From: Alphaproteobacteria bacterium | Lineage (GTDB): Bacteria; Pseudomonadota; Alphaproteobacteria; Bin65 | Assembly: GCA_963665695.1 (NCBI GenBank) | Contig: OY762427.1 | Span: 627,268 to 691,267 of the forward strand | DNA: 64,000 bases | Reading direction: 5' to 3' | In this document: positions 1-64,000 of the stretch, piece after piece | Numbering within the stretch: the first letter of the stretch is position 1 | How the letters are laid out: every line of letters begins with the position of its first letter | The notes under the pieces: model-generated | Seen by the model: only the letters and a program-made list of their open reading frames with translations | Database searches by the model: none | Told to the model about the DNA's origin: nothing | Program-made: the position numbers and the translations under genes

Positions 1-64
1 TAAGTGTAGAATCGCTGAAACGGCGGCGTACGCACGCCGCGCCGAGACGAGGACACCGACACCC

Positions 65-1033
65 ATGTTCGTTCATCGCCGCCGGGGATGGGAAATCCCC
101 GGGAACCGGGCCACGCCCGAGAGCATCTTCCTGCAGCGCCGCGCCCTGGCGAAGACGCTCGCCGCCGGGCCGATCCTGGCCGCCGCCGGGCCGCTGCTCG
201 GCGCCGGCCGCGCCCTTGCCGCCTCCGATCCGAGCGCCGGCCTCTATCCGGTCGAGCGCAACCCGAAATACACGGTGGACCGGGCGCTGACGCCGGAGCG
301 GATCGCCACGACCTACAACAATTTCTACGAGTTCGGCTCCCACAAGCAGATCTCCCGGGCGGCGCAGCGGCTGGAGACCCGGCCGTGGACCGTCGAGATC
401 GGCGGCATGGTCGAAAAGCCGATGACGATCGATATCGACGCCCTGCTGAAGAAGATGCCGCTGGAAGAGCGGATCTACGCCCACCGCTGCGTCGAGGCCT
501 GGTCGATGGTCGTGCCCTGGTCCGGCTTCCCGCTCAAGGCGCTGGTCGATTTCGCCCGGCCGCTGGGCAGCGCGAAATATCTCGTCATGCAGACCTTCAA
601 GAACCCGAAGGTCGCGCCGGGCCAGCGCCAGGTCTGGTATCCCTGGCCCTACACCGAGGGGCTGACGATGTTCGAGGCGGTCAACGAACTGGCCTTCATG
701 GCGACCGGCCTCTACGGCAAGCCCCTGCCGAAGCAGAACGGCGCGCCGCTGCGCCTCGCGGCGCCGTGGAAGTACGGCTTCAAGCACGTCAAGTCGATCG
801 TGCGCTTCGAGTTCGCCGGCAAGCGCCCGGTCAGCTTCTGGGAGAAGCTGCAGGCCCGGGAGTACGGCTTCTGGGCCAACGTCAACCCGGAGGTCCCGCA
901 CCCGCGCTGGAGCCAGGCGACCGAGCGCGATATCGGCACCGGAGAGCGCATCCCCACCAAGCCCTGGAACGGCTATGGCGATTATGTCGCCGCGATGTAC
1001 GCCAACCTGAAGGGCGAGGTGCTGTTCCGGTAG
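65..1033 (+). CDS. msrP: Protein-methionine-sulfoxide reductase catalytic subunit MsrP (YedY), molybdopterin oxidoreductase with Tat signal
   Basis: 322-aa ORF with an N-terminal twin-arginine motif (RRALAKTLAAGPILAAAG). Conserved YedY/sulfite-oxidase-fold blocks are present (YNNFYEFG, RCVEAWSM, NGAPLRL). Confidence 0.85.
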   Translation: MFVHRRRGWEIPGNRATPESIFLQRRALAKTLAAGPILAAAGPLLGAGRALAASDPSAGLYPVERNPKYTVDRALTPERIATTYNNFYEFGSHKQISRAAQRLETRPWTVEIGGMVEKPMTIDIDALLKKMPLEERIYAHRCVEAWSMVVPWSGFPLKALVDFARPLGSAKYLVMQTFKNPKVAPGQRQVWYPWPYTEGLTMFEAVNELAFMATGLYGKPLPKQNGAPLRLAAPWKYGFKHVKSIVRFEFAGKRPVSFWEKLQAREYGFWANVNPEVPHPRWSQATERDIGTGERIPTKPWNGYGDYVAAMYANLKGEVLFR

Positions 1034-1035
1034 GG

Positions 1036-1809
1036 ATGCGCTGCGCCGCACGCTGCCTGGCCGTTCTCGCCGGCCTGCTGCCGGCGGCGCCGCCCGCGTC
1101 TGCGATCGCCGAAGACGTCGATCTCGAGCTCGTTCTCGCCGTCGATATTTCCGGCAGCGTCGATCGTGTCGAGGCCCGGCTCCAGCGGCAGGGCTATCTG
1201 AAGGCGCTGGTCGATCCGCAGGTCGTCCGGGCCGTCACCGGCGGCGAGCGGCGCAGGGTCGCCGTTACCTACATGGAGTGGGCCGGCGCGCATTTTCAGA
1301 ACGTCGTCGCCGACTGGACGGTGGTGCGCGACATGGCGACGGCCAAGGCCTTTGCCGCAACGGTCGCCGAATACCCGGTATCGACCGAGCGCTGGACCTC
1401 GATCAGCACCGCCATCGACTACGCGCTCGGCCTGTTCCGGGCCAACCCCCATCGCGGCGCGCGCAAGGTGCTCGACCTTTCGGGCGACGGCCGGAACAAC
1501 AACGGCGGCCCGCTGGCGCCGGCGCGCGCCCGGGCCCTCGCGGCCGGCGTGACGATCAACGGCCTGCCGATCGTCAACGACCGGCCCAACCCGTGGGGCC
1601 TGCCGCCGCCGAAGGACCTCGACCGCTACTATTTCGAGCGGGTGATCGGCGGACCCGGCGCCTTCATCGTCGTGGCGCGCGGCTTCCGCAGCTTCGGCGA
1701 CGCTGTGAAAGCGAAGCTGGTCATGGAGATCGCCGGCCCGGCCCGCCCGCCACCGGTTCTTGCCCAACGCAGCCGTTCCCAACCCGGCTTTGCCCGGCGC
1801 CTGCCTTGA
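1036..1809 (+). CDS. DUF1194 / vWA-like secreted protein
   Basis: ATG at 1036 lies inside the listed 88..1809 frame. Signal-peptide-like N-terminus (MRCAARCLAVLAGLLPAAPPASA) and a DLELVLAVDISGSVD block typical of DUF1194 / vWA MIDAS-like proteins. It starts 2 nt after the msrP stop. Confidence 0.65.
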   Translation: MRCAARCLAVLAGLLPAAPPASAIAEDVDLELVLAVDISGSVDRVEARLQRQGYLKALVDPQVVRAVTGGERRRVAVTYMEWAGAHFQNVVADWTVVRDMATAKAFAATVAEYPVSTERWTSISTAIDYALGLFRANPHRGARKVLDLSGDGRNNNGGPLAPARARALAAGVTINGLPIVNDRPNPWGLPPPKDLDRYYFERVIGGPGAFIVVARGFRSFGDAVKAKLVMEIAGPARPPPVLAQRSRSQPGFARRLP

Positions 1810-1918
1810 CCGCGCCGCCATCCGGCGACGGAATCGGCCGGGCGCGGCGTACCGGGATCAGAGGGCCGTCGACGCCCCGGTTCGACCGCCCGGACCAGAC
1901 ACGGGAGACCGCTTCGCC

Positions 1919-2563
1919 ATGAGATCCCTTCCCCTCCTGCTCGCCGCCGGGCTGATCGGCCTGACCGCAACCGCAGCCCCCGCCGACGCCCATCGCGGGC
2001 TGCGCCTGTTCGACCGGGCCGACGCCGACAAGGACGGCAAGGTCACCGCCGCCGAATTTGCCGCCGCGCGCAACGCCCGGTTCGCCCAAATCGACGCCGA
2101 CAAGGACGGCGCGCTCGAGGTATCCGAACTTCGCGCGTGGCGGCGGGCCTGGCCGGCGCGCTTCCGCGACGCCCGCTTCAAGGCGCTCGACGGCGACGGC
2201 GACGGCAGGCTCGGCGTCGAGGAATATACCGCCCGGCGCAAGGCGGCCTTCGAACGGATCGACGCCGACAAGGACGGCGCGGTCGACAAGGCGGAGTTCG
2301 ACGCCGCTTTCGAGAAGATCCGCGAACGCATGCTGGCCTATTACGGCCGCGGCGACCGCCGCCATCGCTGGCGCGACGGCAAACGCCGCACGATGCACCG
2401 CCGCCCGGACCTGAACGGCGACGGCAAGGTGACCCGCGCGGAATTCGACGCGCTGGGCAGCCTGATCTTCCTGCGCCTGGACGGCGACGGCGACGGCGCC
2501 GTTACCCGGAAGGAGATGCGGACGGCGCGACGGCATTTCGACCGCGGCGACCGCGATCGCTAG
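1919..2563 (+). CDS. Secreted EF-hand calcium-binding protein with six canonical EF loops
   Basis: Signal peptide (MRSLPLLLAAGLIGLTATAAPADA). Six DxDxDG loops: DADKDGKVT, DADKDGALE, DGDGDGRLG, DADKDGAVD, DLNGDGKVT, DGDGDGAVT. ATG at 1919 is inside the 1760..2563 frame. Confidence 0.8.
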   Translation: MRSLPLLLAAGLIGLTATAAPADAHRGLRLFDRADADKDGKVTAAEFAAARNARFAQIDADKDGALEVSELRAWRRAWPARFRDARFKALDGDGDGRLGVEEYTARRKAAFERIDADKDGAVDKAEFDAAFEKIRERMLAYYGRGDRRHRWRDGKRRTMHRRPDLNGDGKVTRAEFDALGSLIFLRLDGDGDGAVTRKEMRTARRHFDRGDRDR

Positions 2564-2731
2564 GCGGCGCAGCGCCGGCGGCGCCCGGGGGAAAGCGGGA
2601 GGCGCAGGGTTGCCGGATGCGGCAATCTGACTTAGTTCAGCTTGCGAGGGCCGGCACTGCATTCGACGGCGCCGATCCGCGAAAGCCCGCCGGTCCAACG
2701 TCGGGCGCACCTTCAAACCGGGAGGAGAGAC

Positions 2732-3370
2732 ATGAAAATCCGTACAGACTTTTTCGCCTTCATCACGGTGGCCGCCGCGGCGCTGGTCGGCGCCCCGGCC
2801 GCCCAGGCTGTTGAGATCGACGCAAAAAAACTGATCGGCCACGCCTACTTAAAAAAGGCTGGCGCTGTGAAGAACAAGAAATTGAGTTTCGCCCAATTCC
2901 AAGACTATAACCGGTTGATTTTCTATGTTCATGACCGTAACGGGGACGGAGTCCTTGATCTATCGGAGATGCCGAGCGACTTGCTGGGACCCACGTCTCT
3001 AAAAGCCACGCTTATGGGTTCTTATGACGTACCATGGGTTATGCGCGTGCTGCGTTCGATGCCGTACCGGGAATATACCAACTTTATGACCGGAAAATCT
3101 TGCTCCCTTAAAGAAATTGCAGTCGAGAATTTTCTTATCGGCCCTTACGGAGTATGGCCCAAGTTAGAGGACTGGAAAAAAGAGCAGTTTCGGCGTGAAA
3201 AAGCCGCCCTTCTCCAGCTTCTCGATGCCAAAAAAGACTTCAAAGTGCCCGAAAAGGAATTTCATCTCGTTATGAACCTGGCGTTCCACCAGTTCGATAA
3301 AAACAAGAACGGAGTGCTCGAAAGCGACGAGCTTCCGCATGTTTCCGGTATGTTTGCCCTCGGCGGCTGA
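2732..3370 (+). CDS. Secreted EF-hand-like protein with atypically low GC
   Basis: ATG at 2732 is preceded by GGAGGAGAGA. Signal peptide (AAAALVGAPAAQA). Two EF-type loops (DRNGDGVLDLSE, DKNKNGVLESDE). The mature-domain DNA is visibly AT-richer (~47% GC) than the flanks (~68%). Confidence 0.7.
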   Translation: MKIRTDFFAFITVAAAALVGAPAAQAVEIDAKKLIGHAYLKKAGAVKNKKLSFAQFQDYNRLIFYVHDRNGDGVLDLSEMPSDLLGPTSLKATLMGSYDVPWVMRVLRSMPYREYTNFMTGKSCSLKEIAVENFLIGPYGVWPKLEDWKKEQFRREKAALLQLLDAKKDFKVPEKEFHLVMNLAFHQFDKNKNGVLESDELPHVSGMFALGG

Positions 3371-3387
3371 GGACTCCGGGAACCGGC

Positions 3388-4053
3388 GTGCGTGCCACCG
3401 CCCTGTCCGCAGCGCCCTTCGCCCCGGCGCAGGAGCCTCCGTCCCGGATGACGCCGTCCGGGACGCCTGCGCGGCCGGCGGCCGACAAGGCGGCCATTGC
3501 CGCCGATGCGGCGCTGATGGGCCGTGTCGTTGCGGGCGATCCGGCCGCCCACCGCGCGGTCGTGGACCGGCATCTGCCCGGCCTCGTCGCCTTCGCCTGG
3601 CGCCTGGCCGGCGACCGGGCGACCGCCGAGGACGTCGCCCAGGACGCCATGCTGAAACTGTGGCGCCAGGCGCCGCGCTGGAAGCCGAAGTCGCAGATCG
3701 GGACGTGGCTGCGCCGGGTCGCCTACAACCGGTGCATCGACCTGCACCGCCGGGCGCGGCCGGGCGAGGACATCGCCGGCCTGGACCTGGAGGACCCGGC
3801 CTCCGGCCCGGAGCGCACCCTGCTGGCCCAGGAAGTGTCGGCCATCGTCCGCCGGGCCCTGGCGGCGCTGCCCGACCGGCAGCGCGCGGCCATCGCCATG
3901 GTCCATTTCGACGGGATGAGCAACGGCGAGACCGCGGCGGCCCTCGAAGTCAGCGTCGAAGCGGTGGAATCGCTGCTGGCGCGCGGACGGCGGACGCTGC
4001 GCCAGCGCCTGACGGCCCTGAAACCGGACCTGCTCGAGGAGTTCGTATCGTGA
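3388..4053 (+). CDS. ECF (sigma-70 family) RNA polymerase sigma factor
   Basis: Region-2 and region-4 like blocks: AEDVAQDAMLKLW and a C-terminal HTH (LPDRQRAAIAMVHFDGMSNGETAAALEVSVEAVESLLARGR). The start may instead be the ATG at 3448. Confidence 0.8.
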   Translation: MRATALSAAPFAPAQEPPSRMTPSGTPARPAADKAAIAADAALMGRVVAGDPAAHRAVVDRHLPGLVAFAWRLAGDRATAEDVAQDAMLKLWRQAPRWKPKSQIGTWLRRVAYNRCIDLHRRARPGEDIAGLDLEDPASGPERTLLAQEVSAIVRRALAALPDRQRAAIAMVHFDGMSNGETAAALEVSVEAVESLLARGRRTLRQRLTALKPDLLEEFVS

Positions 4054-4063
4054 GGACCGCGCC

Positions 4064-4570
4064 ATGACTGCAAACGGGACCGCAAACGGGACCGAACCGG
4101 GCAGGGAAGCGGCCGTCCGGGCCCTTGAAGACCTGCTCGGCGCCTACGGCGCCGATCCGGCGCGCTGGCCGGCCGGAGACCCGCGCCGCGCCGCCGCCTG
4201 GGCGCTCATCGACTCCGGCGACGCGGCGGCGCTGCAATCCCTGGCCGCCGCCCGCGCCCTGGACCGGGCGCTGGACAGCACGGTTCCGCCCGCGCCCTCC
4301 GCCGCGCTGGCCGGGTCGGTTCTCCAGGCGGCGCGGCGGACCCGGCCGGGGTTGTCCGGCTGGGCCGGCCCGATCTGGAATCCCGCCTTCTTCAAACCGG
4401 CGGGCGCCTTGGCCTGCGCCATGCTCCTGGGGATCGCGGTCGGCATGTGGTCGCCGGCGCCGGTCTTCGTCTGGAGCGCGCAGGCGGACGGCCTGGAAAC
4501 CGAACTGGCGTCCCTCGGCGCGCTAGACGGCAACGGCGACGATAACGGCTTCGAGGATTTCGCCGAGTGA
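4064..4570 (+). CDS. Anti-sigma factor (single-pass membrane protein)
   Basis: ATG follows GAGGA 11 nt after the sigma-factor stop. One predicted TM segment (ALACAMLLGIAVGMW). Position immediately 3' of the ECF sigma gene. Confidence 0.55.
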   Translation: MTANGTANGTEPGREAAVRALEDLLGAYGADPARWPAGDPRRAAAWALIDSGDAAALQSLAAARALDRALDSTVPPAPSAALAGSVLQAARRTRPGLSGWAGPIWNPAFFKPAGALACAMLLGIAVGMWSPAPVFVWSAQADGLETELASLGALDGNGDDNGFEDFAE

Positions 4571-5061
4571 CGCGCCGCACGCTCATCGTTCTGCTGATCG
4601 TTTCCGGCGCGCTGAACCTGTTCCTCGTCGGGATCGTCGCGGCCAGCGTCATCGTTCATTGGGGCGGGCCGGAAACCGCGCGCGGCCCCGGCCCGCGCAC
4701 GGCCTTCCGCCTGTACCGCGCGGTCGACGGCCTCGACGAACCGGAGCGGGCGCGCGCCCGCGCCCTGCTGGAAGAGAAGCATCCGCAGATCCGCGCCAGG
4801 ATCCAGGCCATCCGCGCCGCGCGGCGGGACCTCAGGCGCCGCATCCGCGACGGCGCCGTATCGCCCGAAACGGTCGAGTCCGGCTTCCGCAGCCTGCAAC
4901 GGGCCCGCGGCGAAGCCCAGGCGGCCCTGCATGCCCTGGTCCGGCAGATCGCCGAGTCCCTGACGCCCGACCGGCGCCAGCGCTTCTACAGCCAGGCCTA
5001 CCGGCCGCGCGGCAAGAAACACAAGCGGCGCAAGGGCGACAGGGGCGAAAGGCGCGAGTAA
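4567..5061 (+). CDS. CpxP/Spy/ZraP-like periplasmic protein (LTxxQ family), membrane-anchored
   Basis: ATGA overlap with the anti-sigma stop. N-terminal TM helix. LTPDRRQRF (LTxxQ-type) motif. Basic C-terminal tail. Confidence 0.55.
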   Translation: MTRRTLIVLLIVSGALNLFLVGIVAASVIVHWGGPETARGPGPRTAFRLYRAVDGLDEPERARARALLEEKHPQIRARIQAIRAARRDLRRRIRDGAVSPETVESGFRSLQRARGEAQAALHALVRQIAESLTPDRRQRFYSQAYRPRGKKHKRRKGDRGERRE

Positions 5062-5075
5062 GGCCGGCGCCCGCC

Positions 5076-6098
5076 CTACGCCGCCGCCAGGGCGTTGAAG
5101 GCGGCGAGCGAACCCTCGATCGCGGCGCGGTCCATATCCTGCACGATGAAGACGATGCGCGAGCGGCGGTCGCCGTCGGGCCAGCCGCTCATGTGGGTCG
5201 GCGGATGGACGACATGCTGGACGCCGTTGATCAGCACCGGATCGGCGACGCCGGCGACGTTCAGCATGCCCTTGACGCGCAGGACGCGCTCGCCGTGGCG
5301 GTTCAGCAGCATGCTCATCCACAGGCCGAACGCGGTCCAGTCCATCGGCCCGTCGAACCGCAGGCAGAAGGAGCCGACCCCGTGGCTGTGGTCGTGGGTA
5401 TGGTCGGGGCCCTCGCCGGACGCCCCGGCGAAACCGTCCAGCCAGCCGGCGACCTCGCGCCGCTTGCCGCCGGGCGCGTAAAGGCCGCCGGTCAGCAGGG
5501 CGTCGGGATCGAGCGGTTCGGCGTCGAGGTCGAGGACCGGCGCGGCGGCGTTGATGTTGCGCACCGCGGCGCGGGCGGCCCGGCCGCCGTCGTCCGCCAT
5601 CGCCGATTTGGTCAGCACGAAGCGGTCGGCGATCGCCGCCTGCTTGACCGATTCGGGATGGCGCTGCAACTGCGCCGCCCCGTTCACCGCGTCGACCGCG
5701 GTGACGACGCCGCCGAGCCGGAAATGATGCTGAAGCACCGGCTCGGCGAGGATCGTATAGGCGATGGGCGTCGGGTCGGCGAGGCCGGACGTCTCGATCG
5801 CGATCCGCCGGAAGGCCGGGATCTCGCCGCGCTCGCGCCGGGAGAACAGGCCCCTCAGCGCGCCCTGCAAGTCGCCGCGGATGGCGCAGCACAGGCAGCC
5901 GCCGGCCATCGGGAGCACACTTTCTTCGGCATGTTCGATCAGGTGATGGTCGAGTCCGACCTCGCCGAACTCGTTGATGAGGACGGCGGTATCGCGCAGG
6001 GCGGGCGATTTGAGCAGCCGGGCCAGCAGGGTCGTCTTGCCGCTGCCGAGGAAACCGGTGACGATGTCGACCGGGATCAGCGTGTCGTAGACAGTCAT
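5076..6098 (-). CDS. COG0523 family GTPase (CobW/ZigA/YeiR-like metallochaperone)
   Basis: P-loop GFLGSGKTT, the GGCLCC CxCC metal motif, a His-rich stretch (HTHDHSHG) and a CobW C-terminal-like domain. Confidence 0.85.
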   Translation of the reverse strand: MTVYDTLIPVDIVTGFLGSGKTTLLARLLKSPALRDTAVLINEFGEVGLDHHLIEHAEESVLPMAGGCLCCAIRGDLQGALRGLFSRRERGEIPAFRRIAIETSGLADPTPIAYTILAEPVLQHHFRLGGVVTAVDAVNGAAQLQRHPESVKQAAIADRFVLTKSAMADDGGRAARAAVRNINAAAPVLDLDAEPLDPDALLTGGLYAPGGKRREVAGWLDGFAGASGEGPDHTHDHSHGVGSFCLRFDGPMDWTAFGLWMSMLLNRHGERVLRVKGMLNVAGVADPVLINGVQHVVHPPTHMSGWPDGDRRSRIVFIVQDMDRAAIEGSLAAFNALAAA

Positions 6099-6123
6099 GG
6101 CGGCCGTCGCCGCGCCCGGACCG

Positions 6124-6444
6124 TCATGCCGGCAGGCCGCCGAGCAGCCGCGGATCGAGCGGATCGCACTCCTTGCCGGTCAGGGCCTCGGCCGCGATCC
6201 AGACTTCGGCGATGTTGCCGACGATCTTCGAGCGGCCGGTGCGGGTCGAGAGCACATAGGAGCCGCCGCTGAAATCCGCGAGCTTCAGGCCGTAATGGCC
6301 GAGGATACGGTTGGCGAGGCGGATGCGCTCCTGGCGCTCGCGCCGCCGCGTGACCTCCTCCTGCCGGCTGGCGAAGGCCTCGGGCGAAGAGCTGCTCTCG
6401 GTCCAGTGGCCGCGCCCGCCGAGCACGCCGCACAGGCTGCACAT
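6124..6444 (-). CDS. Small Cys-containing hypothetical protein
   Basis: 106-aa ORF between the deacetylase and COG0523 genes, same strand. N-terminal CSLCG and a C-terminal Cys. No family recognised. Confidence 0.4.
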   Translation of the reverse strand: MCSLCGVLGGRGHWTESSSSPEAFASRQEEVTRRRERQERIRLANRILGHYGLKLADFSGGSYVLSTRTGRSKIVGNIAEVWIAAEALTGKECDPLDPRLLGGLPA

Positions 6445-6487
6445 GGCCGGCCTGCCCGTGGGGGGCCGCCCCGGCGCCGCCGCCCGG

Positions 6488-7582
6488 TCAGGCGAGCACC
6501 GATTCCGGCCGCGCCGCGCCTTCGCGCGGATAACGCTGGATGAAATCGTCGGCGATCTCGTCGAAGGTGCACCAGCGCACGCCGGGATGCCGGTCGATAT
6601 ACTCGAACACCCGCTCCAGCATGAGCAGGACCTGCGGCCGGCCCGAGACGTCCGGGTGGATGGTCAGCGTGTAGACCGCGTAGTCGTATTCCCGGTAGAC
6701 CCAGTCGAACTGCTGGAGCCACAGGTCCTCGATATCGCGTGGGTTGACGAAGCCGAAGCTGTTCGGCGCCGACTTGATGAACATCATCGGCGGCAGGTCG
6801 TCGAGATACCAGCTGCCCGGAATGTCGACCAGGTCGGTCTCGACGCCGCGCACCAGCGGCTTCATCCATTCCTCCGCCTTCTTCGAATAGTCGATCTTGG
6901 TCCAGTTGTCGCCGACCCGGGCGTAGAAGGGGTGGAAGTCGTTGTTCATCAGGCTGTGGTCGTACTTGATGCCCTTCTTCAGCAGCAGCTCGTTGGTGAT
7001 CGGGCTGAACTCCCACCAGGGCGCGACATAGCCGGTCGGCCGGCGGCCGGAGAGCCGCTCGATCAGCTCGATGCACTTGTCCATGACCGCCTCTTCCTGC
7101 TCCGGGGTCATGGAGATGGGATTCTCGTGGGAATAGCCGTGCATGCCGATCTCGTGGCCGGCGTCCACCACCATTTTCATCTGTTTCGGGAAGGTCTCGA
7201 TCGAATGGCCGGGGATGAACCAGGAGGTCCGGATGCCGAACTTGTCGAACAGCCGGACCATGCGCGGCGAACCGATTTCGCCGGAGAACAGGCCGCGCGA
7301 GATGTCGCAGGGCGAATCCTCGCCGCCGTAAGAGCCGAGCCAGCCGGCGACCGCATCGACGTCGACGCCGATGGCGCACAATATGTCCTTCTTGCCGCCG
7401 CCCGAGGCCGCCGAGGCCGGCGCGGGGCGGTTGGGCGCAGCCAGCGGCGCGCCCCCGCCGGGCGCCCGGCCGTCCCGGTCTATCAGGGAGCGCGGCCGGT
7501 AGCGCGGCCCGATGCCGCCGGAAGCGCGGGCGCCCCGCATCGAATCGTGGTTCCTGTCGTCGCTCATGTCGTCCTCGTCCAT
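6488..7582 (-). CDS. Polysaccharide deacetylase (NodB-fold) family protein, PuuE/allantoinase-like
   Basis: NodB-type motifs ([25 protein letters not shown]). Low-complexity N-terminus. The real start may be the ATG at 7567, which has GAGGA 5 nt upstream. Confidence 0.75.
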
Positions 7583-7709
7583 CGGGGTTCGCCGTCGACG
7601 GAAGAGTGTCGATTTTTGTCCGCAAGCGCAATGGGGGGATGCGCGGGCGGGCGCAGGTTCGCCGGGCGGCCGGTCCTTCTCGCTTCGAATCCGGGGCGCC
7701 GTCCGCCGC

Positions 7710-8828
7710 TCACCGCGCCAGCAGCGCGGCCAGCCCGGCTTCCTCCGCCGCGGCGATGGCGCGATCCTGGTGGGGCTGGAGAGCCTGCCAGGGGTTGCCG
7801 GCCAGCGCCGGCAGGAACGGATCGGTCACGTCTGTCGTCTCGCCGGTCAGCGCCTCGAACACGGCAAGCGCCATGAAGGGCACGATATGGGGCGCATAGC
7901 CGCCCTCGTGCAGCATGACGATCCGCCCGCCGCACAGGTCGTCCGCCGCCGCCATCAGCAGTTCGGTCATCCGGCGGAAGCTCCCGCTGGTCAGCATCAT
8001 GCGGGCGAGCGGATCGTGGCCGCCGGAATCGAAGCCGCTGGGCACGAAGATCATGTCCGGCCGGAAGGCGGTGAGCGCCGGCAGCACGACGCGCTCGAAC
8101 GCCGCCAGATAGGCGCCCTCGCCGGAGCCGGGCGGCAGGGGAATGTTGATATTGGTCCCGGCGCCTTCGCCTTCGCCGGTTTCTCCGGCCGCGCCGCTGT
8201 CCGGCGGGAAGGCGCAGTCCTGGTGCAGCGAGATCGTGAGCGCGCGCGGATCGGCCCGGAAGGCCGCCTGGGTGCCGTTGCCGTGATGGGCGTCCCAGTC
8301 GACGAAGGCGATGCGCTCCGGCCCGGCGGCGTCCAGCGCATACATGCCGGCGATGGCCGCGTTGGCGTAGATGCAGAAGCCCATGGCCTCGTCGGGCTCG
8401 GCGTGATGGCCGGGCGGCCGGTGCAGGCAATAGGCGTTGTCGACCGCGCCGGCGAGCACGGCGTCGACCGCCGCGATGCCGGCGCCGGCGGCGAGGCGGG
8501 CGATCCCTTCCCCGTCCGCGCCGACCCGGGTGGTGGCGAAGCGCCGGGCGACGTTGCCGCCGCCCGCTTCGCTGACCCGTCGGACACGGTCCAGATGCGC
8601 CTGCGTATGGACGCGCAGCAGGTCGGCATCGCTCGCCGGCGCCGGTGCAATCGTGACCAGCGACCGGGAAAGCCCGCTCGCGTCCAGCAGGTTCTTGATC
8701 CGCCGCTTGCCCGGCGCGCTTTCCGGCGGCTCCATCGGCTCCATCCAGTCGAGCCCGCCGATCGGGCCGAAGCGGGCGCCGGTGTCGTGCCACATGAAGC
8801 GCTCGTCCCAGACCAGGCCGGTCGTCAT
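7710..8828 (-). CDS. Histone deacetylase-family Zn amidohydrolase (AcuC / acetylpolyamine amidohydrolase-like)
   Basis: HDAC signature blocks: [44 protein letters not shown]. Confidence 0.8.
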
Positions 8829-8874
8829 GGCCGCCTCCCCTGCCTTCGGTTTCCTGCCGCCGCCGCGCCGCGCG

Positions 8875-10140
8875 TCACGCGCTGCCGCCGAACCAGTCGG
8901 GCGGCGCCCGTTCGGCGCGGAAGATCGCCCAGCCTTGCCCGGCGCCGCCGTCCCGGTCGTTCAGTTCGGCGTGGAACAGGATTTCCGGCGGGTCCGCCCG
9001 CGTCACCTCGAACACCTCCGCGCTGCCGTAGCCTTTCGGCGGCAGATCGGTGCGCGCGCCCTCCGGCCGGGTGAGCGTAATGCCGCCGAAGGTGACGAAG
9101 ACGTTGCCCGTCTGCGGCAGTTCCTGCGCGCCGCTGACATACATCGAATAGGGTCCCTCGAACGACCAGACCGGTTCGCAGGTCATCGCCCGCTCGTCGA
9201 TCCGGTAGGCGATGGCGCGGCTGACCAGGCTGTCGATATCCCGTTTCGGCGCCGGCGGGAAGGCGCCGCTCTCGCCGTTGTCGAACAGCAGCAGGCTGCC
9301 GTCCTGCATGAGGCTCGGATCGTGCTGATGCCAGAACCAGTCCGCCCGGCCGGCGGGCTTCAGCAGCTTGGACGCCCAGGGTTCGCGCCAGCCGTGCGGC
9401 GTGCCGAGGATCCATATGAGCGCGCCGCTTTTCCGGTCGATCTTGACGGTGCAGTCCTGGTGGCGGACCGTGACGATGAAGCTGTCGTCCGACGGATCGT
9501 GGATCAGCCCGTTGGCGTGGGTCCAGTCGGCGGCGCCGGGCGCGGCCTCCGCGATGGTCCAGAAAGGCGCGTCCAGCCCGTAGCCGATGCGGTGCGGGTC
9601 GATGACGTCGAAGAAATCGTGCTCGCGCACCGCCGTGCCGTCGGCGGCGAACTCGACGACCGTGTCGCCGGCGAGCAGCCGTTGCCCGCGCGGCCCGGCG
9701 ATATCGTTTTCGGACAGCGGGTAATCGTCGAAGGTCCGCGTCGTCAGCGACAGGGCGGCGAAATTGCCGTCGGGCAGTTCCTGCACCGAGTGGTGGAAAT
9801 ACAGCGTATCGACGGGAACCGCGTTCTCCGCCTGCGGGCCGCGGCCGGGCGAGGACCAGGCGCGGATCGTCTCGCCCGACTGCGCGACCTCGAGGATGCA
9901 GCCGTCGGTGGTCAAGACCAACAGCGTATCGCGCGGCGTGCGCTTGACGTCCATCAGCGAGCGGTTGCCGGGCGAACGCCACTGCCAGGCGATTTTGCCG
10001 TGACGGTCGAGCGCGACCAGCGCCTCGAACTCCGACTCGCGCGAGATCGCCCGCACCGCCTTGCCGACCGGCAGAACGATGAAGCCGGGCTCGCGCCGCT
10101 CCGGAATGCAGGTGTGAATGCGGAAAGGCGGAGCCTCCAT
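8875..10140 (-). CDS. Arylsulfotransferase (ASST)-like beta-propeller protein
   Basis: Start chosen at the ATG at 10140 (MEAPPF...), 1 nt after the upstream gene's stop. The longer listed ORF (to 10353) would overlap the upstream MetE-like gene. Confidence 0.5.
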   Translation of the reverse strand: MEAPPFRIHTCIPERREPGFIVLPVGKAVRAISRESEFEALVALDRHGKIAWQWRSPGNRSLMDVKRTPRDTLLVLTTDGCILEVAQSGETIRAWSSPGRGPQAENAVPVDTLYFHHSVQELPDGNFAALSLTTRTFDDYPLSENDIAGPRGQRLLAGDTVVEFAADGTAVREHDFFDVIDPHRIGYGLDAPFWTIAEAAPGAADWTHANGLIHDPSDDSFIVTVRHQDCTVKIDRKSGALIWILGTPHGWREPWASKLLKPAGRADWFWHQHDPSLMQDGSLLLFDNGESGAFPPAPKRDIDSLVSRAIAYRIDERAMTCEPVWSFEGPYSMYVSGAQELPQTGNVFVTFGGITLTRPEGARTDLPPKGYGSAEVFEVTRADPPEILFHAELNDRDGGAGQGWAIFRAERAPPDWFGGSA

Positions 10141-10141
10141 T

Positions 10142-11302
10142 CTACGCGGCCTTCCGCCCCCATAGCCGGTCGGTGGCGAGCGCCGCGCCGTCCGCCAGGG
10201 CGCGCAGCTTCTCCCAGACGATGCTGGGCCAGACCCGCGGCAGGCTGGCGAGCGTGGAGAAGCCGCAGTCGGTGCCGGCCTGGACCCGCTCGCGCCCGAC
10301 GATATCGGCGTAGGCGCACAAACGCTGGGCGACCAGCTTCGGATGCTCGACATGGTTGGTGTTGGTGTCGATCACGCCGGGCGCGAGGATCTTGTCGTCG
10401 GGAATCGGCAGGCCCGCCAGATCTTCGTGCTGGTGGCCGTGCTGCGGATTGGCGCCCTCGAACAGCACGACCGACGGCTTCGCCCGGAACACGATGTCCG
10501 CCATCGCGGCGAAAGGCACGTCGTGGGTGTGCGGGCCCGGATAGTTGCCCCAGCAGATGTGCATGCGCATCGCTTCGGCCGGGATGTTGCGGGTCGCGCG
10601 GTTGAGCGCCTCGACGCCGACTTCGGCGGCGCGGCGGAACTCGTCGAGGGACCGGCCGGCGAATTCCATGTGGCGGATCATGGCGAGGTCCGGGCAATCG
10701 ATCTGGAGCAGGAAGCCGGCCTTGTGGATCGCTTCGTATTCGTCGGCCAGCGCCTCGCCGAGCGCCAGCACATAGGCGTCGCGCGTCTCGTAATATGCGT
10801 TGGGCATGAAATGGGCGACGACGCCGGGCGAGGCGGCGTTCAGGAAGGCGCCGTATGGCTCCGCCGCGGCCACCGCCGCCCGGAAGTTCGCCAGGTCGGT
10901 CTCCAGCGGCCCGGTATCGCCCGGCTCGATGGGTGCGCGGCAGGCCGGCGGGTCGAGGTTCGGCAGCTTGGCGTTGGCGCGCATGCTGGCGGCGTAGTCC
11001 GGATGGGCCTTCAGGTCCGACGGCATCCAGCGCAGCGGCTCCGGATCGCCGAAGCCCTTGAGCCGGTGCTTGACATAGTTGGTGTAGGAGATTTTCGACA
11101 TTTCGCCGTCGCTGACGATGTCGACGCCGCACGCAACCTGCTTCCGCACGATCTCCGTCACCGATTCGGCGACTCGGCGCTCCAGCAGGGCCGGATCGTA
11201 GGGCCGGTCGCGGTCCCTGGCGACGAGCAGGTCGATCAGGTCGTCCGGCCGCGGCAGGCTGCCGACATGGGTGGCGAGAATGCGGTCGGCGGGGGGAGTC
11301 AT
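10142..11302 (-). CDS. Cobalamin-independent methionine synthase II-like (MetE C-terminal domain family) Zn enzyme
   Basis: 386 aa with UroD/MetE-like fold motifs (ICWGNYPGPHTHD, GTDCGFS). No N-terminal MetE domain. Confidence 0.65.
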   Translation of the reverse strand: MTPPADRILATHVGSLPRPDDLIDLLVARDRDRPYDPALLERRVAESVTEIVRKQVACGVDIVSDGEMSKISYTNYVKHRLKGFGDPEPLRWMPSDLKAHPDYAASMRANAKLPNLDPPACRAPIEPGDTGPLETDLANFRAAVAAAEPYGAFLNAASPGVVAHFMPNAYYETRDAYVLALGEALADEYEAIHKAGFLLQIDCPDLAMIRHMEFAGRSLDEFRRAAEVGVEALNRATRNIPAEAMRMHICWGNYPGPHTHDVPFAAMADIVFRAKPSVVLFEGANPQHGHQHEDLAGLPIPDDKILAPGVIDTNTNHVEHPKLVAQRLCAYADIVGRERVQAGTDCGFSTLASLPRVWPSIVWEKLRALADGAALATDRLWGRKAA

Positions 11303-11435
11303 GGCTGCAGGGTCGAAATTCCGGTCGCCGTTTCCCTACAGGAGGAAACGGGCAAACGCCAACCCCTTGCACGGTTGACCGGGCGGCGCCCCTGTCAGAG
11401 AAAACCCGACGGAAGCAATCGGGCGGAAGCGGCAC

Positions 11436-12434
11436 ATGCGCGTCATCGTCACCGGCGGGGCCGGGTTTCTCGGGCGGAAGCTGGCGCGGGCGATCCTGGA
11501 GCGCGGGACGCTCGCCGGACCGGACGGCGCGCCTGCCCCGGTATCGGAGCTCGTGCTGTTCGACAATGTCCCGCCGGACGATCTCGGCGGACGGGCCGAG
11601 GCGGCGACCGGCGATATCGGCGACGCCGCTACGGTGCGCGATCTGGTCGGCGGCGATGCGGCGAGCGTCTTCCATCTCGCCGCCGTCGTCAGCGCCGGGG
11701 CGGAGGAGGATTTCGCGCTCGGCTACCGGGTCAACCTGGACGGCACGCGCTACCTGCTGGAAGCCTGCCGCGGGCTGGCGCGCCCGCCGCGCCTGGTCTT
11801 CGCCTCCTCCATCGCGGTCTATGGCGGCGACCTGCCGGAGACGATCGAGGACGATACCCCGCCCCTGCCGCAGACCTCCTACGGCATCCAGAAGCTGGTC
11901 GGCGAGCAACTGGTCCACGACTACACCCGCAAGGGCTATATCGACGGCCGGGCGCTGCGCCTGCCGACGATCATGGTGCGGCCGGCGCCGAACCGCGCCG
12001 CCTCGACCTGGGCGAGCTCGATTATCCGCGAGCCGTTGCAGGGCAGGGATTACGACTGCCCGGTCGAGCCCGGTGTCGCGATGGCCTGCCTGTCGCCCCG
12101 GCGCACGGCGGACGCTTTCATCGCCGTCCACGACCTGCCCGGCGAACGGCTCGGCCTGAAGCGGACCCTGCTGCTGTCGGGCCTCCGGGCGACGGCGGCG
12201 GACATGGCCGATGCGGTGGCGCGCAACGCCGGCAACCGCCGGACCGGCGCAATCCGCTGGACGCCGGACCCGGCGACCATGAAGATCGTCGGCGGCTGGC
12301 CGGGCGAGGCCCGCGGCGCCCGGGCCGAGGCGCTCGGCATCGCGCCGGACGGTTCGATCGACGAGATCGTCCGCGCCTTCATCGCCGACGATCTGGCGGA
12401 CGGGGGCAGCGCCGAAGGGGAGACCGGCCGATGA
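11436..12434 (+). CDS. NAD-dependent epimerase/dehydratase (SDR extended family)
   Basis: N-terminal Rossmann motif VTGGAGFLGRKL and a YxxxK catalytic motif (SYGIQK). Confidence 0.7.
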   Translation: MRVIVTGGAGFLGRKLARAILERGTLAGPDGAPAPVSELVLFDNVPPDDLGGRAEAATGDIGDAATVRDLVGGDAASVFHLAAVVSAGAEEDFALGYRVNLDGTRYLLEACRGLARPPRLVFASSIAVYGGDLPETIEDDTPPLPQTSYGIQKLVGEQLVHDYTRKGYIDGRALRLPTIMVRPAPNRAASTWASSIIREPLQGRDYDCPVEPGVAMACLSPRRTADAFIAVHDLPGERLGLKRTLLLSGLRATAADMADAVARNAGNRRTGAIRWTPDPATMKIVGGWPGEARGARAEALGIAPDGSIDEIVRAFIADDLADGGSAEGETGR

Positions 12435-13144
12435 CGACCTTCGTTCTGGTGCATGGCGCCTGGCACGGCGGCTGGTGCTGGCGCGACGTTGCGGACCGTC
12501 TGCGCGCAGACGGCCATGCCGTGTACGCGCCGACGCTGACCGGGCTTTCCGACCGCTCGCACCTGCTGACGCGCGAGACCGGCCTGGAGACCCACATCCT
12601 CGACATCGTCAACCTGCTCGAATGGGAGGAGCTGGACGATATCGTGCTGTGCGGCCACAGCTATGGCGGGATGGTCGTCACCGGCGCCGCCGACCGCGCG
12701 GCCGGGCGGCTCCGGGCGCTGGTCTATCTCGACGCCTTCGTGCCGGCGGACGGGCAGTGCGTCAACGATATGGCCCCGCCCGAGCGCGTCGCGGCGTTCG
12801 AGAGGTCCGCCGCGGAACGGGGCGGCGGCTGGAAGGCGCCGCCCCTGCCGGCGAGCGCCTGGCTCGACGATCCGGCCCAGCAGGCGTGGGTCGAGGCCAA
12901 GGTGACGCCGCACCCCCTGCGCTGCCTCACCGAACCCATCGAGCTGTCCGGCGCATGGGAGGCGGCCGGCCGCAGGATGCACATCCTGGCGAGCGCCAAC
13001 GACCCCTCGCCCTTCCACGCGATCCACGAGCGCGTAGCGTCCGAACCGGGCTGGCAGCGCCGCCGCATCGACGGCCCGCACGACCTGATGATCTCGCATC
13101 CGGAGGAGACCGCCGCGCTTCTGCTGGAAGCCGCCGAACCCTGA
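12431..13144 (+). CDS. Alpha/beta hydrolase (methylesterase/salicylate-esterase-like)
   Basis: HGAWHGGW oxyanion region and a GHSYGG nucleophile elbow. ATGA overlap with the upstream epimerase. The start is inside the long artefactual ORF 10343..13144. Confidence 0.7.
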   Translation: MTTFVLVHGAWHGGWCWRDVADRLRADGHAVYAPTLTGLSDRSHLLTRETGLETHILDIVNLLEWEELDDIVLCGHSYGGMVVTGAADRAAGRLRALVYLDAFVPADGQCVNDMAPPERVAAFERSAAERGGGWKAPPLPASAWLDDPAQQAWVEAKVTPHPLRCLTEPIELSGAWEAAGRRMHILASANDPSPFHAIHERVASEPGWQRRRIDGPHDLMISHPEETAALLLEAAEP

Positions 13145-13234
13145 ACGCCGACGAGGCCCTGCGCCTCCGCGGGTCGGGTTGGGAGGGCGACCCGGACCGG
13201 ATGCGCCGCGACCGCAGCCGGTGAGGACCTCTGC

Positions 13235-14080
13235 CTAACGTTTCTCCAGTATCCCCTTGATTTCGTCCATCTGGCGCTGGAGGGCTTCCATACGCTGGAT
13301 CAGGGCGGAGGCTTCGGCCTCGGTGACCGCGTGCATCTCCGCCTTGAGCGCGGCGGATTCGGCCTGGCTCTGCTCGGTCATGGCGTTGACGATCACGGCG
13401 ATGAACAGGTTGATGACGGCGAAGCTGGTCATCAGGATGAACGGCACGAAAACCATCCAGGCGCCGGGATACTGCTCCATCACCGGCCGGACGATGCCCA
13501 TGGACCAGCTTTCCAGGGTCATGATCTGGAACAGCGAATACATGCTGTCGCCGACCGTGCCGAACCAGTCGGGGAACGCCTTGCCGTAGAGCTTCGTCAC
13601 CATCACGGCGAAGACGTAGTAGACCAGCGCCAGCAGGGCGATCACGCTGGAGACGCCGGGGATCGCCGCCATCAGCGCCATCACCACCTTGCGCATCGAG
13701 GGAACGATGGCGACCAGCCGCAGGACGCGCAGGATGCGCAGGGAGCGCAGGACCGCAAGATCGCCGCTCGCCGGCGCAAGCGCGATGCCGACGATGATGA
13801 AATCGAAGACGTTCCAGCCGTTGGTGAAATAGCGCCAGCCGAAGGCGAACAGCTTGGCGAGCAGTTCGGCGACGAAGATCGCCAGCACGGCGTCGTCGAG
13901 GAACAGGAGCAGCGGCCCGGCCCGCTCCGTGACGCTTGCCGAGGTTTCCAGGCCGAGGGCGATCGCGTTGAACACGATGACCGCGGTGATCGCGCGCGTC
14001 ACCCGCGGGCTCTCCATGAAGACGCCGACCCGGCGGCGCACCCGGTTGAGCGGCGAGGTCGGCTCCGGCAGCGCGGTCAC
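13235..14080 (-). CDS. Bacterial voltage-gated sodium channel, BacNav/NaChBac family (paralog 1)
   Basis: Six-TM architecture. S4 with Arg every third residue (LRSLRILRVLRLV). Selectivity filter TLESWSM, as described for NavAb/NavMs. C-terminal coiled coil. GTG start, with GTGA overlapping the stop of paralog 2. Confidence 0.85.
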   Translation of the reverse strand: MTALPEPTSPLNRVRRRVGVFMESPRVTRAITAVIVFNAIALGLETSASVTERAGPLLLFLDDAVLAIFVAELLAKLFAFGWRYFTNGWNVFDFIIVGIALAPASGDLAVLRSLRILRVLRLVAIVPSMRKVVMALMAAIPGVSSVIALLALVYYVFAVMVTKLYGKAFPDWFGTVGDSMYSLFQIMTLESWSMGIVRPVMEQYPGAWMVFVPFILMTSFAVINLFIAVIVNAMTEQSQAESAALKAEMHAVTEAEASALIQRMEALQRQMDEIKGILEKR

Positions 14081-15072
14081 GGCTTGTCCGCCAGCAGGGA
14101 CTTGAGTTCGCGGATCTCGGCCTTGAGCGCGCCGATCTCCGCCGTCAGCTCCCCGGTCTGGGCGTCGACCTTGTCGCTCAGGGTCTCCGTCCGCGCTTTC
14201 GCTTCCTCGGTCAGCTTCATGGTCTGCTCGGCGATGTCCTGTTCAAGCGTGTCGCGGGCCTCTTCGAGATCGTAGGCCTGCTGCTCCTGCATGGCGTTGA
14301 CGATCACCGCGATGAACAGGTTGAGCACGGCGAAGCTGGTCACGAGGATGAAGGGCACGAAGACCAGCCAGGCGTTCGGAAAGGTCTCCATCACCGGGCG
14401 GACGATGCCCATGGACCAGCTTTCCAGGGTCATGATCTGGAACAGGGAATACATGCTCTCGCCGACCGTGCCGAACCATTGCGGGAAGGTTTCGCCGTAA
14501 AGGCGGGTGGCGATCACGGCGAAAATGTAGAAGACCAGCACCATCAGCATCATGATCGAACTGACGCCGGGAATGCTGGCAAGCAATGCCATCACCACCT
14601 TGCGCATGGCCGGCACGATCGAGACCAGCCGCAGGACGCGCAGGATGCGCAGCGCCCGCAGAACGGAAAACGCCCCGGCGCTCGGCGCCAGCGCGATGCC
14701 GACGATGACGAAATCGAAGACGTTCCAGCCGCGCCGGAAGAAGCCGAGCGGCCCGAAGGCGACCATCTTGAGCAGGATTTCGGCAACGAAGACGGCGAGG
14801 ATGATCCGGTCCAGCCCGGCGATCAGCCCGCCGGCGTGGGCCATGGCGACCTTCGAGGTTTCGAGGCCGAGGGTGAGGGCGTTGACGGCGATGAGCGCGG
14901 TGACCGTCCACTGGAAGTGCGGCCCGTCGATAACGGCGCGCAGCCGGCCGCGCAGCCCGGCCGCGTCGGCGGCGGGCTCCTTCGAGGCCTCCGGTCCTTT
15001 CTTGTCGGCGCGGCTCCGGCCGGCCGGCGTCTCGCCCGGCCTGATGGCGCCGACCCAGCGACGGGCTCTCAC
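14077..15072 (-). CDS. Bacterial voltage-gated sodium channel, BacNav/NaChBac family (paralog 2)
   Basis: Same architecture (S4 LRALRILRVLRLV, filter TLESWSM, long C-terminal coiled coil). Start placed at GTG 15072, which has GGGAGA 9 nt upstream. The listed ORF start at 15309 would overlap the divergent YHS gene, and that extra N-terminus is low-complexity. Confidence 0.8.
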   Translation of the reverse strand: MRARRWVGAIRPGETPAGRSRADKKGPEASKEPAADAAGLRGRLRAVIDGPHFQWTVTALIAVNALTLGLETSKVAMAHAGGLIAGLDRIILAVFVAEILLKMVAFGPLGFFRRGWNVFDFVIVGIALAPSAGAFSVLRALRILRVLRLVSIVPAMRKVVMALLASIPGVSSIMMLMVLVFYIFAVIATRLYGETFPQWFGTVGESMYSLFQIMTLESWSMGIVRPVMETFPNAWLVFVPFILVTSFAVLNLFIAVIVNAMQEQQAYDLEEARDTLEQDIAEQTMKLTEEAKARTETLSDKVDAQTGELTAEIGALKAEIRELKSLLADKP

Positions 15073-15289
15073 CCCGGATTCTCCCTTGCATACCGACTGT
15101 GGCGGGATCGGTCGTTCGACGGCCCGTGTTTTAGACGGCGCGGGCGGCAGATCAACCCGGACGCCGCGTCGCGCACGGATAGCGGCGCGATCCGGCCTCA
15201 CAGCCGCGTCGAACGGTTTGGGCTGAATTCCCGGTTCGCCATACCCATATAACACACCGAACCGATCCCCCGACCGCAGGGAGCCTCCG

Positions 15290-15760
15290 ATGACCCCGAC
15301 TCGCCGCATCTTTCTCGCTGCCGCCCTCGCCGCGCCGATCGCGGCCGTTGCGGGCTATTACGCCGTGGCGCCGGCCACGGCCGCCAAGCCGGAAATCTTC
15401 GCGCCGGACGGCAAGGCGATCCGCGGCTACGATCCCGTGGCCTATTTCACCGAAGGAAAGCCGGTCGCCGGCAAGCCGGAATTCACCCACAAGTGGAAAG
15501 GCGCGACCTGGTATTTCTCCAGCGCCGCCAACCGGGACAGGTTCGGGAGCGACCCCGGACGCTGGGCGCCGCAATACGGCGGCTACTGCGCCTACGGCAT
15601 CGCCCAGGGCTATGCCGTCAAGATCGAGGTCGACCAGTGGTCGGTCGTCGACGGCAAGCTCTACCTCAACTACGACCGCAGCGTGCAGCGGACCTGGAAA
15701 CGGGACATTCCCGGTTATATCCGCAAGGCCGACAGGAACTGGCCGGGCGTGCTGAAATAG
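15290..15760 (+). CDS. YHS-domain protein with Tat-type signal peptide
   Basis: RRIFLAAALAAPIAAVAG signal, followed by repeated YHS/TRASH-like Y..KW/Y..Y motifs. Confidence 0.7.
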   Translation: MTPTRRIFLAAALAAPIAAVAGYYAVAPATAAKPEIFAPDGKAIRGYDPVAYFTEGKPVAGKPEFTHKWKGATWYFSSAANRDRFGSDPGRWAPQYGGYCAYGIAQGYAVKIEVDQWSVVDGKLYLNYDRSVQRTWKRDIPGYIRKADRNWPGVLK

Positions 15761-15814
15761 ATCCGGGTTGAAACGGACCCGGGCCGAAACAGACCCGGGC
15801 GGGGCGCACGGCGT

Positions 15815-17260
15815 TCAGGACGTTCCGGGCGCGCCCTTGGGCGAAGCCGGAGCGGGGTCCGGGCCTGTACCGGGCGGGTGCGCGCTCTCGCGCTTGCGGC
15901 GGATGACGCCCCGGCGCTCCAGGCGCGCCAGCACGAGGATCAGGATGACCGCCGGCGCGCCGAGGACCGAGGCGTAGGCGAAGAACGGCACATAGCCCGC
16001 AGCGTCGACGACCACGCCGGAAAATCCGGCGACTAGCTTGCCCGGCAGCAGCATGATCGAGGTCAGCAGTGCGTATTGCGTCGCCGTGTACTGGATGTTG
16101 GTGAGCGACGACAGATAGGCGATGAAGGCCGATCCGGCCATGCCGGCGGCGATGCTGTCGGCGCTGACGATGGCGGTGAGCAGCCAGAAGCTGTTTGTCT
16201 GGATCAGCGCCATGAAGCCGAACAGCAGGTTGGTCGCGATCACGGTGAGCGCGGCGGCCATCAGCGCCGGCAGGACGCCGATCCGGGCCACGACGAAGCC
16301 GCCGAACAGCGCGCCGCCGATCGCCGCGAGCAGGCCGAACAGCTTGGTCGCGTTGGCGATCTCGGCCTTGGAGAAACCGAGGTCGATATAGAAGGGCCCG
16401 GCCATGACGCCGAGCGTGATGTCGGACAGGCGGTAGACCGCGATCAGCAGCAGGATCAGCAGGGTCCAGCTGCCGTTGCGGGTGAAGAACTCGGTGAACG
16501 GCCCGATCGCGGCGGTGCTGAACCAGGTCGCGATCCGGGTAAGGGCGGTCTGCCGGCCGCCGCGCAGGCCGGCCGCCGCCTGGATCTTCGCCAGCAGTTC
16601 GTCGGTCGCCCCGGTGCGCGCCGCCGCCGGCTCCGGGCGGATCAGGATGGTGACGACGCCGATGAGCATGAAGGCGGCCATGGCGGCATAGGCCGTGCCC
16701 CAATCGATATATTCGGCCAGATAGAGCGCCAGCGCGCCGCCGACGATCTTGACCGCCAGCATGTAGCCGGCCTGGTAGGCGCCGGCGGTCGCGCCCTGCA
16801 TACGGTCGGGCGCGCTCTCGATCCGGAAGGCGTCGAGCGCGATATCCTGGGTCGCGCTGCTGAACGCCACGATGAAGGCGAACAGGGCCATCTGCCACAG
16901 GTCGCTCTTCGGGTCGGTCAGCGCCATGCCGATCAGGCCGGCGATTACGCCTGCTATGGCGAGCAGGACCCAGCTCCGGCGCCGGCCGAGCCGGGAAAGC
17001 GGCCCGGGAAGCTGCAACCGGTCGACCAGCGGCGACCACAGGAACTTGAAGCCGTAGGTCAATGCGACCCAACTGAAGAAGCCGATGGCGGTGCGGCTGA
17101 CCCCGACATCGCGCAGCCAGACCGACAGCGTGGTAAACACCAGGATGAGCGGCAGCCCGGCCGAGATGCCCATGAAGAACATGGTGACGACGCGCGGGTC
17201 GCGATAGGCGCCGAGCGCCTGCCGCCATGTCGGCGCCGGTTTTTCCGATGCGTCTGTCAA
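15815..17260 (-). CDS. ampG: AmpG family muropeptide MFS permease
   Basis: 481 aa with 12-14 TM helices. The N-terminal region (FFMGISAGLPLILVF...LSVWL) is characteristic of AmpG. Confidence 0.85.
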   Translation of the reverse strand: MTDASEKPAPTWRQALGAYRDPRVVTMFFMGISAGLPLILVFTTLSVWLRDVGVSRTAIGFFSWVALTYGFKFLWSPLVDRLQLPGPLSRLGRRRSWVLLAIAGVIAGLIGMALTDPKSDLWQMALFAFIVAFSSATQDIALDAFRIESAPDRMQGATAGAYQAGYMLAVKIVGGALALYLAEYIDWGTAYAAMAAFMLIGVVTILIRPEPAAARTGATDELLAKIQAAAGLRGGRQTALTRIATWFSTAAIGPFTEFFTRNGSWTLLILLLIAVYRLSDITLGVMAGPFYIDLGFSKAEIANATKLFGLLAAIGGALFGGFVVARIGVLPALMAAALTVIATNLLFGFMALIQTNSFWLLTAIVSADSIAAGMAGSAFIAYLSSLTNIQYTATQYALLTSIMLLPGKLVAGFSGVVVDAAGYVPFFAYASVLGAPAVILILVLARLERRGVIRRKRESAHPPGTGPDPAPASPKGAPGTS

Positions 17261-17351
17261 GTCCCGTTCTCCGGACGGCCCGTTCGTCCCGGCGGACGTT
17301 TGGGCGGACGTCCCCGCGCGCGGCCCTGCTTCGGGCGGCGGCCGGAGCGTG

Positions 17352-18344
17352 TCAACCCGACTTTTCCGTTACCAGTTCCCTGAGCGGCGCGGCGGGCCGG
17401 GCGCCGAAATGGCCGATGACCTCGGCGGCGCACAGGCTGCCGAGCCGGCCGCATTCGGCAAGGCTGCCGCCGCGGCACAGGCCGTGCAGGAAGCCGGCGG
17501 CATACAGGTCGCCCGCGCCGGTGGTGTCCACCGCGTTTTCGACCGGCTCGGCGGCGACTTCGAAAACGCCGGCGCCGGAGACGACCGCGGAGCCCTTCTC
17601 GCTCCGGGTCAGCGCCGCGATCCCGCATTTGCCGCGCACCGCCTCCAGCGCGCCGGCGAAATCGCGCGCTTCGTAGAGCGAGACGATCTCCTCCTCGTTG
17701 GCGAACAGGATATCGATATGGCCGTCGACCAAGTCGCGGATTTCGGCCCGGTGCCGCTCGACGCAAAAGGCGTCCGAGAGCGACAGCGCGACCTTGCGGC
17801 CGGCGGCATGGGCCGCCTCGGCCGCCTTGTAGAAGGCCGCCCGGGCCGGCGGCGGATCGAACAGATAGCCTTCGAGATAGGCGATTCGGGAACTCCGGAC
17901 GAGGTCTTCGTCGATATCCTCCGGCCCGAACTCCGCCGCGGCGCCCAGGCAGGTCTGCATGGTCCGTTCGGCGTCCGGCGTCACGGCGATCAGGCAGCGG
18001 CCGGTGGCGGCCCCGTCGGGCGCCGGCGCGGCCTCGAAACGGACGCCGGCGGCGCGGATGTCGCGGGCGAAGGCGGCGCCCAGTTCGTCGTTGCACACCC
18101 GGCCGATGAAGGCCGGCCGGCCGCCGAGCGAGGCGATCCCGGCCATGGTGTTGGCCGCCGAGCCGCCGGACATTTCGGTGGCCGGGCCCAAGGCGGCGTA
18201 GAGCGCCTCCGAGGCCGCCGCGTCCGCCAGCGTCATGCCGCCCTTGCGCAAGCCGTGCCGCGCGATGAACGACTCGTCGACCGGTGCGATCACGTCGACG
18301 ATGGCGTTGCCGAGGCCGACAACATCGAAAGCGGCGTCATTCAT
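17352..18344 (-). CDS. PfkB-family carbohydrate/nucleoside kinase (adenosine-kinase-like)
   Basis: N-terminal GLGNAIVDV and the C-terminal DTTGAGDLYAAGFLHGL PfkB signature. Start placed at the ATG at 18344 (MNDAAFD). Confidence 0.7.
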   Translation of the reverse strand: MNDAAFDVVGLGNAIVDVIAPVDESFIARHGLRKGGMTLADAAASEALYAALGPATEMSGGSAANTMAGIASLGGRPAFIGRVCNDELGAAFARDIRAAGVRFEAAPAPDGAATGRCLIAVTPDAERTMQTCLGAAAEFGPEDIDEDLVRSSRIAYLEGYLFDPPPARAAFYKAAEAAHAAGRKVALSLSDAFCVERHRAEIRDLVDGHIDILFANEEEIVSLYEARDFAGALEAVRGKCGIAALTRSEKGSAVVSGAGVFEVAAEPVENAVDTTGAGDLYAAGFLHGLCRGGSLAECGRLGSLCAAEVIGHFGARPAAPLRELVTEKSG

Positions 18345-18477
18345 CGGGAAAATGTCCGGTCCGGTGGTAATTCGCGCAACCGGCACCAACTATAGCCGGC
18401 GCGCGCCGGCCGCAACAGCGGCGATGCCGGCGGCGGCCGCGTTGTCCTGCCGTCCGGGACGGAAGAAGGGAGACTCC

Positions 18478-19185
18478 ATGGCGTCCAACGAAGCCGTCCA
18501 GGCCGCCGGGTCGCTCGCCCGGGCCTTCGGCGCCCTGCTCAACCCGCGGATAAGCTGGGTCGTGCTGGTCAGCATCGTGCTGACGGTGGCCGCGCTGGCC
18601 ATCCTGTGGACGGTCATGGCCTGGCTGCTCACCGGCTTCGAGATTTTCCGCTGGGGCTGGGCCAACTGGATCGTCGACACCTTCACCGAGCTGGCGATCT
18701 TTTTCGCCGCGCTCCTGGTCGCCCCGGCCGTGCTGCTGACGATTACCGGCTTTTTCCTGTCTTACGTCGTCGCGGCGGTCGAGCGGCGGCACTATCCGCA
18801 CCTGCCCGCCGCGCGGGACATTCCGATCGCCGAGGATATCGCCGGCGTGCTCCGCTTCACCGGGCTGCTGCTGTTGCTCAACCTGCTGGTCCTGCCGCTC
18901 TACCTGCTGCTGCCCGGCGTCAACTTCCTGATTTCCTGGACGCTGAACGGCTACCTCGCCGGCCGGGAATATTACGACCTGGTCGCCATGCGCCGGCTGG
19001 CGAAGGACGAGCGCACCGCGCTGCGCCGCGCCAACGGCGGACGGGTGTTCCGCGCCGGTTTCGCGATCGCCATGCTGATGACGGCGCCGGTGCTCAACCT
19101 GGTCATGCCGGTCGTCGCCGCGGCCTACATGACCCACGTCTTCCACGCCATCCGGGAACGGACGCCGCAGCCCGGTTCCGGCTGA
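18478..19185 (+). CDS. EI24-domain membrane protein (CysZ-like)
   Basis: RBS GGAAGAAGGGAGAC upstream of the ATG. About 4 TM helices with an EI24/CysZ-like layout. Confidence 0.6.
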   Translation: MASNEAVQAAGSLARAFGALLNPRISWVVLVSIVLTVAALAILWTVMAWLLTGFEIFRWGWANWIVDTFTELAIFFAALLVAPAVLLTITGFFLSYVVAAVERRHYPHLPAARDIPIAEDIAGVLRFTGLLLLLNLLVLPLYLLLPGVNFLISWTLNGYLAGREYYDLVAMRRLAKDERTALRRANGGRVFRAGFAIAMLMTAPVLNLVMPVVAAAYMTHVFHAIRERTPQPGSG

Positions 19186-19240
19186 CGGCGCGCCCGAACC
19201 TAAGCGGCCGAGGCGGCCGGAGCGGCTGCGGCGCCGGCGG

Positions 19241-20956
19241 CTACCAGGCCGCCACCACCTCGTCCATCGCGGCGTTGACCTCTGCGGCGTGCAGCCGTCC
19301 GGTCTTGTCGGTCGGCGCGAGCGGCTCGTGCAGGAAGAATTCCGGCAGCTCGTCGTCTTCGACCGTGAAGCCGGCCCGGCGGTTGAATTCCTTTTCGAGC
19401 TTCAGGGTCTCGATGCCGATCTCGTCGATGAATTCCGGCGGTATGTCGATATTGTAGGAATTGTTGATGGCGTCGGCGATCAGCTTGCGGTTCACGTCCG
19501 TCACCGTGCGGCCGAACACGCACAGGCCGAGGGAATCGGCGACCGCGCTGTTGATCTGTACCTGGTAGCTTTTCTCGGCCAGGTCCTTCATCGGCTTGCC
19601 GCTGCTGTCGTAGTGCGGCAGGTTGCCGGCGGTGTGGTCGGCGCCCTGGGCGGTCAGCATCATGGAAACGCCGGTCACCTCGATGACCCGCGGATCGTAG
19701 GCGCTGATCGCCTGTTTCTTGATCACCGGCACCCGCTCGATGCCGTAGTGCTCGCCGACCCGGGCGGTGCCCTGGGCCAGGATACGGCCGCGCTCGCTGC
19801 CGGCGCGGATATCCTCCAGCGCCTGCTCCATGAAGGCGACGTCGCCGAATTCGGCCTCGCCGTGATCCATAAGGATCGCCAGCATGGCGCCGACCTCGAT
19901 GGTGTCGATGCCGAGATCGTTGGCGATGAAGTTGAGCCGGGCGATATCGTCCGGATCCTTGATGCCGCAATTGGTGCCGAGCAGGCCGATCGTCTCGTAT
20001 TCCAGCGGCGAGACGACCTCGTTGCCGTCGGCGTCGTTATAGATGTTGGAGCATTTGATCAGGCAGCCGGGCATGCAGGCGTGGGAGGGGTCGCCGCCGC
20101 GCTCGGTATTGAGGTTGTAGATGTGGTCGCCGCCCGCCTCGAAGGTCTCCTCCTTCGGATCGACGATCTGGCCGGCGCTGAAATTGCGCACCGGCAGGGC
20201 GCCCGTGGCGTTGGTGTAGTCCGCCATCATGGCGGTGCCGTAGGTCGACATGTTCTGGACCGCCGGCTGTTCGCGCAGCATGGCGCCGTATTCCTTGATC
20301 GCGCCCATCACCTTCGGGCGGTCGTGCAGCGGCGGCATCTTCGTCTTGTCGACGACGATCGCCTTGACCTTCTTGAGGCCCATGACCGCGCCGACGCCGC
20401 CGCGCGCCGCGATGCGCACCGGCCGGTTCTCGGCGTCGCTCACCGCGATGCCGGCCAGCAGGCCGCAATATTCGCCGACCGGGCTGCACAGGGCGACGCT
20501 GGTCTTCCTGCCGTACTTTTCGTGCAGCAGCGCGGCGGCCTCGATATTGCCCTTGCCCATGTAGGGCCCGGCGGTGTCCCAGCTGAAATTGCCGTCCTTG
20601 TCGATATGGATGACGACCCAGTCGTCCGCCGCGCCGTGCAGCGTGAACCCGGCGATCTGCAGATGGCCCATGGCGAGCGCGAAGGTGCCGCCGGCGTTGG
20701 ATTCCTTGATCCCGCCGGTCAGCGGGCTCTTGCAGCCGATCGACAGCCGGTTGGCGTTGGAGAAGTTGGTGCCGGCGAAAGGCCCGGCGGAGAAGATCAG
20801 CGGGTTGTCCGGCGACATCGGATCGACCGCGGCGACGCCGTCGTTCAGCAGGGTCTTGGCGATGAAATAGCGGCCGGCCTCGGCGAATTCCCGGCCTTTC
20901 AGCTCGCGGGATTTCACGGTGCGGGTCGCAAGATCGATATCGAGATAGTGGCGCAT
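19241..20956 (-). CDS. Aldehyde:ferredoxin oxidoreductase family (tungsten/molybdopterin, AOR-type)
   Basis: 571 aa. AOR N-terminal domain (MRHYLDIDL...TRT) and conserved AOR-family blocks throughout. Confidence 0.85.
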   Translation of the reverse strand: MRHYLDIDLATRTVKSRELKGREFAEAGRYFIAKTLLNDGVAAVDPMSPDNPLIFSAGPFAGTNFSNANRLSIGCKSPLTGGIKESNAGGTFALAMGHLQIAGFTLHGAADDWVVIHIDKDGNFSWDTAGPYMGKGNIEAAALLHEKYGRKTSVALCSPVGEYCGLLAGIAVSDAENRPVRIAARGGVGAVMGLKKVKAIVVDKTKMPPLHDRPKVMGAIKEYGAMLREQPAVQNMSTYGTAMMADYTNATGALPVRNFSAGQIVDPKEETFEAGGDHIYNLNTERGGDPSHACMPGCLIKCSNIYNDADGNEVVSPLEYETIGLLGTNCGIKDPDDIARLNFIANDLGIDTIEVGAMLAILMDHGEAEFGDVAFMEQALEDIRAGSERGRILAQGTARVGEHYGIERVPVIKKQAISAYDPRVIEVTGVSMMLTAQGADHTAGNLPHYDSSGKPMKDLAEKSYQVQINSAVADSLGLCVFGRTVTDVNRKLIADAINNSYNIDIPPEFIDEIGIETLKLEKEFNRRAGFTVEDDELPEFFLHEPLAPTDKTGRLHAAEVNAAMDEVVAAW

Positions 20957-21053
20957 GTCAGCCCCGATGGTTCCGGTCGTACGGGCGCGATATTAGCGGG
21001 TCGGGCCGGGGGTGTGTGGGAAAAATCCGCCCGTCCCGCCGTAGCGGCCTCGG

Positions 21054-21833
21054 CTAGGGCGCGTGCAGCCAGGCGGCGGGATCGCCGGATTCGGGGCGGA
21101 AATAGACGACCGTCCGCTCGCTGGCCGTCGCATCCCGGCGCCACGGCGCGATGCCGTGCAGGGCGAGCCGGTGCGCCAGATACGCTTCGCCCCGGCCGGC
21201 CGTCAGCGTCACGCGCCGGCATTCCGCGAAAATGCGCCGGCGGACCGCGCGGTAGACGTCCGTAACGTCGATATCGCGCCATGCCGCGGGCGGCCGGTCG
21301 CCGAAGGCTTCGGCGAAGGTTTGCCGCACGATGCGGTGCGAACCTTCCCAGAGGACGAAGGGAGAGGCCGCCGCGTCCGCCGGGCCGACCGGCAGGCCGA
21401 GGATGAAGCGGTGATGCTCGCGCAGGAAGCGGCGGCGCTTCGGCCCGGCCGGCAGCAGCCCGTCGACATGGGCGGCGTCGCGCCGGCGGCGGTAGGCGAA
21501 GGCGGCGTCGCTCTCGTCCCGGTCCTGCTGCGGATAACCGGGCCGGCAGACCGAGACCTGGGCCCGGTCCCAGTCGAAGGGCCCGCCGGCCAGCGCTTCG
21601 GCGAAGCGGACGGCCGCGCCGCCGAGCGGCGGACCGCCGGCGACCGCGCCGGTTGCGTCGTTGGGGAGCGCATTGACCCCGGCGAACCAGGTGCCGCCGC
21701 AGCGATGCCACCGGCCGAAGGCGGGATCGGAGACGCTGCGGCGGGCCGCGGCCTCGCTCGCGTCGAGCCAGTCCAGAACCTCCGGATCGACGCCGAAGCG
21801 GGTCCAGCCGCGTTCGAAAAATTCATCGGTCAT
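21054..21833 (-). CDS. Hypothetical protein (possible non-haem Fe dioxygenase-like fold)
   Basis: 259-aa ORF immediately upstream of the AOR gene on the same strand. Has HVDG and LWEGSH motifs. No confident family. Confidence 0.45.
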   Translation of the reverse strand: MTDEFFERGWTRFGVDPEVLDWLDASEAAARRSVSDPAFGRWHRCGGTWFAGVNALPNDATGAVAGGPPLGGAAVRFAEALAGGPFDWDRAQVSVCRPGYPQQDRDESDAAFAYRRRRDAAHVDGLLPAGPKRRRFLREHHRFILGLPVGPADAAASPFVLWEGSHRIVRQTFAEAFGDRPPAAWRDIDVTDVYRAVRRRIFAECRRVTLTAGRGEAYLAHRLALHGIAPWRRDATASERTVVYFRPESGDPAAWLHAP

Positions 21834-22159
21834 TTCGGGTTCGTCCCGGACCGCGTTGGCCGGATTGGCGAGGGAGCCGGCCCGGTCCTGCGCCCCTGTC
21901 TTTGAGGATTCCCCTGCGAAGGGCCGTGCGCCGGGCCGGCTCTCATAAATATTTCCTCTTTATCGACAATATTCCTTGACATCGCAGGTCCAGCGCCCAA
22001 TATCGGCCCGGTCAACGCCCGAAATGCGCCTGCCGCGGCCGCCGGCCGGCCGGGATTCTGGAAAAATTCCTACAAAAATAACTTTTGTGCACTTCCGAAG
22101 GGTGTTTTTCCAACGATTCCAAAGAATTAGGCCCGCCGGGTGTAAAAAAACATATTTTA

Positions 22160-22195
22160 TTGAACATTCATTAAAAATCCGGCCGTTTTCCGGCG
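22160..22195 (-). terminator. Possible intrinsic terminator downstream of kynA
   Basis: On the minus strand, a short GC stem (CCGG..CCGG) followed by TTTTT, within a locally AT-rich stretch. Confidence 0.25.
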
Positions 22196-22215
22196 TCCCT
22201 GCCGGCCGGCGCCCC

Positions 22216-23181
22216 TTACAGTTCCGTCCGCACCGCCCAGAGTTCCGGGAACAGGCGGATGGTCGTCGCCCTGGTGAGGTAGCCGACGCCGCTGGTGCCG
22301 CCGGTGCCGATCTTGTGGCCGATCACCCGCTCGACGGCGTTGCGGTGGCGGAAGCGCCAGGTCTGGAACAGGTCGTCCATGTCGATCAGGTCCTCGGCCA
22401 GCTCGTAGAGCCCCCAGTGCTTGTCGCTGTTGAAGTAGATGTCGCGCCAGGCGGCCATCACGGATGCGTTGTCGTCGCGCTTCTGCGACCAGTCCCGGTC
22501 CAGCACCCCGGCGTCGATGGCGTAGCCGCGCCGCGCCAGCAACATGACGGCCTCGTCGTAGAGGCTCGGCCGTTCGAGCAGTTCCGTGAGGCGTTGGGCG
22601 ATTTCCGGCCGGTGATCGAAGGTGCGGATCATCGCCCGGTTCTTGTTGCCGAAGATGAATTCGATCGAGCGGTTCTGGAACGACTGGAAGCCGGAGGACT
22701 GGCCGAGCCCGTCGCGGAAGGCGAGATAGTCGGCCGGCGTCATGGTCGTCAGGATGTGCCAGGCCTGGATCAGGTTTTCCTGGATGCGCTTGACCCGGGC
22801 GAAAATCTTGAAGGCGGGCCGGAGATCGTCGTTGCGGATGTGCGGGAAGACCGCCTCCAGCTCGTGCAGCATGAGCTTCATCCACAGTTCCTTGACCTGA
22901 TGCAGGATGAAGAACAGCGCCTCGTCGTGCTCGCCGGTGATGACCGGCTGGGCGTTGAGGATTTTGTCGAGTTCGAGGAAATCGTGATAGCTGCGCTGGC
23001 CGCCGAGGTCGGCATGGTAGGATTCGCCGGCGAAGTCCTCGCCCAGCGCAGTCGCGCCGCGGGTCTGGGCTCCGGTCCGACCGGGGGTCCGACCGGGGGT
23101 TCGACCGGGGGTTCGACCGGGGGTCCGAACGGGGGTCCGGGAGGCGCCGGGCCGCGCCGTGTCGCCGTCACCGTCCGTCAT
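22216..23181 (-). CDS. kynA: Tryptophan 2,3-dioxygenase
   Basis: TDO core blocks: SYHDFLELDKIL, FFILHQVKELWMKL, GTGGTSG. Start at ATG 23181 with an upstream GGAAGGAGAG RBS. The N-terminal tail carries a (PGRT)x5 repeat. Confidence 0.85.
   Translation of the reverse strand: MTDGDGDTARPGASRTPVRTPGRTPGRTPGRTPGRTGAQTRGATALGEDFAGESYHADLGGQRSYHDFLELDKILNAQPVITGEHDEALFFILHQVKELWMKLMLHELEAVFPHIRNDDLRPAFKIFARVKRIQENLIQAWHILTTMTPADYLAFRDGLGQSSGFQSFQNRSIEFIFGNKNRAMIRTFDHRPEIAQRLTELLERPSLYDEAVMLLARRGYAIDAGVLDRDWSQKRDDNASVMAAWRDIYFNSDKHWGLYELAEDLIDMDDLFQTWRFRHRNAVERVIGHKIGTGGTSGVGYLTRATTIRLFPELWAVRTEL
23074..23139 (-). repeat. 12-bp tandem repeat (GGTCCGACCGGG-like, ~5.5 copies) inside kynA
   Basis: The repeat is directly visible in the DNA. 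It is in-frame and encodes RTPGRTPGRTPGRTPGRTG in the N-terminal tail. Confidence 0.7.
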
Positions 23182-23381
23182 GGTCTCTCCTTCCCGCGTG
23201 TGCAGCGTTTCCCGCCGGCGCCGGGCGCCCGAATCGCGCCCCAATCGCATCCCAATCGCATCGGGGCGCGCCGCGCCAAGATTGCCGGTTTCTCGGCGCC
23301 AGCATATCCGATACAAACCCCGCCGGGTACGAAATCGCGCCGGCGCCTGCCGGGTCCCGCAGACTTCAGGGAGAAAGGCTC

Positions 23382-24743
23382 ATGTCCAACCAGGTCAAAT
23401 ACCTGCTCGACGAAAACGACATTCCGAAGGACTGGTACAACATCATGGCGGATTTCAAGAATCCGCCCTCGCCGCCGCTCCATCCGGGCACGCTGCAGCC
23501 CTGCGGGCCGGACGATCTGGCGCCGCTGTTCCCGATGGAACTGATCATGCAGGAGGTCTCGACCGAGCGGTATATCGAGATCCCGAACGCCCTGCGCGAC
23601 GTCTACCGGCAATGGCGGCCGAGCCCGCTGCACCGGGCCCGCCGGCTGGAGCAGGCGCTCGATACCCCGGCGCGCATCTACTACAAATACGAAGGCGTGA
23701 GCCCGGCCGGCAGCCACAAGCCGAACACGGCGCTGGCCCAAGCCTTCTTCAACAAGAAGGAAGGCGTCGCGCGCCTCACGACGGAAACCGGCGCCGGCCA
23801 GTGGGGCTCGTCGCTCGCCCTCGCCGGCGCGTTTTTCGGCCTCGAAGTCGAGGTCTTCATGGTCAAGATCAGCTTCGAGCAGAAGCCCTACCGCAAGGCC
23901 TTCATGGAGAGCTTCGGCGCGAAGTGCCACGCCAGCCCGTCGACCCTGACCGAGGGCGGCAAGGCGATCCTGAAGGACAACCCGGACAGCACCGGCTCGC
24001 TCGGCATCGCGATCTCCGAGGCGGTGGAGCGCGCGGTCCAGCGCGACGACACCAAATACGCGCTCGGCAGCGTGCTCAACCATGTCCTGATGCACCAGAC
24101 GGTGATCGGCCAGGAAGCCATCAAGCAGATGGAAATGGCCGACGACTATCCGGATATCGTCGTCGGCTGCACCGGCGGCGGCTCCAACTTCGCCGGCATC
24201 GCCTTCCCCTTCCTGGGCGAGAAGCTGCGCGGCGGCCGCGATGTCGAGATCGTCGCCGTCGAGCCGGCGAACTGCCCGTCGCTGACCAAGGGGCAGTACG
24301 CCTACGATTTCGGCGACACCGTGAAGATGACGCCGCTGGTCAAGATGCACACGCTGGGCTCGGGCTTCGTGCCGCCGGCCAACCATGCCGGCGGGCTGCG
24401 GTATCACGGCATGTCGCCGCTGGTCAGCCAGATGGTCCACGAGAGCCATGTCCGGCCGACCGCCTGGCACCAGACCGAGTGCTTCGCCGCCGGCGTGGCG
24501 TTCGGCAAGGCCGAAGGCATCCTGCCGGCGCCGGAAGCCAACCATGCGGTCAAGGGCGCGATCGACGAGGCGCTGAAATGCAAGCGCGACGGACGGTCGA
24601 AGGCGATCCTGTTCAACCTGTGCGGCCACGGCAATTTCGACATGGCGGCCTATCAGAGCTACGCTTCCGGCCAGCTGACCGACGACGACTACAACGACCG
24701 GGAACTGGCGATGGCGCTCGCCGCCCTGCCGAAGGTGGCGTAG
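23382..24743 (+). CDS. trpB: Tryptophan synthase beta chain, TrpB2 type (PLP-dependent)
   Basis: 453 aa. N-terminal DENDIPKDWYNIMAD motif typical of TrpB2, the PLP-binding lysine region (SHKPNTA) and the GGGSNFAG block. RBS GGAGAAAGG. Confidence 0.85.
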   Translation: MSNQVKYLLDENDIPKDWYNIMADFKNPPSPPLHPGTLQPCGPDDLAPLFPMELIMQEVSTERYIEIPNALRDVYRQWRPSPLHRARRLEQALDTPARIYYKYEGVSPAGSHKPNTALAQAFFNKKEGVARLTTETGAGQWGSSLALAGAFFGLEVEVFMVKISFEQKPYRKAFMESFGAKCHASPSTLTEGGKAILKDNPDSTGSLGIAISEAVERAVQRDDTKYALGSVLNHVLMHQTVIGQEAIKQMEMADDYPDIVVGCTGGGSNFAGIAFPFLGEKLRGGRDVEIVAVEPANCPSLTKGQYAYDFGDTVKMTPLVKMHTLGSGFVPPANHAGGLRYHGMSPLVSQMVHESHVRPTAWHQTECFAAGVAFGKAEGILPAPEANHAVKGAIDEALKCKRDGRSKAILFNLCGHGNFDMAAYQSYASGQLTDDDYNDRELAMALAALPKVA

Positions 24744-24829
24744 CCGGCATCGGGGCATGGCCTTCCCGGCCCGCAATCGCGGCCGGGAAGGCCGGCCCGC
24801 TTCCCCTCGCAGCAGCCGGGACGGACCGC

Positions 24830-25459
24830 ATGAAACTCCATTATTTTCAGGCCTCCTGCGCGCTGGCGCCCCATATCGCGCTGGAATGGGCCGGCGCCGA
24901 TTATGAACTGGCGGAAATGAAACGCAGCGAGACGCGCGCGCCGGCGTTCCTGAAGAAGAACCCGGCCGGCAAGGTGCCGGTGCTGGAGCTGGACGACGGA
25001 ACCTGCATCAGCCAGGTCAACGCAGTCCTGCAATACATCGCCGAGACATGGCCCGACGCCGGGCTGAGCCCCGGATCGAACGGGGATGGCAACGCGGAAG
25101 CCCGGCACGCGATGCAGCGCTGGCTGTCCCATTTCAACGGCGACGTGCACACCGGCTTCACGCCCTATTTCATGACCCACCGCTACGCCGACAGCGACGC
25201 GGCCAAGGCGGAGGTCAAGGCCCATGCCGCCGGGGAAGTCGCCTTCCAGCTTGGGGTGATCGAGGACCATATGGCCGGCCGGGACTGGATGCTCGGCGAC
25301 GCGCGCTCGATCCTCGATCCCTACCTGTTCGTCTTTACCGTGTGGGCCGGTTTCATGCCCGAGCGGCTGAATGCCTTTCCAAACCTCAAGGCCTTCAACA
25401 AGCGCATGAAGGACGATCCGGGCGTCCGCAACGCCCTGAAGATGCAGGGCATGGCCTGA
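24830..25459 (+). CDS. Glutathione S-transferase
   Basis: 209 aa with an N-terminal thioredoxin-like GST domain (MKLHYFQASCALAPHIALEW). Internal start inside the long artefactual ORF 23159..25459. Confidence 0.75.
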   Translation: MKLHYFQASCALAPHIALEWAGADYELAEMKRSETRAPAFLKKNPAGKVPVLELDDGTCISQVNAVLQYIAETWPDAGLSPGSNGDGNAEARHAMQRWLSHFNGDVHTGFTPYFMTHRYADSDAAKAEVKAHAAGEVAFQLGVIEDHMAGRDWMLGDARSILDPYLFVFTVWAGFMPERLNAFPNLKAFNKRMKDDPGVRNALKMQGMA

Positions 25460-25564
25460 GCCTGCCGGATTGTTCCTCCCGTTGCCGCCGGTTCGAGGCC
25501 GGCCCGGATCCGGAGCGTATCCGGGGGCGCCGCAATCCGGTTGAGGCGACAGGTTCTCGGCGCT

Positions 25565-26074
25565 TCAGCTGCGGCGCGGCGGGGTGCGGCCGGGGCGGCG
25601 GCCGAGCCGGAAGGCGCGCACCATGCGGTGCAGCAGATAGAAGCCGATGGCCAGGATCACCACGACGATCATGGCGAGCAGCTTGCGCCCGAAGACCGGA
25701 TCGAGCACCGTGCCCTTGTCGATCAGATGCAGGCTCAGCATCTCGATCAGTTGAAGGATCCCGCCGGCGCACAGGATAAGCGCCACCAGCAGCGCCACCT
25801 GCAACGTATCGAACACCAGCCCCTCGGCGTCGAGATCGGCGACCCTGCGGAAGAAATGCTGCCGGAAGGACTGCCAGTGCGCGATGACGTAGGCGACGAC
25901 GCCGACGAAGGCGGCGAACCAGAAGACGATGGTGGACGAGGCGAGCCCGCGGATGCTGTCGCTGACCAGCTTCTCGAACGGCGGATAGAAATAGACGAAG
26001 ACCGCCAGGATCACGAGGCCGACGACAACGATCCAGTATCGTAGGGAACGCACGCCCTCGGTTTCCTGCGCCAT
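25565..26074 (-). CDS. Small hypothetical membrane protein (4 TM)
   Basis: 169 aa from ATG 26074, with four hydrophobic helices. No family recognised. Confidence 0.5.
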   Translation of the reverse strand: MAQETEGVRSLRYWIVVVGLVILAVFVYFYPPFEKLVSDSIRGLASSTIVFWFAAFVGVVAYVIAHWQSFRQHFFRRVADLDAEGLVFDTLQVALLVALILCAGGILQLIEMLSLHLIDKGTVLDPVFGRKLLAMIVVVILAIGFYLLHRMVRAFRLGRRPGRTPPRRS

Positions 26075-26279
26075 GGGTCCACCGGTTTGCAATTGCTGAA
26101 GCGGCGGCAGTACAGCATACAAGGAATCCGAAAAAAAGCCCTGACGCACAGCGCCGGGGCATCGGACTCTGTATTTGGCCGGACCGGCGGCGCGGCGCGG
26201 GCTGCATCGGTTGACGCCGCGCGCCGGGTTGGGAATTATCCGCGTGCGCAGCCGCGCGCCGGAAATGATGGAAATCTCC

Positions 26280-28334
26280 ATGCCCCATCGCCTGGGAATC
26301 GATATCGGCAAGACCTTCACGGATCTGGTGCTGCTCGACGAGTCGGGGACGGCGCACGCCCTCAAGATGCCCAACGACCCCGGCGACCCGGTTGCCGCGG
26401 TCGCCGCCGGCATCCGCAAGCTGGCCGACGGAGCGGGCGTGGCGCCCGGCGACATCGCGACGGTCGTTCACGGCGCGCCCGTTCGCGGCGTCCTGGACCT
26501 CGATCCGGCGCAGGCCGGCGGACCGGCCGTCGGCCTGCTGGTCACCGCCGGGTTCGAGCATGTGCTCCATCTCGGACGCGGCCAGGGCGCAAGCCCGCTG
26601 GCCGGCGGCATCGTCGCGACCCTCGGCGTCGCCGAGCGGATGGATGCGCGCGGGCAGGTGCAGCAGCCGATCGACGAAGCGAAGGCCCGGGCGGCGATCC
26701 AGGCCCTGCGTGATATGGGCGCGGAGGCCATTGCGGTTTCCCTGCTCCATGCGGCGGCCAACCCGGCGCACGAACGGGCGCTCGGGGCGCTGGTCGGCGA
26801 TATCGACGCCGATCTGCCGGTGACCCTGTCCAGCGACGTCGTCCGCGAAGCCGCCGACTACGAACGGACCGTCGCGGCGGTGGCGGCGGCCGTCCTGCGC
26901 CCGGCGCTGGCCCGGTATTTCGAAACATTCGCCGATTCCCTGCGCGCCCTGGAGTCCACGGCGGAAATCCGGGTCGCGCGCGCCGACGGCGGCTCCATGT
27001 CGCTCGCGCATGCCGGCGATGCGCCAGTCGATGCGCTCAACGCCGGTCCGGCCGCCGGCGTGGCCGCCGCAGCCGCAGCGGCGTCGCACGCCGGCTGCCG
27101 CGATGCGCTGGCGCTCGATATGGGCGGCGGCATGGCGACCGTCGGCATCGTCCTGAACGGCGCGCCCGTCGTCACGCGCAAGACGCCGGTCGCCGGCGCG
27201 AACCTTACCCTGCCGTCGGTCGCGGTCGTCCGGGCCGGCGGCGGCGGTGCGGCGGTCCGGCTGACCGGCCACGGCGCCCTGCGCGTCGGGCCCGGAGCTG
27301 CAAGCGGCGGCCCGGCCTGTTTCGGCGGCGACGGACCGACGCTGACCGACGCAAATCTTGTGCTCGGCCTGATCCCGGCAGGCCCGGACAGCGGCAACGG
27401 GCAGGACCGGGCGCCCGACCGCGCCGCTGCTGAAGCTGCCATCGCCCGCCTTGCCGACCGGCTGGGCGCAAACCCCTTTCAGGCGGCGCAGGGCATTCGC
27501 GACCTGGCGATCGAGAAACTGTATGGCGCCCTGCGCCAGACCGCGGCGGCGCACGGCGTCGATATCGCTTCGATGCCGCTGGTCGCCTATGGCGGCGCCG
27601 GGCCGCTGCACGGCAACGCGCTGGCCATACTGTGCGGCGACGGGCCGGTCGTCGTGCCGGCGCAGCCGGGCGCGATGTCGGCGCGCGGCTATGCCGAAGC
27701 GCCGCCGCGCCAGGAATTCGGCGAAAGCTGCCGGCGGCTGCTCGACGATATCAACGCCGCGGCGGTCGGCGAAATTCTGGACGGGCTGGGCGCACGGGCG
27801 AATGACTGGCTGGACGGCGAGGGCGCGCCGGCAACCGGCCGCCGACTCCGCTTCGAGGCCGATCTGCGGTTCCGCGGCGGGGGCGGCGATTTCGCCCTGG
27901 AGGTCGATCCGGCCAACCTGCCGAACTGGGGATTGCGCGATCTGGAGGACCGGTTCCATGCGGCCTTCGAGCAGCGGCACGGCGTGCGCCTCGGCGCGCC
28001 GGTCGAACTGGTCCGCCTGCGCGCCGTCGCCGGCGGCCGGGCGGCGGGCCGGCGCAACGGCGGATCGCAAGTCCGGGCGCCGGGCCGGCTGTCCGGATCC
28101 GGCGACGCTTCGGCCGCGCGTATCGGCGAGCAGCGCGTCTATCTGGAGGGCGCTTTCCTGAACGCGCCGGTCTATGCGGCCGGCAGACTGGAGGCCGGCA
28201 GCCGGGTTGCGGGACCGGCCCTGGTCGCCGGCGGCGATTGGACGGCCCCGGTCCATCCCGGTTATGCCGGCGCCGTCGGAGCGGACGGCGCCCTCGCGAT
28301 CGCACCGGACCGCAGCGGGAGCGCCGACGCATGA
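26280..28334 (+). CDS. hyuA: Hydantoinase/oxoprolinase family, A subunit (HyuA-like)
   Basis: N-terminal LGIDIGKTFTDLVLLDE and an internal ALDMGGGMATVGIVLNG block (ASKHA-fold signature). Confidence 0.85.
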   Translation: MPHRLGIDIGKTFTDLVLLDESGTAHALKMPNDPGDPVAAVAAGIRKLADGAGVAPGDIATVVHGAPVRGVLDLDPAQAGGPAVGLLVTAGFEHVLHLGRGQGASPLAGGIVATLGVAERMDARGQVQQPIDEAKARAAIQALRDMGAEAIAVSLLHAAANPAHERALGALVGDIDADLPVTLSSDVVREAADYERTVAAVAAAVLRPALARYFETFADSLRALESTAEIRVARADGGSMSLAHAGDAPVDALNAGPAAGVAAAAAAASHAGCRDALALDMGGGMATVGIVLNGAPVVTRKTPVAGANLTLPSVAVVRAGGGGAAVRLTGHGALRVGPGAASGGPACFGGDGPTLTDANLVLGLIPAGPDSGNGQDRAPDRAAAEAAIARLADRLGANPFQAAQGIRDLAIEKLYGALRQTAAAHGVDIASMPLVAYGGAGPLHGNALAILCGDGPVVVPAQPGAMSARGYAEAPPRQEFGESCRRLLDDINAAAVGEILDGLGARANDWLDGEGAPATGRRLRFEADLRFRGGGGDFALEVDPANLPNWGLRDLEDRFHAAFEQRHGVRLGAPVELVRLRAVAGGRAAGRRNGGSQVRAPGRLSGSGDASAARIGEQRVYLEGAFLNAPVYAAGRLEAGSRVAGPALVAGGDWTAPVHPGYAGAVGADGALAIAPDRSGSADA

Positions 28335-30616
28335 CGCCGCCCCGCCCTTCGGCCTCGTCGCTCGATGCGCTGCTGCAATCGACCCGCGAGCAGTTCGACC
28401 GGACCTTCGCCGACCGGCTGCGCCAGGCGGACGCCGCCGGCCTGCGCAACCGGCGGACGCCGTCCGCGCAATCGTCCGCCGCTACCGGGGCGGCGCCTGC
28501 GGCAACGGCAGCGCCGCCCGCCGGATCGGACCCGGACATCGACGCAACACTGAACCGCCGGTTCGGCGACGACTGGTCGGCCGAACTGGTCGAAACCCAG
28601 ATCACCGGCGGGCGGCTGTCGGCGCTTTACCGGCTGACGGTCGACGGCCGTTCGGCGCTGGAATTCGGCGATGCGGCGGCGGACGGCGACCGCGACGCGG
28701 CGCTGGAGGCGGCGCGCCGGTCTGCGCTCGCCAAGGCGGCGGATGCGCTGGCCAACGGCGGGCAGCCGTCGGCGCCCGCCGCAGAGCGCAGCCTGCCGCA
28801 CGCACCGGCCGCCACGCCCGCGACCCGACCGGCCGGAGGCCCGCGCGCCGCGGCGGCGCCGAGCGGCGCGCTGGACGGGCTGACGCTCGACCGGATCGAG
28901 TCGGCCTGGCGCCAGATCCGCAAGGAGGCCGGCATCGCCCTGGCCCAAAGCGCACTCGGCGATGCGGCGCGCCAGAAGGCGGCCGACGCCGCGACCCTGA
29001 CCGACGCCCGCGGCGCCACGCTGACCGGCAGGCCGGCGCCGGCCGTCGCTGCCCTGGTCCGCGACCGGTCGCGCGACATGCAGCCCGGCGACGTCTTTCT
29101 GTTGGGCGATCCCTATGCCGGCGCCCCCGCGGGCCAGTGGTGCGCCATCGTTCCGGTCTTCGGCCCGGAGGCCGGCGATCCCGTCGGTTTCAGTGTGGCG
29201 TCGGCCCCGATTCCGGACGGCCGCACAGCGCCGGACAGCCGGTCTAACGGCGCGACGTCGGTCTACCGCGAAGGTTTGCGCATTCCGCCGGTCCTCATCC
29301 ACGAGCGCGGCGCGGCCAACCGTGCGGCGCTGGACGTGATCCTGAACAACCTGCCCGAACCCGACGCGGCCCACGGCGAGCTGCGGGCCCTGGTCGCCGC
29401 GGCGCAGACCGGCGAACTGGGCATCGCCGACCTGTGCGTCCGCTTCGGCGCCGAATGCTACCGGCAGGCCTGCGCGGCGGCGCAAGAGCGCACCGGGCGC
29501 GCAGTGCGCAGGATTGTCGCGGCGCACCTGCCCGAAGAGCCGAAATCCTTCGAGGACGTGCTGGATAGCGACGGCTGCGGCAACGGGCCGTTTACGCTCA
29601 AGCTGGCGGTCTGGCGCGAGGGCGACCGGGCCCTTTTCGACTGGACCGGCACGTCTGCCCAGGCGGAAGGACCGGTCAACCTGCTGCTGGACGATGCGGC
29701 CTTCGCCCATCTCGCCGGCGGGCTGCTGATCCGGGCCTTCGATCCGGAAATCGCCACGAACGACGGCCTGCTCGACGCCTTCCGGATCGCCGTTCCCTCG
29801 GGCAGCCTGCTGCGCCCGCATTTTCCGGCGCCGCTGGGCAACGGGGCGCAGACCCTGGCCCGGGTCTACGACGTGCTGAACGGTGCGCTCGGCCAGTGCG
29901 CCGGCGAGGCGGCGACGGCGGCCGGCTACGGATCGAGCCCGCTCGTCGCCTTCAGCGGCCGCGACGCGGGCGGGCGAACGGTCAGCTTCACCGACCGCCT
30001 CTTCGGCGGCGGGCCGGCGCGTTCCGGCCGGGACGGGCAGGACGGCCGCTCGCTGTCGTCCGGCGCCAGGACCCGTCCGGTCGAGCAGTTCGAATCCGAT
30101 CATCCCGTGACCGTGGAACGTGTGGCGGCGATCGCCGACAGCGGCGGCGCGGGAGCGCAGCGCGGCGGGTGCGGGATCGAGAAGGTCTACCGTTTCCGGG
30201 CCGCCGGCGAGGTAAGCTGGCGCGACGACCGGGACCGGTCCCGGCCCTGGGGCCGCGACGGCGGCGAGGCGGGGGCTTCGTCGGCCAGGATCGTTGTCCG
30301 GACAGACGGGTCGCGCGAAGAGCCGGGATCGAAAGCCGATGGCGTGAAGGTGGCTGCCGGCGACCGGCTGGTTTTCCGGACCGCGGGCGGCGGCGGATGG
30401 GGCAATCCGCTGGACCGCGCGCCCGAACGGGTCCAGAAAGACGTCCGGAGCGGCCTGGTCTCGACGGTTGCGGCCCGGGATCGCTATGGTGTGGTCGTCG
30501 CAGGCAGTCCGGCGGCCTGTAAGGTGGACGAAGCGGCGACGCAGGACATGCGCGAAACGCTCGGCCGGTCGCGCGCTATGGCGCCCGGCCGGTCCCCCGG
30601 CGGGGGAGCGCAGTGA
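28331..30616 (+). CDS. hyuB: Hydantoinase/oxoprolinase family, B subunit (HyuB-like) with ~185-aa N-terminal extension
   Basis: ATGA overlap with the hyuA stop. The HyuB core starts near DGLTLDRIESAWRQIRKEAG, followed by MQPGDVFLLGDPYAG. Upstream of the core is an Ala/Pro-rich linker and a ~100-aa segment that looks folded. Confidence 0.8.
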   Translation: MTPPRPSASSLDALLQSTREQFDRTFADRLRQADAAGLRNRRTPSAQSSAATGAAPAATAAPPAGSDPDIDATLNRRFGDDWSAELVETQITGGRLSALYRLTVDGRSALEFGDAAADGDRDAALEAARRSALAKAADALANGGQPSAPAAERSLPHAPAATPATRPAGGPRAAAAPSGALDGLTLDRIESAWRQIRKEAGIALAQSALGDAARQKAADAATLTDARGATLTGRPAPAVAALVRDRSRDMQPGDVFLLGDPYAGAPAGQWCAIVPVFGPEAGDPVGFSVASAPIPDGRTAPDSRSNGATSVYREGLRIPPVLIHERGAANRAALDVILNNLPEPDAAHGELRALVAAAQTGELGIADLCVRFGAECYRQACAAAQERTGRAVRRIVAAHLPEEPKSFEDVLDSDGCGNGPFTLKLAVWREGDRALFDWTGTSAQAEGPVNLLLDDAAFAHLAGGLLIRAFDPEIATNDGLLDAFRIAVPSGSLLRPHFPAPLGNGAQTLARVYDVLNGALGQCAGEAATAAGYGSSPLVAFSGRDAGGRTVSFTDRLFGGGPARSGRDGQDGRSLSSGARTRPVEQFESDHPVTVERVAAIADSGGAGAQRGGCGIEKVYRFRAAGEVSWRDDRDRSRPWGRDGGEAGASSARIVVRTDGSREEPGSKADGVKVAAGDRLVFRTAGGGGWGNPLDRAPERVQKDVRSGLVSTVAARDRYGVVVAGSPAACKVDEAATQDMRETLGRSRAMAPGRSPGGGAQ

Positions 30617-30721
30617 TTCCGGGCGCCGATCGAACGACCGGGCGTCGCAGGCCGGAAACGGGAAGACACCGGCCGGCCGCGCGCCGCGGCATGAGTATGC
30701 CCGATACGGAGGGGCGGAAGT

Positions 30722-33280
30722 ATGGTTGAGAACATCATCGTCGGCATTGTGCTGGCGGTCATCGTCGTCGCGATCGTCTACATCCTGTCGATCTGGGTGT
30801 ATAAGCGCGCGCCGTCGAACATGGGCTTCATCCGCACCGGCTTCCTCGGCACCAAGGTGTGCCTGGGCCGCGGCGCGGTCGTCCTGCCCGTGTTCCACGA
30901 GGTGACCTGGGTCTCGCTGGAAACGATCAAGCTGATCGTCAGCCGCTCGCGCGACCAGGCGGTGCTGACCCACGACAATGTCCGCGTCGACGTCGCGGCG
31001 GAGCTCTACACCCATGTCGGCCGCACCGAGCAGGAACTGCTGACCGCCGGGCGCAGCCTGGGCGAAAAGACCTTCGATCCGGAAAAGGTGCGCATCCTGC
31101 TCGAAGCCAAGGTGGTCGGCGCCCTGCGCAGCTATGCCGCCACCAAGTCGCTCAAGGAACTGCACGAGAACCGCGAGGCGATGGCCGAGGCTATCAAGGC
31201 CAACGTGACCGAGAGTTTCAACGCCAACGGCCTGACGCTGGAAGAGGTCACCGTCGTCACCCTGGAACAGACCGGCAAGGAGCATTTCAAGACCGACAAC
31301 GTGTTCGACGCCGAAGGCCTGAAGATCATCACCGAGATCACCAGCGACGCCCGGCGCAAGGTCCACGACACCGAGAAGCGCACCACGGTCGCGATCCGCC
31401 AGAAGGACCTGGATACCCAGCTCGAACTGCTCGAGATCGAGCGCCAGGAGGCGACCGCCCGGGCCAACCAGGACAAGGCGATCTCCAATGAGGAAGCCCT
31501 GCAGATGCGCGAGAAGCAGGTCTTCATCCTGAACCAGCGCAAGGCGGTGGAAGAACAGGAGATCGGCAACGAGGTCGAGCTCGAGAAAATGCGCACCGAC
31601 CGCGAACTTGCGATCACGGAAGAGGCCCAGAAGCGCGAGGCGTCGGAAATCCAGAAGGCCCTGAAGCTGGAGCAGGAGCGCCGCGACAAGGAAATCGCCA
31701 TCATCGCCAAGGCAAAGGAAGAGGAACTGGCCGAGATCGACCGCGCGTTGGCGCGCGAGAAGGCCGAGAAGGACAAGCAGATCGGCCTGATCCAGAAGGA
31801 GATCGAGCGCCAGAAGGCCGACATCGCCCAGGCGACGGCGGTCGCCGCCGAAGAGGAGTCGGCCCGGATCGAACGCCACAAGGCCGCCGAGCAGGCGGCG
31901 CTGGAGACCCGCCGGCTCAGCCTGGCGACGAGGCTGAACCTGCTGGAACTGGACAAGGAGGAGGAGTTCGCCGCCGCCAACCAGGAGCAGGAAGTCTCCA
32001 ACGAAAAAGCCCGGACGATGAGCGAATCCCAGCGCTTCATCATCGAACAGCGCTGGACCGTACAGCAGGAGGAGATCCAAAAGGAGCGGGCCTACGAGGC
32101 CGCCCGGATCGAGAAAGACGCGGCGATCATCGACGAGGGCACCAAGAAGGAAGCCGCTGAGATCAAACGCCAGCTCGCCGTCGAACTGGAAGAGCGGGAG
32201 CGGGAAATCGCGCTGATCGGCAAGGAACAGGAGCGCGAGACCGTCGACATCCGGCGCTTCCTGACGCGGGAGATCGAGGAGCGCGACCGCGAGATCGCGC
32301 TGGAACAGAAGACCAGGGAACTGGAAGCTGCCGAAGCCGACCGGCTGGCCACCACCGCCGACCGCATCCGGGCGACCCACGCCGCCGAGGCCGCCGGCCA
32401 TCTCGCCGACGCCGAGACGGAGAAGGAAATCCGGCGCATCGAGGCCGAGAAGCAGGCCGCGGCAGACCGGATCGCCGAAGAAGCGAAAGCGCAGATCGCC
32501 AGCATGCACATGGTCACCCAGTCCGAGGCGCGCCAGCAGGCGGCGGAGCGCGAGGCCGCAGCCACGCTGACAAAGGCCAATGCCAACAGCGAGGCCCAGA
32601 AGATCACCGCCGAGGGCGTCGAGCGCGAGGCCGGCGCCCGCGGCCGGGCCGAAATGGAGATCGAGGCGCTGCGCGTCCAGCGGACCGAGGAGAAGCTCAA
32701 AGCCGAGGCCGCCGGCATGGAGGCCAAGGCCGACGCGCTCAAGAAATACAACGAAGCCGCGATGTTCCTGGAGCTTTCGAAGCTGTTCATCGAGGCCGAG
32801 CGCGACGTCCATATCGACCAGGCCAAGGCCATGGGCAACGCCCTGGAGGGCGCGCATATCCGCATGTATGGCGGCAGCAACGACGGCACGATGGACACAA
32901 TCCGCGGCCTGTTCAACTCCGGCTTCGGCCTGGGCGAGGCCATGGAGGGCCTGGCCCATTCCATGCCCGACGGCCTGCGCGACCGCTTCAACGCCAACGG
33001 GCTGCGCGGCCTGTTCGGCCGGCCGGCGGACAGCGGCCTGCTGCTCCAGGCCCACGGGCAGCTCAAGGTTCTGGTCGAACGCGAATTCGGCACCGCGGCG
33101 GCCCGGCAGGCGCCGCTCGGCGAGGCGGTCGGCACGCTGGAGGAAGCGGCCGGCAACGATCCGGCGCAGCAGCGCGCCGTCGGCCTGCTCAGGCAGGTGG
33201 CGGCACAGGACGACTTCGCCGACGTGCCTTTCGAGACGATCTGGTCGCTGTTGACCGCGCTGACGGAAAAGACCGACTGA
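30722..33280 (+). CDS. Flotillin/SPFH (band-7) family protein, YqiK-like, with greatly expanded coiled coil
   Basis: N-terminal TM helix plus SPFH domain, followed by >500 aa of E/A/K/R-rich heptad-like repeats. 852 aa in total. Confidence 0.8.
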   Translation: MVENIIVGIVLAVIVVAIVYILSIWVYKRAPSNMGFIRTGFLGTKVCLGRGAVVLPVFHEVTWVSLETIKLIVSRSRDQAVLTHDNVRVDVAAELYTHVGRTEQELLTAGRSLGEKTFDPEKVRILLEAKVVGALRSYAATKSLKELHENREAMAEAIKANVTESFNANGLTLEEVTVVTLEQTGKEHFKTDNVFDAEGLKIITEITSDARRKVHDTEKRTTVAIRQKDLDTQLELLEIERQEATARANQDKAISNEEALQMREKQVFILNQRKAVEEQEIGNEVELEKMRTDRELAITEEAQKREASEIQKALKLEQERRDKEIAIIAKAKEEELAEIDRALAREKAEKDKQIGLIQKEIERQKADIAQATAVAAEEESARIERHKAAEQAALETRRLSLATRLNLLELDKEEEFAAANQEQEVSNEKARTMSESQRFIIEQRWTVQQEEIQKERAYEAARIEKDAAIIDEGTKKEAAEIKRQLAVELEEREREIALIGKEQERETVDIRRFLTREIEERDREIALEQKTRELEAAEADRLATTADRIRATHAAEAAGHLADAETEKEIRRIEAEKQAAADRIAEEAKAQIASMHMVTQSEARQQAAEREAAATLTKANANSEAQKITAEGVEREAGARGRAEMEIEALRVQRTEEKLKAEAAGMEAKADALKKYNEAAMFLELSKLFIEAERDVHIDQAKAMGNALEGAHIRMYGGSNDGTMDTIRGLFNSGFGLGEAMEGLAHSMPDGLRDRFNANGLRGLFGRPADSGLLLQAHGQLKVLVEREFGTAAARQAPLGEAVGTLEEAAGNDPAQQRAVGLLRQVAAQDDFADVPFETIWSLLTALTEKTD

Positions 33281-33335
33281 CCGGGACACCCGCCGGGCCT
33301 GAGGGACCGTTGCCAATGCGACGGCGGCACCGCCG

Positions 33336-34427
33336 ATGACCGACTATGACGTCGTCCTGGACGGGGTGAACAAGACCTTTCCGGGCAACGTGCGCGCCGT
33401 GATCGATTTCAACGCCGAAATCCGGCACGGCGAGTTCGTCGCGATGCTGGGGCCGAGCGGCTGCGGCAAGACGACGACCCTGCGCATGATCGGCGGCCTG
33501 GAGGAAGTGACCAGCGGCAAAATCTGGCTCGCCGGCAAGGATGTGACGGACCTGCCGCCGTCCCAGCGCAACACCTCCATGATGTTCCAGAGCTTCGCGC
33601 TCTTTCCGCACCGCAACGTGCATCAGAATGTCGAGTTCAGCCTGAAGATGCAGGGCGTGCCCAGGGAGGAGCGGTCGCGCCGGACCCGGGACATGGTGGA
33701 GATGGTCGGCCTGGGACCGCTGGCCGACCGCCGGCCGCACGACCTTTCCGGCGGCCAGCAGCAGCGCGTGGCGCTTGCCCGCGCGCTGATCAGCGAGCCG
33801 ACGGTGCTCCTGCTCGACGAGCCGCTCGGCGCACTGGACTACAATCTGCGCCAGTCGATGATCATCGAACTGAAGAAGATCCAGCGCGAGACCGGCATCA
33901 CCTTCATCATGGTGACCCACTCCCAGGAGGAGGCCATGTCGATGGCCGACAAGGTGATCGTGATGAGCGACGCGCTGATCCAGCAGACCGGCACGTCGCG
34001 GGAAATCTACGAATCGCCGCGCACCAGCTTCGTCGCCTCCTTCATCGGCAACAACAACCTGTTCCGCGGCACGGTGCGCTCGCGCTCCGGCTCGATCGTG
34101 CTGGTCGAGGCTCACGGCAAGATGTTCTACGTCCGCGCGCCGGACTATATCGCGGCCGTCCATATCGACCGGGAGGCGCATTTCTCGGTGCGCGCCGACC
34201 TCATGCACACCGGCGAACACCCGGACATGGCGAACCGGGTCGAAGGCACTTACGTCACGACCGAGTTCAAGGGATCGCTGGAGACCGATGTGTTCGAGAT
34301 TGCGCCCGACGCATACGTCTCGGTCGAGCAGCATCGCGGCGTCAACGACCGCATGTACGAGCCCGGCGAACGCGAAACCGTCTGCTGGCCCGCCGACGCC
34401 GGCGTGCTGCTGGAGCAGAATCCGTAG
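33336..34427 (+). CDS. ABC transporter ATP-binding protein (PotA/spermidine-putrescine type)
   Basis: Walker A GPSGCGKTT, signature LSGGQQQRVALARAL and Walker B LLLDEP, with a C-terminal TOBE-like domain. Confidence 0.85.
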   Translation: MTDYDVVLDGVNKTFPGNVRAVIDFNAEIRHGEFVAMLGPSGCGKTTTLRMIGGLEEVTSGKIWLAGKDVTDLPPSQRNTSMMFQSFALFPHRNVHQNVEFSLKMQGVPREERSRRTRDMVEMVGLGPLADRRPHDLSGGQQQRVALARALISEPTVLLLDEPLGALDYNLRQSMIIELKKIQRETGITFIMVTHSQEEAMSMADKVIVMSDALIQQTGTSREIYESPRTSFVASFIGNNNLFRGTVRSRSGSIVLVEAHGKMFYVRAPDYIAAVHIDREAHFSVRADLMHTGEHPDMANRVEGTYVTTEFKGSLETDVFEIAPDAYVSVEQHRGVNDRMYEPGERETVCWPADAGVLLEQNP

Positions 34428-34854
34428 GGGTTGGCACCCGGAATTCGCTCAGGACGCGAACGGTCCAGGGTCGGGCTCCCGCCGACGGGCCGATCGTTTC
34501 GATACCGGTTTCGGGGACATCGCGGACGTTGCGCGTCGCGGCGCTGTCGAACGGCAGAATCCGATTCGCAAACCCTGTCTCCATGACCCGTCGAAGGGTC
34601 GCCTCAATCGAAACCCAATCGAAGCGGAGCGGATCGCGCATCGGCCCGCGCGGCGGCAGTTCGAGTTCCGCCCCGCCAAGGGGGTGCGAAGCATTCGCGG
34701 ACGAAGCTGGCCAGCTTCCCGGGATCGGACCCGACCGCGCCGCGCGCGGGATAACCCGCGCTTCCTCTTCCATGGACCGGCCGTTTCCCGCCGCCCGGAT
34801 GCGCAGACGGACTTTCGCATCGTCGTCGAGTTTTCGGATCGTGACGCTCGCCAT
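34342..34854 (-). pseudogene. Decayed vapB-vapC-like toxin-antitoxin remnant: RHH antitoxin fused in frame to a truncated PIN toxin
   Basis: The ATG at 34854 opens MASVTIRKLDDDAKVRLRIRAAGNGRSMEEEARVI...ELELPPRGPMRDPLRFD, which reads as a FitA/VapB-type antitoxin. The same frame continues without a stop into fragments of a VapC PIN domain (LRRVMETGFANRILPFD...ATRNVRDVPETGIETIGP). The PIN N-terminal acidic core is missing. The frame then runs through and overlaps the 3' end of the convergent ABC ATPase gene. Confidence 0.45.
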
Positions 34855-35019
34855 GGCCGTTCCCCCTGCATCATGCAATCGGAATGTAAAGAGCGCTGTC
34901 GATGCCGTCATCCGGCCGGCCGGGCCGTCGAAGCGACGGACAGACGGGCCGTCCGGGCGGATTCGTGTTAGGACGGGCCGAAGGCGGCGCCGGCGACGCC
35001 CCTCGCCGCCGTCTTTTCC

Positions 35020-36192
35020 GTGCAAAAACCAGGACGACCGATGACCGCGCCTCCCGCCGTGCCCCGCACGCTCTATTCGCCGGACCACGAGTTGTTCCGC
35101 GCCTCCGTGCAGTCGTTTCTGGAGGCCGAGGTCGTGCCGCATTACGCGGACTGGGAGGAGGCCGGATACACGCCGCGGGATATCTGGCTGCGGGCCGGCG
35201 AGATGGGCCTGCTCGGCACCGGCATCCCCGAGGAATACGGCGGCGCCGGCGGCGACTTCCTCTGGGACGCCATCGTCATAGAGGAACTGGGCCGATACGG
35301 CCTCGCGGCGCCGGCCTGGGACATGCACGGGCACATCATCGCGCCGATGATCGCCGCGCACGGCACAGAGGAGCAGAAGCGCAGAATCCTGCCGGCCATG
35401 GCGGCCGGCGAATCGATCTTCTGCATCGGCCTGACCGAGCCCGGCGGGGGCAGCGATCTGGCCGCGCTGCGGACCCGCGCAACGGAATCGGGCAACGGCT
35501 TTCTCGTCAACGGCTCGAAGACCTTCATTACGAACGGACACATCGCCGATTTCATTCTTCTGGCGGCGAACCGGCATCCGGATCGCGGCGCGAAGGGCGT
35601 ATCCCTGTTTATCGTGCCGCTCGATTCGGACGGCATTACCCGCGGCCGGAATCTGAAAAAAATCGGCAACAAGGCGCAGGACACCGCCGAACTCTTCTTC
35701 GACGACGTCCGATTGCCGGGATCGGCGCTGCTCGGCGATTCGGAGCACGGCTGGAGCCAGCTGATGCACGGCCTCGCCCGCGAACGGATGGTCGTCGCCG
35801 TGCGTTCCATGGCGATCGCCGAGGCCGCGCTCGAGCAGACCGTCGCCTACACCAAGGACCGAACCGCCTTCGGCCAGCGTATCTTCGATTTTCAGAACAC
35901 CCAGTTCAAGCTGGCGGAACTGGCGACGGCCTGCACGGCGATGCGCCCTTTCGTCGACCAGTCGATCCGGCTGCTGGCCCGGGACGAACTGAGCGCCGAA
36001 CGCGCCGCAATGGCAAAGCTCGCGTTGACGGAGCTTGCCGACCGGGTGCTCGACGAATGCCTGCAGCTCCACGGCGGCCACGGCTACATGTGGGAGACTC
36101 CGGTCGCCCGGGCCTGGGCGGACGCGCGCGTGCACCGGATCTACGCCGGCACCAACGAAATTATGAAATACATCGTCGGGCGGTCGCTGTAG
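35020..36192 (+). CDS. Acyl-CoA dehydrogenase
   Basis: ACAD blocks: GLTEPGGGSD, the catalytic-base region YTKDRTAFGQRI and a C-terminal IYAGTNEI motif. The start may be the ATG at 35041. Confidence 0.85.
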   Translation: MQKPGRPMTAPPAVPRTLYSPDHELFRASVQSFLEAEVVPHYADWEEAGYTPRDIWLRAGEMGLLGTGIPEEYGGAGGDFLWDAIVIEELGRYGLAAPAWDMHGHIIAPMIAAHGTEEQKRRILPAMAAGESIFCIGLTEPGGGSDLAALRTRATESGNGFLVNGSKTFITNGHIADFILLAANRHPDRGAKGVSLFIVPLDSDGITRGRNLKKIGNKAQDTAELFFDDVRLPGSALLGDSEHGWSQLMHGLARERMVVAVRSMAIAEAALEQTVAYTKDRTAFGQRIFDFQNTQFKLAELATACTAMRPFVDQSIRLLARDELSAERAAMAKLALTELADRVLDECLQLHGGHGYMWETPVARAWADARVHRIYAGTNEIMKYIVGRSL

Positions 36193-36228
36193 CGGCGCCG
36201 GCAACCGTTCCGGCCCGACATGTCCGGC

Positions 36229-37056
36229 TTACCGCGAGCGCCGGTACAGGATGGTGTAGACCACGATGAACAGCCCGATCAGGCAGAAGGAGAAGATCGT
36301 CGAGGCGGTGCCGAGCGCGAACAGGGTCGGGCGGATGCGCTGGGTCATCGAGGCGTTGATGTCCAGCGGCAGGGTGTTGTACTCGCCCGACAGCAGGGTG
36401 GTGCGGGCGAACTCGTCGTAGGACAGCGTAAAGCCGAACAGGCCGGCGGCGACGATGCCGGGCAGGATAAGCGGCAGGGTGATCTCCCGGAACACCGTCC
36501 ATTCGCCGGCGCCCATGTCCCGGGCGGCCTCCTCCAGGCTGCTGTCGAACCGGTTGAAGACGGCCATCATCACGAGAAATCCGAAGGGCAGGGTCCAGAC
36601 GACGTGGACGCCCAGGCCCGACGACCACCAGGCCGGCGGAATGCCGATCTGGCGCATCAGGGTGGCGAGGCCCAGGCTGAGCAGCACGCCGGGCACCATC
36701 AGGCCCAGCATGATCGTGTAAAACAGCAGGTTGGAGCCCCGGAACTTGCGCCGGAAGGCCATCGCCAGCATGGTCGAGAACAGCGCCGTGATGACCATGA
36801 CGACCAGCGCGAGGATGAGCGACCGGGCGAGCGCGCCCTGGAGATCGCCGATCGAGGACGGCTCGAGCAGCTTCTCCCACCAGTAAGTGCTGAACCCGCG
36901 CATCGGGAAGCTGGTGCCGCCGCGCCTGCCCTGGAAGGACAGGGCGAACATGGCGATCATCGGCCCGAAAATGAAGACGATGAACAGGATGTAATAGATG
37001 CTGAAGCCGGTTTTCACGGCCAGCGCCTTCGTCCTCCGCCGGGTCCAGCGCGTCAT
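36229..37056 (-). CDS. ABC transporter permease (PotC-like)
   Basis: 6 TM helices with an EAA-like loop (EEAARDMGAGEWTVFREITLPL). Confidence 0.8.
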   Translation of the reverse strand: MTRWTRRRTKALAVKTGFSIYYILFIVFIFGPMIAMFALSFQGRRGGTSFPMRGFSTYWWEKLLEPSSIGDLQGALARSLILALVVMVITALFSTMLAMAFRRKFRGSNLLFYTIMLGLMVPGVLLSLGLATLMRQIGIPPAWWSSGLGVHVVWTLPFGFLVMMAVFNRFDSSLEEAARDMGAGEWTVFREITLPLILPGIVAAGLFGFTLSYDEFARTTLLSGEYNTLPLDINASMTQRIRPTLFALGTASTIFSFCLIGLFIVVYTILYRRSR

Positions 37057-37059
37057 CGC

Positions 37060-38055
37060 CTACAGCTCCTTGCGGATGTCGACGACGCGCAGGATGAAGA
37101 ACACGCCGATCATCATGGCCAGCATCAGCATGATCGCGTTCACCGCGGCGAACGGATAGTTCGCGGTCGCGTAGTAGTTCAGGATCACGGTGCCGGTGGT
37201 CGAGGTCTTGCCGCCGTAGACGACCACGGCGGTGGCGAACTCGCCCATCAGCATGACGAACAGGAAGATCAGGCCGATGGCGACGCCGGGCAGGGAGAGC
37301 GGCAGGATAATCTCGCGGAAGACCCGGTAACTGCTGGCCCCCATGTCCCGCGCCGCCTCGAGGATGTCCTTGTCGATCTTGGCGAGCGAAAAGAAGATCG
37401 GCCCGATGCACAGCACGACATAAAGCTGCGCCAGCGCCATCGTGTAGCCGAACTCGGAATACAGGAAGAAGGAACTCGGCTTGTCGATGACGCCCAGATT
37501 CATCAGCATCTTGTTGAACAGGCCGCGCCGGCCGAGCATCGGCAGCCAGGCCACGGCGCGGATCAGGTAGCTGGTCCAGAACGGCACCATCGCCACCAGG
37601 AACAGCGCCAGCTGCCATTTGAAATTCTTCACCTGCATCGCCAGGAAAAAGGCGATCGGGTAGCCGATGATCAGGCAAACGGCCATCACGGTGATGGTGA
37701 AGCGGAAGGTCGTCCACAGGGTGGTCAGGAAAATGCTGAGCTTCAGGAAATTGCGGTGTTCGGGATCGAAAAACCCTTCCTGCCGGAAGAAATTGCCGAA
37801 GTTGATGAGCGTGAAGTCCGGCGTCATGCCGCCCCTGACCGGCGTCCAGAAGCTGAACACCACGATGCCGATCAGCGGCACGACGAGAAAGACGATCAGC
37901 CAGAGGCTTGCCGGCGCGACCAGCCAGCCGGGATGGATGGCCTGGTCGCGCTTGGTTTTCTTCAGCCGCGCGATGTCCTGCGCCGGCGGCGCCGGCTGGT
38001 CGCCGATCAGGCCGCTGTGATGCCGTTTTGCATGCGGTGGCGCAGTCTGAAGCAT
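37060..38055 (-). CDS. ABC transporter permease (PotB-like)
   Basis: 6 TM helices with an EAA-like loop (LEAARDMGASSYRVFREIILPL). Confidence 0.8.
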   Translation of the reverse strand: MLQTAPPHAKRHHSGLIGDQPAPPAQDIARLKKTKRDQAIHPGWLVAPASLWLIVFLVVPLIGIVVFSFWTPVRGGMTPDFTLINFGNFFRQEGFFDPEHRNFLKLSIFLTTLWTTFRFTITVMAVCLIIGYPIAFFLAMQVKNFKWQLALFLVAMVPFWTSYLIRAVAWLPMLGRRGLFNKMLMNLGVIDKPSSFFLYSEFGYTMALAQLYVVLCIGPIFFSLAKIDKDILEAARDMGASSYRVFREIILPLSLPGVAIGLIFLFVMLMGEFATAVVVYGGKTSTTGTVILNYYATANYPFAAVNAIMLMLAMMIGVFFILRVVDIRKEL

Positions 38056-38187
38056 GGCGGCGTCAGCCGGCGCCCGCCGGGGCGGCCGGGCGGACGAAGA
38101 GAGAGGCAGGGGGGCGGCGCAAGGGCGGGGGCAGGCCCCGCCCTTGCCATGCCGTTTCGGCCCTGAAGGCCGGAGCGATTAAGCCCG

Positions 38188-39471
38188 TCAGGCGCTCAGG
38201 AATTCCGTCCAGCGCTTCACGAGGTAGTCGTTTTCCTTCATGAGCGAGTTCCAGACGGCGATATTCTTGAAGCGCGCCTCGTAGGAACCGCCGTCGCGGA
38301 TTTCGCCTTTCTTGACGATCGGCGTGCCGAACGGATCGCTCAGCTCCTTGGCGGCGGGCTTGCCGAGGTACCAGAAGTCCCATTCCTCCTGCGAGAGATG
38401 GTCCTTCACGTTGCTCCATACCGACATGTAGTAGCCCTGGCGGGCGACGAAGGCGCCGGCCCAGCCGTCGAGCCACCAGTTGAGATACTCGTAGGCGGCG
38501 TCCAGCTGCTTGCCGGTGACCCTGGCCGAGATGGCGCAGCCGCCGTGCCAGCCGCGCATGCCTTCCTTGGGCGCTGCGTAGATGCAGGGCACGCCCTCGG
38601 CCTTCACGGCGGTGACCGCCGGCGACCACATGCTCTGGATCGCGACCTCGCCGCTCACCATCAGGTTGACCGACTGGCCGAAGGTTTCCCAGAACGCGCG
38701 GAAGTGGCCTTCCTTCTTCTTTTCGATCAGGAAGTTGACCAGCTTGTCGATTTCGGCCCGGGTCATGTCGCCCTTGTTGCCGAACTTCATCAGGCCCATG
38801 GCCTCGACGGCCATGGCGGCGTCCATCGTGCCGATCTGCGGCGCGTTCACCAGCGCGACCTTGCCCTTGAAATCGGGGCTGAACAGCTCGGCCCAGCTCT
38901 CGATCTTGCGGCCGGTCTCCTCCGGGTTGTAGCCGATCGAATCGGCGTTGTGCCAGCCGGGCAGCATGGAGATGTACTGCGTCGGCCCCTTGGCCCGGCT
39001 ACCGTCCTTGTTCAGCCAGAGATGGCGGAACGGCGCATCGCCCTGCCCCAGGCTCGAGCCCGTTGTCAGGCGTCCGGTCTTGGTCAGGTTGGAGACCTTG
39101 CCCCAGTTCTTGATGCGCTTGGTGTCGATCGGCTGCCAGACCTTCGACGGGATCATCAGATCCATGTCGTTGAAGTAGCCTTCGGCAACTTCGTACTGAT
39201 CGTTCTGGTTCAGCATCTTGCCGATCATGGCGCCGTAGCCGAGCGCCTGGCCGCGGATCTTGTCGCCGGTATCCTTCGACGCCTTGCTCTGGATCTCGTT
39301 GATGATGCTGACGCCGAGCCCGATGGTCCGGATCGATTCGGCGCCGTACACGATGGCGGGCGCGCCGGTCATGGTTCCGGCCGCAGCGGCGCCTGCAGTT
39401 GTCAGCACGAACCGACGGCGGGACAGTCCGGTCTTCATTTCGTGCAATGTCGGTTTTCTCGGCATGGTCAT
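38188..39471 (-). CDS. ABC transporter periplasmic solute-binding protein (PotD/PotF-like) with Tat-type signal
   Basis: SRRRFVLTTAGAAAAG signal. Family-1 SBP length and composition. Lies upstream of the two permeases on the same strand. Confidence 0.8.
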   Translation of the reverse strand: MTMPRKPTLHEMKTGLSRRRFVLTTAGAAAAGTMTGAPAIVYGAESIRTIGLGVSIINEIQSKASKDTGDKIRGQALGYGAMIGKMLNQNDQYEVAEGYFNDMDLMIPSKVWQPIDTKRIKNWGKVSNLTKTGRLTTGSSLGQGDAPFRHLWLNKDGSRAKGPTQYISMLPGWHNADSIGYNPEETGRKIESWAELFSPDFKGKVALVNAPQIGTMDAAMAVEAMGLMKFGNKGDMTRAEIDKLVNFLIEKKKEGHFRAFWETFGQSVNLMVSGEVAIQSMWSPAVTAVKAEGVPCIYAAPKEGMRGWHGGCAISARVTGKQLDAAYEYLNWWLDGWAGAFVARQGYYMSVWSNVKDHLSQEEWDFWYLGKPAAKELSDPFGTPIVKKGEIRDGGSYEARFKNIAVWNSLMKENDYLVKRWTEFLSA

Positions 39472-39642
39472 CCTTTCAATCCTCCCATACTCGGTCCAAA
39501 CAGCCGGCTCGTTCCGCCGGCCCGCCCCGCCCGGGAGCGGAACGGCGCCGCGGCACGGCGCAACTTGTCACACCATACAAGTCAACGGGGCTTCCGCAAA
39601 CCGAAAAGCCGCCCGTCGGAAACAGCGCGCGCCCGCTGCGGT

Positions 39643-40110
39643 TCAGGCGCGCTCCGTGTGGAAGCGGACCAGCCTCAGCAGCCAGAAGATGATCGAGAAC
39701 ACGCCGGTCAGCACGATCAGCGCCAGGACGGCGGCGATCCGTTTGCCGAGGTCCGGGCCGAGGACGACCGACTCGCGCACCAGGTAGACGATCAGGGTCT
39801 GGACCGATTGCAATGTCGCGCCGGCGCCGATCAGGATGGCGATGAAGGTCGAGCCGCGCAGCGAACTCAGCACCATATTCTCCATGCTGCGCTGTTCGAC
39901 GATATGCAGCCGGTAGGCCCGCCAGTGATAGCCGCAAAAGCCGACGATGCCGGTGAGCAGGGCCGCCCAGAACACGACATTGTCGAAGGTCGTGTCCGCG
40001 ATGATAAAATTGAACAGTTCTTCGAACGGTTTGTAGAAGAACAGGAAAATCAGGACGACGATGTAGACCAGGAAGCCGACGAGCGTCCAGAACCACCCCC
40101 AACCGCTCAT
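39643..40110 (-). CDS. Small hypothetical membrane protein (4 TM)
   Basis: 155 aa from ATG 40110, rich in aromatic and hydrophobic residues. No family recognised. Confidence 0.5.
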   Translation of the reverse strand: MSGWGWFWTLVGFLVYIVVLIFLFFYKPFEELFNFIIADTTFDNVVFWAALLTGIVGFCGYHWRAYRLHIVEQRSMENMVLSSLRGSTFIAILIGAGATLQSVQTLIVYLVRESVVLGPDLGKRIAAVLALIVLTGVFSIIFWLLRLVRFHTERA

Positions 40111-40241
40111 CGCTTGCCTCCCCTGTCGCCGCGTTTCCTGTCGCCGCGTTCCCTGTCGCCGCATCCGGGCCGGACGCGCGCGCCGCGTCCCCGCCGGCGC
40201 CGCTCAATAGCCGAAGACGGAAGGGTTAGGCAAATCGGCAT

Positions 40242-41642
40242 TTAGTCTGCCCGCCTGTCTTCCGGGGCAGCCATCGGCGGTCGCCGGCCGTCCCAGCCGC
40301 TTGCCGCTTCGTAACAGGCTGCGATCCCGAGCAGTCTTTCGTCGCCGTTCCGGTCGCCGATCAGCTGCAGCCCGGCCGGCAGTCCGCCCGAGGTCAGGCC
40401 GCAGGGAACCGAGACCGCCGGCTGGCCGGTGAAGGACGCGAGGCGCGCCAGCCGCCCGAGCGCCCTGGCGCCGTCGACCGGCGCGCCATCCAGACTGCCC
40501 CGGCCGTCGGCGGCATCGACGGCCGGAATCGGCGTCGTCGGAAGGACGAATGCATCGTAACGCTGCATGAGTTCCGATACCTGCGCCTGCACCGCCTGCC
40601 GGACCGACAGCGCTTTCTCGATATCGCCGGCGGTAATGTCCCGTCCGGTCAGGACCCGCTCGCGCACGTTGGGCGCCAGTTTGCTGTCCGCTGCCTCGGC
40701 GCGCGCGCCGTGCAGGGCGTAGACCCGGCCGAGGGCGATCGTCGTCCAGGCCGTAACCGCATCGTCCGCAAACGGCAGGGCCAGGGCCTCGATCTCGGCG
40801 CCGAGCGCTTCGAGAACGGCGATGGCGGCGCGGCAATGCCGGGCGATATCCGGGTCGATACCGCCCTCGAACGGGGCTTGCAGCACGCCGATCCGGATCC
40901 CCTTCAGCGACGGCAGGGCCCGGTGGGCGCCGAACCCGCCGTCCGGGTCTAGCGCCGCCATCATGAGCGCGGTATCGCGAACCGAGCGGGTCATCGGCCC
41001 GCCGGTGTCGAATTCGCCGGCCAGCGGATAGATGCCCTGCTGGCTGACGCGCAGATGGGTCGGCTTCAGCCCGACGATGCCGCACAGCGCCGCCGGGATG
41101 CGCACCGAGCCGCCGGTGTCCGTGCCCATGGCGCCGGGCGCCAGGCCGGCCGCCACGGCGCAGCCCGATCCGCTGCTCGAACCGCCGCACACCTTGCCGC
41201 GGTCCCACGGGTTCCGCGCCGTGCCGAAATGCGGGTTTATCCCGGTCGGGCCGAAGGCGAATTCGTGCAGGTTTGCAAGGCCGACTACGATGCCTCCGGC
41301 GGCGCGCAGGGCGGCGACGGCCTCGGCGTCCGCTTCGCCCGGGCCCTCGTCGATCAGGCGCGAGCCGCAGGTCCGCACCATGCCCCGGACGGCAAACAGG
41401 TCTTTGACCGCCAGCGGAACGCCGTGCAGCGGCCCGGTATTCTCGCCCGCCATGACCGCCGCCTCGGCGGCGCGGGCATCGGCCAGCGCCTGTTCCGGAT
41501 AGACCGAGATAAAGGCGCGCAGCCCGCCGTTCAGCCGCTCGATCCGGTCCAGGCAGGCCCGGACGGCCTCGACCGGCGAAACCCGCTTGTTCCGGATATT
41601 CTCCGCCAGGTCGGCGATCGGCATCCAGTCCAGTTCGGTCAT
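40242..41642 (-). CDS. Amidase (amidase-signature family, GatA-like)
   Basis: AS-family Ser-cisSer-Lys region: GGSSSGSGCAVAAG...GTDTGGSVRIPAALCG. Confidence 0.85.
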   Translation of the reverse strand: MTELDWMPIADLAENIRNKRVSPVEAVRACLDRIERLNGGLRAFISVYPEQALADARAAEAAVMAGENTGPLHGVPLAVKDLFAVRGMVRTCGSRLIDEGPGEADAEAVAALRAAGGIVVGLANLHEFAFGPTGINPHFGTARNPWDRGKVCGGSSSGSGCAVAAGLAPGAMGTDTGGSVRIPAALCGIVGLKPTHLRVSQQGIYPLAGEFDTGGPMTRSVRDTALMMAALDPDGGFGAHRALPSLKGIRIGVLQAPFEGGIDPDIARHCRAAIAVLEALGAEIEALALPFADDAVTAWTTIALGRVYALHGARAEAADSKLAPNVRERVLTGRDITAGDIEKALSVRQAVQAQVSELMQRYDAFVLPTTPIPAVDAADGRGSLDGAPVDGARALGRLARLASFTGQPAVSVPCGLTSGGLPAGLQLIGDRNGDERLLGIAACYEAASGWDGRRPPMAAPEDRRAD

Positions 41643-41649
41643 CGCGCCT

Positions 41650-42711
41650 TTATCCTTCGGCCGCCGGAACCGCGACGATCAGCACGATCCCGACGAGGAC
41701 GACATAGAGGCCGTCCTTGATCGCCGGCACGGCCTGTTTTTCCCGGTCGCTCGATGCGATCACGGCGATCGTTTCCAGCACGAAGAAGATCGCGCCGAGG
41801 GAGAACAACGGCCAGATCGTCTCCCACCAGGACGGGTCCTTGGCCGCCGGCGCGCCCTGCATCGCCCGCCAGATCAGCAGCAGGACCGGCAGCAGCGCCA
41901 GATAGAGATAGGCGGCGAGAAAGCGGAACCGGGTCAGCCGGCGGTCAAGCAGCCAGAAGACCAGGAAGAACGCCGCCAGGTGCAGCATGTCCCAGATCAG
42001 CGATTCGTATTTTGCGCCCGCGTTCGACTCCAGCAGGTTCAGGAAACCCAGAATCAGGAAAAAGACGAGCAGATCGCAGAACAGCCATTCGCGGAAGGAT
42101 TCGCCGCCGTTCTTCGCGCTCCACGACCGGGTCGCCTTGTCGAACAGCATGACCAGGGCGACCGCCAGCGACGCCGGATACAGCAGGTAGAGCATCAGCG
42201 CGTATTGCTGCCCCGGATCGAGGGCGATCCAGCACAGCAGCAGGATTGCCGCCACCGGCAGAAGCAGGCCGAACAGCCGCGCCGCCGACGGCGCCTCGAC
42301 GGTTGCGGGAACGGCCTTTTCCGCCGCCTCTTCCTCGTCGGCGGGCGGCGCGCTCAGCCGCGGATGGGCCCGGATGACCAGGGTTATCAGAAAGACGAGG
42401 ACCGCGCCGCCGGCGACCGCCAGCATAACGATGAAAAAGGCGAGCGCGTCCGGGTCGCTGCGCCATTGCCGGGCCTGCGCCTGGGCCGGGTCGCCGTCCA
42501 GCGGCGGGAAGTGCCACACGACGATCGCGGCGACGGCGATCAGCAGGATGAGCGCCAACACGACCTGCGGCCAGCGGATGTTCAGTTGCCGCGCGCCGGC
42601 GGAGGTCGCCATGCGGATGCGGCCGGCCAGCAACAGCACCAGGAACGCCAACACGCCGACGACGGCAATGCCGATCATGATTTCGAGAAAGGCGGTCGAC
42701 CTGGCGTCCAT
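41650..42711 (-). CDS. Hypothetical polytopic membrane protein (~9 TM)
   Basis: Start placed at ATG 42711 (MDARSTAFLEIMIGIAVVGVL...). The listed ORF extension to 43821 is antisense to the isochorismatase gene and is low-complexity. Confidence 0.55.
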   Translation of the reverse strand: MDARSTAFLEIMIGIAVVGVLAFLVLLLAGRIRMATSAGARQLNIRWPQVVLALILLIAVAAIVVWHFPPLDGDPAQAQARQWRSDPDALAFFIVMLAVAGGAVLVFLITLVIRAHPRLSAPPADEEEAAEKAVPATVEAPSAARLFGLLLPVAAILLLCWIALDPGQQYALMLYLLYPASLAVALVMLFDKATRSWSAKNGGESFREWLFCDLLVFFLILGFLNLLESNAGAKYESLIWDMLHLAAFFLVFWLLDRRLTRFRFLAAYLYLALLPVLLLIWRAMQGAPAAKDPSWWETIWPLFSLGAIFFVLETIAVIASSDREKQAVPAIKDGLYVVLVGIVLIVAVPAAEG

Positions 42712-42861
42712 CGAAATTCCGTGCCGGGAAAGCGGCCGACCCCGTGTCGGCGGGCGGACGTTAGCCGGTTCGGTCGCGAATGCCAAACGGCTTGGACTCG
42801 ACGCCGGCAATCTGGTTTTCTGTTCGCCGCCGCTGGCCCCGGGGTTGGGGAGGGAGGAGCC

Positions 42862-43512
42862 ATGACAGACGCATCGAGCGAAACCTACGTCGACCGGACC
42901 TACGGCGCGGCCGGAATCGGCTACGGCGACCGGCCGGGCGTTGTCGTCGTCGATTTCCAGACCGCCTTTACCGATGCGCAATACGCGCTGGGCGGCGCGC
43001 CGCTGATCGAGCGCGCCGTCGGCAATACCGCGCGGCTGCTGGACGCGGCGCGCCGGGCGGACGTGCCCGTCGCCTCCTGCTATACCGCCTACTCGGCGAC
43101 CGGCCGGGACCGGCCCTACTGGAAGGTGCAGGCCGTGATCGAAGACCTGGTGCACGGCCATCCCGCCACCCGGCTCGATCCGCGCATCCACGATCCGGAT
43201 TACGACGTCGCCTTCTGCAAGTCCGGCGCGTCGATTTTCTTCCAGACGCCGCTGGTCGCCTTCTTCGCGAAAGAGCGGGTCGACACCGTCATCGTCACCG
43301 GCTGCGTGACCAGCGGCTGCGTGCGCGCCTCGGCGGTCGACAGTTTCCAGTGGGGTTTCCGCACCATTGTCCCGGAGGATTGCGTGGGCGATCATCACGA
43401 GGCGCCGCACCGCGATAATCTCCGCGATATCGGCCGGCGTTATTGTGATATTACCGATGCGGATTCGACGATCGGCTGGATCGAAACGTGGCGCGGCCGC
43501 AACCGCCGCTAG
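42862..43512 (+). CDS. Isochorismatase-family cysteine hydrolase (N-carbamoylsarcosine amidase-like)
   Basis: RBS GGGAGGGAGGAG upstream of the ATG. Conserved D...K...C triad context (VVVVDFQ...VIVTGCVTSGCVRASAVD). Confidence 0.8.
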   Translation: MTDASSETYVDRTYGAAGIGYGDRPGVVVVDFQTAFTDAQYALGGAPLIERAVGNTARLLDAARRADVPVASCYTAYSATGRDRPYWKVQAVIEDLVHGHPATRLDPRIHDPDYDVAFCKSGASIFFQTPLVAFFAKERVDTVIVTGCVTSGCVRASAVDSFQWGFRTIVPEDCVGDHHEAPHRDNLRDIGRRYCDITDADSTIGWIETWRGRNRR

Positions 43513-43534
43513 CCGAAACAACGAGAGACGCCCG

Positions 43535-45994
43535 ATGAGCAGTTCCGGCAGCGACCTCACAAGCTGGTTCGACAGCAAACTCGCCGATTTGCAGGAGCAG
43601 ATCGACAAGCTCGGCAACGGCGAGACGACCGACCGCGGCCCGGAGCCCGACCTGTCGGCGCCGCCGCCCGCTCGCGCAGCGCCTGGGCCTGGGCCTGCGC
43701 CTGCCGGGCGCACCAACGGCGGATTGGAGGCGCGCGCGCCGGCCGCGCCGGCGGGCGGCGCGGTCCCGGAGGCCGGGCGGGAAATCGCCCGCGACGTTGA
43801 CCGCGACATTGGCAGGGGCAATGGCGACGGCGCCGCGATCGAGGCCCGCGAGGCCCGCGCCGTACCGGACAGCGCGGCCGCCGGGCGCCGTCCGGCCCCG
43901 ATGGCCCGGCCGCGCCGGCGCGCCGCCGTCGGCGGCGGCTACCGGCTCGGCGTCGATGTCGGCGGCACTTTCACCGATCTGTTGCTGATCGAGGAGGAAA
44001 CCGGCCACGCCTGGACCGCCAAGGTGCCGTCCACGCCGCAGGATTCCTCGCAGGGCGTTCTGAACGGCATCGAGCGCATCTGCGGCTATGCCGGGATCGA
44101 ACCGACCGATATCGGCGCGGTGATGCACGGCACGACGGTTGCAACCAACACGATCCTTACCCTGAGCGGCGCCCGGGTCGGCCTGGTGACGACCAAGGGC
44201 TACAAGCAGACGCTCCAGATCGCGCGCTCCTATGTGCCGGGCGGCCTCGGCGGCTGGGTGATCTTCAACAAGACCGATCCGCTGGCGCCGCTGGAGCTGA
44301 CGATCGAGGCCGACGAGCGGACCGGGGCGAAGGGCGAGATCGTTGAGCCGCTGGACGAGGAAGCGCTGCGCCGCGACCTTCAGACGCTGCGCGGCGAGGG
44401 CATCGAGGCGCTGACCGTCTCGCTGATGAACGCCTACGCCAGCGGCGTCCACGAACAGCGCATCCGGCGCATCGCCGAGGAGATCCTGCCCGGCGTGCCG
44501 ATCTCGATTTCCTCGGAAGTCGTGCCGGAAATGTACGAATACGAGCGGACCGAGACGACGGTCGTGAACTCCTACATCCGGCCGGTCGTCTCCCGCTACA
44601 TCGAGAGCCTCAACGCCGAACTCGACCGGCGCATGAACGGCGTGCAGCTGCATATCCTGCGTTCCGACGGCGGCCTGGCGAGCGCCGACGCCGCCAAGGC
44701 GACGCCGGTCAACCTGCTGATGAGCGGCCCGGCCGGCGGCGTTTCCGGCGCGATCTGGATGGCCCGCCAGGCCGGCTACGACAATCTGCTGACCTTCGAT
44801 ATGGGCGGCACCTCGACCGATGTCGCGCTGATCCAGAAAGGCGTCGCCCAGACCCGGCGCGAGACGCGGGTTGCCGACGTGACGGTGCGGGCGTCGTCGG
44901 TCGATGTCCGCACGGTCGGCGCCGGCGGCGGCTCGATCGCCTATGTGCCGGAGTTGACGAAAGCGCTGCGCGTCGGGCCCCAGAGCGCCGGGGCGGAGCC
45001 GGGCCCCGCGGCCTACGGCAAGGGCGGCGGCGAGCCGACCGTGACCGACGCCAACGTCGTGCTCGGCTATCTGCCGTCCGGCGCCCGGCTCGGCGGCGAG
45101 ATGCAGCTGGATTACCGGGCCGCCGAGGAGGCGGTCGGCAAGGTCGCCAAGGCGATGGACCTGCCGCTCAAGGCCGCCGCCGAAGGCATCGTCGACATCG
45201 TCAACGAGAACATGTTCGGCGCCCTTCGGCTGGTCTCGGTCGAGCAGGGTTTCGATCCGCGGGACTTTGCGCTCATCGGCTTCGGCGGCGCCGGCCCGCT
45301 GCACGCCAACGCGCTCGGCCGGCTGATGAATTCCTGGCCGGTCATCGTCCCGCCGGGGCCGGGCGTGCTGTGCGCCTACGGCGATGCGACCACGCGGGTG
45401 CGCGACGAGGCCTCCCGCACCTTCGTGCGCCGCTTCGACGAGACGACGGACGCCGAGGTCGCCGAGGCGCTGGAGGCGCTGGCCCGGCAGGCGGCGGAAG
45501 CGCTCAATGCCGAGGGCGTGCCGCGCAACGAGCAGACGACGCTCTACCAGATCGACCTGCGCTATCACGGCCAGGGCATGCAGCTGACCGTCGACATGAC
45601 GCCGGAGGACTTCGCCCAGGGCGGCCTGCGCGACGTCGCGCGCCGCTTCGACGAACTGCACGAGCAGCTCTTCACCTTCCGGCTCGACACCATGCACGAA
45701 TCCTACAATCTGCGCGCCCTGGTGCAGGGGCGGGAGAGTGCGGCGACGGCCGAGGAACTGCCCCGGGGCAACGGCGACGCCTCCGGCGCGGTGCACGAGC
45801 AGACGCAGATCTATTTCGAGGGCCGGGAGCACCGGGCGCAGATCTACGACCGCGCCCTTCTCAAGGCCGGCGACCGGATCGCCGGGCCGGCCATCGTCAC
45901 CGAAATGGATTCGACGACCCTGATCCTGAACGGCCACACGGGCGCCGTGGACGAGGTCGGCAACATCCTCATCCGCCCGATGAACGGCCGATAG
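43535..45994 (+). CDS. hyuA: Hydantoinase/oxoprolinase family, A subunit (second copy) with ~120-aa N-terminal leader
   Basis: Core begins YRLGVDVGGTFTDLLLIEE. The leader is 22 nt downstream of the isochorismatase stop. The alternative start MARPRRRAAVGGGYRLGVDVGG is at 43901. Confidence 0.8.
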   Translation: MSSSGSDLTSWFDSKLADLQEQIDKLGNGETTDRGPEPDLSAPPPARAAPGPGPAPAGRTNGGLEARAPAAPAGGAVPEAGREIARDVDRDIGRGNGDGAAIEAREARAVPDSAAAGRRPAPMARPRRRAAVGGGYRLGVDVGGTFTDLLLIEEETGHAWTAKVPSTPQDSSQGVLNGIERICGYAGIEPTDIGAVMHGTTVATNTILTLSGARVGLVTTKGYKQTLQIARSYVPGGLGGWVIFNKTDPLAPLELTIEADERTGAKGEIVEPLDEEALRRDLQTLRGEGIEALTVSLMNAYASGVHEQRIRRIAEEILPGVPISISSEVVPEMYEYERTETTVVNSYIRPVVSRYIESLNAELDRRMNGVQLHILRSDGGLASADAAKATPVNLLMSGPAGGVSGAIWMARQAGYDNLLTFDMGGTSTDVALIQKGVAQTRRETRVADVTVRASSVDVRTVGAGGGSIAYVPELTKALRVGPQSAGAEPGPAAYGKGGGEPTVTDANVVLGYLPSGARLGGEMQLDYRAAEEAVGKVAKAMDLPLKAAAEGIVDIVNENMFGALRLVSVEQGFDPRDFALIGFGGAGPLHANALGRLMNSWPVIVPPGPGVLCAYGDATTRVRDEASRTFVRRFDETTDAEVAEALEALARQAAEALNAEGVPRNEQTTLYQIDLRYHGQGMQLTVDMTPEDFAQGGLRDVARRFDELHEQLFTFRLDTMHESYNLRALVQGRESAATAEELPRGNGDASGAVHEQTQIYFEGREHRAQIYDRALLKAGDRIAGPAIVTEMDSTTLILNGHTGAVDEVGNILIRPMNGR

Positions 45995-46007
45995 GGAGAC
46001 AGCAGCC

Positions 46008-47903
46008 ATGCCAGCCCGCCTGATCCAGACCAACACCGCGCCGTTCAAGAAGGTCGAGGTCGATCCCGTCACCCTCGACATCATCGAGAACGCGATGCGC
46101 AACGCGCGCACCGAGATGGACGCCGTGCTGTTCCGCACCGCCATGTCGCCCGGCATCCGCGAGCAGCACGACGCTTTCCCGATGATCGCCAACGCCGAGG
46201 GCAAAATGGTCGTCGGCCAGTTCGGCTCCTTCTTCTGGGGCTTCCAGCAGGGGTACGACGGCGAGATCGAGGAAGGCGACGTCTTCCTGACCAACGATCC
46301 CTATTCCTGCAACGGCGCGGTCAGCCATCTGAACGACTGGCTGACCATGATGCCGATCTATATCGAAGGCCGGATCGTCGCCTGGGCCGCCATGTTCGGC
46401 CATATGACGGACATCGGCGGCAAGGTGCCGGGCAGCCTGCCGACCGACGCGGCGCAGATTTTCGAGGAAGGCATCCAGATCCCGCCGGTCAAGATTTACC
46501 GCAAGGGCAAGCTGAACGAGGAAATCCTCGAACTCATCCTGCGCAACTGCCGCCTGCCGGACTGGAACCGCTCGGACTTCAACGCCGTCGTCGCCGCCCT
46601 GCGCCTGGCCGAGCGGCGGGTGCACGAGATGGCCGAGCGCTTCGGGGTCGACGAGCTCAACGCGGCGATGGCCGAGATGCTCGACCGCAACAAGCGGGCG
46701 ATGAGCGCGATCCTCCAGATGGTGATCCCGGAATCGCGCCAGTATTTCGAGGACTTTATCGACGACGACGGCCTCGGCATGGGCCCCTACAAGATCGCCT
46801 GCACCATGTGGCGCGAGGGCGAAAAGGTGGTCTTCGATTTCGAGGGCACCGATCCGCAGTCGATCAGCTCGGTGAACTTTCTCCTCAACGAGGAGATGTT
46901 CAAGATGTTCCTCGGCTCCTTCTTCATCAACATTTTCGACCCGCAGATCCTGTTCAACGACGGCTTCTACGACCTGGTCGACGTGCGCATTCCGCGGGGC
47001 ACCATCCTGAAGCCGGTCCGGCCGGCCGCGCTCTCTTCGCGCACCCACATGCTGGCGCGCATCTTCGACATCATGAGCGGCCTGCTCGGCCAGGGTTCGC
47101 CCGAGGCGCTGTGCGCCGCCGGCTTCTCCGACAGCCCGCACTTCATGTATTCGGGCTACGACAAGACCGGCGAATGGTATCAGCTCTACCAGATCGGCTT
47201 CGGCGGCGTGCCGGGCCGGCCGGCGGGCGACGGGCCGGACGGCCATTCCCTGTGGCCGTCCTTCACCAATGTGCCGAACGAGTTCCTCGAGGCCTATTTC
47301 CCGCTGCGCATCGTGAAATACGAGACGATCGCCGACAGCGGCGGCCCCGGCGCGCACCGGGGCGGCAACGGCCTCTCGATGGGCTACCAATTCCTGGAGC
47401 CGGGCGAAATCTCGATCCACGACGACCGCTGGCTGACCCATCCCTGGGGCGTCAGCGGCGGCCTGCCCGGCCGGCGCAGCACCAAGCTGATGGTGCGCGC
47501 CGACGGCTCGGAGCAGTGGATGGAGTCGAAGTGCGACCGTATCCGTGTCGAACCCGGCGACACGCTCTACTTCAACACCTGGGGCGGCGGCGGCTGGGGC
47601 GACCCGCTGGAGCGCGACGCCGAGCGGGTGGCGCTGGATGTGCGCCGCGGCCTGGTGACGCGCGACGGCGCCCGGCGCTACGGCGTGGTGCTGGATGACG
47701 ACCTGGGCGTGAACGCGCGCGATACCGGGACCCTGCGCAGCCGCATGGCGGCCGAGCGCGGCGACGTCGCCCTGTTCGACACCGGCGGCACGGTCGAGGA
47801 GCTCAAGGCGCGCTGCAAGGCCGACACCAGCCTCGATCCGCCGCGCCAGCCCGTCTTCCAGAAATGGATGCAGGCCCAGCCGATGAAGCTGGCGGCGGAA
47901 TAG
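46008..47903 (+). CDS. hyuB: Hydantoinase/oxoprolinase family, B subunit (second copy)
   Basis: Canonical HyuB N-terminus (VDPVTLDIIENAMRNARTEMDAVLFRTAMSP) and a FLTNDPY block. RBS GGGAGACAGCAGCC. Confidence 0.85.
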   Translation: MPARLIQTNTAPFKKVEVDPVTLDIIENAMRNARTEMDAVLFRTAMSPGIREQHDAFPMIANAEGKMVVGQFGSFFWGFQQGYDGEIEEGDVFLTNDPYSCNGAVSHLNDWLTMMPIYIEGRIVAWAAMFGHMTDIGGKVPGSLPTDAAQIFEEGIQIPPVKIYRKGKLNEEILELILRNCRLPDWNRSDFNAVVAALRLAERRVHEMAERFGVDELNAAMAEMLDRNKRAMSAILQMVIPESRQYFEDFIDDDGLGMGPYKIACTMWREGEKVVFDFEGTDPQSISSVNFLLNEEMFKMFLGSFFINIFDPQILFNDGFYDLVDVRIPRGTILKPVRPAALSSRTHMLARIFDIMSGLLGQGSPEALCAAGFSDSPHFMYSGYDKTGEWYQLYQIGFGGVPGRPAGDGPDGHSLWPSFTNVPNEFLEAYFPLRIVKYETIADSGGPGAHRGGNGLSMGYQFLEPGEISIHDDRWLTHPWGVSGGLPGRRSTKLMVRADGSEQWMESKCDRIRVEPGDTLYFNTWGGGGWGDPLERDAERVALDVRRGLVTRDGARRYGVVLDDDLGVNARDTGTLRSRMAAERGDVALFDTGGTVEELKARCKADTSLDPPRQPVFQKWMQAQPMKLAAE

Positions 47904-48007
47904 CTGGCGGCGGAGCTGGCGGCGGCGCGCCCGCCCCTCGACATGCCGCCGGAACCGGAAAAGGAATAATATCCTTTATATTTGAGCGATCGTTCAATAT
48001 CGAATTT

Positions 48008-48237
48008 CAGAGAATAAGGCGGGAAAACAGAGGCTTGGCCCGGTTTCCTGACCTGGACAGACCGGTCTTTCTTTTTCGTTTTTTCACGCCGCGCAGCCCT
48101 AACCCTTTGGAATCGCTGAAAAACGCCATCGGGGAGTGCCGCAAATTCCGGATTACAAGGATAATAGTCCTTGCCCGGCGACCCCCTGTCCGTTTTCCGG
48201 AGAATAAGCGGAAATACAACGGGTTGGCCGGCGTTCC
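48008..48237. repeat. Two copies of a ~40-bp motif (GAGAATAAGGCGGGAAAACAGAGGCTTGGCCCGGTTTCC / GAGAATAAGCGGAAATACAACGGGTTGGCCGGCGTTCC)
   Basis: Seen directly at ~48010 and ~48199. A third, degenerate copy sits near 48413. Confidence 0.6.
48040..48090 (+). terminator. Possible intrinsic terminator after hyuB
   Basis: Hairpin CCGGT...ACCGG (GACCGGTC palindrome) followed by the T-rich run TCTTTCTTTTTCGTTTTTTC. Confidence 0.3.
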
Positions 48238-48600
48238 GCCGACGCCGCAGGCTCCGGCGCCTGGCCGGCCTCCGTCGCCAGCCGGATTTCTCCGCTCGCT
48301 TCGCTTCGGTCGAAATGACGGGAAGGGGCTTGCGCTTCGCCCGAATCGGCGGCGCGCGGACGGCGCTCCGCACTCCCGTCATTTCGACCGGAGCCCCAGC
48401 CCGCCGGGCCGGGGCGGAGCGGAGAAACCCGGAGGGCGCTCCGTCGACGCCGCAGCCTCCGGCGTCCGCCCGGCGCCCGTCGCCGGCCGGATTTCTCCAC
48501 TCGCTTCGCTTCGGTCGAAATGACGGGAAGGGGGAGTGCTTCGGTCGAAATGACGGCGAGAGGGAGTGCTCCGGTCGGAATGACGGCGAGGGATTTCGCA
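48229..48600. repeat. ~100-bp direct repeat (two copies, ~88% identical) plus four or more copies and one inverted copy of a TCGGTCGAAATGACGG REP-like motif
   Basis: The 100-bp copies are at ~48229-48322 and ~48427-48532. Short-motif copies are at 48298, 48507, 48540 and 48562 (degenerate), with an inverted copy CCCGTCATTTCGACCGG at 48365. Confidence 0.65.
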
Positions 48601-48978
48601 GAGGGATCCTTGGGCAAGGATCAGCCGCCGGCCCGGGCGCGGCGGGCGCGGGGAACAGGGACCGGGACCGGACGGGAAAGGCGCCTGCGGGGTGCTCCCG
48701 GACGCGCTTCGAGCGCATTCCGGGCGTTGACGGGAACCGATATAGGGAACGAAAGGCGGTATTTCAAGGAAAAAAGTGAGGTAATAGGGATTTTTTGGAT
48801 TCGACCCGATATCCCGGATTTCCGCCCCAGGCGCCTGCCGCCCTCCTCTGCATTGCACGGCGGGAGGCGGTACACTGCGGCGGCTCCCGGCCGGGGCGGC
48901 GCGACATTGCCGCGCCTGCCTTGCGCCCCGGTCCGGGCCTATTTCGCGCCGCAACCCGCCGGCGCCGCCGGCCCGCGC

Positions 48979-49045
48979 GCCCGAACCGCAGACCCCGAAC
49001 CGTAGACCCCGAACCGTAGACCCCGAACCGTAGACCCCGACCGTG
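48979..49045 (+). repeat. 14-bp tandem repeat (GACCCCGAACCGTA, ~4.7 copies) abutting the ettA start
   Basis: Seen directly. The last, degenerate unit contains the GTG at 49043 and the in-frame TAG at 49031. Confidence 0.7.
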
Positions 49046-50722
49046 GACCCGAAGAAATACATCTATGTCATGAAGGGCCTGTCGAAGACCTGGCCCGGCG
49101 GCCGGCAGGTCCTGAAGGACATATGGCTGTCCTTCCTCCCCGGCGCCAAGATCGGCGTGCTCGGCCTGAACGGCGCCGGGAAATCCTCCCTGCTCAGGAT
49201 CATGGCCGGGCTGGACGACGGCATTTCCGGCGAGGCCTGGGCCGCGGACGGCGTCAGGGTCGGCTATCTGGCCCAGGAGCCGGAACTCGATGAGGCGCTG
49301 ACGGTCGGCGAGAATGTCAGGGCGGGCGCCGGCCCGCTGGCGGCGCTGGTCGAGCGGTTCAACGAGGTCTCCCTGCGCTTCGGCGAGGAGCTGACCGACG
49401 CGGAGACGGACGCCCTGATCGAGGAGCAGGCCGCGCTTCAGGAACGGATCGACGCCGCCGACGCCTGGAACCTCGACCGGCGCATCGGGATCGCGATGGA
49501 CGCGCTGCGCTGCCCGCCGGCGGACGGCGGCGTCGCCACCCTCTCCGGCGGCGAGCGGCGGCGCGTCGCGCTCGCGCGGCTGCTGCTTTCGGGGCCGGAC
49601 ATGCTGCTGCTCGACGAGCCGACCAACCATCTCGACGCCGAATCGGTCGCCTGGCTCGAGCGCTTCCTGGCGGAATTTCCCGGCGCCGTCGTCGCGGTGA
49701 CCCACGACCGCTATTTCCTCGACAACGTCGCCGGCTGGATCCTCGAACTGGACCGCGGGCAGGGCATTCCCTGGCAGGGCAACTACTCGTCGTGGCTGGA
49801 GCAGAAACAGAAGCGGCTGGAGCAGGAGGGCAAGGCCGAAGCAGCGCGCCGGCGCACCCTGGGCCGGGAGCTGGAATGGATCCGCCAGGCGCCGCGGGCG
49901 CGCCAGTCCAAGAGCAAGGCGCGGATCGGCGCCTACGAGGCGCTGCTCGCCGAAGCCGGCGACCGGGCGCCGGAGCAGATGCAGATCTGGGTGCCGCCGG
50001 GGCCGCGCCTGGGCGACATGGCGGTCGAGGCCAGCGGCGTGCGCAAGGCGTTCGGCGACCGGCTGCTTATGGACGACCTGAACTTCCTCATGCCGCCGGG
50101 CAGCATCGTCGGCATCGTGGGGCCGAACGGCGCCGGCAAGACGACCCTGTTCCGCATGATCGCCGGGCAGGAGGCGCCGGACGCCGGCACGCTCACGGTC
50201 GGCGAGACGGTGCAGCTCGGCTATGTCGACCAGTCCCGCGGCGCGCTCGACGATTCGAAGACGGTGTGGGAGGAGATTTCGGGCGGCCTGGACATGCTGC
50301 AACTGGGCAAGCGGGAGCTCCCCAGCCGCGCCTATGTCTCCAATTTCAACTTCAAGGGCGGCGACCAGCAGAAGAAGGTCGGCATGCTCTCCGGCGGCGA
50401 GCGCAACCGGGTGCATCTCGCCAAGGTGCTGAAATCCGGCGCCAACCTGCTGCTGCTCGACGAGCCGACCAACGATCTGGACGTCGATACCATGCGCGCG
50501 CTGGAGGAAGCGCTGCTCGCCTTCGCCGGATCGGTCATGGCGATCAGTCACGACCGCTGGTTCCTCGACCGCATCTGCACCCACATCCTCGCCTTCGAGG
50601 GCGACAGCCGGGCGGTCTGGAACGAAGGCAACTGGCAGGACTACGAGGAAGACCGCCGGAAACGGATGGGCGAGGCGGCCGAACGGCCGCACCGCATCGA
50701 ATACCGCCGGCTGGAGGCGTGA
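49043..50722 (+). CDS. ettA: Energy-dependent translational throttle protein EttA (ABC-F ATPase)
   Basis: Two ABC cassettes and an EttA-like N-terminus (KYIYVMKGLSKTWPGGRQVLKDIWLSFLPGAKIGVLGLNGAGKSSLLRIMAG). GTG start at 49043; the alternative ATG is at 49070. Confidence 0.85.
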   Translation: MDPKKYIYVMKGLSKTWPGGRQVLKDIWLSFLPGAKIGVLGLNGAGKSSLLRIMAGLDDGISGEAWAADGVRVGYLAQEPELDEALTVGENVRAGAGPLAALVERFNEVSLRFGEELTDAETDALIEEQAALQERIDAADAWNLDRRIGIAMDALRCPPADGGVATLSGGERRRVALARLLLSGPDMLLLDEPTNHLDAESVAWLERFLAEFPGAVVAVTHDRYFLDNVAGWILELDRGQGIPWQGNYSSWLEQKQKRLEQEGKAEAARRRTLGRELEWIRQAPRARQSKSKARIGAYEALLAEAGDRAPEQMQIWVPPGPRLGDMAVEASGVRKAFGDRLLMDDLNFLMPPGSIVGIVGPNGAGKTTLFRMIAGQEAPDAGTLTVGETVQLGYVDQSRGALDDSKTVWEEISGGLDMLQLGKRELPSRAYVSNFNFKGGDQQKKVGMLSGGERNRVHLAKVLKSGANLLLLDEPTNDLDVDTMRALEEALLAFAGSVMAISHDRWFLDRICTHILAFEGDSRAVWNEGNWQDYEEDRRKRMGEAAERPHRIEYRRLEA

Positions 50723-50892
50723 GGGCGGAATTCCCGCCGCAGCCGCGCCCGACGCCGCACCGGGGCGTATGGACAGGCCCGGGGGGAGGCGTCATATTTC
50801 TGCCGGCTTTGGGCCGATCCTGACTCTCCCCCATAAGGCCGTTCGGGCGTCGGTGACGGCAACGGCGAATTTCCGGCCAGGAAAGGCGTTTC

Positions 50893-51867
50893 ATGGGATT
50901 TGCGCTTTCGCACATCCGGGCGGCGGCGGCTGCCCCTTTGCTTATTGCCGGGGTCCTGGCGGCCGGAACGGCGTCCGAGGCCCTGGCCTGTGCCCGGGTT
51001 TCCGATACGATACTGGTCACCGGCAAACCGGCAACCGGGACCGGAGGCGTTTCCGGTCACGACCTCAGTCCGCCGCTGGACGATTTCGAGGCCTTCGCCG
51101 CCTTCATGCAGAAGGCCCGGGGCGACAAACCGGACTTTCTGCGCGCGAAATGGGAACGCTACCTGGCGATGATCGAGAATTTCGACCTGTCGCGGGACAA
51201 GGAAAAACGCGCCTTCCTGGCGACGCCCCGCGAGGAATTTTCCCGCGCCCGGGACGCCGGCCGGAGCTATGCCCATTCCTTCCTCGATATCGGCTGCGGC
51301 GTGACGATATCCGGCCCGCATATCGTCGGCCGCATGACCTCGGAACTGGATGTCAGGCCGGCGGACAAGGTGCTCGAGATCGGCACCGGCTCCGGCTATC
51401 AGGCGGCATTGCTGAGCTATCTCACGCCGCACGTCTATTCCGTGGAGATCATCCCGCCGCTTTCGGAGACGACGGACAGGATTCTCACCAGGCTGACCGC
51501 GGCCAAATATGCCGAATACGGCCGGATCCGGCGCAAGACCGCCGACGGCTACTTCGGATGGCCCGAGCATGCGCCCTTTGCCAAGATCATCGTGACCGCC
51601 GGGATCGACCATATCCCGCCGCCGCTGCTGAAACAGCTTGCCGAAGGCGGCACCATGGTCATTCCGGTCGGGCCGCCGGGCGCCCAGTCCCTGCTCAAGC
51701 TGACCAAGACCAGGAGCGAAACCGGCCGCGTCCGCATCGAGCGGCACGACATCTACGCCGCACAATGCAGCCGGGCGGAAAAGCAGCGCTGCAAGCGCAA
51801 GGTGAACTTCGTGGCGCTCACCAAGTACCGGGGCGGCAAGACCGTCTCGCGCTGGGGCGGGAACTAG
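50893..51867 (+). CDS. pcm: Protein-L-isoaspartate O-methyltransferase family protein with signal peptide and N-terminal extension
   Basis: SAM-binding LEIGTGSGYQAALLS, plus pre- and post-motif PIMT blocks (HSFLDIGCGVTISGPHIVGRM; EGGTMVIPVG). About 100 extra N-terminal residues, including a hydrophobic leader. Confidence 0.7.
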   Translation: MGFALSHIRAAAAAPLLIAGVLAAGTASEALACARVSDTILVTGKPATGTGGVSGHDLSPPLDDFEAFAAFMQKARGDKPDFLRAKWERYLAMIENFDLSRDKEKRAFLATPREEFSRARDAGRSYAHSFLDIGCGVTISGPHIVGRMTSELDVRPADKVLEIGTGSGYQAALLSYLTPHVYSVEIIPPLSETTDRILTRLTAAKYAEYGRIRRKTADGYFGWPEHAPFAKIIVTAGIDHIPPPLLKQLAEGGTMVIPVGPPGAQSLLKLTKTRSETGRVRIERHDIYAAQCSRAEKQRCKRKVNFVALTKYRGGKTVSRWGGN

Positions 51868-51963
51868 CCCGGATTTCCCACAGCGCCGCGCCGCACCGGC
51901 CCCGCGCGCAGGATATCGTTGCGAAACGGCCCGGACGCGCCCGCGGCCCTTCCGGCATCGCCG

Positions 51964-53049
51964 CTATGTTTGCATCAGGTCCGACAGACGCGCTCGCTTT
52001 GCATCGGCGCCCATGTGCAATAGCATGATGCGATCCGGTTCCGACATGAACCAGGCGAACGAACGCCATGCCAGTTCGCTTACGGAAGCCTTGAAGGCCG
52101 AATCGTCCCGATCCGCATAAGCTGTCAGGAACGCGACCTGCCCTTCGCTGAAGCCCGCTTCTGTTGCGATGGCCATCAGCGCTGCCTGCCGTCCTTCAGT
52201 GACCGGTCCTGCCGTTGCGACGACCTCGACGAACACGAGGAGCGGCTCGACCGGTTCAAGGTCAACCAGAATCGGATCAGGCAGATTCCTGTCTGGCTCG
52301 ATTGCGAGGCCGATGTCCTGTGCCAGGCTGTCGTCCCGCGCCACCACCCGATTTCGGCTCTCGCTCAGCCAGATAACCCCCGGTTGCCCCAGGAACCGCG
52401 CCGCAAACTCTTCAACGACCGCCTTAGAGATCGTGGAACTCGGACCGGGTTCCATGTGCCGTGTCTCCCCATTAGGAAACGTAACGAGAACTTTCGCCTC
52501 GCGGGCGACCGCTCCCCGGCGCATGATCGCAACTCGGGCCAATGCGCCCTTGGACAGGTTCGCTGCCCGCCATTCCTCCGTCAGTGTATTCAACGCATCT
52601 TCCGTCAGCGAAGGATCGAACAGAGCTGCAAAATCCGGCGCTAACGAATAACGCGGGAGTGGCGATGTCGTCGGCAGCCCTTCCCTTTCCTTCACCGCGC
52701 CGATTCGCACCAACCCTTCGCGCAGGGTTTCGTCACGGATCGGCTCGCGCGTGTTCGCGGCGTACCACCTCCCTTCGATGTCGCTCGCTGCCGGGCGCAT
52801 AGACACCTGCAACCATCGTTTCCGTTCGGGGCCGTCTGCCAGTGCCGCCTGGGCATCGGACATTCGCGTCACCTGATCGGGGCGTAGCCAGCAATCCTCG
52901 CCATCTACTGCTCCGATATAAAGCATGACAAAAACCGTTTTGGCCGCGATCTCCCGGGTCACATAGTTTCGGTTCGCCGTTCCCTCGGGAAAGATCGTCT
53001 GCAGGCGTTCGTGGATACCGGCGACCGGCAGTAGCGGCGGCAATGGCAT
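51964..53049 (-). CDS. Type II restriction endonuclease, BsuBI/PstI family
   Basis: The C-terminal domain is characteristic of BsuBI/PstI REases (GVIWLSESRNRVV...LVDLEPVEPLLVFVEVVATAG...). It lies immediately 3' of the MTase, with start and stop codons overlapping. Local GC is lower than the flanks. Confidence 0.7.
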   Translation of the reverse strand: MPLPPLLPVAGIHERLQTIFPEGTANRNYVTREIAAKTVFVMLYIGAVDGEDCWLRPDQVTRMSDAQAALADGPERKRWLQVSMRPAASDIEGRWYAANTREPIRDETLREGLVRIGAVKEREGLPTTSPLPRYSLAPDFAALFDPSLTEDALNTLTEEWRAANLSKGALARVAIMRRGAVAREAKVLVTFPNGETRHMEPGPSSTISKAVVEEFAARFLGQPGVIWLSESRNRVVARDDSLAQDIGLAIEPDRNLPDPILVDLEPVEPLLVFVEVVATAGPVTEGRQAALMAIATEAGFSEGQVAFLTAYADRDDSAFKASVSELAWRSFAWFMSEPDRIMLLHMGADAKRARLSDLMQT

Positions 53050-54857
53050 CAGCCGGCGCCGCGGCTGTACAGGCGTTCTACCGCGCGCTCCAGCGTCGCG
53101 CGGTTCGCTCGCTCGTTCACCAGCCGCTCGATCTCCCCCACATCCTCCGGCAGCGGAAGAGGCAAGGCTTCCAGTTCATAGGCCGAAACGGCCACACTTC
53201 CATTGATGCACCGGAAAACCTGATCGACGACATCGCTGTTGAAAAGGACGGCCAGGGCTGCCAGCGCCACCTTCGGGGCGCCATTGAGCGGTTTGATCAT
53301 GTTCAGGTGATTCTCGATTACCACCGCACCGTGTTTCGCCAGGAACGATACCGGTAGTTCCGCCGCTATCAGCCGCCTGCACTGCTCTTTCGCCGTCGTT
53401 CTTTGCAGCAGTACGCACGGAAACTCCGTCACCACCCACATTTCCTTGGCTTTGGGCTCAAAATACGGCTTGTGGTTTCGTTTCTCCGCCCGGAACGAAA
53501 ACACCCCGTCCGGCCGCACGGATTCTGCCCAGATCAGCGGATAGCGTCCCGTGCCGGGGCCGGACCGCAAGCTCGTTTTGTGGCGGTTCCACACCAGCGG
53601 CCCCGTGCTGACAGTGTAGCCGTAGCCGGCAAGCCTACAGGGCATTTCGTCGACCTGCCTCAGCAACGCGCTCTGCGCTTCCGTTCTCGGCATCAGCCAG
53701 GGCCGACCCGGGTCTTCGGGCAGGTTGAACGGACCTGCAGCCCTTGTCGCGACAGAGCCGTCCCGTGCCGGCGAGATGAAATAGACCTTCCCGGTGCGCG
53801 AAGTCGCGTCCCGCTTGTAGGTCGCCAACAGCGTTTCCTGCAGCACGTCCGCGAAGACCCCCTTCCGCTCCGCGACAAAGCCGATGCTCACCGGGGGCGC
53901 CTCCCGGCCCAGCAAACCGCGGAGCGCCTTGAAATATTCTCCAGCCAGGAAGCTCGTAGGGGTGACATAGGCGACGACTCCGCCCGGCCGCGCGAACCGA
54001 AGAGCCAGGTCGGTAAACACGCCGTACAGGTTTGCGTGGCCGAACAGGCTGCGCCGGAATTTTTCGCGCAATTCCGGCGAGAGCCCGATACGTCCGTAAG
54101 GAGGATTGCCGACGACGAGATCGAATCCTTCGTTCCCGACCGCCTGTTCGAGGCTGTCGCAGACACGCACCACCGAATCCGGGCGCGTCCCCGCTTCATG
54201 GCACAAGTCGGCGAGCGCCGCTTCGAGGAACACCTGCGATAGCCAGGCAGCGAACGGATCCAGTTCGAATCCCAGTAACCGCTGCTCGATGTTCTTCAGC
54301 GCAATCCTGGGCTCGCAGTCCCTCAAACTCCTCGCCATGCGCCGGGCCACCGGCGACAGGAAAGCGCCGCCTCCGCACGCCGGATCCAGAATCCGCGCCG
54401 TTCGCCAATCCACCCCTGCTTCCGCCGCCATGTCCAACAGGACTTCGCAGAGTGCCGGCGGCGTATAATAGGCGCCGTTTCGAGATCGAAAGCCGCCCGG
54501 CATCGTCGCGGTGTACAGCACCCCGATCGCGTAGCCGGCGTCCATCGCATCCAGCTTCGCAGCAGCGGCCCCGATGTTCTCGGCCAGCACTCCGGCCTCC
54601 TCCGGCAGCGAAGAAAGGCCGATATCCAAGGGCGGTCTGCGCAGCGGCCGAATACGGCCCGACGCCCTCTGCAACTGTTGCCAATATCCGGAGACCGCCC
54701 CAAAGACCACTCGCCGCGCAAAGCCCATACGATGTTGCTGCTCGACTGACGACGCCAATGCGCGGGCGCGCAAAGACCCCTCTTCGATCCCCGCCAGCGC
54801 CGACTTTAGCGGCGCCGCGTTTCGGACTTCCAATATGTTCGATATTCTCGTCGCCAC
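53049..54857 (-). CDS. N6-adenine DNA methyltransferase (gamma class, NPPY), partner of the BsuBI/PstI-type REase
   Basis: SAM motif I (ILDPACGGGAFL), catalytic motif IV (VVGNPPYGRIG) and a C-terminal TRD-like region. 602 aa. Confidence 0.8.
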   Translation of the reverse strand: MATRISNILEVRNAAPLKSALAGIEEGSLRARALASSVEQQHRMGFARRVVFGAVSGYWQQLQRASGRIRPLRRPPLDIGLSSLPEEAGVLAENIGAAAAKLDAMDAGYAIGVLYTATMPGGFRSRNGAYYTPPALCEVLLDMAAEAGVDWRTARILDPACGGGAFLSPVARRMARSLRDCEPRIALKNIEQRLLGFELDPFAAWLSQVFLEAALADLCHEAGTRPDSVVRVCDSLEQAVGNEGFDLVVGNPPYGRIGLSPELREKFRRSLFGHANLYGVFTDLALRFARPGGVVAYVTPTSFLAGEYFKALRGLLGREAPPVSIGFVAERKGVFADVLQETLLATYKRDATSRTGKVYFISPARDGSVATRAAGPFNLPEDPGRPWLMPRTEAQSALLRQVDEMPCRLAGYGYTVSTGPLVWNRHKTSLRSGPGTGRYPLIWAESVRPDGVFSFRAEKRNHKPYFEPKAKEMWVVTEFPCVLLQRTTAKEQCRRLIAAELPVSFLAKHGAVVIENHLNMIKPLNGAPKVALAALAVLFNSDVVDQVFRCINGSVAVSAYELEALPLPLPEDVGEIERLVNERANRATLERAVERLYSRGAG

Positions 54858-54900
54858 ACCGCCTCCCCAGCCGGCATCGGAAGTTCGTTCGCTTTGCCCC

Positions 54901-57303
54901 TTACCCGCACTTGCTGTAGGTGCAGCCGGTGCAGATATCGCAGCCTTCCTGGCGGATCAGGGCGCGCTGGCCGCATTTCGGACAGCCGCGCATGGCCGGG
55001 CCGGCGCTTCCCGACCCCGGCCCGCCGCCCGTTACGGCGACCGCCTGCGCGCCCGCACCCGCGCCACCGGCCGCAACGGCCTCCGTGCCGCCGACGACCT
55101 TCAGCTCGCGCCGGCCTTCCCGCGCCTCTTTCGGATCGGGCAGGAAGCCGATGTCGATCATGTGCTGCTCGATGACGTCGCCGATCGCGGCGAGCAGGCT
55201 GGGGACGTAGCGCGGGCCGACCCACTGGCCGCCGCGCGGATCGAACACCGCCTTCAGCTCCTCGACCACGAAGGACACGTCGCCGCCGCGCCGGAACACG
55301 GCGCTGATCATGCGGGTCAGGCCGACCGTCCAGGCATAATGCTCGGTATTCTTCGAGTTGATGAAAATCTCGAAGGGCCGGCGGCGGCCGTCCTGGATAA
55401 TGTCGTTGAGCGTGATGTAGATGGCGTGGTCGCTCTCCGGCCAGCGGATCTTGTAGGTCCGGCCGGGCAGCGCTTCCGGCCGGTCGAGCGGCCTGGTCAT
55501 GTAGACGACTCCGCCGGCGTCCAGATCGTCCGCCGGCTTCGCCGCAGCCGGTTTCTGCGGCGGCGCGAGCGGCAGTTCCCGCTGCGCCGCGTCGGCCGGT
55601 TTCGCGTCCCGACCGGCGGTCAGCACCGCACCGGTGACGTCGTTCGGCCGGTAGGTCGTACAGCCCTTGCAGCCCATGTCGAAGGCCAGCGCGTAGACAT
55701 CCCGGAAGGCATCGAAGCCGATGTCCTCCGGGCAGTTGATCGTTTTGGAGATCGAGCTGTCGACATGTTTCTGGACCGCCGCCTGCATCGCGACATGGTC
55801 GCGCGGGCTCAGGTCGCCGGCGTCGACGAACCAGTCCGGCAGCGGCGCATCCGCGCCCTTCAGCCGGCGGTAGAGCCGCCAGGCGTAGTCGGCGACCTCC
55901 TCCTCGCGCCGGGCGCCGTCCGGCATCAGCACGTTGCGGGTGTAGGACCAGGTGAAGACCGGCTCGATGCCGGACGACACGTTATCGGCGAGCAGCGAGA
56001 TCGTGCCGGTCGGCGCGATCGAGGTCAGCAGGGCGTTGCGCAAGCCCTTTTCGCGGATCGCGTCGCGCACTTCCCCGTCCGCTTCGGCCATGGCCGGGGT
56101 TGCGAGATATTTCTCCGGGTCGAACAGCGGGAAGGCGCCTTTCTCGGCAGCCAGACCGGCCGAGGCCAGATACGCCGCCTTCTGCACCGCCGCGAGCCAT
56201 TCTCCGGCCAGCCGCACGGCCTCCGCGCCGCCGTAGCGCGCCCGGCACATGATGAGCGCGTCGGCCAGCCCCGTCACGCCGAGCCCGATGCGCCGCTTGG
56301 CCAGCGCCTCCGCCCGCTGCGCTTCCAGCGGGAAGTTCGAGAGGTCGGTAACGTTGTCCATCATGCGCACGGCGACGGCGGTGAGCGCGCGCAATTCTTC
56401 GAGGTCCAGCGCGGCGCCCGGCTCGAACGGCTCCCGGACCAGCCGCGCCAGGTTGATCGAGCCGAGCAGGCAGGCGCCGTAGGGCGGCAACGGCTGTTCG
56501 CCGCATGGATTGGTGCTGGCTATTTTTTCGCAATAATTCAATGGGTTAAGCCGGTTGATCCGGTCGATGAAGATGACGCCCGGCTCGGCGAACGCGTAGG
56601 TCGAGCGCATGATGGCATCCCACAGCGCCCGCGCCTGCACGGTGCGGCAGACCGCGCCGCCGAAGACGAGATCCCACGGATCGTCCCGCCGGACGGCCTC
56701 CATGAAGGCGTCGGTCACCAGCACCGACAGGTTGAACATGCGCAGCCGGCCGGGCTCGCGCTTGGCCTCGATGAAGGCCTCGATATCCGGATGGTCGCAG
56801 CGCAGCGTCGCCATCATGGCGCCGCGGCGGTGGCCGGCGCTCATGATCGTCCGGCACATCGAATCCCAGACATCCATGAAGGAGAGCGGCCCGGAAGCAT
56901 CGGCGCCGACGCCGCGGACCGGCGCGCCGCGCGGCCTGAGCGTCGAGAAGTCGTAGCCGATGCCGCCGCCCTGCTGCATGGTGAGCGCGGCTTCCCGGAG
57001 CTGGCGGAAGATGCCGCTCATGTCGTCCGGGATCTCGCCCATGACGAAGCAGTTGAACAGGGTGACGTTGCGGTCCGCGCCGGCGCCGGCGAGGATGCGC
57101 CCGGCCGGCAGGAAGCGGAAATCGCGCATGGCGTCGAAGAACCGGCCTTCCCACGCCGCCGGTTCGCGCTCGACCGCCGCCAGCGCCTTCGCCACCCGCC
57201 GCCAGGTATCGTCGATCGTCCGGTCGACCGGCGCGCCGTCCGGCCCCTTGAGCCGGTACTTCATGTCCCAGATCCGCTGGGAGATGGCGGCGATGTTGGT
57301 CAT
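54901..57303 (-). CDS. nrdJ: Ribonucleoside-diphosphate reductase, class II (adenosylcobalamin-dependent)
   Basis: 800 aa. Active-site block NPCGEQPLPPYGACLLGSINL and a C-terminal Cys cluster (CPKCGQ...CDICTGC). Confidence 0.9.
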   Translation of the reverse strand: MTNIAAISQRIWDMKYRLKGPDGAPVDRTIDDTWRRVAKALAAVEREPAAWEGRFFDAMRDFRFLPAGRILAGAGADRNVTLFNCFVMGEIPDDMSGIFRQLREAALTMQQGGGIGYDFSTLRPRGAPVRGVGADASGPLSFMDVWDSMCRTIMSAGHRRGAMMATLRCDHPDIEAFIEAKREPGRLRMFNLSVLVTDAFMEAVRRDDPWDLVFGGAVCRTVQARALWDAIMRSTYAFAEPGVIFIDRINRLNPLNYCEKIASTNPCGEQPLPPYGACLLGSINLARLVREPFEPGAALDLEELRALTAVAVRMMDNVTDLSNFPLEAQRAEALAKRRIGLGVTGLADALIMCRARYGGAEAVRLAGEWLAAVQKAAYLASAGLAAEKGAFPLFDPEKYLATPAMAEADGEVRDAIREKGLRNALLTSIAPTGTISLLADNVSSGIEPVFTWSYTRNVLMPDGARREEEVADYAWRLYRRLKGADAPLPDWFVDAGDLSPRDHVAMQAAVQKHVDSSISKTINCPEDIGFDAFRDVYALAFDMGCKGCTTYRPNDVTGAVLTAGRDAKPADAAQRELPLAPPQKPAAAKPADDLDAGGVVYMTRPLDRPEALPGRTYKIRWPESDHAIYITLNDIIQDGRRRPFEIFINSKNTEHYAWTVGLTRMISAVFRRGGDVSFVVEELKAVFDPRGGQWVGPRYVPSLLAAIGDVIEQHMIDIGFLPDPKEAREGRRELKVVGGTEAVAAGGAGAGAQAVAVTGGGPGSGSAGPAMRGCPKCGQRALIRQEGCDICTGCTYSKCG

Positions 57304-57540
57304 GAACGGTCTGCTACTGCGAAAGCGCCCGCTGAACCTCGCAGGCTACAACAGTTGCGTTCGGGCGAACACACGGGAATGTTCTTTTTTCGTTTCCACA
57401 ATATAAGCCACATTTCCCTGCCCGCCAACCCGCTGAATCGAAGGAACTTTGCGGGCTTATCCCCGGACTTTGCCGGGTGCGGATCGTTGCAGCACGCCGC
57501 CGACGCGACGAAATCTCGCCGGCCGCCCGACGGAACTTTC

Positions 57541-58539
57541 TCAAATGGGGTTCCCGCCGCTATCCGAATAGCGCACCAGCATCTTGCCGACATGGTTGCC
57601 GGAGAGCACGTCGTGCAGGGCGGCGGGCGTCCGCTCCATGCCGTCGACGGTCTGGTTGTGCATCGCCAGGCGGCCGGCCCGCAGCAGCGCGCCCAGGCGC
57701 TCGATGACTTTGGGATACAGCGCCTTGTAAGCGTAGCGGTTGAACGAATGGATCGTCGCCTCCCGCGACCAGACATGGCGCAGGTTCGCCATGTCCCGCT
57801 CCGGCTCGGCGCTGTTGTTCGCCGCGACGCGGCCGACCAGCAGGATATCGGCCCCCAGGGCGAGGTGTTCCGACACGGCGTCGGCCACCGGGCCGCCGAC
57901 CGTATCGAAATAGAGGTTCACGCCGTCGGGGCAGGCCGCGGCGAGGTCGTCGCGGAAGCTGCCGGAGCGGTAATCGACCGCGGCGTCGGCGCCCAGCCGG
58001 TCGCGCACGAAGGCGGCCTTTTCCGGGCCGCCGGCGATCCCGACGACCCGCGCCCCGGCCAGCCGGCCGAGCTGCACCGCATAGCTGCCGACCGCGCCCG
58101 CCGCCGAGGTGACGACCAGGGTTTCGCCCGGCATCGGCCGCACCTTCTGCGAAAAGGCGAGATACGGGGTCTGCCCCGGCGAGGACAGGGCGGTCAGCCA
58201 TTCCTCCGCGGTAAAGTCGTCGGAGGCGGGCGAGACATCCTCCGGCCGGACGATGGCGTAATCCTGCCAGCCCTGGCGGCCGACCGCCGCCGCGCCGGCC
58301 GGCAGCGCAGCGCACCGGCTCTCGACGACCCGGCCGAAGGTATCGCAGGAGATCGGCTCGCCGATATCGAACGGCCGGATGAAATTTTTGAAATCCTTGG
58401 TGCGCATACCCTGCCAGGCCGACAGCGCCGCCATCTCGATCCGCACCAGCGCCTGGCCGTCCCCGATCTCCGGAACCGGGCCGCGCTGGAGTTCGAAATT
58501 TTCGGGACCGGCAAGACGGACCGGGCGGGAACGCAGCAC
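57541..58539 (-). CDS. NADPH-dependent medium-chain dehydrogenase/reductase (quinone oxidoreductase / YncB-like)
   Basis: MDR Rossmann segment (VTSAAGAVGSYAVQLGRLAGARVVGIAG) and overall MDR layout without structural-Zn cysteines. Confidence 0.8.
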   Translation of the reverse strand: MLRSRPVRLAGPENFELQRGPVPEIGDGQALVRIEMAALSAWQGMRTKDFKNFIRPFDIGEPISCDTFGRVVESRCAALPAGAAAVGRQGWQDYAIVRPEDVSPASDDFTAEEWLTALSSPGQTPYLAFSQKVRPMPGETLVVTSAAGAVGSYAVQLGRLAGARVVGIAGGPEKAAFVRDRLGADAAVDYRSGSFRDDLAAACPDGVNLYFDTVGGPVADAVSEHLALGADILLVGRVAANNSAEPERDMANLRHVWSREATIHSFNRYAYKALYPKVIERLGALLRAGRLAMHNQTVDGMERTPAALHDVLSGNHVGKMLVRYSDSGGNPI

Positions 58540-58753
58540 GAAGCGGCGGTTTTCGCGGGACGGGATGGCGGAGCACTCCTTTCGGTATCGGGATTGCCGG
58601 CACCGTATAGAAGGGGCGGCGGCGTGTGAAGCGGACCCGGCCAGAAGCCTTTGCGCCCGGGCCGGTTCGTGCTAGCGCTGGGCAAATTCCCTGCTTTTTC
58701 CGGAAAATCTGGCCAAGCGCAGCCCTCTCGGCAGCCGGCGCCGGGAGGCGAAC

Positions 58754-59647
58754 ATGGACTATCGCGACTTACCGCGCGAAGAATTGATACGCCAGTACAG
58801 CCCGCGCATCGCGGTGCCCGAACATCCGGTCTGGAAGGCCCAGTGGACGCTCGCCAGCGCGCTGGCGCGCAGCGCTTACGAGGGGCGGCTGCGCATTCCC
58901 TACGGGCCGACGGAGGGCCAGACCCTGGACCTGTTTCCGGCGAAGGAGCCGGGGTCGCCGATCAACATCTTCGTCCATGGCGGCTTCTGGCGCTTTCTCG
59001 ACAGCTTCGACCACACCCTGGTCGCCCCGGCGGTCCTGGACGCCGGCGGCGCGTCGATCCTGCTCAACTACGATCTCTGCCCGAAGGTTCCGCTCACCGA
59101 GGTCGTGCGCCAGGTCCGCGCCGCCCTGAAATGGGTCTGGGACCATGCCGAAGAGGCCAACGGCGACCGGGAGAAGATATACATCTCCGGCCATTCCGCC
59201 GGCGGCCACCTCGCCTCGATGATGTGCACCGGCGATTTCAACCGCGACTTCGGCCTGCCGGACGATGCGGTCAAGGGCGCGACCATCGTGAGCGCGATGC
59301 TCGACCTCGAACCGGTGATGCTGGTGCCGGGGTCGGAGGAACTGCTCGTGCCGGACGACCGGGTCCGGGAGTTGAGCCCGCGCTACAATCCGCCGGCGCC
59401 GCATATTCCGCTGGTCGTCGCCGTCGGCGGCATGGAGACCGAGGAGTGGATCCGCCAGACCGGGGACATGATGGTCGTGCTGCGGGACCGGGGCAGCCCG
59501 GCGGTCTATCTCAAGCCGGAATTCGACCAGCATTATTCGATCCTGCTGTCGCTCGGCAATCCGCTTTCGGAACTGTGCTGCGCCATGCTCCGGCAGATGG
59601 GCCTGCCGGCGATGGACCCGTATGTGTTCGGCGACGTCGTCTGGTGA
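58754..59647 (+). CDS. Alpha/beta hydrolase fold-3 esterase (HGGFW type; arylformamidase-like)
   Basis: HGGFW oxyanion motif and GHSAGGHL nucleophile elbow. 297 aa. Confidence 0.7.
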   Translation: MDYRDLPREELIRQYSPRIAVPEHPVWKAQWTLASALARSAYEGRLRIPYGPTEGQTLDLFPAKEPGSPINIFVHGGFWRFLDSFDHTLVAPAVLDAGGASILLNYDLCPKVPLTEVVRQVRAALKWVWDHAEEANGDREKIYISGHSAGGHLASMMCTGDFNRDFGLPDDAVKGATIVSAMLDLEPVMLVPGSEELLVPDDRVRELSPRYNPPAPHIPLVVAVGGMETEEWIRQTGDMMVVLRDRGSPAVYLKPEFDQHYSILLSLGNPLSELCCAMLRQMGLPAMDPYVFGDVVW

Positions 59648-59714
59648 GCGCCGCGCCCGAGCGGCTGCAATCGTGCAGCGCAAGAATAATTCAGCGCCCT
59701 TGGAGAAAGCGGAA

Positions 59715-61403
59715 ATGACCGAACCGATCTATGGCGGCCAGGCCGTTGTCGAAGCCCTCAAGAACGAGAATGTCCGCCATGTTTTCGGGCTCATCGGTTC
59801 GGCGACCATGGAGGTGTTCGACGGGCTCTACGAGGCCAATTCCATCCGCTTCGTCGGCGTCCACGACGAGCGGACCGGAACCCATATGGCCGACGGCTAC
59901 GCCCGGGCGAGCGGCGGCCCCGGCGTCATCGTCGCGGGCCAGAACGGGCCGGGGGCGACCAACCTGCTGACCGGCCTCGCCCAGGCGTCGGCCGCTTATT
60001 CCCCGGTCGTGGCCATCGCCGGGGCGCTCTCGTCCGCCCATGTCTACCGCGACGCCTTTCAGGAGGTCGACCAGCACGCGACCCTGTCCCCGGCGACCAA
60101 ATCCAGCGTGACCGTGCCGAGCGTCGACCGCATCCCGGAGTTGTTCCAGGCCGGCTTCCGCACCGCGCTGACGCCGCGGCGCGGCCCGGTGCTGCTGAAC
60201 GTGCCGCGCAATGTGCAGTCCGCCAAGGCCGTGTTCCCCGAGCCGCCGGCGCCGGACGCCTATCGCGTCCAGTACGCCCCGGCGGCCCCGGCGGCGGCGG
60301 TCGAGCGGGCGGCGCAAATGCTGCTCGACGCGGAGCGGCCGGTCATCGTCGCCGGCGGCGGGATCAAGAATACCGGCGGCGCGGCGCAGACCCTCGCCCT
60401 CGCCGAACTTTTGGGCGCGCCCGTCGCCATGTCGCCGGGCCACGGCGACGCCATCCCGTTCGGGCATCCGCTCAACGCCGGCCAGATGGGGCCGCGCGGC
60501 AATCCGGTGGCGTCCCGCCTCGTGCTCAAGGCCGATGTCATCCTCGCGCTCGGCACCCGCCTCGGCTTCAACTCGACCTTCTATTCCTACGACAACATCA
60601 ACCGGGACGCGGCGATAATCCAGGTCGAGATCGAACCGACGGAAATCGGCCGGCATTTCCCGGTTTCGCTGGGCATCTGGGCCGATGCGCCGACCGTCGC
60701 CGATCAACTCGCCGAGGCCGTGCGCAGAGCCGCCGCGATCCGCGAGGCGGCGCAGTGGACGGCGCAGTTCCAGGCGGAGCGCAAGGCGTTCCTCGCCCGG
60801 CGCGATGCCGAAGCGGTCATGGACGAAACCCCGATTCAGCCCTCCGGCCTGTTCCGGGCCTACCGCCGGGTGCTGCCGCGCAACGCCGCCATCGTGCTCG
60901 ACGCCGGCACCATGACGCTCCAGGCCACCGACGCACTCGAATACTGGGAGCCGCCCTGCCTGTTCACGCCGCTCGATTTCGGCCTGGTCGGCTTCTCCTT
61001 CGCCTGCGGCCTCGGCGTGAAGGCGGCGCAGCCGGACCGGCCGGTCGTCAGCTTCGCCGGCGACGGCGGCTTCGGCATGCAGGTCTCGGAGCTCAGCACG
61101 GCGGTGGACCACGGTCTCAACACCGTGGCGGTGGTCATGAACAACGGCTGCTGGGGCGCGGAAAAGGCCTATCAGCGGGACTTTTTCGGCGAGCGGTACA
61201 TCGGCGCGGACGTCGGCAGCCCGCCGTTCGACGAGCTGGCCCGGCTCTACGGCGCGGCCGGCTACCGGGTCGAGCGGCTGTCGGAGGTCGAAGACGCGAT
61301 CGCCGCGGCGCTGGACGAAGACCGCCCTGCGGTCGTCGACATCAAGGTCGACCCGGACGCGCTCTACAGCTTCCGGCGCGACAGCTTCGCCCACCGCATG
61401 TGA
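59715..61403 (+). CDS. Thiamine-pyrophosphate enzyme, sulfoacetaldehyde acetyltransferase (Xsc)-like
   Basis: TPP-enzyme three-domain layout. Blocks shared with Xsc-type enzymes: FQEVDQ, ADVILALGTRLGFNSTF, AAIIQVEIEPTEIG. PP-binding GDGGFGM. RBS GGAGAAAGCGG. Confidence 0.75.
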   Translation: MTEPIYGGQAVVEALKNENVRHVFGLIGSATMEVFDGLYEANSIRFVGVHDERTGTHMADGYARASGGPGVIVAGQNGPGATNLLTGLAQASAAYSPVVAIAGALSSAHVYRDAFQEVDQHATLSPATKSSVTVPSVDRIPELFQAGFRTALTPRRGPVLLNVPRNVQSAKAVFPEPPAPDAYRVQYAPAAPAAAVERAAQMLLDAERPVIVAGGGIKNTGGAAQTLALAELLGAPVAMSPGHGDAIPFGHPLNAGQMGPRGNPVASRLVLKADVILALGTRLGFNSTFYSYDNINRDAAIIQVEIEPTEIGRHFPVSLGIWADAPTVADQLAEAVRRAAAIREAAQWTAQFQAERKAFLARRDAEAVMDETPIQPSGLFRAYRRVLPRNAAIVLDAGTMTLQATDALEYWEPPCLFTPLDFGLVGFSFACGLGVKAAQPDRPVVSFAGDGGFGMQVSELSTAVDHGLNTVAVVMNNGCWGAEKAYQRDFFGERYIGADVGSPPFDELARLYGAAGYRVERLSEVEDAIAAALDEDRPAVVDIKVDPDALYSFRRDSFAHRM

Positions 61404-61589
61404 TCCCTTCCGGGCCGCCTTTCGATCCGTTGCCTATCGCGCCGGCGCAACGCTTCTTTGCCCTGCATACATGCGGGTCCGGGCCGGGACGCAGCCATGA
61501 GCGGGGTTGCCTTGACAGGGTGTAGGGGCGCCCTGACAATGCCGCGCCCCGCAAACCGGGGGCAATTTTTCCAACGGGAGGAATCGATC

Positions 61590-62633
61590 GTGTCGATCTG
61601 GAAACATGTCAAAAGGCCTGCGGTTTTCGCCGCGATGGCGCTGGCCGGAACGGCTCTGGCGAGCCACGCGCCGCAGGCCCAGGAATTCAAGTTCACCTAC
61701 GCCGGCTATCCCAGCCCGAAAATTTCGTCGGGCAAGGCGGTCAACTTCTTCGCCGCCGAGGTCGAGAAGCGGACCAACGGCCGGGTCAAGTTCAAGATTC
61801 ACCACAGCGGCAGCCTCTATCAGGAAGAGAAGGCGCTCGAGGCGCTGCTCGCCGGATCGATCGATTTCGCGGCCGCCGGCACGTCCACGGTCGGCGTGTT
61901 CACCCGGCACTACGACTGGGTCAACCTGCCCTTCATCGTCAGCGGCGACCTCAAGACCGGGCCGCGCCAGTTGCTGCAGATGATCAACAGCGACGTCGGC
62001 AAGGAGATCCAGGCCAAGGTCGAGAAGGAGACCGGCCTCAAGCTGGTCTACATCATGCCGAGCAACGGCGGCGCCCGGGCGATCGCGACCCGCAAGGTCC
62101 GGCTCGTCGTCCCGGCCGACATCAAAAACACCAAGCAGCGGGTCAGCCTCGCGCCACTCGACATCGTCATCAACAAGGCGTGGGGCGCCAATCCGGTCCC
62201 GGTGCCGTGGGCCGATACTTTCACCGGCTTCAGCCAGGGCGTGTTCGAGGGCGTGCAGATCCCGATCCCGCACATCCACAATGTCGGCTTCGACGAAATC
62301 GCCAAACACATCACGATGGTGAATTTCCAGTATCTGCCGCAGGTGATGTGGGTCCGGGTCGATTTCTGGAACAAGCTGCCGGCGGACATCCGCAAGGTCA
62401 TGACCGAGGTCGGCAAGGAAGCCGCCCTCTACGAGATGAAGGTGGACCAGGAGGCGCACCAGGCCTTCCGCGACGCGATCAAGAAGCGCGGCGCCGAGAT
62501 CATCGACCTGACCCCGGAACAGATGGCCATGTGGCAGAAGGCCAGCGCGAGCGTTTACAAGAGCAAGGATGTGGCGAAATACACGCCGCCCGCGCTGCTG
62601 GCCCGTCTCCGGAAAGCCGGCATGCTCAAATAG
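61590..62633 (+). CDS. dctP: TRAP transporter substrate-binding protein (DctP family)
   Basis: GTG start with GGGAGGAAT 6 nt upstream. Signal peptide (AVFAAMALAGTALASHA). DctP-family length and motifs. Confidence 0.8.
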   Translation: MSIWKHVKRPAVFAAMALAGTALASHAPQAQEFKFTYAGYPSPKISSGKAVNFFAAEVEKRTNGRVKFKIHHSGSLYQEEKALEALLAGSIDFAAAGTSTVGVFTRHYDWVNLPFIVSGDLKTGPRQLLQMINSDVGKEIQAKVEKETGLKLVYIMPSNGGARAIATRKVRLVVPADIKNTKQRVSLAPLDIVINKAWGANPVPVPWADTFTGFSQGVFEGVQIPIPHIHNVGFDEIAKHITMVNFQYLPQVMWVRVDFWNKLPADIRKVMTEVGKEAALYEMKVDQEAHQAFRDAIKKRGAEIIDLTPEQMAMWQKASASVYKSKDVAKYTPPALLARLRKAGMLK

Positions 62634-62743
62634 CCCACAGCGACCGGCCGACGGTCCGATGAATCCGATTCCGCCCGAGGCGGCCCCGGCCGTTTCGGGC
62701 GGTTTCGTTCGGGCCGGCGCCGGCCTGCACCGAGGCGCGTGAC

Positions 62744-63205
62744 ATGCAGGAACGGGTCCTGAGGCTGAGCGGGCGGGTCCGAAAATACCTCTTCGTTCCG
62801 GCGATCGCCGCCGTGATCGCGCTGCTGTTCGTGAACATCGTCGACCGATTCGTGCTCGACGGCGCGCTGGGCATCTCCTGGGTCGAGGAACTCAGCGTCA
62901 TCATCATGATCTGGCTGGTGTTCCTGAGCGTCTTCGCCATCGACCAGGACAGGAGCCATATCAAGGTCCAGATACTCGACCTGCCACCCCGGTTGCAGGA
63001 GATCCTGGAAGATATCGCCATCGTCCTGTTCGTCGGCTTCCTCGTCTGGTCGACCTGGGCCCTGCTGCCCAGGATGTTCTCGAAATACGCCGCGCTCGGC
63101 TGGCCGATCCAGGTCGGCTACTACGCCATCCTGGTCGGCGGCGGCGTAACGATCCTCGCCAAGTTCGGCAAATACCTCCTGCGGGGACTCCGCCGATGGA
63201 GTTGA
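62744..63205 (+). CDS. dctQ: TRAP transporter small permease (DctQ family)
   Basis: 153 aa with 4 TM helices. Lies immediately 5' of the large permease and overlaps it by 10 nt. Confidence 0.75.
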   Translation: MQERVLRLSGRVRKYLFVPAIAAVIALLFVNIVDRFVLDGALGISWVEELSVIIMIWLVFLSVFAIDQDRSHIKVQILDLPPRLQEILEDIAIVLFVGFLVWSTWALLPRMFSKYAALGWPIQVGYYAILVGGGVTILAKFGKYLLRGLRRWS

Positions 63206-64000
63206 TCGCCGGCGGAATCGCCTTCGTCGTCCTGTTCTCGCTGGCGATTTTCGGCGTGCCGCTGGCCGCCGCCATGGGGCTGGCCGGCCTCGTCGGCATG
63301 CTGGTGGCCGGCATTCCGCTGCTGGGATCGCCGATCGCCGTGATGGGCGTGCTCGGCAACTTCGCCTGGCTGGCGCTGCCGCTCTTCATCATTTTCGGCG
63401 GCGTGCTGTCGGATATCGGCGTCGCCCGCGGCGTGGTCTGGTTCGGCGAGGTCATCGGCCGGCGCGTCCGGGGCGGCACGTCCCAGGTCCTGATCGTCTC
63501 CTCGCTCTTCATGGGCGGCATGACCGGCTCGACCCTGGCCGAGGCCGGGATGCTCAGCTCCATGTTCCGGGACGAGATGGAGCGGATCGGCTATGCCCGG
63601 GGCTATCTGGCCGGGCTGATCTCCTGCGCCGGGCTGATCGGCGCCCTGATCCCGCCGAGCAACGTCCTGCTGATCCTGGGCCTCGCCGGCGAAATCTCGA
63701 TCCTGCGCCTGTGGATCGCGGGAATCGCGCCGGGCATCATGGTCGCCATCGGGTTGATGATCGTCGCGGCGTTCCTGCAAAAACGCTACGAGAGCGCGAA
63801 ACCGGCCGTGGCCGGCGCGCCGGGCGGCGCGCCGAGGATCCACCACCGGCGCGGCGGCTCGCCGGCGGCGGCGCTCGTCGGCCTGGCCATTCCGATCTTT
63901 ATCCTCGGCGGGATGCGCTTCGGCATTTTCTCGCCGGTCGAGGCGGGCGCAGCGGGGATCGTCTTCGCGCTGTTCCTCGGTTTCACCGTATTCCGGGCCG
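63196..64000 (+). CDS. dctM: TRAP transporter large permease (DctM family), 5' partial; runs off the window end
   Basis: Open frame from ATG 63196 to the end of the window. Strongly hydrophobic, DctM-like N-terminus (MELIAGGIAFVVLFSLAIFGVPLAAAMGLAGLVGML...). Confidence 0.8.
   Translation, partial: MELIAGGIAFVVLFSLAIFGVPLAAAMGLAGLVGMLVAGIPLLGSPIAVMGVLGNFAWLALPLFIIFGGVLSDIGVARGVVWFGEVIGRRVRGGTSQVLIVSSLFMGGMTGSTLAEAGMLSSMFRDEMERIGYARGYLAGLISCAGLIGALIPPSNVLLILGLAGEISILRLWIAGIAPGIMVAIGLMIVAAFLQKRYESAKPAVAGAPGGAPRIHHRRGGSPAAALVGLAIPIFILGGMRFGIFSPVEAGAAGIVFALFLGFTVFRA

What the first reader, a model, noticed from the sequence alone, without database searches (positions are those of the whole stretch)
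1919..5061. Two secreted EF-hand Ca-binding proteins directly upstream of an ECF sigma / anti-sigma / CpxP-like triad
A six-loop canonical EF-hand periplasmic protein and a second EF-hand-like secreted protein are followed, after an 18-nt gap, by an ECF sigma factor, a membrane anti-sigma factor (start 11 nt after the sigma stop) and a membrane-anchored LTxxQ (CpxP/Spy/ZraP-like) protein (ATGA overlap). The arrangement suggests an envelope-signalling module whose input could be periplasmic Ca2+ or another divalent cation. In such a model the EF-hand proteins would act as sensors or buffers, and the CpxP-like protein as an accessory modulator of the anti-sigma factor. To my knowledge such a calcium-linked ECF module has not been characterised.
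Basis: inference. Interest (0 to 1): 0.55.

Follow-up and report, generated by a model that had tools for sequence, protein, structure and literature searches.

The report
EF-hand-linked ECF290 sigma/anti-sigma operon
This is a bacterial envelope-signalling operon of an already catalogued type (ECF290), in which a secreted calcium-binding protein is encoded with a sigma factor, its membrane anti-sigma factor and a Spy/CpxP-like protein; the one unusual feature here is a second, orphan calcium-binding gene inserted into the operon.

Summary
Window 1919-5061 carries five same-strand genes: a secreted protein with six canonical EF-hand loops (EF1), a second secreted protein with two EF loops (EF2), an ECF sigma factor, a single-pass anti-sigma factor, and a membrane-anchored PF13801 (Spy/CpxP/CnrX-superfamily) protein.

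The EF-hand link is not chance. Of 73 related loci across Alphaproteobacteria, 56 have an EF-hand gene directly upstream of the sigma gene. All 55 tested +2 genes match PF13801. A conserved promoter, CGACGGAAT-N13-CGTT, lies just upstream of the first gene in 56 of 69 loci (window 1825-1853).

The module is not new. Casas-Pastor et al. (2021) classify this architecture as ECF290: +1 one-TM anti-sigma, +2 "heavy-metal resistance" protein, EF-hand at -1 in one subgroup, ACGG…CGT promoter. A 2026 Caulobacter vibrioides paper describes the CaBP-SigV circuit, which responds to Ca2+ and pH and has the same promoter geometry.

Only EF1 belongs to the conserved module. EF2 lies in a low-GC insertion of about 805 nt that nine close relatives lack, and it has no full-length homologue in the two protein collections searched.

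The CnrX Ni/Co ligands are not conserved, so the "heavy-metal" label is weak. How the EF-hand protein communicates with the anti-sigma factor is unknown.

Verdict: a new member of a known kind, of modest interest.

The parts
1825..1853 (+). Predicted ECF290-type promoter. The -35 element is GCGACGGAAT (1825-1834), followed by a 13-nt spacer and the -10 element CGTACC (1848-1853). It lies in the 109-nt gap between the DUF1194 stop (1809) and the EF1 ATG (1919).
   Evidence: The same motif, ACGGA-N15-17-CGT[ACT], lies at the first gene of the module in 56 of 69 related loci, against a background of 31 hits in 1.98 Mb. It is one of only two loose matches in the 64-kb window; the other lies inside a restriction-enzyme gene. 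The geometry equals the 5'RACE-mapped cabp promoter GGAAA-N13-CGTTCA (PMC13171946) and the ECF290 motif ACGG…CGT.
1919..2563 (+). EF1: a secreted (Sec signal peptide) protein of 214 aa with six canonical EF-hand loops. It is the conserved -1 gene of the module.
   Evidence: EF-hand_5 at 6e-30. Six loops. Orthologues at 58-90% identity in the same position in L001-L009, and EF-hand genes at -1 in 56 of 73 loci, all confirmed by Pfam. LanM model 84 bits, below the 135 cut-off.
2566..3372 (+). Lineage-specific insertion of about 805 nt between the EF1 stop and the conserved CGGGAACC element. The borders are approximate. It comprises a 165-nt leader plus EF2.
   Evidence: Alignment with L001 and L004-L007 shows one clean gap. 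Body GC is 0.40-0.53 against about 0.72-0.75 in the flanks, and GC3 is about 0.6 against about 0.9. No similar DNA in relatives. No terminal repeats.
2732..3370 (+). EF2: an orphan secreted protein of 212 aa with two canonical EF-hand loops (mature residues 42-53 and 163-174) and an unmatched middle region.
   Evidence: EF-hand_6 at 6e-10. Only a self-hit among 5.8e9 proteins. In the 1.84e9-representative HMMER scan, only local EF-loop matches with E>=2.4e-9. The AF2 single-sequence model is uninformative, pLDDT 37.
3375..3447 (+). Conserved block CGGGAACCGGCGTGCGTGCC…GGCGCAGG…CCGTCCCGG. It is either the N-terminal 20 codons of sigma (from GTG 3388) or a 5' leader or internal regulatory element.
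   Evidence: Conserved without indels in L001-L008 and open in frame, but the substitutions show no third-position bias, 10/11/9. It does not fit the ACGGA-N15-17-CGT geometry.
3388..4053 (+). ECF sigma factor, 221 aa from GTG 3388 or 201 aa from ATG 3448.
   Evidence: Sigma70_r2, r4_2 and TIGR02937 at 1.9e-31. The best named model is PRK05602 at 197 bits, below its 208 cut-off. The closest solved ECFs include CnrH at 4e-12. Group ECF290 is assigned through its partners and promoter.
4064..4570 (+). Single-pass anti-sigma factor of 168 aa. It has a cytoplasmic N-domain of about 110 aa with the motif LLxAYGADPARWP, a TM segment at about 112-130, and an acidic periplasmic tail of about 30 aa (net charge -9).
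   Evidence: No Pfam match. One TM and an acidic tail of 17-42 aa in nearly all loci. The start lies 10 nt after the sigma stop, and the median gap across relatives is -4. Profiles match anti-sigma factors listed under ECF290: AAP38 2e-15, C. crescentus NA1000 8e-19 (all-loci profile) and 4e-11 (window-clade profile). The AF2 model gives four confident helices at 11-92.
4567..5061 (+). Membrane-anchored periplasmic Spy/CpxP/CnrX-superfamily protein (PF13801), 164 aa. The periplasmic part is very basic (pI 11.6). Its GTG start overlaps the anti-sigma stop (GTGA).
   Evidence: PF13801 at 69 bits. All 55 tested +2 genes of related loci match PF13801. The family profile matches Spy 2e-7, CnrX 1e-4, CpxP 3e-4 and NccX 0.017. 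The CnrX ligands H42, H46, H119 and M123 align to non-ligand residues, and no His, Cys or Met column is conserved.

Best explanation
This is an autoregulated operon of the ECF290 class: P(CGACGGAAT-N13-CGTA) -> EF1 -> [EF2 insertion] -> sigma -> anti-sigma -> PF13801 protein.

Shown by sequence and comparison:
- the gene order;
- translational coupling of sigma, anti-sigma and PF13801;
- a conserved ECF-type promoter in front of the EF-hand gene;
- homology of the anti-sigma factor to ECF290 partners;
- membership of the +2 protein in the Spy/CpxP/CnrX superfamily.

Inferred mechanism:
- At rest, the anti-sigma factor's four-helix cytoplasmic domain holds the sigma factor at the membrane.
- Its short, strongly acidic periplasmic tail is bound by the basic, membrane-anchored Spy/CnrX-like protein, as the CnrY tail docks into CnrX.
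- A periplasmic cue changes that contact and frees sigma. Sigma then transcribes its own operon, starting with EF1.
- EF1, a periplasmic Ca2+-binding protein, feeds back on the switch. In Caulobacter, induction of the homologous promoter by Ca2+ chelation depends on the EF-hand protein.
- The most economical model is CpxP-like titration. Ca2+-free EF1 engages the Spy-like protein or the anti-sigma tail and releases the brake, so the pathway reports low periplasmic Ca2+ or acid stress.

EF2 is a recent foreign or orphan gene that landed in the EF1-sigma spacer. It is probably expressed by read-through and is not part of the ancestral circuit.
For: - Genes and domains.
- Synteny: the EF-hand gene is at -1 in 56 of 73 loci, covering sponge-associated Rhodospirillaceae, Maricaulis, Caulobacter, Brevundimonas, Hyphomicrobiales and Parvibaculaceae. 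PF13801 is at +2 in 55 of 55 tested loci.
- Gene gaps: the medians are -4 nt for sigma to anti-sigma, -4 nt for anti-sigma to PF13801, and 57 nt for EF-hand to sigma.
- Promoter: the motif lies at the first gene in 56 of 69 loci. Where there is no EF-hand gene it sits in front of sigma instead (L011, L018, L035, L047, L052).
- No + strand terminator between 1500 and 5400.
- ECF290 description: a +1 one-TM anti-sigma factor without a Pfam domain, a +2 membrane heavy-metal-resistance protein, an EF-hand at -1 in subgroup s2, and an ACGG/CGT promoter.
- Anti-sigma homology to listed ECF290 partners, including C. crescentus NA1000 YP_002518209.1. The L047 anti-sigma is 100% identical to WP_006273488.1.
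- Spy/CnrX/CpxP homology.
- Charge complementarity: the anti-sigma tail has net charge -9 and the PF13801 periplasmic domain has pI 11.6. The tails are acidic in all loci.
- Caulobacter data (PMC13171946): CaBP is periplasmic; the promoter GGAAA-N13-CGTTCA was mapped by 5'RACE; EGTA induction depends on CaBP; SigV induces cabp and itself; the authors left the membrane component unidentified.
Against: - No expression or interaction data exist for this organism.
- About 14 assessable loci have the sigma/anti-sigma/PF13801 core without an EF-hand gene. The EF-hand protein is therefore dispensable for the core switch and could be only an output.
- In C. vibrioides, cabp and sigV were reported to be transcribed separately, with an internal sigV promoter, so co-transcription here is not assured. 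A conserved block of unknown role sits before the sigma ATG.
- Mature EF1 is basic overall (pI 10), which does not favour simple electrostatic binding to the basic Spy-like protein.
- Fold searches did not recover a known anti-sigma domain for the +1 protein.
- That YP_002518209.1 is CCNA_02836, the gene next to sigV, rests on my recollection of the accession/locus-tag offset and was not checked.
Confidence: 0.72

Rival explanations
1. EF1 is only a regulon output, for example a periplasmic Ca2+ buffer or envelope stabiliser made when the sigma factor fires. It has no sensing or feedback role. The signal is sensed entirely by the PF13801 protein and the anti-sigma factor.
For: The sigma-type promoter sits in front of EF1, as for any target gene. 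The core triad exists without an EF-hand gene in about 14 loci. EF-hand proteins at -1 vary widely in length (99-377 aa) and loop number (2-6), which suggests loose constraints.
Against: In Caulobacter, deleting cabp lowers EGTA induction of the promoter and overexpressing it raises sigV expression, so feedback exists there. The -1 position has been retained across orders of Alphaproteobacteria.
Confidence: 0.3
2. The module is a transition-metal (Ni/Co/Zn/Cu) stress sensor of the CnrYXH type, as the Pfam name 'heavy-metal resistance' and the ECF290 summary suggest. The EF-hand protein would be a bystander or a metal-binding accessory.
For: PF13801 match at 69 bits. The family profile matches CnrX and NccX. 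Casas-Pastor et al. propose metal detoxification for ECF290. A CobW/COG0523 metallochaperone-type GTPase lies convergently downstream.
Against: The CnrX ligands H42, H46, H119 and M123 align to non-ligand residues, and no His, Cys or Met column is conserved among 55 family members. The best solved match is the chaperone Spy, not CnrX. No efflux pump genes are nearby. The anti-sigma factor is long, with about 110 cytoplasmic residues and four helices, unlike CnrY. The gene order also differs. The CobW gene is conserved only in the two closest relatives.
Confidence: 0.12
3. EF2 is an assembly artefact or a decaying, non-functional insertion rather than a real gene.
For: It has foreign composition (GC3 about 0.6 against 0.9), no homologue anywhere, a poor structure prediction, and a single occurrence on one 3.8-Mb contig.
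Against: The 212-codon ORF is intact, with a strong Shine-Dalgarno sequence, a canonical signal peptide with an AQA cleavage site and two perfect EF loops. The junctions are clean and preserve both the EF1 stop and the conserved element before sigma. The 5' part has host-like codon usage.
Confidence: 0.15

Closest known systems
ECF290 group of ECF sigma factors (Casas-Pastor et al. 2021, NAR 49:986; formerly part of ECF20), especially the subgroup with an EF-hand at -1
   Same: - A +1 single-TM anti-sigma factor without a Pfam domain, carrying the YGADxxRWP-type motif.
- A +2 membrane-bound PF13801 protein.
- An EF-hand gene at -1.
- A promoter with ACGG at -35 and CGT at -10.
- Alphaproteobacterial distribution.
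   Different: The wider context listed for subgroup s2 (DUF983 at -2, NUDIX at -3, GGDEF-REC at +3) is absent. Here -2 is DUF1194, -3 is MsrP, and +3 is a convergent CobW-like gene. An orphan gene, EF2, is inserted between -1 and sigma. The sigma factor itself could not be scored with the ECF Hub models.
CaBP-SigV circuit of Caulobacter vibrioides (dos Santos & Simao 2026, PMC13171946)
   Same: A periplasmic multi-EF-hand protein is encoded directly upstream of an ECF sigma gene. The promoter geometry is GGAA(A/T)-N13-CGT(T/A). Caulobacter spp. loci L049 and L057 of this family have GGAAA-N13-CGTTGA, with the ATG about 40 nt from the expected start site. The C. crescentus ECF290 anti-sigma factor is homologous to the window's.
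   Different: CaBP is 133 aa with three loops, whereas EF1 is 214 aa with six. In Caulobacter an internal sigV promoter lies inside cabp and the two genes were reported as monocistronic. The paper did not identify the anti-sigma factor or the PF13801 partner. Orthology was not tested on the C. vibrioides DNA itself.
CnrYXH / NccYXH of Cupriavidus metallidurans (ECF291)
   Same: Three-part logic: an ECF sigma factor, a single-pass anti-sigma factor with a short periplasmic tail, and a membrane-anchored PF13801 periplasmic protein. The family profile matches CnrX at 1e-4.
   Different: The gene order is sigma, anti-sigma, X rather than Y-X-H. The anti-sigma cytoplasmic domain is about 110 aa with four helices, against about 45 aa with two in CnrY. 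The Ni/Co ligands are absent. There is no efflux operon. An EF-hand partner is present.
CpxP / Spy / ZraP periplasmic LTxxQ proteins of enterobacteria
   Same: Same superfamily: Spy 2e-7, CpxP 3e-4, ZraP 0.32, and PF07813 in 9 of 55 members. CpxP provides the precedent for a periplasmic inhibitor being titrated away from a membrane signalling protein.
   Different: This protein is membrane-anchored by an N-terminal TM segment instead of being soluble. It is coupled to an ECF anti-sigma factor rather than to a histidine kinase. Its LTxxQ motifs are degenerate.
Lanmodulin (LanM)
   Same: A small periplasmic protein with several EF hands of the form DxDKDG. It partly matches NF053806 (84 bits).
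   Different: The score is below the 135-bit cut-off. The loops lack the diagnostic Pro at position 2 (Ala, Gly or Leu here). There are six loops rather than four. There is no xox or lanthanide gene context.

Membership tests
ECF290 (Casas-Pastor 2021) | ECF sigma factor with sigma2 and sigma4 domains only | tested here: met
   Sigma70_r2 and Sigma70_r4_2 with no extra domain; 201-221 aa.
ECF290 (Casas-Pastor 2021) | +1 gene is a one-TM putative anti-sigma factor without a Pfam domain, homologous to listed ECF290 anti-sigma factors | tested here: met
   No Pfam match and one TM. Profiles match ECF290-listed proteins at 2e-15 to 2e-5 and C. crescentus YP_002518209.1 at 8e-19 / 4e-11. The L047 anti-sigma equals WP_006273488.1.
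ECF290 (Casas-Pastor 2021) | [quoted passage not shown] | tested here: met
   69 bits in the window, and 55 of 55 related loci.
ECF290 (Casas-Pastor 2021) | Predicted promoter with ACGG at -35 and CGT at -10 | tested here: met
   ACGGAATCGGCCGGGCGCGGCGTA at 1828-1851. The motif is present in 56 of 69 loci.
ECF290 (Casas-Pastor 2021) | Sigma sequence scores best to the ECF290 HMM | not testable with these tools
   The ECF Hub models are not available. The stored supplement with ECF sequences holds no ECF290 entries.
ECF290 subgroup s2 | EF-hand at -1, DUF983 at -2, NUDIX at -3, GGDEF-REC at +3 | tested here: inconclusive
   The EF-hand at -1 is met. The other positions are not met in the window, which has DUF1194, MsrP and a convergent CobW-like gene.
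CaBP-SigV circuit (C. vibrioides) | Secreted EF-hand protein gene directly upstream of the ECF sigma gene, with a GGAAA-N13-CGTTCA-type promoter | tested here: met
   EF1 has a signal peptide, and the promoter is GGAAT-N13-CGTACC.
CaBP-SigV circuit (C. vibrioides) | Induction by Ca2+ limitation and acid; reciprocal regulation of the EF-hand protein and the sigma factor | not testable with these tools
   Needs experiments.
CnrYXH-type metal sensor (ECF291) | CnrX metal ligands His42, His46, Glu63, His119 and Met123 | tested here: not met
   The profile-to-CnrX alignment puts non-ligand residues at H42, H46, H119 and M123 (E63 was not resolved). No His, Cys or Met column is conserved in 55 sequences.
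CnrYXH-type metal sensor (ECF291) | Short class II anti-sigma factor (CnrY) at -2 with a metal efflux operon adjacent | tested here: not met
   The anti-sigma factor is at +1 with a four-helix cytoplasmic domain of about 110 aa. There are no efflux genes.
CpxP/Spy/ZraP (LTxxQ) superfamily | Sequence homology to solved Spy, CpxP and CnrX helical hairpin proteins | tested here: met
   Spy 2e-7, CnrX 1e-4, CpxP 3e-4. PF07813 in 9 of 55 members.
Lanmodulin | NCBIfam NF053806 above its cut-off; Pro at EF-loop position 2 | tested here: not met
   84 bits against a cut-off of 135. Loop position 2 is Ala, Gly or Leu.

The most novel reading that the evidence does not exclude
The EF-hand protein, the membrane-anchored Spy/CnrX-like protein and the acidic tail of the anti-sigma factor form a three-part periplasmic Ca2+ sensor. 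In this model Ca2+-free EF-hand protein titrates the Spy-like brake off the anti-sigma factor. ECF290 would then be a widespread alphaproteobacterial Ca2+/acid-sensing pathway, and 'heavy-metal resistance' would be a misnomer for this branch of PF13801. The +1 and +2 genes would be the 'unidentified membrane component' of the Caulobacter CaBP-SigV model. In this sponge-associated lineage, an orphan EF-hand gene (EF2) would have been recruited into the same operon as an extra input.
Probability: 0.3. Interest if true: 0.55.

Novelty: new member of a known kind. Interest (0 to 1): 0.3.

Why it matters
Periplasmic Ca2+ sensing in bacteria is poorly understood. ECF290 is a large group: 6831 relatives of one member's sigma factor scored below 1e-30. 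The only experimental study is the 2026 Caulobacter paper.

The comparison made here adds three things:
- It links that study to the ECF290 class.
- It nominates the +1 anti-sigma factor and the +2 Spy-like protein as the missing membrane link.
- It shows that the CnrX metal site is absent.

These points make a Ca2+-responsive, CpxP-like titration model directly testable. The window itself is an ordinary member of the class, apart from the orphan EF2 insertion. EF2 is a small case study of a foreign or new gene captured by a regulated operon in a sponge symbiont.

Tried and rejected
- Exact-protein look-ups for the anti-sigma factor and EF2 (twice) found nothing on record. The cluster look-up gave no names or accessions.
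- The profile-to-PDB search for the anti-sigma factor found nothing meaningful.
- The AF2 model of EF2 from a single sequence was uninformative (pLDDT 37).
- The Rfam scan of 1-8000 found nothing above noise.
- The EF2 leader RNA fold is unexceptional (z = -0.6), with no classical terminator.
- No target-site duplication or terminal inverted repeats flank the insertion, and BLAST found no source for it in the window or the related loci.
- A second promoter-like match at 52082 lies inside a BsuBI/PstI restriction-endonuclease gene and was rejected as chance.
- No recurrent extra regulon gene carrying the motif was found in the related loci.
- A homologue search with the Caulobacter sp. sigma factor did not return a named C. 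vibrioides protein, so the cabp-sigV locus could not be fetched.
- No paper mentions CCNA_02836 or YP_002518209.
- Lanmodulin identity was rejected.
- A codon-position test of the 60 nt before ATG 3448 was inconclusive.
- Anti-sigma tail length and charge do not differ between loci with and without an EF-hand gene.

Full report
**Observation**

The region 1919-5061 holds five same-strand ORFs.

- EF1 (1919-2563) matches EF-hand families at 6e-30. Its mature part has six canonical 12-residue loops, and it has a Sec-type signal peptide.
- EF2 (2732-3370) matches EF-hand_6 at 6e-10. It has two canonical loops, a strong Shine-Dalgarno sequence and an AQA|V cleavage site.
- The sigma gene (GTG 3388 or ATG 3448 to 4053) carries Sigma70_r2 and r4_2.
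- The next gene (4064-4570) has no Pfam or NCBIfam match. It has one TM helix and an acidic C-terminal tail of about 30 residues.
- The last gene (4567-5061) matches PF13801 Metal_resist at 69 bits.

- The EF2-to-GTG gap is 17 nt, not 18.
- The last overlap is GTGA, not ATGA.
- The LTxxQ motifs are degenerate.

**Organism and relatives**

The window is about 68% GC. Its closest relatives are Rhodospirillaceae or other alphaproteobacterial MAGs; at least one (L004, 'Spongia_Bin9') is named after a sponge, and I take the SB0661 and CO36386 isolate codes to be sponge-derived as well.

Anti-sigma homologues were aligned and used to fetch 73 loci from one genome per species.

**Is the EF-hand link real?**

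- tblastn and ORF calling show an EF-hand gene directly upstream of sigma, on the same strand, in 56 of the 73 loci. All 56, plus EF1, match EF-hand Pfam families.
- Nearly every locus has a gene of about 160-185 aa overlapping or abutting the anti-sigma stop. All 55 tested match PF13801.
- Median gene gaps are -4 nt (sigma to anti-sigma), -4 nt (anti-sigma to PF13801) and 57 nt (EF-hand to sigma).
- The taxa include Maricaulis, Caulobacter, Brevundimonas, Hyphomicrobiales and Parvibaculaceae.

**Promoter**

A motif with consensus CGACGGA(A/T)(A/T)-N13-CGT(T/A) lies within the 400-nt window around the first gene's start in 56 of 69 testable loci. The background is 31 hits in 1.98 Mb, about 0.006 per 400 nt. 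When an EF-hand gene is present the motif precedes it. When it is absent the motif precedes sigma (L011, L018, L035, L047, L052).

In the window the motif is ACGGAATCGGCCGGGCGCGGCGTA at 1828-1851, between the DUF1194 stop (1809) and the EF1 ATG (1919). The only other loose match in the 64 kb lies inside a restriction-endonuclease gene.

No + strand terminator was found between 1500 and 5400. The EF-hand gene is therefore the first gene of a probably autoregulated operon, or at least a direct target of the sigma factor.

**EF2 is an insertion**

- Alignment with five close relatives shows that about 805 nt (roughly 2566-3372) are present only in the window. They lie between the EF1 stop and a conserved CGGGAACCGGCGTGCGTGCC element.
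- The EF2 body has GC 0.40-0.53 and GC3 of about 0.6, against GC3 of about 0.9 in the neighbouring genes. It is the strongest low-GC patch in the window.
- EF2 found only itself among 5.8 billion proteins. In a full HMMER scan of 1.84 billion representatives it gave only local EF-loop matches, with E >= 2.4e-9.
- No terminal repeats, no donor sequence and no informative structure model were found.
- EF2 is therefore a lineage-specific orphan gene, not part of the conserved module.

**What is known**

Casas-Pastor et al. (2021) split the old CnrH-like group ECF20. Their group ECF290 is described as follows:
[quoted passage not shown] - in subgroup s2, an EF-hand at -1;
- a promoter with ACGG at -35 and CGT at -10.

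Their table of ECF290 anti-sigma factors contains proteins with the same YGADxxRWP motif. My profiles match them: AAP38 at 2e-15, Maricaulis maris at 2e-30, and C. crescentus NA1000 YP_002518209.1 at 8e-19, or 4e-11 with the window-clade profile alone. The L047 anti-sigma factor is 100% identical to the listed Asticcacaulis protein. Membership in ECF290 is thus met on every feature I could test. The sigma factor itself could not be scored against the ECF290 HMM.

A 2026 paper (PMC13171946) reports on C. vibrioides:
- CaBP (CCNA_02838) is a periplasmic protein with three EF hands, encoded next to the ECF sigma gene sigV (CCNA_02837).
- The cabp promoter, mapped by 5'RACE, is GGAAA-N13-CGTTCA.
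- It is induced by EGTA and by acid, and the EGTA induction depends on CaBP.
- SigV induces cabp and itself.
- The membrane component that links CaBP to SigV is left as a question mark.

The window has the same promoter geometry (GGAAT-N13-CGTACC). The Caulobacter spp. loci L049 and L057 have GGAAA-N13-CGTTGA, with the ATG about 40 nt from the expected start site. By my recollection of the accession offset, YP_002518209.1 would be CCNA_02836, the gene next to sigV. I could not verify this.

**The PF13801 protein**

A profile of 55 family members matches Spy (2e-7), CnrX (1e-4), CpxP (3e-4), NccX (0.017) and ZraP (0.32). In the alignment to CnrX, the Ni/Co ligands H42, H46, H119 and M123 fall on non-ligand residues, and no His, Cys or Met column is conserved. 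The 'heavy-metal' reading is therefore weak for this branch.

The periplasmic domain is very basic (pI 11.6), whereas the anti-sigma tails are short and acidic in all loci (net charge -2 to -13). This fits docking of the tail on the Spy-like protein, as described for CnrY and CnrX (PMC6851896).

**The anti-sigma factor**

AF2 gives four confident helices at residues 11-92, then the TM helix. Fold searches did not recover a known anti-sigma domain. Its role therefore rests on position, translational coupling, topology and the published classification.

**Mechanism**

Shown: the operon architecture, the conserved promoter and the family memberships.

Inferred: the anti-sigma factor sequesters sigma. 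The Spy/CnrX-like protein holds the anti-sigma factor's periplasmic tail. A periplasmic cue releases sigma, which transcribes EF1 and its own operon. EF1 then feeds back in a Ca2+-dependent manner, possibly by titrating the Spy-like protein as misfolded proteins titrate CpxP.

The main rival is that EF1 is only an output. About 14 assessable loci lack an EF-hand gene, so it is not needed for the core switch.

**Verdict**

This is a new member of a known kind, carrying an unusual orphan-gene insertion.

Noticed in passing
window 2566-3372 (EF2 at 2732-3370): An orphan, low-GC, secreted two-EF-hand gene is inserted exactly in the EF1-sigma spacer. Its 5' part (leader and signal peptide) has host-like composition and its body is foreign-like, which suggests a chimeric or recently captured gene. 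A 22-nt stretch of the leader (2664-2685) is 82% identical to the last EF-loop coding sequence of EF1 (2491-2512); this may be chance.
   Followed up: yes
window 3375-3447: A 60-70-nt block before the sigma ATG is conserved without indels in the close relatives L001-L008 and is open in frame from GTG 3388. It shows no third-codon-position bias, so it could be an N-terminal extension, a leader or an internal promoter. The EF2 insertion ends exactly at its left edge, replacing the A of ACGGGAAC.
   Followed up: partly
L020, L024-L026, L036, L037, L045, L055, L059, L062 (about 50-80 nt upstream of the EF-hand ORF): In these Hyphomicrobiales-type loci the ECF290 promoter is a near-perfect palindrome, GACGGAA-N12-TTCCGTC, so the -10 element is the reverse complement of the -35 element.
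   Followed up: no
L033 2957-3355: Here the promoter motif directly precedes an anti-sigma homologue, and no sigma gene was detected upstream. This may be an orphan anti-sigma factor or a rearranged locus.
   Followed up: no
window 65-1809: msrP (NF003767, 409 bits) is followed, with a 4-nt overlap, by a DUF1194/vWA gene rather than by msrQ. The msrP-DUF1194-EF1 order is conserved in L001-L008.
   Followed up: no
window 5076-6444 (- strand): A CobW/COG0523-type GTPase converges on the operon, with 14 nt between the stop codons. It is followed by a 106-aa protein starting MCSLCGVLGG that has no family match. Both are conserved at 92-95% identity only in L001 and L007.
   Followed up: no
window 51967-53049 (- strand): A BsuBI/PstI-type restriction endonuclease gene (PF06616 at 2.8e-40). 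The adjacent 419-aa ORF at 50769-52025 has no Pfam match.
   Followed up: no
window ~21900, ~37600, ~46700-47900, ~53200: Other, weaker low-GC patches (0.51-0.58 in 300-nt windows) in a window that is 68% GC overall. These may be further foreign insertions.
   Followed up: no
L002 5884-6450: This close relative carries an additional, divergent EF-hand gene (32% identical to EF1) upstream of its EF1 orthologue. EF-hand gene number at this locus therefore varies among the close relatives.
   Followed up: no

Follow-up and report, generated by a model that had tools for sequence, protein, structure and literature searches.

An AT-rich gene for a predicted exported EF-hand protein stands in an otherwise GC-rich alphaproteobacterial locus, in front of the gene for an ECF sigma factor, which raises the question of where this gene came from and what it might do there. 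A previous reading, made from the sequence alone, attributed it to recent horizontal acquisition of the mature domain and suggested a chimera built by recombination behind a native-type signal peptide. To answer this question, we analyzed a 64-kb stretch of DNA around the gene (hereafter, the window) and compared it with related loci. Our results point to a recent, strain-specific xenolog that would have come from a lower-GC bacterial donor in an insertion of ~0.8 kb, and that would serve as an accessory part of a module resembling CaBP-SigV of Caulobacter. We put the probability of this reading at roughly two in three. The features under discussion are listed in Table 1.

Table 1. Features of the insertion, the new gene and the neighboring genes, in coordinates of the window
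Feature	Position	Strand	Basis
Native high-GC gene, secreted six-EF-hand protein, 214 aa	1919-2563	+	Pfam EF-hand_5 101 bits, 6 stretches
Strain-specific inserted segment, ~800 bp net	2567-3376	+	blastn vs L001-L009 and L087
Leader, 168 nt, host-like composition	2564-2731	+	GC 0.708
Shine-Dalgarno GGAGG	2721-2725	+	6 nt 5' of ATG; read from sequence
ORF, 212 aa, predicted exported EF-hand protein without full-length relative (ORFan)	2732-3370	+	ORF list
Predicted Sec-type signal peptide MKIRTDFFAFITVAAAALVGAPAAQA	2732-2809	+	Positive n-region, hydrophobic core and A-x-A motif by inspection; predicted cleavage after AQA
Low-GC core, 546 bp, GC 0.48, mature-domain coding	2810-3355	+	Change-points, GC3, CAI-like index, K/(K+R)
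Degenerate EF-hand loop GAVKNKKLSFAQ, residues 44-55	2861-2896	+	Partner of loop 68-79
Canonical EF-hand loop 1 DRNGDGVLDLSE, residues 68-79	2933-2968	+	Loop regular expression; alignment to native family's second loop
Degenerate EF-hand loop DAKKDFKVPEKE, residues 165-176	3224-3259	+	Partner of loop 189-200
Canonical EF-hand loop 2 DKNKNGVLESDE, residues 189-200	3296-3331	+	Loop regular expression; Pfam best stretch = residues 184-203
Conserved block CGGGAACCGGCGTGCGTGCC	3377-3396	+	Nearly invariant in 9/10 relatives (alignment, junction listing); insertion directly 5' of block
ECF sigma factor gene	3388-4053	+	Pfam Sigma70_r2, r4_2, Sigma70_ECF
Putative membrane-anchored anti-sigma factor, 168 aa, one hydrophobic helix	4064-4570	+	Inferred from position only
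Periplasmic Metal_resist (PF13801) protein, last gene of module	4567-5061	+	Pfam 69.3 bits

Base composition of the EF-hand gene

The ORF at 2732-3370, which was seen in one genome only, starts with ATG and has an overall GC content of 0.507. The distinction drawn earlier between a GC-rich signal-peptide portion and an AT-rich mature domain was confirmed. The signal-peptide part has a GC content of 0.667 and a GC3 of 0.81, with 18 G/C-ending codons in a row (codons 8-25), whereas the mature part (2810-3370) has a GC content of 0.485, with GC1, GC2 and GC3 values of 0.56, 0.32 and 0.58, respectively. Over all 500-bp windows of the 64 kb, GC content averaged 0.682 (sd 0.042), and the lowest value, 0.478 at position 2851, fell inside this ORF, ~4.9 sd under the mean. 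Codon usage gave the same result: 44 long ORFs in the window had a GC3 of 0.87 ± 0.06, none of them below 0.68, and a CAI-like index that used the window's other ORFs as its reference was 0.35 for the mature part versus 0.71 ± 0.10 for those ORFs.

Maximum likelihood placed the change-points of base composition at 2808/2809 (support 2801-2825) and 3355/3356 (support 3353-3361), with GC contents of 0.71 to the left, 0.48 between and 0.79 to the right of them. The left change-point coincides with the predicted signal-peptidase site, between AQA and VE, codon 27 beginning at 2810. Furthermore, the encoded protein itself is atypical, with a K/(K+R) ratio of 0.74 versus 0.26 ± 0.15 across the window's proteins and a FYMINK fraction of 0.31 versus 0.19. 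Because these are 'low-GC' amino acids, the mature domain, judged by its residues, must have evolved in a lower-GC genome; a composition driven by expression in a long-resident gene does not fit what we see in this sequence.

The 168-nt leader in front of the gene matches the host in composition, the mean GC content of 19 intergenic spacers in the window being 0.705. It appeared unstructured (fold z-score of -0.17), had no match in Rfam, and a scan of the + strand found neither a sigma-70-like promoter nor a terminator in it.

An empty site in ten relatives

Orthologues of similarly low GC content at this site would have indicated long residence, and we looked for them in ten relatives (loci L001-L009 and L087), in which the sigma protein is 77-95% identical and the flanking DNA ~74-94% identical to those of the window. 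The segment was absent instead. In all ten loci, the sequences corresponding to positions 1 to ~2560 and 3377 onwards of the window were contiguous by blastn, with the flanks collinear and no insert between them. The TAG stop codon of the native EF-hand gene is followed in 10/10 relatives by 14 nt and then by a block that begins with CGGGAAC, whereas this block begins 813-814 nt past the native TAG in the window. The left junction of the insert therefore lies within 2564-2582 and the right junction at 3376/3377. The block on the right is more diverged in L009, and may provide the translation-start context if the sigma gene starts at GTG 3388, or a regulatory element if it starts at ATG 3448.

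Since the insert is missing from L002 and L087, which are closest to the window (flanks up to ~94% identical), a single gain would be the most parsimonious account of it. The segment is thus missing at the corresponding position of close relatives and unusual in both nucleotide and amino acid composition, as expected of a horizontally acquired gene, and the proposal of a recent horizontal acquisition is supported on both counts. A further mark of such a gene, an identifiable donor lineage or closest homologue outside the clade, was looked for and not found (see below). No signature of a mobile element accompanied it. Searches of the insert for target-site duplications, terminal inverted repeats and structured elements did not exceed chance expectation, and microhomology at its junctions amounted to at most 3 nt (CGG), with repeats at chance level. 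The insert contains no attC-like structured end and no transposase or integrase gene, its sole ORF being the EF-hand gene, and it does not qualify as a mobile element or cassette (IS, MITE or integron cassette).

The suggestion of a chimeric gene behind a native-type signal peptide fared less clearly. The composition fits, with a change-point at the cleavage site and a leader of host-like GC content, and we infer that the gene is mosaic at the signal-peptide cleavage site. A native source for the 5' part is unproven, because the leader and signal peptide are likewise absent from the insertion site in the relatives, and because blastn-short and shuffle-controlled Smith-Waterman comparisons with the window and 81 related loci revealed no source for them. 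One candidate, a 24/25 match (25 nt) between the leader/signal-peptide DNA and the signal-peptide region of an accessory gene in L087, was rejected, since chance scores in other loci were just as high (44 versus 45).

These same results bear on an alternative in which the whole 0.8-kb cassette, already mosaic, was gained in one step from another high-GC bacterium, e.g. a related symbiont, in which case this genome would not itself have recombined a domain behind a native signal peptide. Given the empty site in 10/10 relatives, the leader and signal peptide did not belong to the locus originally, and the failure to find a copy of them among the sequences searched also favors this alternative, as does the mismatch between the break-points of synteny (~2567 and 3376) and those of composition (2809 and 3355). 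However, no such donor gene was present among ~15 billion proteins, and in this genome the source of the 5' part was sought within the 64 kb. Altogether, we consider acquisition of a ready-made cassette to be unlikely.

The encoded protein and its possible donor

The new protein is predicted to be exported to the periplasm, and its signal peptide aligns with the signal peptides of the native EF-hand family. Among the EF-hand families of Pfam, PF13405, PF00036 and PF13202 were tested, and matches above the gathering score were obtained for EF-hand_6 (38.4 bits, threshold 25), EF-hand_1 (35.6 bits, threshold 25.4) and EF-hand_5 (30.8 bits, threshold 25.9). EF-hand_6 matched two stretches of the protein, and the best-scoring Pfam stretch was not on loop 68-79. 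A loop was called canonical if, of its 12 residues, those at positions 1, 3, 5 and 12 supply oxygen ligands, position 6 is Gly and position 8 is hydrophobic. The loops at residues 68-79 (D1, N3, D5, G6, L8 and E12) and 189-200 conform to this definition, whereas those at residues 44-55 and 165-176 do not; Ca2+ binding is accordingly a prediction for the former two. In hmmsearch, each canonical loop was aligned together with the degenerate loop 24 residues upstream. With both hmmsearch and MAFFT, loop 44-55 fell on the first of the two paired loops in the native family, and in the second hmmsearch domain residues 160-201 aligned gap-free to the native family's first pair. Residues D165, D169, K171, V172, E176 and F177 were invariant in a four-sequence alignment.

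An AF2 model predicted from the single sequence was of no use (mean pLDDT of 37). With the four-sequence alignment, AF2 predicted helix-strand-helix-strand-helix at both loop pairs, and only those two pairs improved. Short strands, as would be needed for the beta-bridge that joins paired EF-hands, were modeled at loop positions 7-9 of all four loops (residues 50-52, 74-76, 171-173 and 195-197), where pLDDT was 65-73, the range also seen in the blocks at residues 51-80, compared to 47.5 overall.

The HMM of the native clade scored the new protein at 33.9 bits, while 500 shuffles reached at most 5.6 bits, and it yielded two matches, each consisting of a degenerate and a canonical loop. After the signal peptide and both canonical loops were masked, the remainder scored 6.3 bits, a value reached by 0 of 1000 shuffles; its local match is in a different register from the global alignment, and the signal outside the canonical loops is weak. 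Global alignment with the native protein was collinear, the loops starting at 35/59, 91/115 and 164/188 in the native protein and at (44)/68 and (165)/189 in the new one, with brackets around the degenerate loops. Possible degenerate middle loops of the new protein, near 96/120, were noted by inspection only. The two proteins share a signal peptide, nearly the same length (212 versus 214 aa) and a 24-residue loop spacing at nearly equal positions. However, they are only ~24% identical, and the new protein, unlike the native one, has degenerate loops paired with its canonical ones and no canonical loop in its middle region. It is also Lys-rich, encoded at a GC content of 0.49 and without orthologues, whereas the native protein is Arg-rich and its gene has a GC content of 0.72. 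These alignments suggest that the new protein is, remotely, a collinear relative of its native EF-hand neighbor.

No full-length relative of the new protein was found among ~15 billion proteins. In a collection of 5.8 billion protein clusters it found itself only, and an exhaustive phmmer search of 1.84 billion representatives returned local matches at the level of the EF-hand only. Metagenome and viral contigs searched with back-translated patterns contained no full-length homologue of the gene, and neither did plasmids and phages searched by tblastn, where loop-level EF-hand matches were the most that was obtained. The protein search proposed earlier as a way to the donor lineage thus did not identify it, such loop-level matches being all that was returned. 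The top loop-level matches, when considered as a clue to the donor, were a mixture from bacterial metagenomes and a marine metatranscriptome and were uninformative on lineage. The architecture of the protein suggests that the donor was most likely a bacterium with the same kind of periplasmic EF-hand protein.

A eukaryotic donor is the alternative to be weighed here. The best sequence matches in the PDB were eukaryotic EF-hand proteins, and the mature domain might have come from a eukaryote (a sponge host or other) and been fused to a bacterial signal peptide, giving a symbiont 'eukaryotic-like protein'. These best matches were SCaMC-1 (E = 3.5e-4) and GCAP-2 (E = 2e-3), and the alignment with GCAP-2 runs through 'FKVP' in a manner reminiscent of the degenerate EF1 of neuronal calcium sensors. 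Furthermore, at least one close relative, L003, is from a sponge (Spongia), and a grafted domain might well look like this core, with a GC content of ~48% and a change of composition exactly at the cleavage site. However, solved EF-hand structures are mostly eukaryotic, so that a bias of this kind is expected, and both matches are marginal and centered on the loops. The loops of calmodulin and the neuronal calcium sensors are spaced by roughly 36 residues, whereas both pairs of the new protein align gap-free to the bacterial 24-residue spacing. No eukaryotic homologue was found in the protein collections.

Structural comparison also favors bacteria. Foldseek returned no fold match with E <= 0.001 in the PDB, and the only matches with a probability of 0.98-1.0 were bacterial lanmodulins (TM on target of 0.62-0.67). 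Lanmodulin (LanM), the periplasmic lanthanide-binding protein of methylotrophs, is likewise a small exported bacterial protein built of EF-hand pairs with a spacing of ~24 residues. The new protein differs from it in having only two canonical-type loops and a ~70-residue linker without a lanmodulin counterpart, and neither of these loops has Pro at position 2, as is typical of LanM loops. It had no NCBIfam match at all, including to the LanM family (NF053806, cut-off of 135 bits), against which the native neighbor scored 84 bits, under the cut-off. We therefore regard a eukaryotic source as highly improbable and retain a lower-GC bacterium as the probable donor.

A conserved EF-hand and sigma factor module

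The position of the gene immediately in front of an ECF sigma gene had been called notable, and comparison of loci bears this out. Of 80 alphaproteobacterial loci holding a relative of this sigma factor, 73 have a gene for a secreted multi-EF-hand protein right before the sigma gene, and the two genes in this order form a conserved module. The native six-EF-hand gene of the window has orthologues at the same place in 10/10 relatives, and the 64 kb contain eight canonical EF loops, every one of them within the native gene or the new gene next to it, because of which the adjacency of these two genes is not random.

The sigma factor scored 197 bits against NCBIfam PRK05602, just under the cut-off of 208. 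Its gene is separated from the stop codon of the new gene by 17 nt with the GTG start or 77 nt with the ATG start. The putative anti-sigma protein had no Pfam or NCBIfam match; its position directly 3' of sigma is kept in L087, where the Metal_resist gene also follows in the same order. On the + strand between 1700 and 5200 no terminator-like site was found, nor was a GGAAC-N16-CGT (ECF-type) promoter found upstream of sigma, and k-mer enrichment for a conserved -35/-10 motif upstream of sigma returned only EF-hand coding words. In Brevundimonas, whose sigma relatives are 47-53% identical to that of the window, the EF-hand and sigma genes are only a few nt apart, and the sequence 'GCTTCGGAGTA', considered there as an ECF-type promoter motif, was rejected, since it represents C-terminal codons of the EF-hand gene. 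Given the operon orientation, the lack of a terminator and the little or no room for a promoter before sigma, the new gene is probably co-transcribed with the sigma, anti-sigma and Metal_resist genes.

We also considered whether low GC content is general just upstream of sigma. This was rejected, as the minima in L036 and L068 are AT-rich spacers by unrelated genes and not EF-hand genes. The genes by these spacers encode a MucR/Ros-type regulator (judged from sequence) and an ORF taken for an L,D-transpeptidase.

In Caulobacter vibrioides, cabp (CCNA_02838) and sigV (CCNA_02837) constitute a Ca2+/pH-responsive loop, in which cabp encodes a 133-aa product with three motifs and the sigV promoter lies inside cabp (PMC13171946). 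The membrane link of this circuit was left unidentified in that paper (PMC13171946). We liken the window to CaBP-SigV by gene arrangement, i.e., a gene for a Sec-exported periplasmic multi-EF-hand protein that directly precedes a co-oriented ECF sigma gene with almost no spacer; the 73 loci with this arrangement include Caulobacteraceae (Brevundimonas). CaBP-SigV has one EF-hand gene before sigma, whereas the window has a six-loop native partner with a foreign second gene between it and sigma. Furthermore, in the window, unlike in the description of CaBP-SigV, genes for a (putative) anti-sigma factor and a Metal_resist protein follow sigma.

Additional EF-hand genes are also found in some of the relatives. 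L008 (8503-9156) and L087 (6001-6666) carry an accessory gene for an extra secreted protein of 217-221 aa, which is present in only some genomes. It is located between DUF1194 and the native EF-hand gene, which differs from the insertion site in the window, and with 103 bits against the native profile it is clearly paralogous to the native gene. No specific similarity was found between it and the new gene of the window. The GC content of the accessory gene, 0.59-0.60, is mildly depressed relative to its neighbors, and its amino acid composition is host-like, with a K/(K+R) ratio of 0.26-0.29 and a GC3 of 0.74-0.77.

With the locus described, two further explanations can be addressed. An assembly or binning artefact would have joined foreign DNA into the contig, and the gene is indeed known from a single contig. 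However, the insert sits precisely in the 14-nt spacer, where both the stop codon before it and the conserved block after it are undamaged, and it carries a gene in operon orientation with its own Shine-Dalgarno sequence, an intact 212-codon ORF and a 240-bp host-like 5' part. A chimeric join is not expected to show such precise placement and intact gene features, and we give an artefact only a very slight chance. Finally, an old resident lost in the relatives, or a diverged in situ duplicate of the native gene, with low GC content due to expression or selection, would agree with the collinearity of the two proteins and with the changing EF-hand gene content of the locus in L008 and L087, but is largely refuted by absence of the gene in 10/10 relatives, including those with flanks ~94% identical, by the several losses required, each restoring the exact 14-nt spacer, by a GC3 of 0.58 and a K/(K+R) ratio of 0.74 that cannot arise at 68% GC during ~6% flank divergence, and by the host-like values that the true paralogue keeps.

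Discussion

The reading that we favor is that of a recent foreign gene from a lower-GC bacterium, and it would involve the following steps. After the lineage split from its closest sequenced relatives, a segment of ~0.8 kb would have been inserted in the 14-nt spacer between the native EF-hand gene and the ECF sigma gene. This segment would have brought one complete gene, with a host-like leader, a ribosome-binding site, a Sec signal peptide and the 546-bp low-GC core, the core having come from the lower-GC donor. The new protein, expressed from the same mRNA as the sigma, anti-sigma and Metal_resist proteins, would be exported to the periplasm and bind Ca2+ at residues 68-79 and 189-200, each loop packing against its degenerate partner. 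There it would be an accessory Ca2+-binding component of an envelope signaling module of the CaBP-SigV kind.

A low-GC gene without relatives is in itself common, and in this respect the case is a clean but fairly ordinary recent acquisition. What the ten relatives with an empty site provide is a very recent gain of a foreign gene at base-pair resolution. Two of its features are less usual. First, the composition changes exactly where the signal peptide is predicted to be cleaved, which suggests that an export module of local origin and a domain from outside can be combined into an exported protein. Second, the newcomer shares its functional class with the neighboring gene and lies inside a conserved calcium-sensor/ECF-sigma module, for which experimental study is very recent, in Caulobacter (PMC13171946).

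A further, speculative reading, which we hold to be rather unlikely, is that the EF-hand/ECF-sigma locus of this symbiont clade is a diversification hot-spot for periplasmic Ca2+-binding proteins and that the new gene arose by a domain-precise graft, in which a foreign mature domain was fused in frame, right at the signal-peptidase site, to a leader and signal peptide of host type and thereby came under a Ca2+-responsive sigma operon. Sister lineages may independently add different accessory EF-hand genes, at one position in L008 and L087 and at another here. If true, genes would here be assembled at the level of modules, in connection with life in a host. On the reading favored above, that of a recently acquired accessory gene from a lower-GC bacterial donor, co-transcription with sigma would make this locus a natural experiment on how accessory periplasmic Ca2+-binding proteins change envelope-stress signaling in a host-associated bacterium.

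Composition of the inserted EF-hand gene

The low-GC secreted EF-hand gene has a GC content of 0.507 over the whole ORF, and the sequence-only reading had described it as an AT-rich mature part behind a GC-rich signal peptide. This description was correct in every detail, as shown by GC, GC3, CAI-like index and change-points. The signal-peptide part (first 26 codons) has a GC of 0.667 and a GC3 of 0.81, and the mature part (remaining 186 codons) has 0.485 and 0.58, respectively; the CAI-like index of the mature part, for which the window's long ORFs served as the reference set, is 0.35, compared with 0.71 ± 0.10 for the window's ORFs. The GC of 500-bp windows across the whole 64 kb averages 0.682 (sd 0.042) and reaches its global minimum of 0.478 at 2851, inside this gene, while the GC3 of the 44 long ORFs of the window is 0.87 ± 0.06, none being below 0.68. 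Maximum likelihood placed the composition change-points at 2808/2809 (support 2801-2825) and 3355/3356 (support 3353-3361), and the left one coincides with the predicted signal-peptidase site, between AQA and VE. Every codon from 8 to 25 ends in G or C, a run with a probability of only ~5e-5 if the GC3 of the remainder of the gene applied. Furthermore, the mature protein is Lys-rich (K/(K+R) of 0.74 versus 0.26 ± 0.15 in the window's proteins), with FYMINK of 0.31 versus 0.19 and GARP of 0.215 versus 0.367, an amino-acid make-up that is the signature of a lower-GC genome.

The 168-nt leader ahead of the gene (2564-2731) has a GC of 0.708, compared with a mean of 0.705 for 19 intergenic spacers of the window. 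It showed no structure beyond background (fold z = -0.17), no match in Rfam, and no similarity above chance to the window or to 81 loci. No terminal repeats and no mobility gene were found in the insert, nor a target-site duplication at its junctions apart from a possible CGG. The synteny break-points, ~2567 and 3376, differ from the composition break-points, 2809 and 3355. The gene is thus compositionally mosaic: its leader, Shine-Dalgarno sequence and signal peptide are host-like, whereas the mature domain, encoded by the low-GC core (2810-3355), is foreign. A chimera behind a native-type signal peptide, as the sequence-only reading had suggested, is consistent with the composition switch at the cleavage site but is unproven. 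The host-like leader itself lies within the insert and has no recognizable source among the loci compared; an already mosaic cassette imported from another high-GC bacterium is an explanation to which we give a small but appreciable chance.

Other atypical DNA was observed in the window. A PstI/BsuBI-type restriction endonuclease gene (PF06616, PF17728) beside an N6-adenine methylase gene (Eco57I / N6_Mtase), at 51964-54857 (-), has GC3 values of 0.68 and 0.76, the most atypical after the EF-hand gene, and the pair is probably another horizontally acquired unit. The ORF at 48171-48779 (+, 202 aa) is unusual in composition by codon position (GC2 0.67, GC3 0.73), has a low CAI-like index (0.41), had no match in Pfam and may not be a real gene in the frame read; the spacer ahead of it (47904-48170, GC 0.54) is among the few AT-richer ones. 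Spacers 21834-22215 and 57304-57540 have a GC of 0.57-0.59, far under the intergenic mean.

Affiliation of the protein and search for a donor

Pfam detected EF-hands above threshold in the new protein, which has two canonical loops, D68-RNGDGVLDLS-E79 and D189-KNKNGVLESD-E200. The HMM built from the native clade scored it at 33.9 bits, whereas 500 shuffles reached at most 5.6, and gave two matches, each consisting of a degenerate loop and a canonical loop 24 residues on, and each aligned gap-free to the first loop pair of the native family. Global alignments with the native protein were collinear from the signal peptide through the C-terminus, the loops lying at (44)/68 and (165)/189 in 212 aa (brackets denote degenerate loops), compared with 35/59, 91/115 and 164/188 in 214 aa; inspection alone suggests possible degenerate loops in the middle, near 96/120. 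When the signal peptide and the two canonical loops were masked, what was left scored only 6.3 bits, still above all 1000 shuffles, in an alignment of different register. The AF2 model, built from a 4-sequence alignment, was poor overall (pLDDT 47.5) and showed helix-strand-helix-strand-helix at both loop pairs (pLDDT 65-73). Foldseek returned no significant structural match; its high-probability matches, none significant, were lanmodulins only, bacterial periplasmic proteins that share the short loop spacing. We conclude that the new protein belongs, as a remote member, to the same bacterial group of periplasmic EF-hand-pair proteins as its native neighbour. In the new protein, the partners of the two canonical loops no longer have their ligands, and no canonical loop lies in the middle region.

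Among 5.8 billion clusters, the sole match to the 212-aa protein was itself. Searched exhaustively with phmmer, 1.84 billion representatives added 90 matches, none full-length, which were local EF-hand stretches of 25-50 residues or chains of these in repeat proteins. Neither pattern scans over metagenome and viral contigs nor tblastn searches of plasmids and phages improved on these local EF-hand matches. The donor lineage sought by the sequence-only reading was not identified in any of these collections, in which the gene has no full-length relative. The best PDB sequence matches were eukaryotic (SCaMC-1, GCAP-2, secretagogin), as might be expected of a mature domain of eukaryotic (host) origin, but they were marginal and centred on the loops; such an origin is improbable, and the donor was more likely bacterial than eukaryotic.

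The empty site in related genomes

A scan with the adjacent sigma factor, one genome per species, yielded 80 loci, among which L001-L009 are close relatives (sigma 77-95% identical), MAGs labelled Rhodospirillaceae or Alphaproteobacteria; L003 has the sponge Spongia in its record title. The tenth relative, L087 (GCA_022828005.1), was added in a subsequent look-up outside the 80 loci. In all ten, the counterpart of window positions 1 to ~2560 adjoins that of 3377 onwards (flank identity ~74-94%), and the junction is exact: the TAG of the native EF-hand gene is followed by a 14-nt spacer and the block CGGGAACCGGCGTGCGTGCC, which in the window starts 813-814 nt past that TAG. The net insertion is ~800 bp. 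An assembly artefact would likewise leave a segment confined to one assembly, but we consider this very unlikely for a segment that is host-like in its 5' part. Because the window's nearest relatives are without the segment and losses would each have to restore the same spacer, a single gain on the terminal branch is far more parsimonious than repeated losses. The alignment with the native protein is collinear, yet an old resident gene or in-situ duplicate is the least credible origin, since a Lys-rich, low-GC amino-acid make-up cannot develop while the flanks diverge only ~6%, which argues for foreign origin and not local divergence. Recent horizontal acquisition is therefore supported by the comparison of syntenic loci that the sequence-only reading had itself proposed.

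In the 3377-3447 region of the window, the block CGGGAACCGGCGTGCGTGCC is better conserved than its surroundings: nine of the ten relatives have it almost unchanged, while L009 has diverged further. The block is a possible regulatory element. Either GTG 3388 or ATG 3448 could be the start of the sigma gene. Within 3388-3447, the positions at which the window and L007 differ show no third-position bias, and the NCBI annotation of L087 takes the later ATG as the start.

The EF-hand/ECF-sigma module

Genes of the locus, in order, and accessory genes in two relatives (the latter in coordinates of their own loci)
Feature	Position	Strand	Remark
MsrP gene
DUF1194 gene
Native six-EF-hand gene	1919-2563	+
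New EF-hand gene, 212 aa	2732-3370	+	GGAGG 6 nt upstream
ECF sigma gene	3388-4053	+
Putative anti-sigma gene	4064-4570		one membrane helix; downstream of ECF sigma
Metal_resist (PF13801) gene	4567-5061		after putative anti-sigma
CobW-type GTPase gene		opposite	after Metal_resist gene
Accessory secreted EF-hand gene, 217 aa	L008:8503-9156		between DUF1194 and native EF-hand gene
Accessory secreted EF-hand gene, 221 aa	L087:6001-6666		between DUF1194 and native EF-hand gene

The placement just upstream of the ECF sigma gene, singled out by the sequence-only reading, fits a wider pattern: in 73 of the 80 loci, spanning Brevundimonas, Parvibaculum, Rhodobacterales and others, the sigma relative is directly preceded by a gene for a secreted multi-EF-hand protein. 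Brevundimonas has no more than a few nt between these two genes. In the window, the new gene splits the tight native EF-hand/sigma pair. The EF-hand gene end in L013-L033 and other Brevundimonas has conserved codons ...GCTTCGGAGTA(A/G), ~100 nt before the sigma match, and the sigma ATG lies within a few nt of this gene end, pointing to translational coupling or to a promoter embedded in the gene, as reported for Caulobacter cabp-sigV. The latter, the sole experimentally studied case of such a module that we found, has the sigV promoter inside the cabp coding sequence (PMC13171946).

The new gene is oriented like the sigma operon, no terminator-like site was found after it, and the gap before the sigma gene is only 17 nt if this starts at GTG 3388, or 77 nt if it starts at ATG 3448; on these grounds the new gene is most probably transcribed with the operon, whichever upstream promoter serves. 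Its product would be an additional periplasmic Ca2+-binder that buffers or modulates the signal reaching the module. As all eight canonical EF-hand loops of the 64 kb fall in the two adjacent genes, a functional match of newcomer and neighbour by chance is unlikely; it may have come from selection or from recombination between homologous loci. Farther downstream, where the Metal_resist and cobW-type GTPase genes converge, L001 (11687-11859) and L087 (9220-9502) have 170-280 bp of extra DNA between the two, which is absent in the window (5061-5083) and L002.

Short-spaced EF-hand pairs also account for the scores of the native protein on the NCBIfam lanmodulin model (84 bits; cut-off 135) and the XopAW calcium-binding effector model (72 bits). 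The loops of the native protein (DADKDG) do not have the position-2 Pro that characterizes lanmodulin.

The accessory EF-hand gene of L008 and L087, whose two proteins share 63% identity, is missing in the window and in the remaining eight relatives. It scored 103 bits against the native profile and is a clear paralogue of the native gene. Its presence is patchy, L087 being among the window's closest relatives and L008 more distant. With a GC of 0.59-0.60 and a GC3 of 0.74-0.77 in genomes of 68% GC, and a K/(K+R) of 0.26-0.29, it is only mildly atypical and has a host-like amino-acid composition, whereas the new protein is Lys-rich and of foreign type.

Altogether, our results indicate that the new gene is a recently acquired EF-hand protein gene, without relatives, within a known type of EF-hand/ECF-sigma module. 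Its interest is raised slightly by a switch in composition that falls exactly at the cleavage site, and by evidence that sister lineages vary in EF-hand gene content at the same locus.

Follow-up and report, generated by a model that had tools for sequence, protein, structure and literature searches.

An inherited tandem pair of BacNav genes in sponge-associated alphaproteobacteria that looks like two partly redundant sodium channels

The stretch of alphaproteobacterial DNA analysed here (64,000 nucleotides, hereafter the window) carries on its minus strand two adjacent genes, termed up and dn, each encoding a complete single-domain voltage-gated channel of the BacNav type. The stop codon of up overlaps the start codon of dn. 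Comparison with related genomes indicates that this operon is old and has been passed down vertically over a long period within sponge-associated alphaproteobacteria. Since each of the two types is also found alone in related genomes, the pair looks like partly redundant channels and not like an obligatory mixed channel. We give a probability of roughly 0.55 to the reading that the locus is a vertically inherited two-gene operon encoding two partly redundant Na+ channels, for which mixed tetramers are not required.

Results

Two complete BacNav paralogs in one locus

Gene up (14077..15072, minus strand) encodes 331 amino acids between a GTG start (15070-15072) and a TGA stop (14077-14079); dn (13235..14080, minus strand) encodes 281 amino acids between a GTG start (14078-14080) and a TAG stop (13235-13237). 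Both have the BacNav architecture of one six-helix Ion_trans domain, and their alignments with NavMs and NavAb run over the whole protein. The preliminary description had read the two genes as complete single-domain BacNav paralogs, and this is borne out by the Pfam Ion_trans matches (PF00520; E 5.9e-44 for up, at residues 131-345 when numbered on its long form, and E 1.5e-40 over residues 29-240 of dn), by full-length alignments with NavMs 5hvx (E 4.4e-81 for up, 3.6e-78 for dn) and, for dn, with NavAb 3rvy (E 2e-68), and by the four S4 arginines of each protein. A search of NCBIfam gave no model matching either one, and an exact search with the dn protein of the window had no hit.

The S4 arginines form an R-x-x-R ladder consisting of R139, R142, R145 and R148 in up (14629..14658, minus strand), all invariant in an alignment of 21 up-type proteins (A1), and of R112, R115, R118 and R121 in dn (13718..13747, minus strand), as aligned to the NavMs S4. 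The charge-transfer residues are alike in both proteins and invariant in A1: E in S1 (GLETS), F-x-x-E in S2 (FVAE) and D in S3 (NVFDF). The selectivity filter FQIMTLESWSMGIVRPVM is present in up and dn and is, by alignment, that of NavMs and NavAb. It occupies residues 215-221 of up (14410..14430, minus strand), where T215-S220 are invariant in 21/21 up-type proteins, and residues 188-194 of dn (13499..13519, minus strand), aligned to the NavMs filter. At the C-terminus, both proteins carry three clean heptads with a 4-3-4-3-4 hydrophobic spacing, the core residues being L309, I313, L316, I320, L323 and L327 in up (14092..14151, minus strand) and L260, M264, L267, M271, I274 and L278 in dn (13247..13309, minus strand). 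The identical TLESWSM filters and the C-terminal coiled coils described earlier can thus be read directly in both genes.

The two proteins of the window are 55% identical, with a P-loop that is 100% identical and pore domains that are nearly so, and they differ mainly at their ends. Whereas dn is NavMs-like with a short N-terminus, up bears the marks of another subfamily, namely the N-terminal motif M-R-x-R-R-W-V-G-A...ETP, on an N-terminus about 26 residues longer than that of dn, and a long C-terminal neck. About 48 residues separate the end of S6 from the coiled coil in up and about 26 in dn, where the NavMs alignment reaches residue 278, so that the neck is about 22 residues longer in up.

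The longest open reading frame of up (14077-15309) would encode 410 amino acids, and an N-terminal region of about 100 low-complexity residues had been proposed on that basis. We reject this extension as a longest-ORF artefact, because protein-level conservation starts only at the GTG at 15072 (M/V-RARRWVGA...) in five relatives (L001, L002, L003, L005 and L021), whose frames diverge or meet stops upstream of the equivalent codon. The same start is backed by homologues P0001-P0025. An AAGGGAG sequence resembling a Shine-Dalgarno (SD) motif (15081..15087, minus strand) lies 8 nt before this GTG, with an (A/G)GGAG(A/G) core conserved in the leader alignment of relatives, and the long form would run over the start of a divergent gene at 15290. 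An AlphaFold2 model of up built from the 21-sequence alignment (mean pLDDT 63, pTM 0.34) was too weak for a fold search and was used for the N-terminus and the C-terminal domain only. In this model, of low confidence overall, the basic N-terminal tail of about 36 residues with the conserved RRWVGA motif is predicted to be disordered, and residues 232-328 form a single unbroken helix (pLDDT 85-89 over 270-320).

A conserved stop/start overlap and a shared leader region

The GTGA overlap between the up stop (14077-14079) and the dn start (14078-14080) lies at 14077..14080 (minus strand), as first described. Comparison with relatives yielded ten tandem loci including the window, nine of which keep the 4-nt overlap: an xTGA overlap is also found in L001, L002, L003, L005, L021, L025, L026 and L113, the exception being L112, which has a 14-nt spacer with an SD. 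The start codon of dn occupies the same position in its orthologues, the codon being ATG in L004, L006, L015 and L026.

In all eight tandem loci read (8/8), dn is without a canonical GGAGG SD and has GGCGGA, GGCGCA, GTGGCC or GGCGGC in its place. In lineages that have lost up, GGAGGA precedes dn in 11/11 members of one lineage and GGAGGG in L012. The lack of a canonical SD for paired dn and its presence after the loss of up fit coupled translation; together with the conserved overlap, they are consistent with the earlier proposal of such coupling, and dn may be translated by reinitiation coupled to up.

Scanning for promoters and terminators gave no sigma-70 match, no promoter-like site inside the pair and no terminator-like site within or after it. 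A conserved leader block (15128..15170, minus strand) was found only through the alignment of relatives, the consensus promoter scan having made no call. It comprises an inverted repeat GACGC-G-GCGTC (15160-15170), a -35-like TTGATC (15150-15155), a 16-nt spacer and TAAAAC (15128-15133), and its conservation extends from the tandem loci to those single-gene loci where the leader survives. The block may act as promoter and operator of the pair, and the two genes are probably co-transcribed. The sole Rfam match over 12800-15600 was a chance lncRNA hit (E 0.56), with no riboswitch or leader RNA family.

On the other side of a shared 217-nt region lies the divergent gene mentioned above (15290..15760, plus strand), which encodes a YHS domain (Pfam YHS, 2.8e-07) and whose place next to the up-type channel is conserved. 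A YHS gene in this divergent position is shared by L001-5, L021, L025, L026 and L028-L031, and one lies at most 2.5 kb away in L027 and L112.

The pair is old and both genes are under selection

The ten tandem loci (the window, the eight relatives sharing its overlap, and L112) belong to four sublineages. Across them, the orthologue identities of up and dn drop in parallel (95/96, 81/87, 74/82 and 62/70%, respectively), and up and dn are 54-64% identical to each other. Where both genes are present, their frames have stayed intact over a synonymous divergence of about 0.2-0.95 substitutions per site, with dN/dS values of 0.10-0.28 for up and 0.07-0.26 for dn and similar dS for both. Both genes are under purifying selection. 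With both frames intact and dN/dS low, the reading of one copy as a pseudogene, which had been named as grounds for discarding the original interpretation, is rejected for this window.

The core up clade has a bootstrap value of 91%, and up and dn were monophyletic in 0/100 bootstraps. A recent tandem duplication, with up and dn as diverging duplicates, was therefore rejected: they fall into separate BacNav subfamilies, at 54-64% identity, and never group together. Recombination between the paralogs does occur, as shown by L028, an up/dn chimera with a truncated C-terminus. A gene-conversion test based on same-codon usage was uninformative, as GC-rich codon bias gives the same codon at 55-90% of shared residues everywhere.

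A metagenome scan aimed at the up-type N-terminus used the generic S1 motif NA[LVI]TLGL[ED]T, and the broad BacNav sample that it returned served as a background survey. Actinomycete loci (L065, L114 and L115) carry tandem arrays of such channel genes, up to four in number and with differing filters; the tandem-array theme of BacNav genes thus recurs.

Either gene can be lost

Gene up has been cleanly deleted in at least four separate events, which left relics. In L004, L007 and L015, an in-frame deletion leaves a relic ORF of 25 codons, only the last nucleotides of up persist in the L008 group, L006 and L017, and L012 retains a decayed 3' remnant. Altogether, dn is found without up in L004, L006-L020 and L022. 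Conversely, L027 lacks dn though it is collinear with L112, where dn is present, and an up-type gene stands alone beside the YHS gene in L029-L031. Both dn alone and up alone are therefore seen among relatives, a distribution that speaks against obligate partnership. The occurrence of each type alone suggests that up and dn can each build a homotetramer unaided, and an obligate heteromer is not upheld.

Discussion

In the reading that we favour, transcription of both genes would begin in the 217-nt stretch between up and the divergent YHS gene, and translation of dn would start at the GTG overlapping the up stop. Lacking a strong ribosome-binding site of its own, dn would have its synthesis coupled to that of up. 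Each protein is a complete subunit, with a four-arginine voltage sensor, a TLESWSM Na+ filter and a C-terminal coiled coil, and would be able to form its own homotetramer. Cells with both genes would then make two partly redundant populations of Na+ channels that share one kind of pore but differ in gating or regulation. A difference in gating is suggested by the N- and C-terminal differences; against it, up and dn have their S4 and charge-transfer residues in common. Mixed tetramers may arise as a by-product of co-translation.

The strongest competing explanation, which we nevertheless consider doubtful, makes such mixing the function of the locus: up and dn would co-assemble, for instance 2:2, into a native heterotetramer with properties unlike either homomer, the operon and its translational coupling delivering both subunits together. 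The pair stays adjacent down to 62/70% orthologue identity with the overlap kept in 9/10 loci, and such lasting strict adjacency with overlapping stop and start would be expected of a heteromeric complex too. Paired dn lacks a strong SD of its own, purifying selection acts on both genes, and the near identity of P-loop, filter and S6 should make the pore interfaces compatible; as far as the proteins can be compared, nothing visible would prevent co-assembly. Against this stand the clean loss of either gene with its partner intact and conserved, and the solitary up-type genes of L029-L031. Moreover, 4-nt overlaps are common among unrelated neighbours, and the up-type start itself overlaps an unrelated upstream gene in two genomes, L027 and L112. 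The coiled coil lies about 22 residues farther from S6 in up, so that with helical necks the heptads of a mixed four-helix bundle would not line up, and identical filters mean that no pore asymmetry is gained. That genomes with both genes make a native mixed BacNav tetramer, in which a shared pore is gated by voltage sensors and C-terminal domains of two kinds each, seems to us doubtful as well. The further suggestion of an evolutionary intermediate toward multi-domain channels finds no footing, given the lack of pore asymmetry and of any link between this alphaproteobacterial lineage and eukaryotic channels.

We consider it improbable that one copy, usually up, is a surplus paralog in slow decay, kept by inertia in a pairing of no functional meaning. 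The four or more distinct up deletions, the one absence of dn, the truncated chimera of L028 and the decayed remnant of L012 are what such decay would leave, but dN/dS values of 0.07-0.28 with intact frames over about 0.2-0.95 synonymous substitutions per site, the conservation of the N-terminal motif and long neck of up in A1, and the persistence of the pair across four sublineages all argue otherwise. Least probable is that up is a non-conducting, regulatory or silent subunit that acts only by modulating dn, akin to the electrically silent Kv subunits: although up is extended at both termini and is most often the copy lost while dn persists alone, its pore, filter and S4 are complete and invariant, its NavMs match is as strong as that of dn, and up-type genes occur without a dn partner in L027 and L029-L031.

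BacNavs are structural workhorses for the study of sodium and calcium channels. NavMs of Magnetococcus marinus and NavAb of Arcobacter butzleri are homotetramers with solved structures, and share with up and dn (E 1e-68 to 1e-81) one Ion_trans domain with six helices (about 270-330 amino acids), four S4 arginines, the TLESWSM filter and the passage from S6 through a neck to a C-terminal coiled coil. Unlike them, up and dn are two subfamilies in one operon with overlapping stop and start, and up stands apart by its conserved basic tail at the N-terminus (MRxRRWVGA...) and by about 22 extra neck residues. NaChBac of Bacillus halodurans, the founding BacNav, is of the same family and architecture, its filter being TLESWAS as compared to TLESWSM. 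We know of no report of NaChBac with a paralogous operon partner, and none was found in our literature search; nor did the literature searched contain a report of a native BacNav heteromer or a BacNav operon.

NaChBac has been described as a homotetramer (PMC8677417, PMC6487023), and BacNavs are treated as strictly homotetrameric, a symmetry that limits their use in modelling four-domain eukaryotic channels (PMC6487023, PMC8677417). Concatenated tetramers of NavMs and NaChBac have been engineered (PMC6487023); these pursue the goal also raised in the preliminary description, BacNav-based models of pseudo-heterotetrameric channels, but they are artificial covalent links of identical subunits, whereas up and dn are natural, unlinked and different. 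The model for any mixed BacNav would be CatSper, a eukaryotic heterotetramer of four single-domain, voltage-gated-like paralogous subunits from separate genes (PMC8677417). CatSper subunits, however, are obligate partners with differing pores, while the filters of up and dn are identical and each gene survives the loss of the other.

The locus is a tidy example of the decay of tandem paralogs within an operon, and its comparative record, with repeated clean loss of either partner, a relic upstream ORF, a recombinant chimera and a ribosome-binding site acquired once up had gone, already constrains the answer to the heteromer question. Should mixed channels form, interest in the locus would rise; otherwise, up and dn are an ordinary paralogous channel pair. 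With a mixed tetramer, prokaryotes would have their first natural heteromeric voltage-gated channel, and the actinomycete arrays, with as many as four tandem genes and unlike filters, would provide further, more asymmetric examples. In either case, the up/dn operon offers an easily cloned natural test case for whether BacNavs form native heteromers, and for the way in which paralogous subunits divide between homomers and heteromers.

Two complete BacNav genes in a four-base overlap

Both channel genes were read in the ORF list and in the minus-strand sequence. The downstream gene, dn (13235-14080, minus strand), begins with a GTG and encodes 281 aa, and the upstream gene, up, ends at 14077 on the same strand within a longest ORF extending to 15309. 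The TGA of up and the GTG of dn lie within four bases (14077-14080, minus strand, context aag-ccG-TGA-cc). The two proteins match Pfam Ion_trans (1.5e-40 and 5.9e-44) and could be aligned over their full length with bacterial single-domain voltage-gated sodium channels (BacNavs) of solved structure: up with NavMs (5hvx, 4.4e-81), dn with NavMs (5hvx, 3.6e-78) and NavAb (3rvy, 2e-68). They are 55% identical to one another in the window, and each displays four S4 arginines at every third position, the acidic and aromatic residues of S1-S3, the common filter FQIMTLESWSMG and three C-terminal heptads. Every sequence-level hallmark of a BacNav is present in both. They are ordinary BacNavs, and the gene pair and overlap reported in the preliminary description are real. 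A search of the window for a third channel copy found none.

A low-complexity N-terminal region of about 100 aa had also been ascribed to up. In the five closest relatives, protein conservation sets in at the GTG equivalent to 15072 (V/M-RARRWVGAM-RPGET...), and the frames 5' of this codon are divergent or closed by stops. AAGGGAG lies 8 nt ahead of this GTG, database homologues likewise begin with MRxRRWVGA, and a 410-aa form would run into the divergently transcribed YHS-domain gene starting at 15290. Together these features indicate that up is a protein of 331 aa (14077-15072) and that the additional region is a longest-ORF artefact in GC-rich DNA. The real N-terminal difference is that up is some 26 residues longer than dn; residues 1-36 of up are disordered (pLDDT 33) in a low-confidence AlphaFold2 model. 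Residues 1-20 (15013-15072, minus strand) correspond to a subfamily motif common to the up-type homologues P0001-P0025, M-R-x-R-R-W-V-G-[AS]-x-[KR]-x-x-[ED]-T-P-S; the linker behind it varies, is charged and is probably disordered. It is pure speculation that the motif might be a peptide tethered in the cytoplasm, with a role such as inactivation or targeting.

The pair is conserved and brings together two old subfamilies

A genome scan using dn as query returned 22 close loci, mostly from alphaproteobacterial or 'Rhodospirillaceae' MAGs, several being named after sponges or sponge-study bins (e.g. Spongia_Bin9). The arrangement recurs in other genomes: the tandem with the identical 4-nt overlap was found at loci L001, L002, L003, L005 and L021, and protein searches with context look-ups revealed further overlapping tandems at L025 (up 81% identical), L026 (up 74%) and L113 (up 75%). 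By the same approach, up (62%) and dn (70%) were found 14 nt apart at L112, with GGAGA/AAGGAA in the spacer. Across relatives the identities of up and dn orthologues drop in step, with similar synonymous divergences. The dN/dS ratios are 0.10-0.28 (up) and 0.07-0.26 (dn); the two genes have thus been inherited together under purifying selection. These ratios also rule out that either gene in the window is a pseudogene.

A neighbour-joining analysis of 119 non-redundant BacNavs gave 91% bootstrap support for the core up clade, and a clade uniting up and dn appeared in 0/100 bootstraps; within any one genome the two proteins are only 54-64% identical. A recent duplication is thereby rejected as the origin of the pair, which consists of two old subfamilies brought side by side. 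Three marks distinguish the up subfamily: the N-terminal motif, a long acidic neck and the divergent YHS-domain neighbour.

Probable expression as an operon

The overlap had been taken to imply co-transcription and coupled translation, and the comparative data support both. Co-transcription is suggested by the overlap itself, by a scan that detected no terminator-like or promoter-like site inside the pair, and by a conserved leader block (15128-15170, minus strand) composed of GACGC-G-GCGTC, TTGATC, 16 nt and TAAAAC. This block is strongly conserved in the aligned loci L001-L005, L021, L025, L007 and L015, and is retained even where up has been deleted. GACGC-G-GCGTC is a perfect inverted repeat directly 5' of the -35-like TTGATC and could be an operator for some regulator. 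In several relatives, the YHS gene has an RHH_4-domain gene next to it. Two findings support coupled translation: the overlap is conserved, and ribosome-binding sites differ, as all eight tandem loci read lack GGAGG ahead of dn, whereas lineages that lost the upstream ORF gained it. A 4-nt overlap alone does not indicate a protein complex; the start of the up-type gene also overlaps an unrelated gene 5' of it at L027 and L112. The YHS gene (15290-15760, plus strand) is a constant divergent neighbour of up-type genes at L025-L031 and L112, down to 47% identity, with two copies each at L029-L031; we know of no functional link between it and up-type BacNavs.

Repeated loss of either partner

In many genomes dn occurs without up, and the origin of this state was traced by DNA alignment. 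At L004, L007 and L015, the YHS gene, the entire leader and the first up codons are followed in frame by the last ~15 up codons, forming a 25-codon relic ORF (e.g. LRIRRTAGAATAGTGKPDCLPEQQP) that still ends in the xTGA overlap with dn and might serve as a leader ORF for coupling. The relic (L004:~4925-5003, upstream of dn) retains both the ribosome-binding site of up and its start. In the L008-L022 group, up is reduced to its last 15-30 nt, and in 11/11 members a canonical ribosome-binding site, GGAGGAC, has replaced the ancestral GGCGGAC; L006 and L017 hold other short 3' relics. L012, nested among genomes bearing the tandem, carries a decayed, 5'-truncated remnant (5010-5345; 111 codons) that covers the 3' third of up, has a frameshift in S6, adjoins a LysR-type gene and lies directly 5' of an intact dn, itself preceded by a new GGAGGG ribosome-binding site.

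L027 is devoid of dn, yet collinear with L112 (78-80% nucleotide identity on either side), and L029-L031 possess a lone up-type gene beside YHS genes. A single, chimeric channel gene (L028:5001-5876 versus L026:6001-7868) is found at L028, which is closely related to L026; the gene corresponds to up from the N-terminus through the P-loop and continues with a dn-type S6 and a truncated C-terminus without coiled coil; the crossover falls in a stretch identical between the paralogs, and the S2-S3 loop carries a 5-aa insertion. Counted by breakpoint, these events comprise at least four separate up deletions, one dn absence and one recombinational collapse. At the level of comparative genomics, this pattern shows that each protein is functional without its partner.

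Separate channels or mixed tetramers

The papers searched describe BacNavs as homotetramers and take up heteromers solely in connection with eukaryotic channels or engineered concatemers; in this literature, of incomplete coverage, we came across neither a native BacNav heteromer nor an operon pairing two BacNavs.

It is at the cytoplasmic periphery that up and dn differ. The N-terminal tail of up is basic and disordered and carries the conserved motif, and the distance from S6 to the coiled coil is ~48 residues in up versus ~26 in dn, as judged from the sequences and the AlphaFold2 model of up. The neck and coiled coil of BacNavs tune gating and stabilise the tetramer. These differences favour, with a probability of roughly 55%, two partly redundant channel populations that are alike in pore and different in gating or regulation. 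Facultative mixed tetramers seem a good deal less probable: the pore domains of up and dn are nearly identical and both subunits would be synthesised side by side, but the 22-residue coiled-coil offset argues weakly for like-with-like bundling. The regulatory subunit pairing envisaged in the preliminary description fares worse, as the loss pattern argues against a silent regulatory subunit, and obligate heteromers are ruled out by the repeated loss of up, the absence of dn at L027 and the solitary up-type genes at L029-L031. An evolutionary intermediate toward four-domain channels finds no support, since the filters are identical, leaving no asymmetric pore, and the partnership is dispensable.

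Tandem channel arrays elsewhere

A metagenome scan yielded 80 BacNav loci; a channel gene was found in 79, and 33 are flanked by 1 kb or more on either side. L097 (1364-4286) holds two similar same-strand BacNav genes, both with TLESWSM, separated by a PPK2-like gene; this pair goes back to a more recent duplication and lacks translational coupling. On metagenome contig Ga0272482_10002145 (L065:1869-5205), four consecutive same-strand, single-domain Ion_trans genes (274, 266, 268 and 278 aa; mutually 38-72% identical), the first junction being a 4-nt overlap, adjoin ThiC- and ThiD-like genes. Their filters read FQTMTGEAWPD, FQIMTGEAWPD, FQIMTGEGWPE and FKVMTQGWPE, the last without Glu, and the array is a candidate four-subunit asymmetric channel. 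It is partially repeated at L114 (3418-5813), where three Ion_trans genes, one a 170-aa fragment, lie within a thiamine-biosynthesis cluster with one 4-nt junction overlap. In Actinoalloteichus hoggarensis (CP022521.1, L115:5001-7058), a cultured strain with a complete genome, two adjacent genes share 71% identity and have the filters FAVMTMEGWQG and FEVMTLEGWQD. Neighbouring single-domain channel paralogs thus occur repeatedly, if not commonly. With their differing filters, the actinomycete arrays (L065, L114 and L115) are better candidates for asymmetric heteromers than up and dn, whose filters are identical.

What is new in the pair described here is the conserved pairing of two BacNavs in an operon, together with the history of its decay, an arrangement for which we found no earlier report. 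A demonstration of native mixed tetramers would raise the interest of the up/dn pair.
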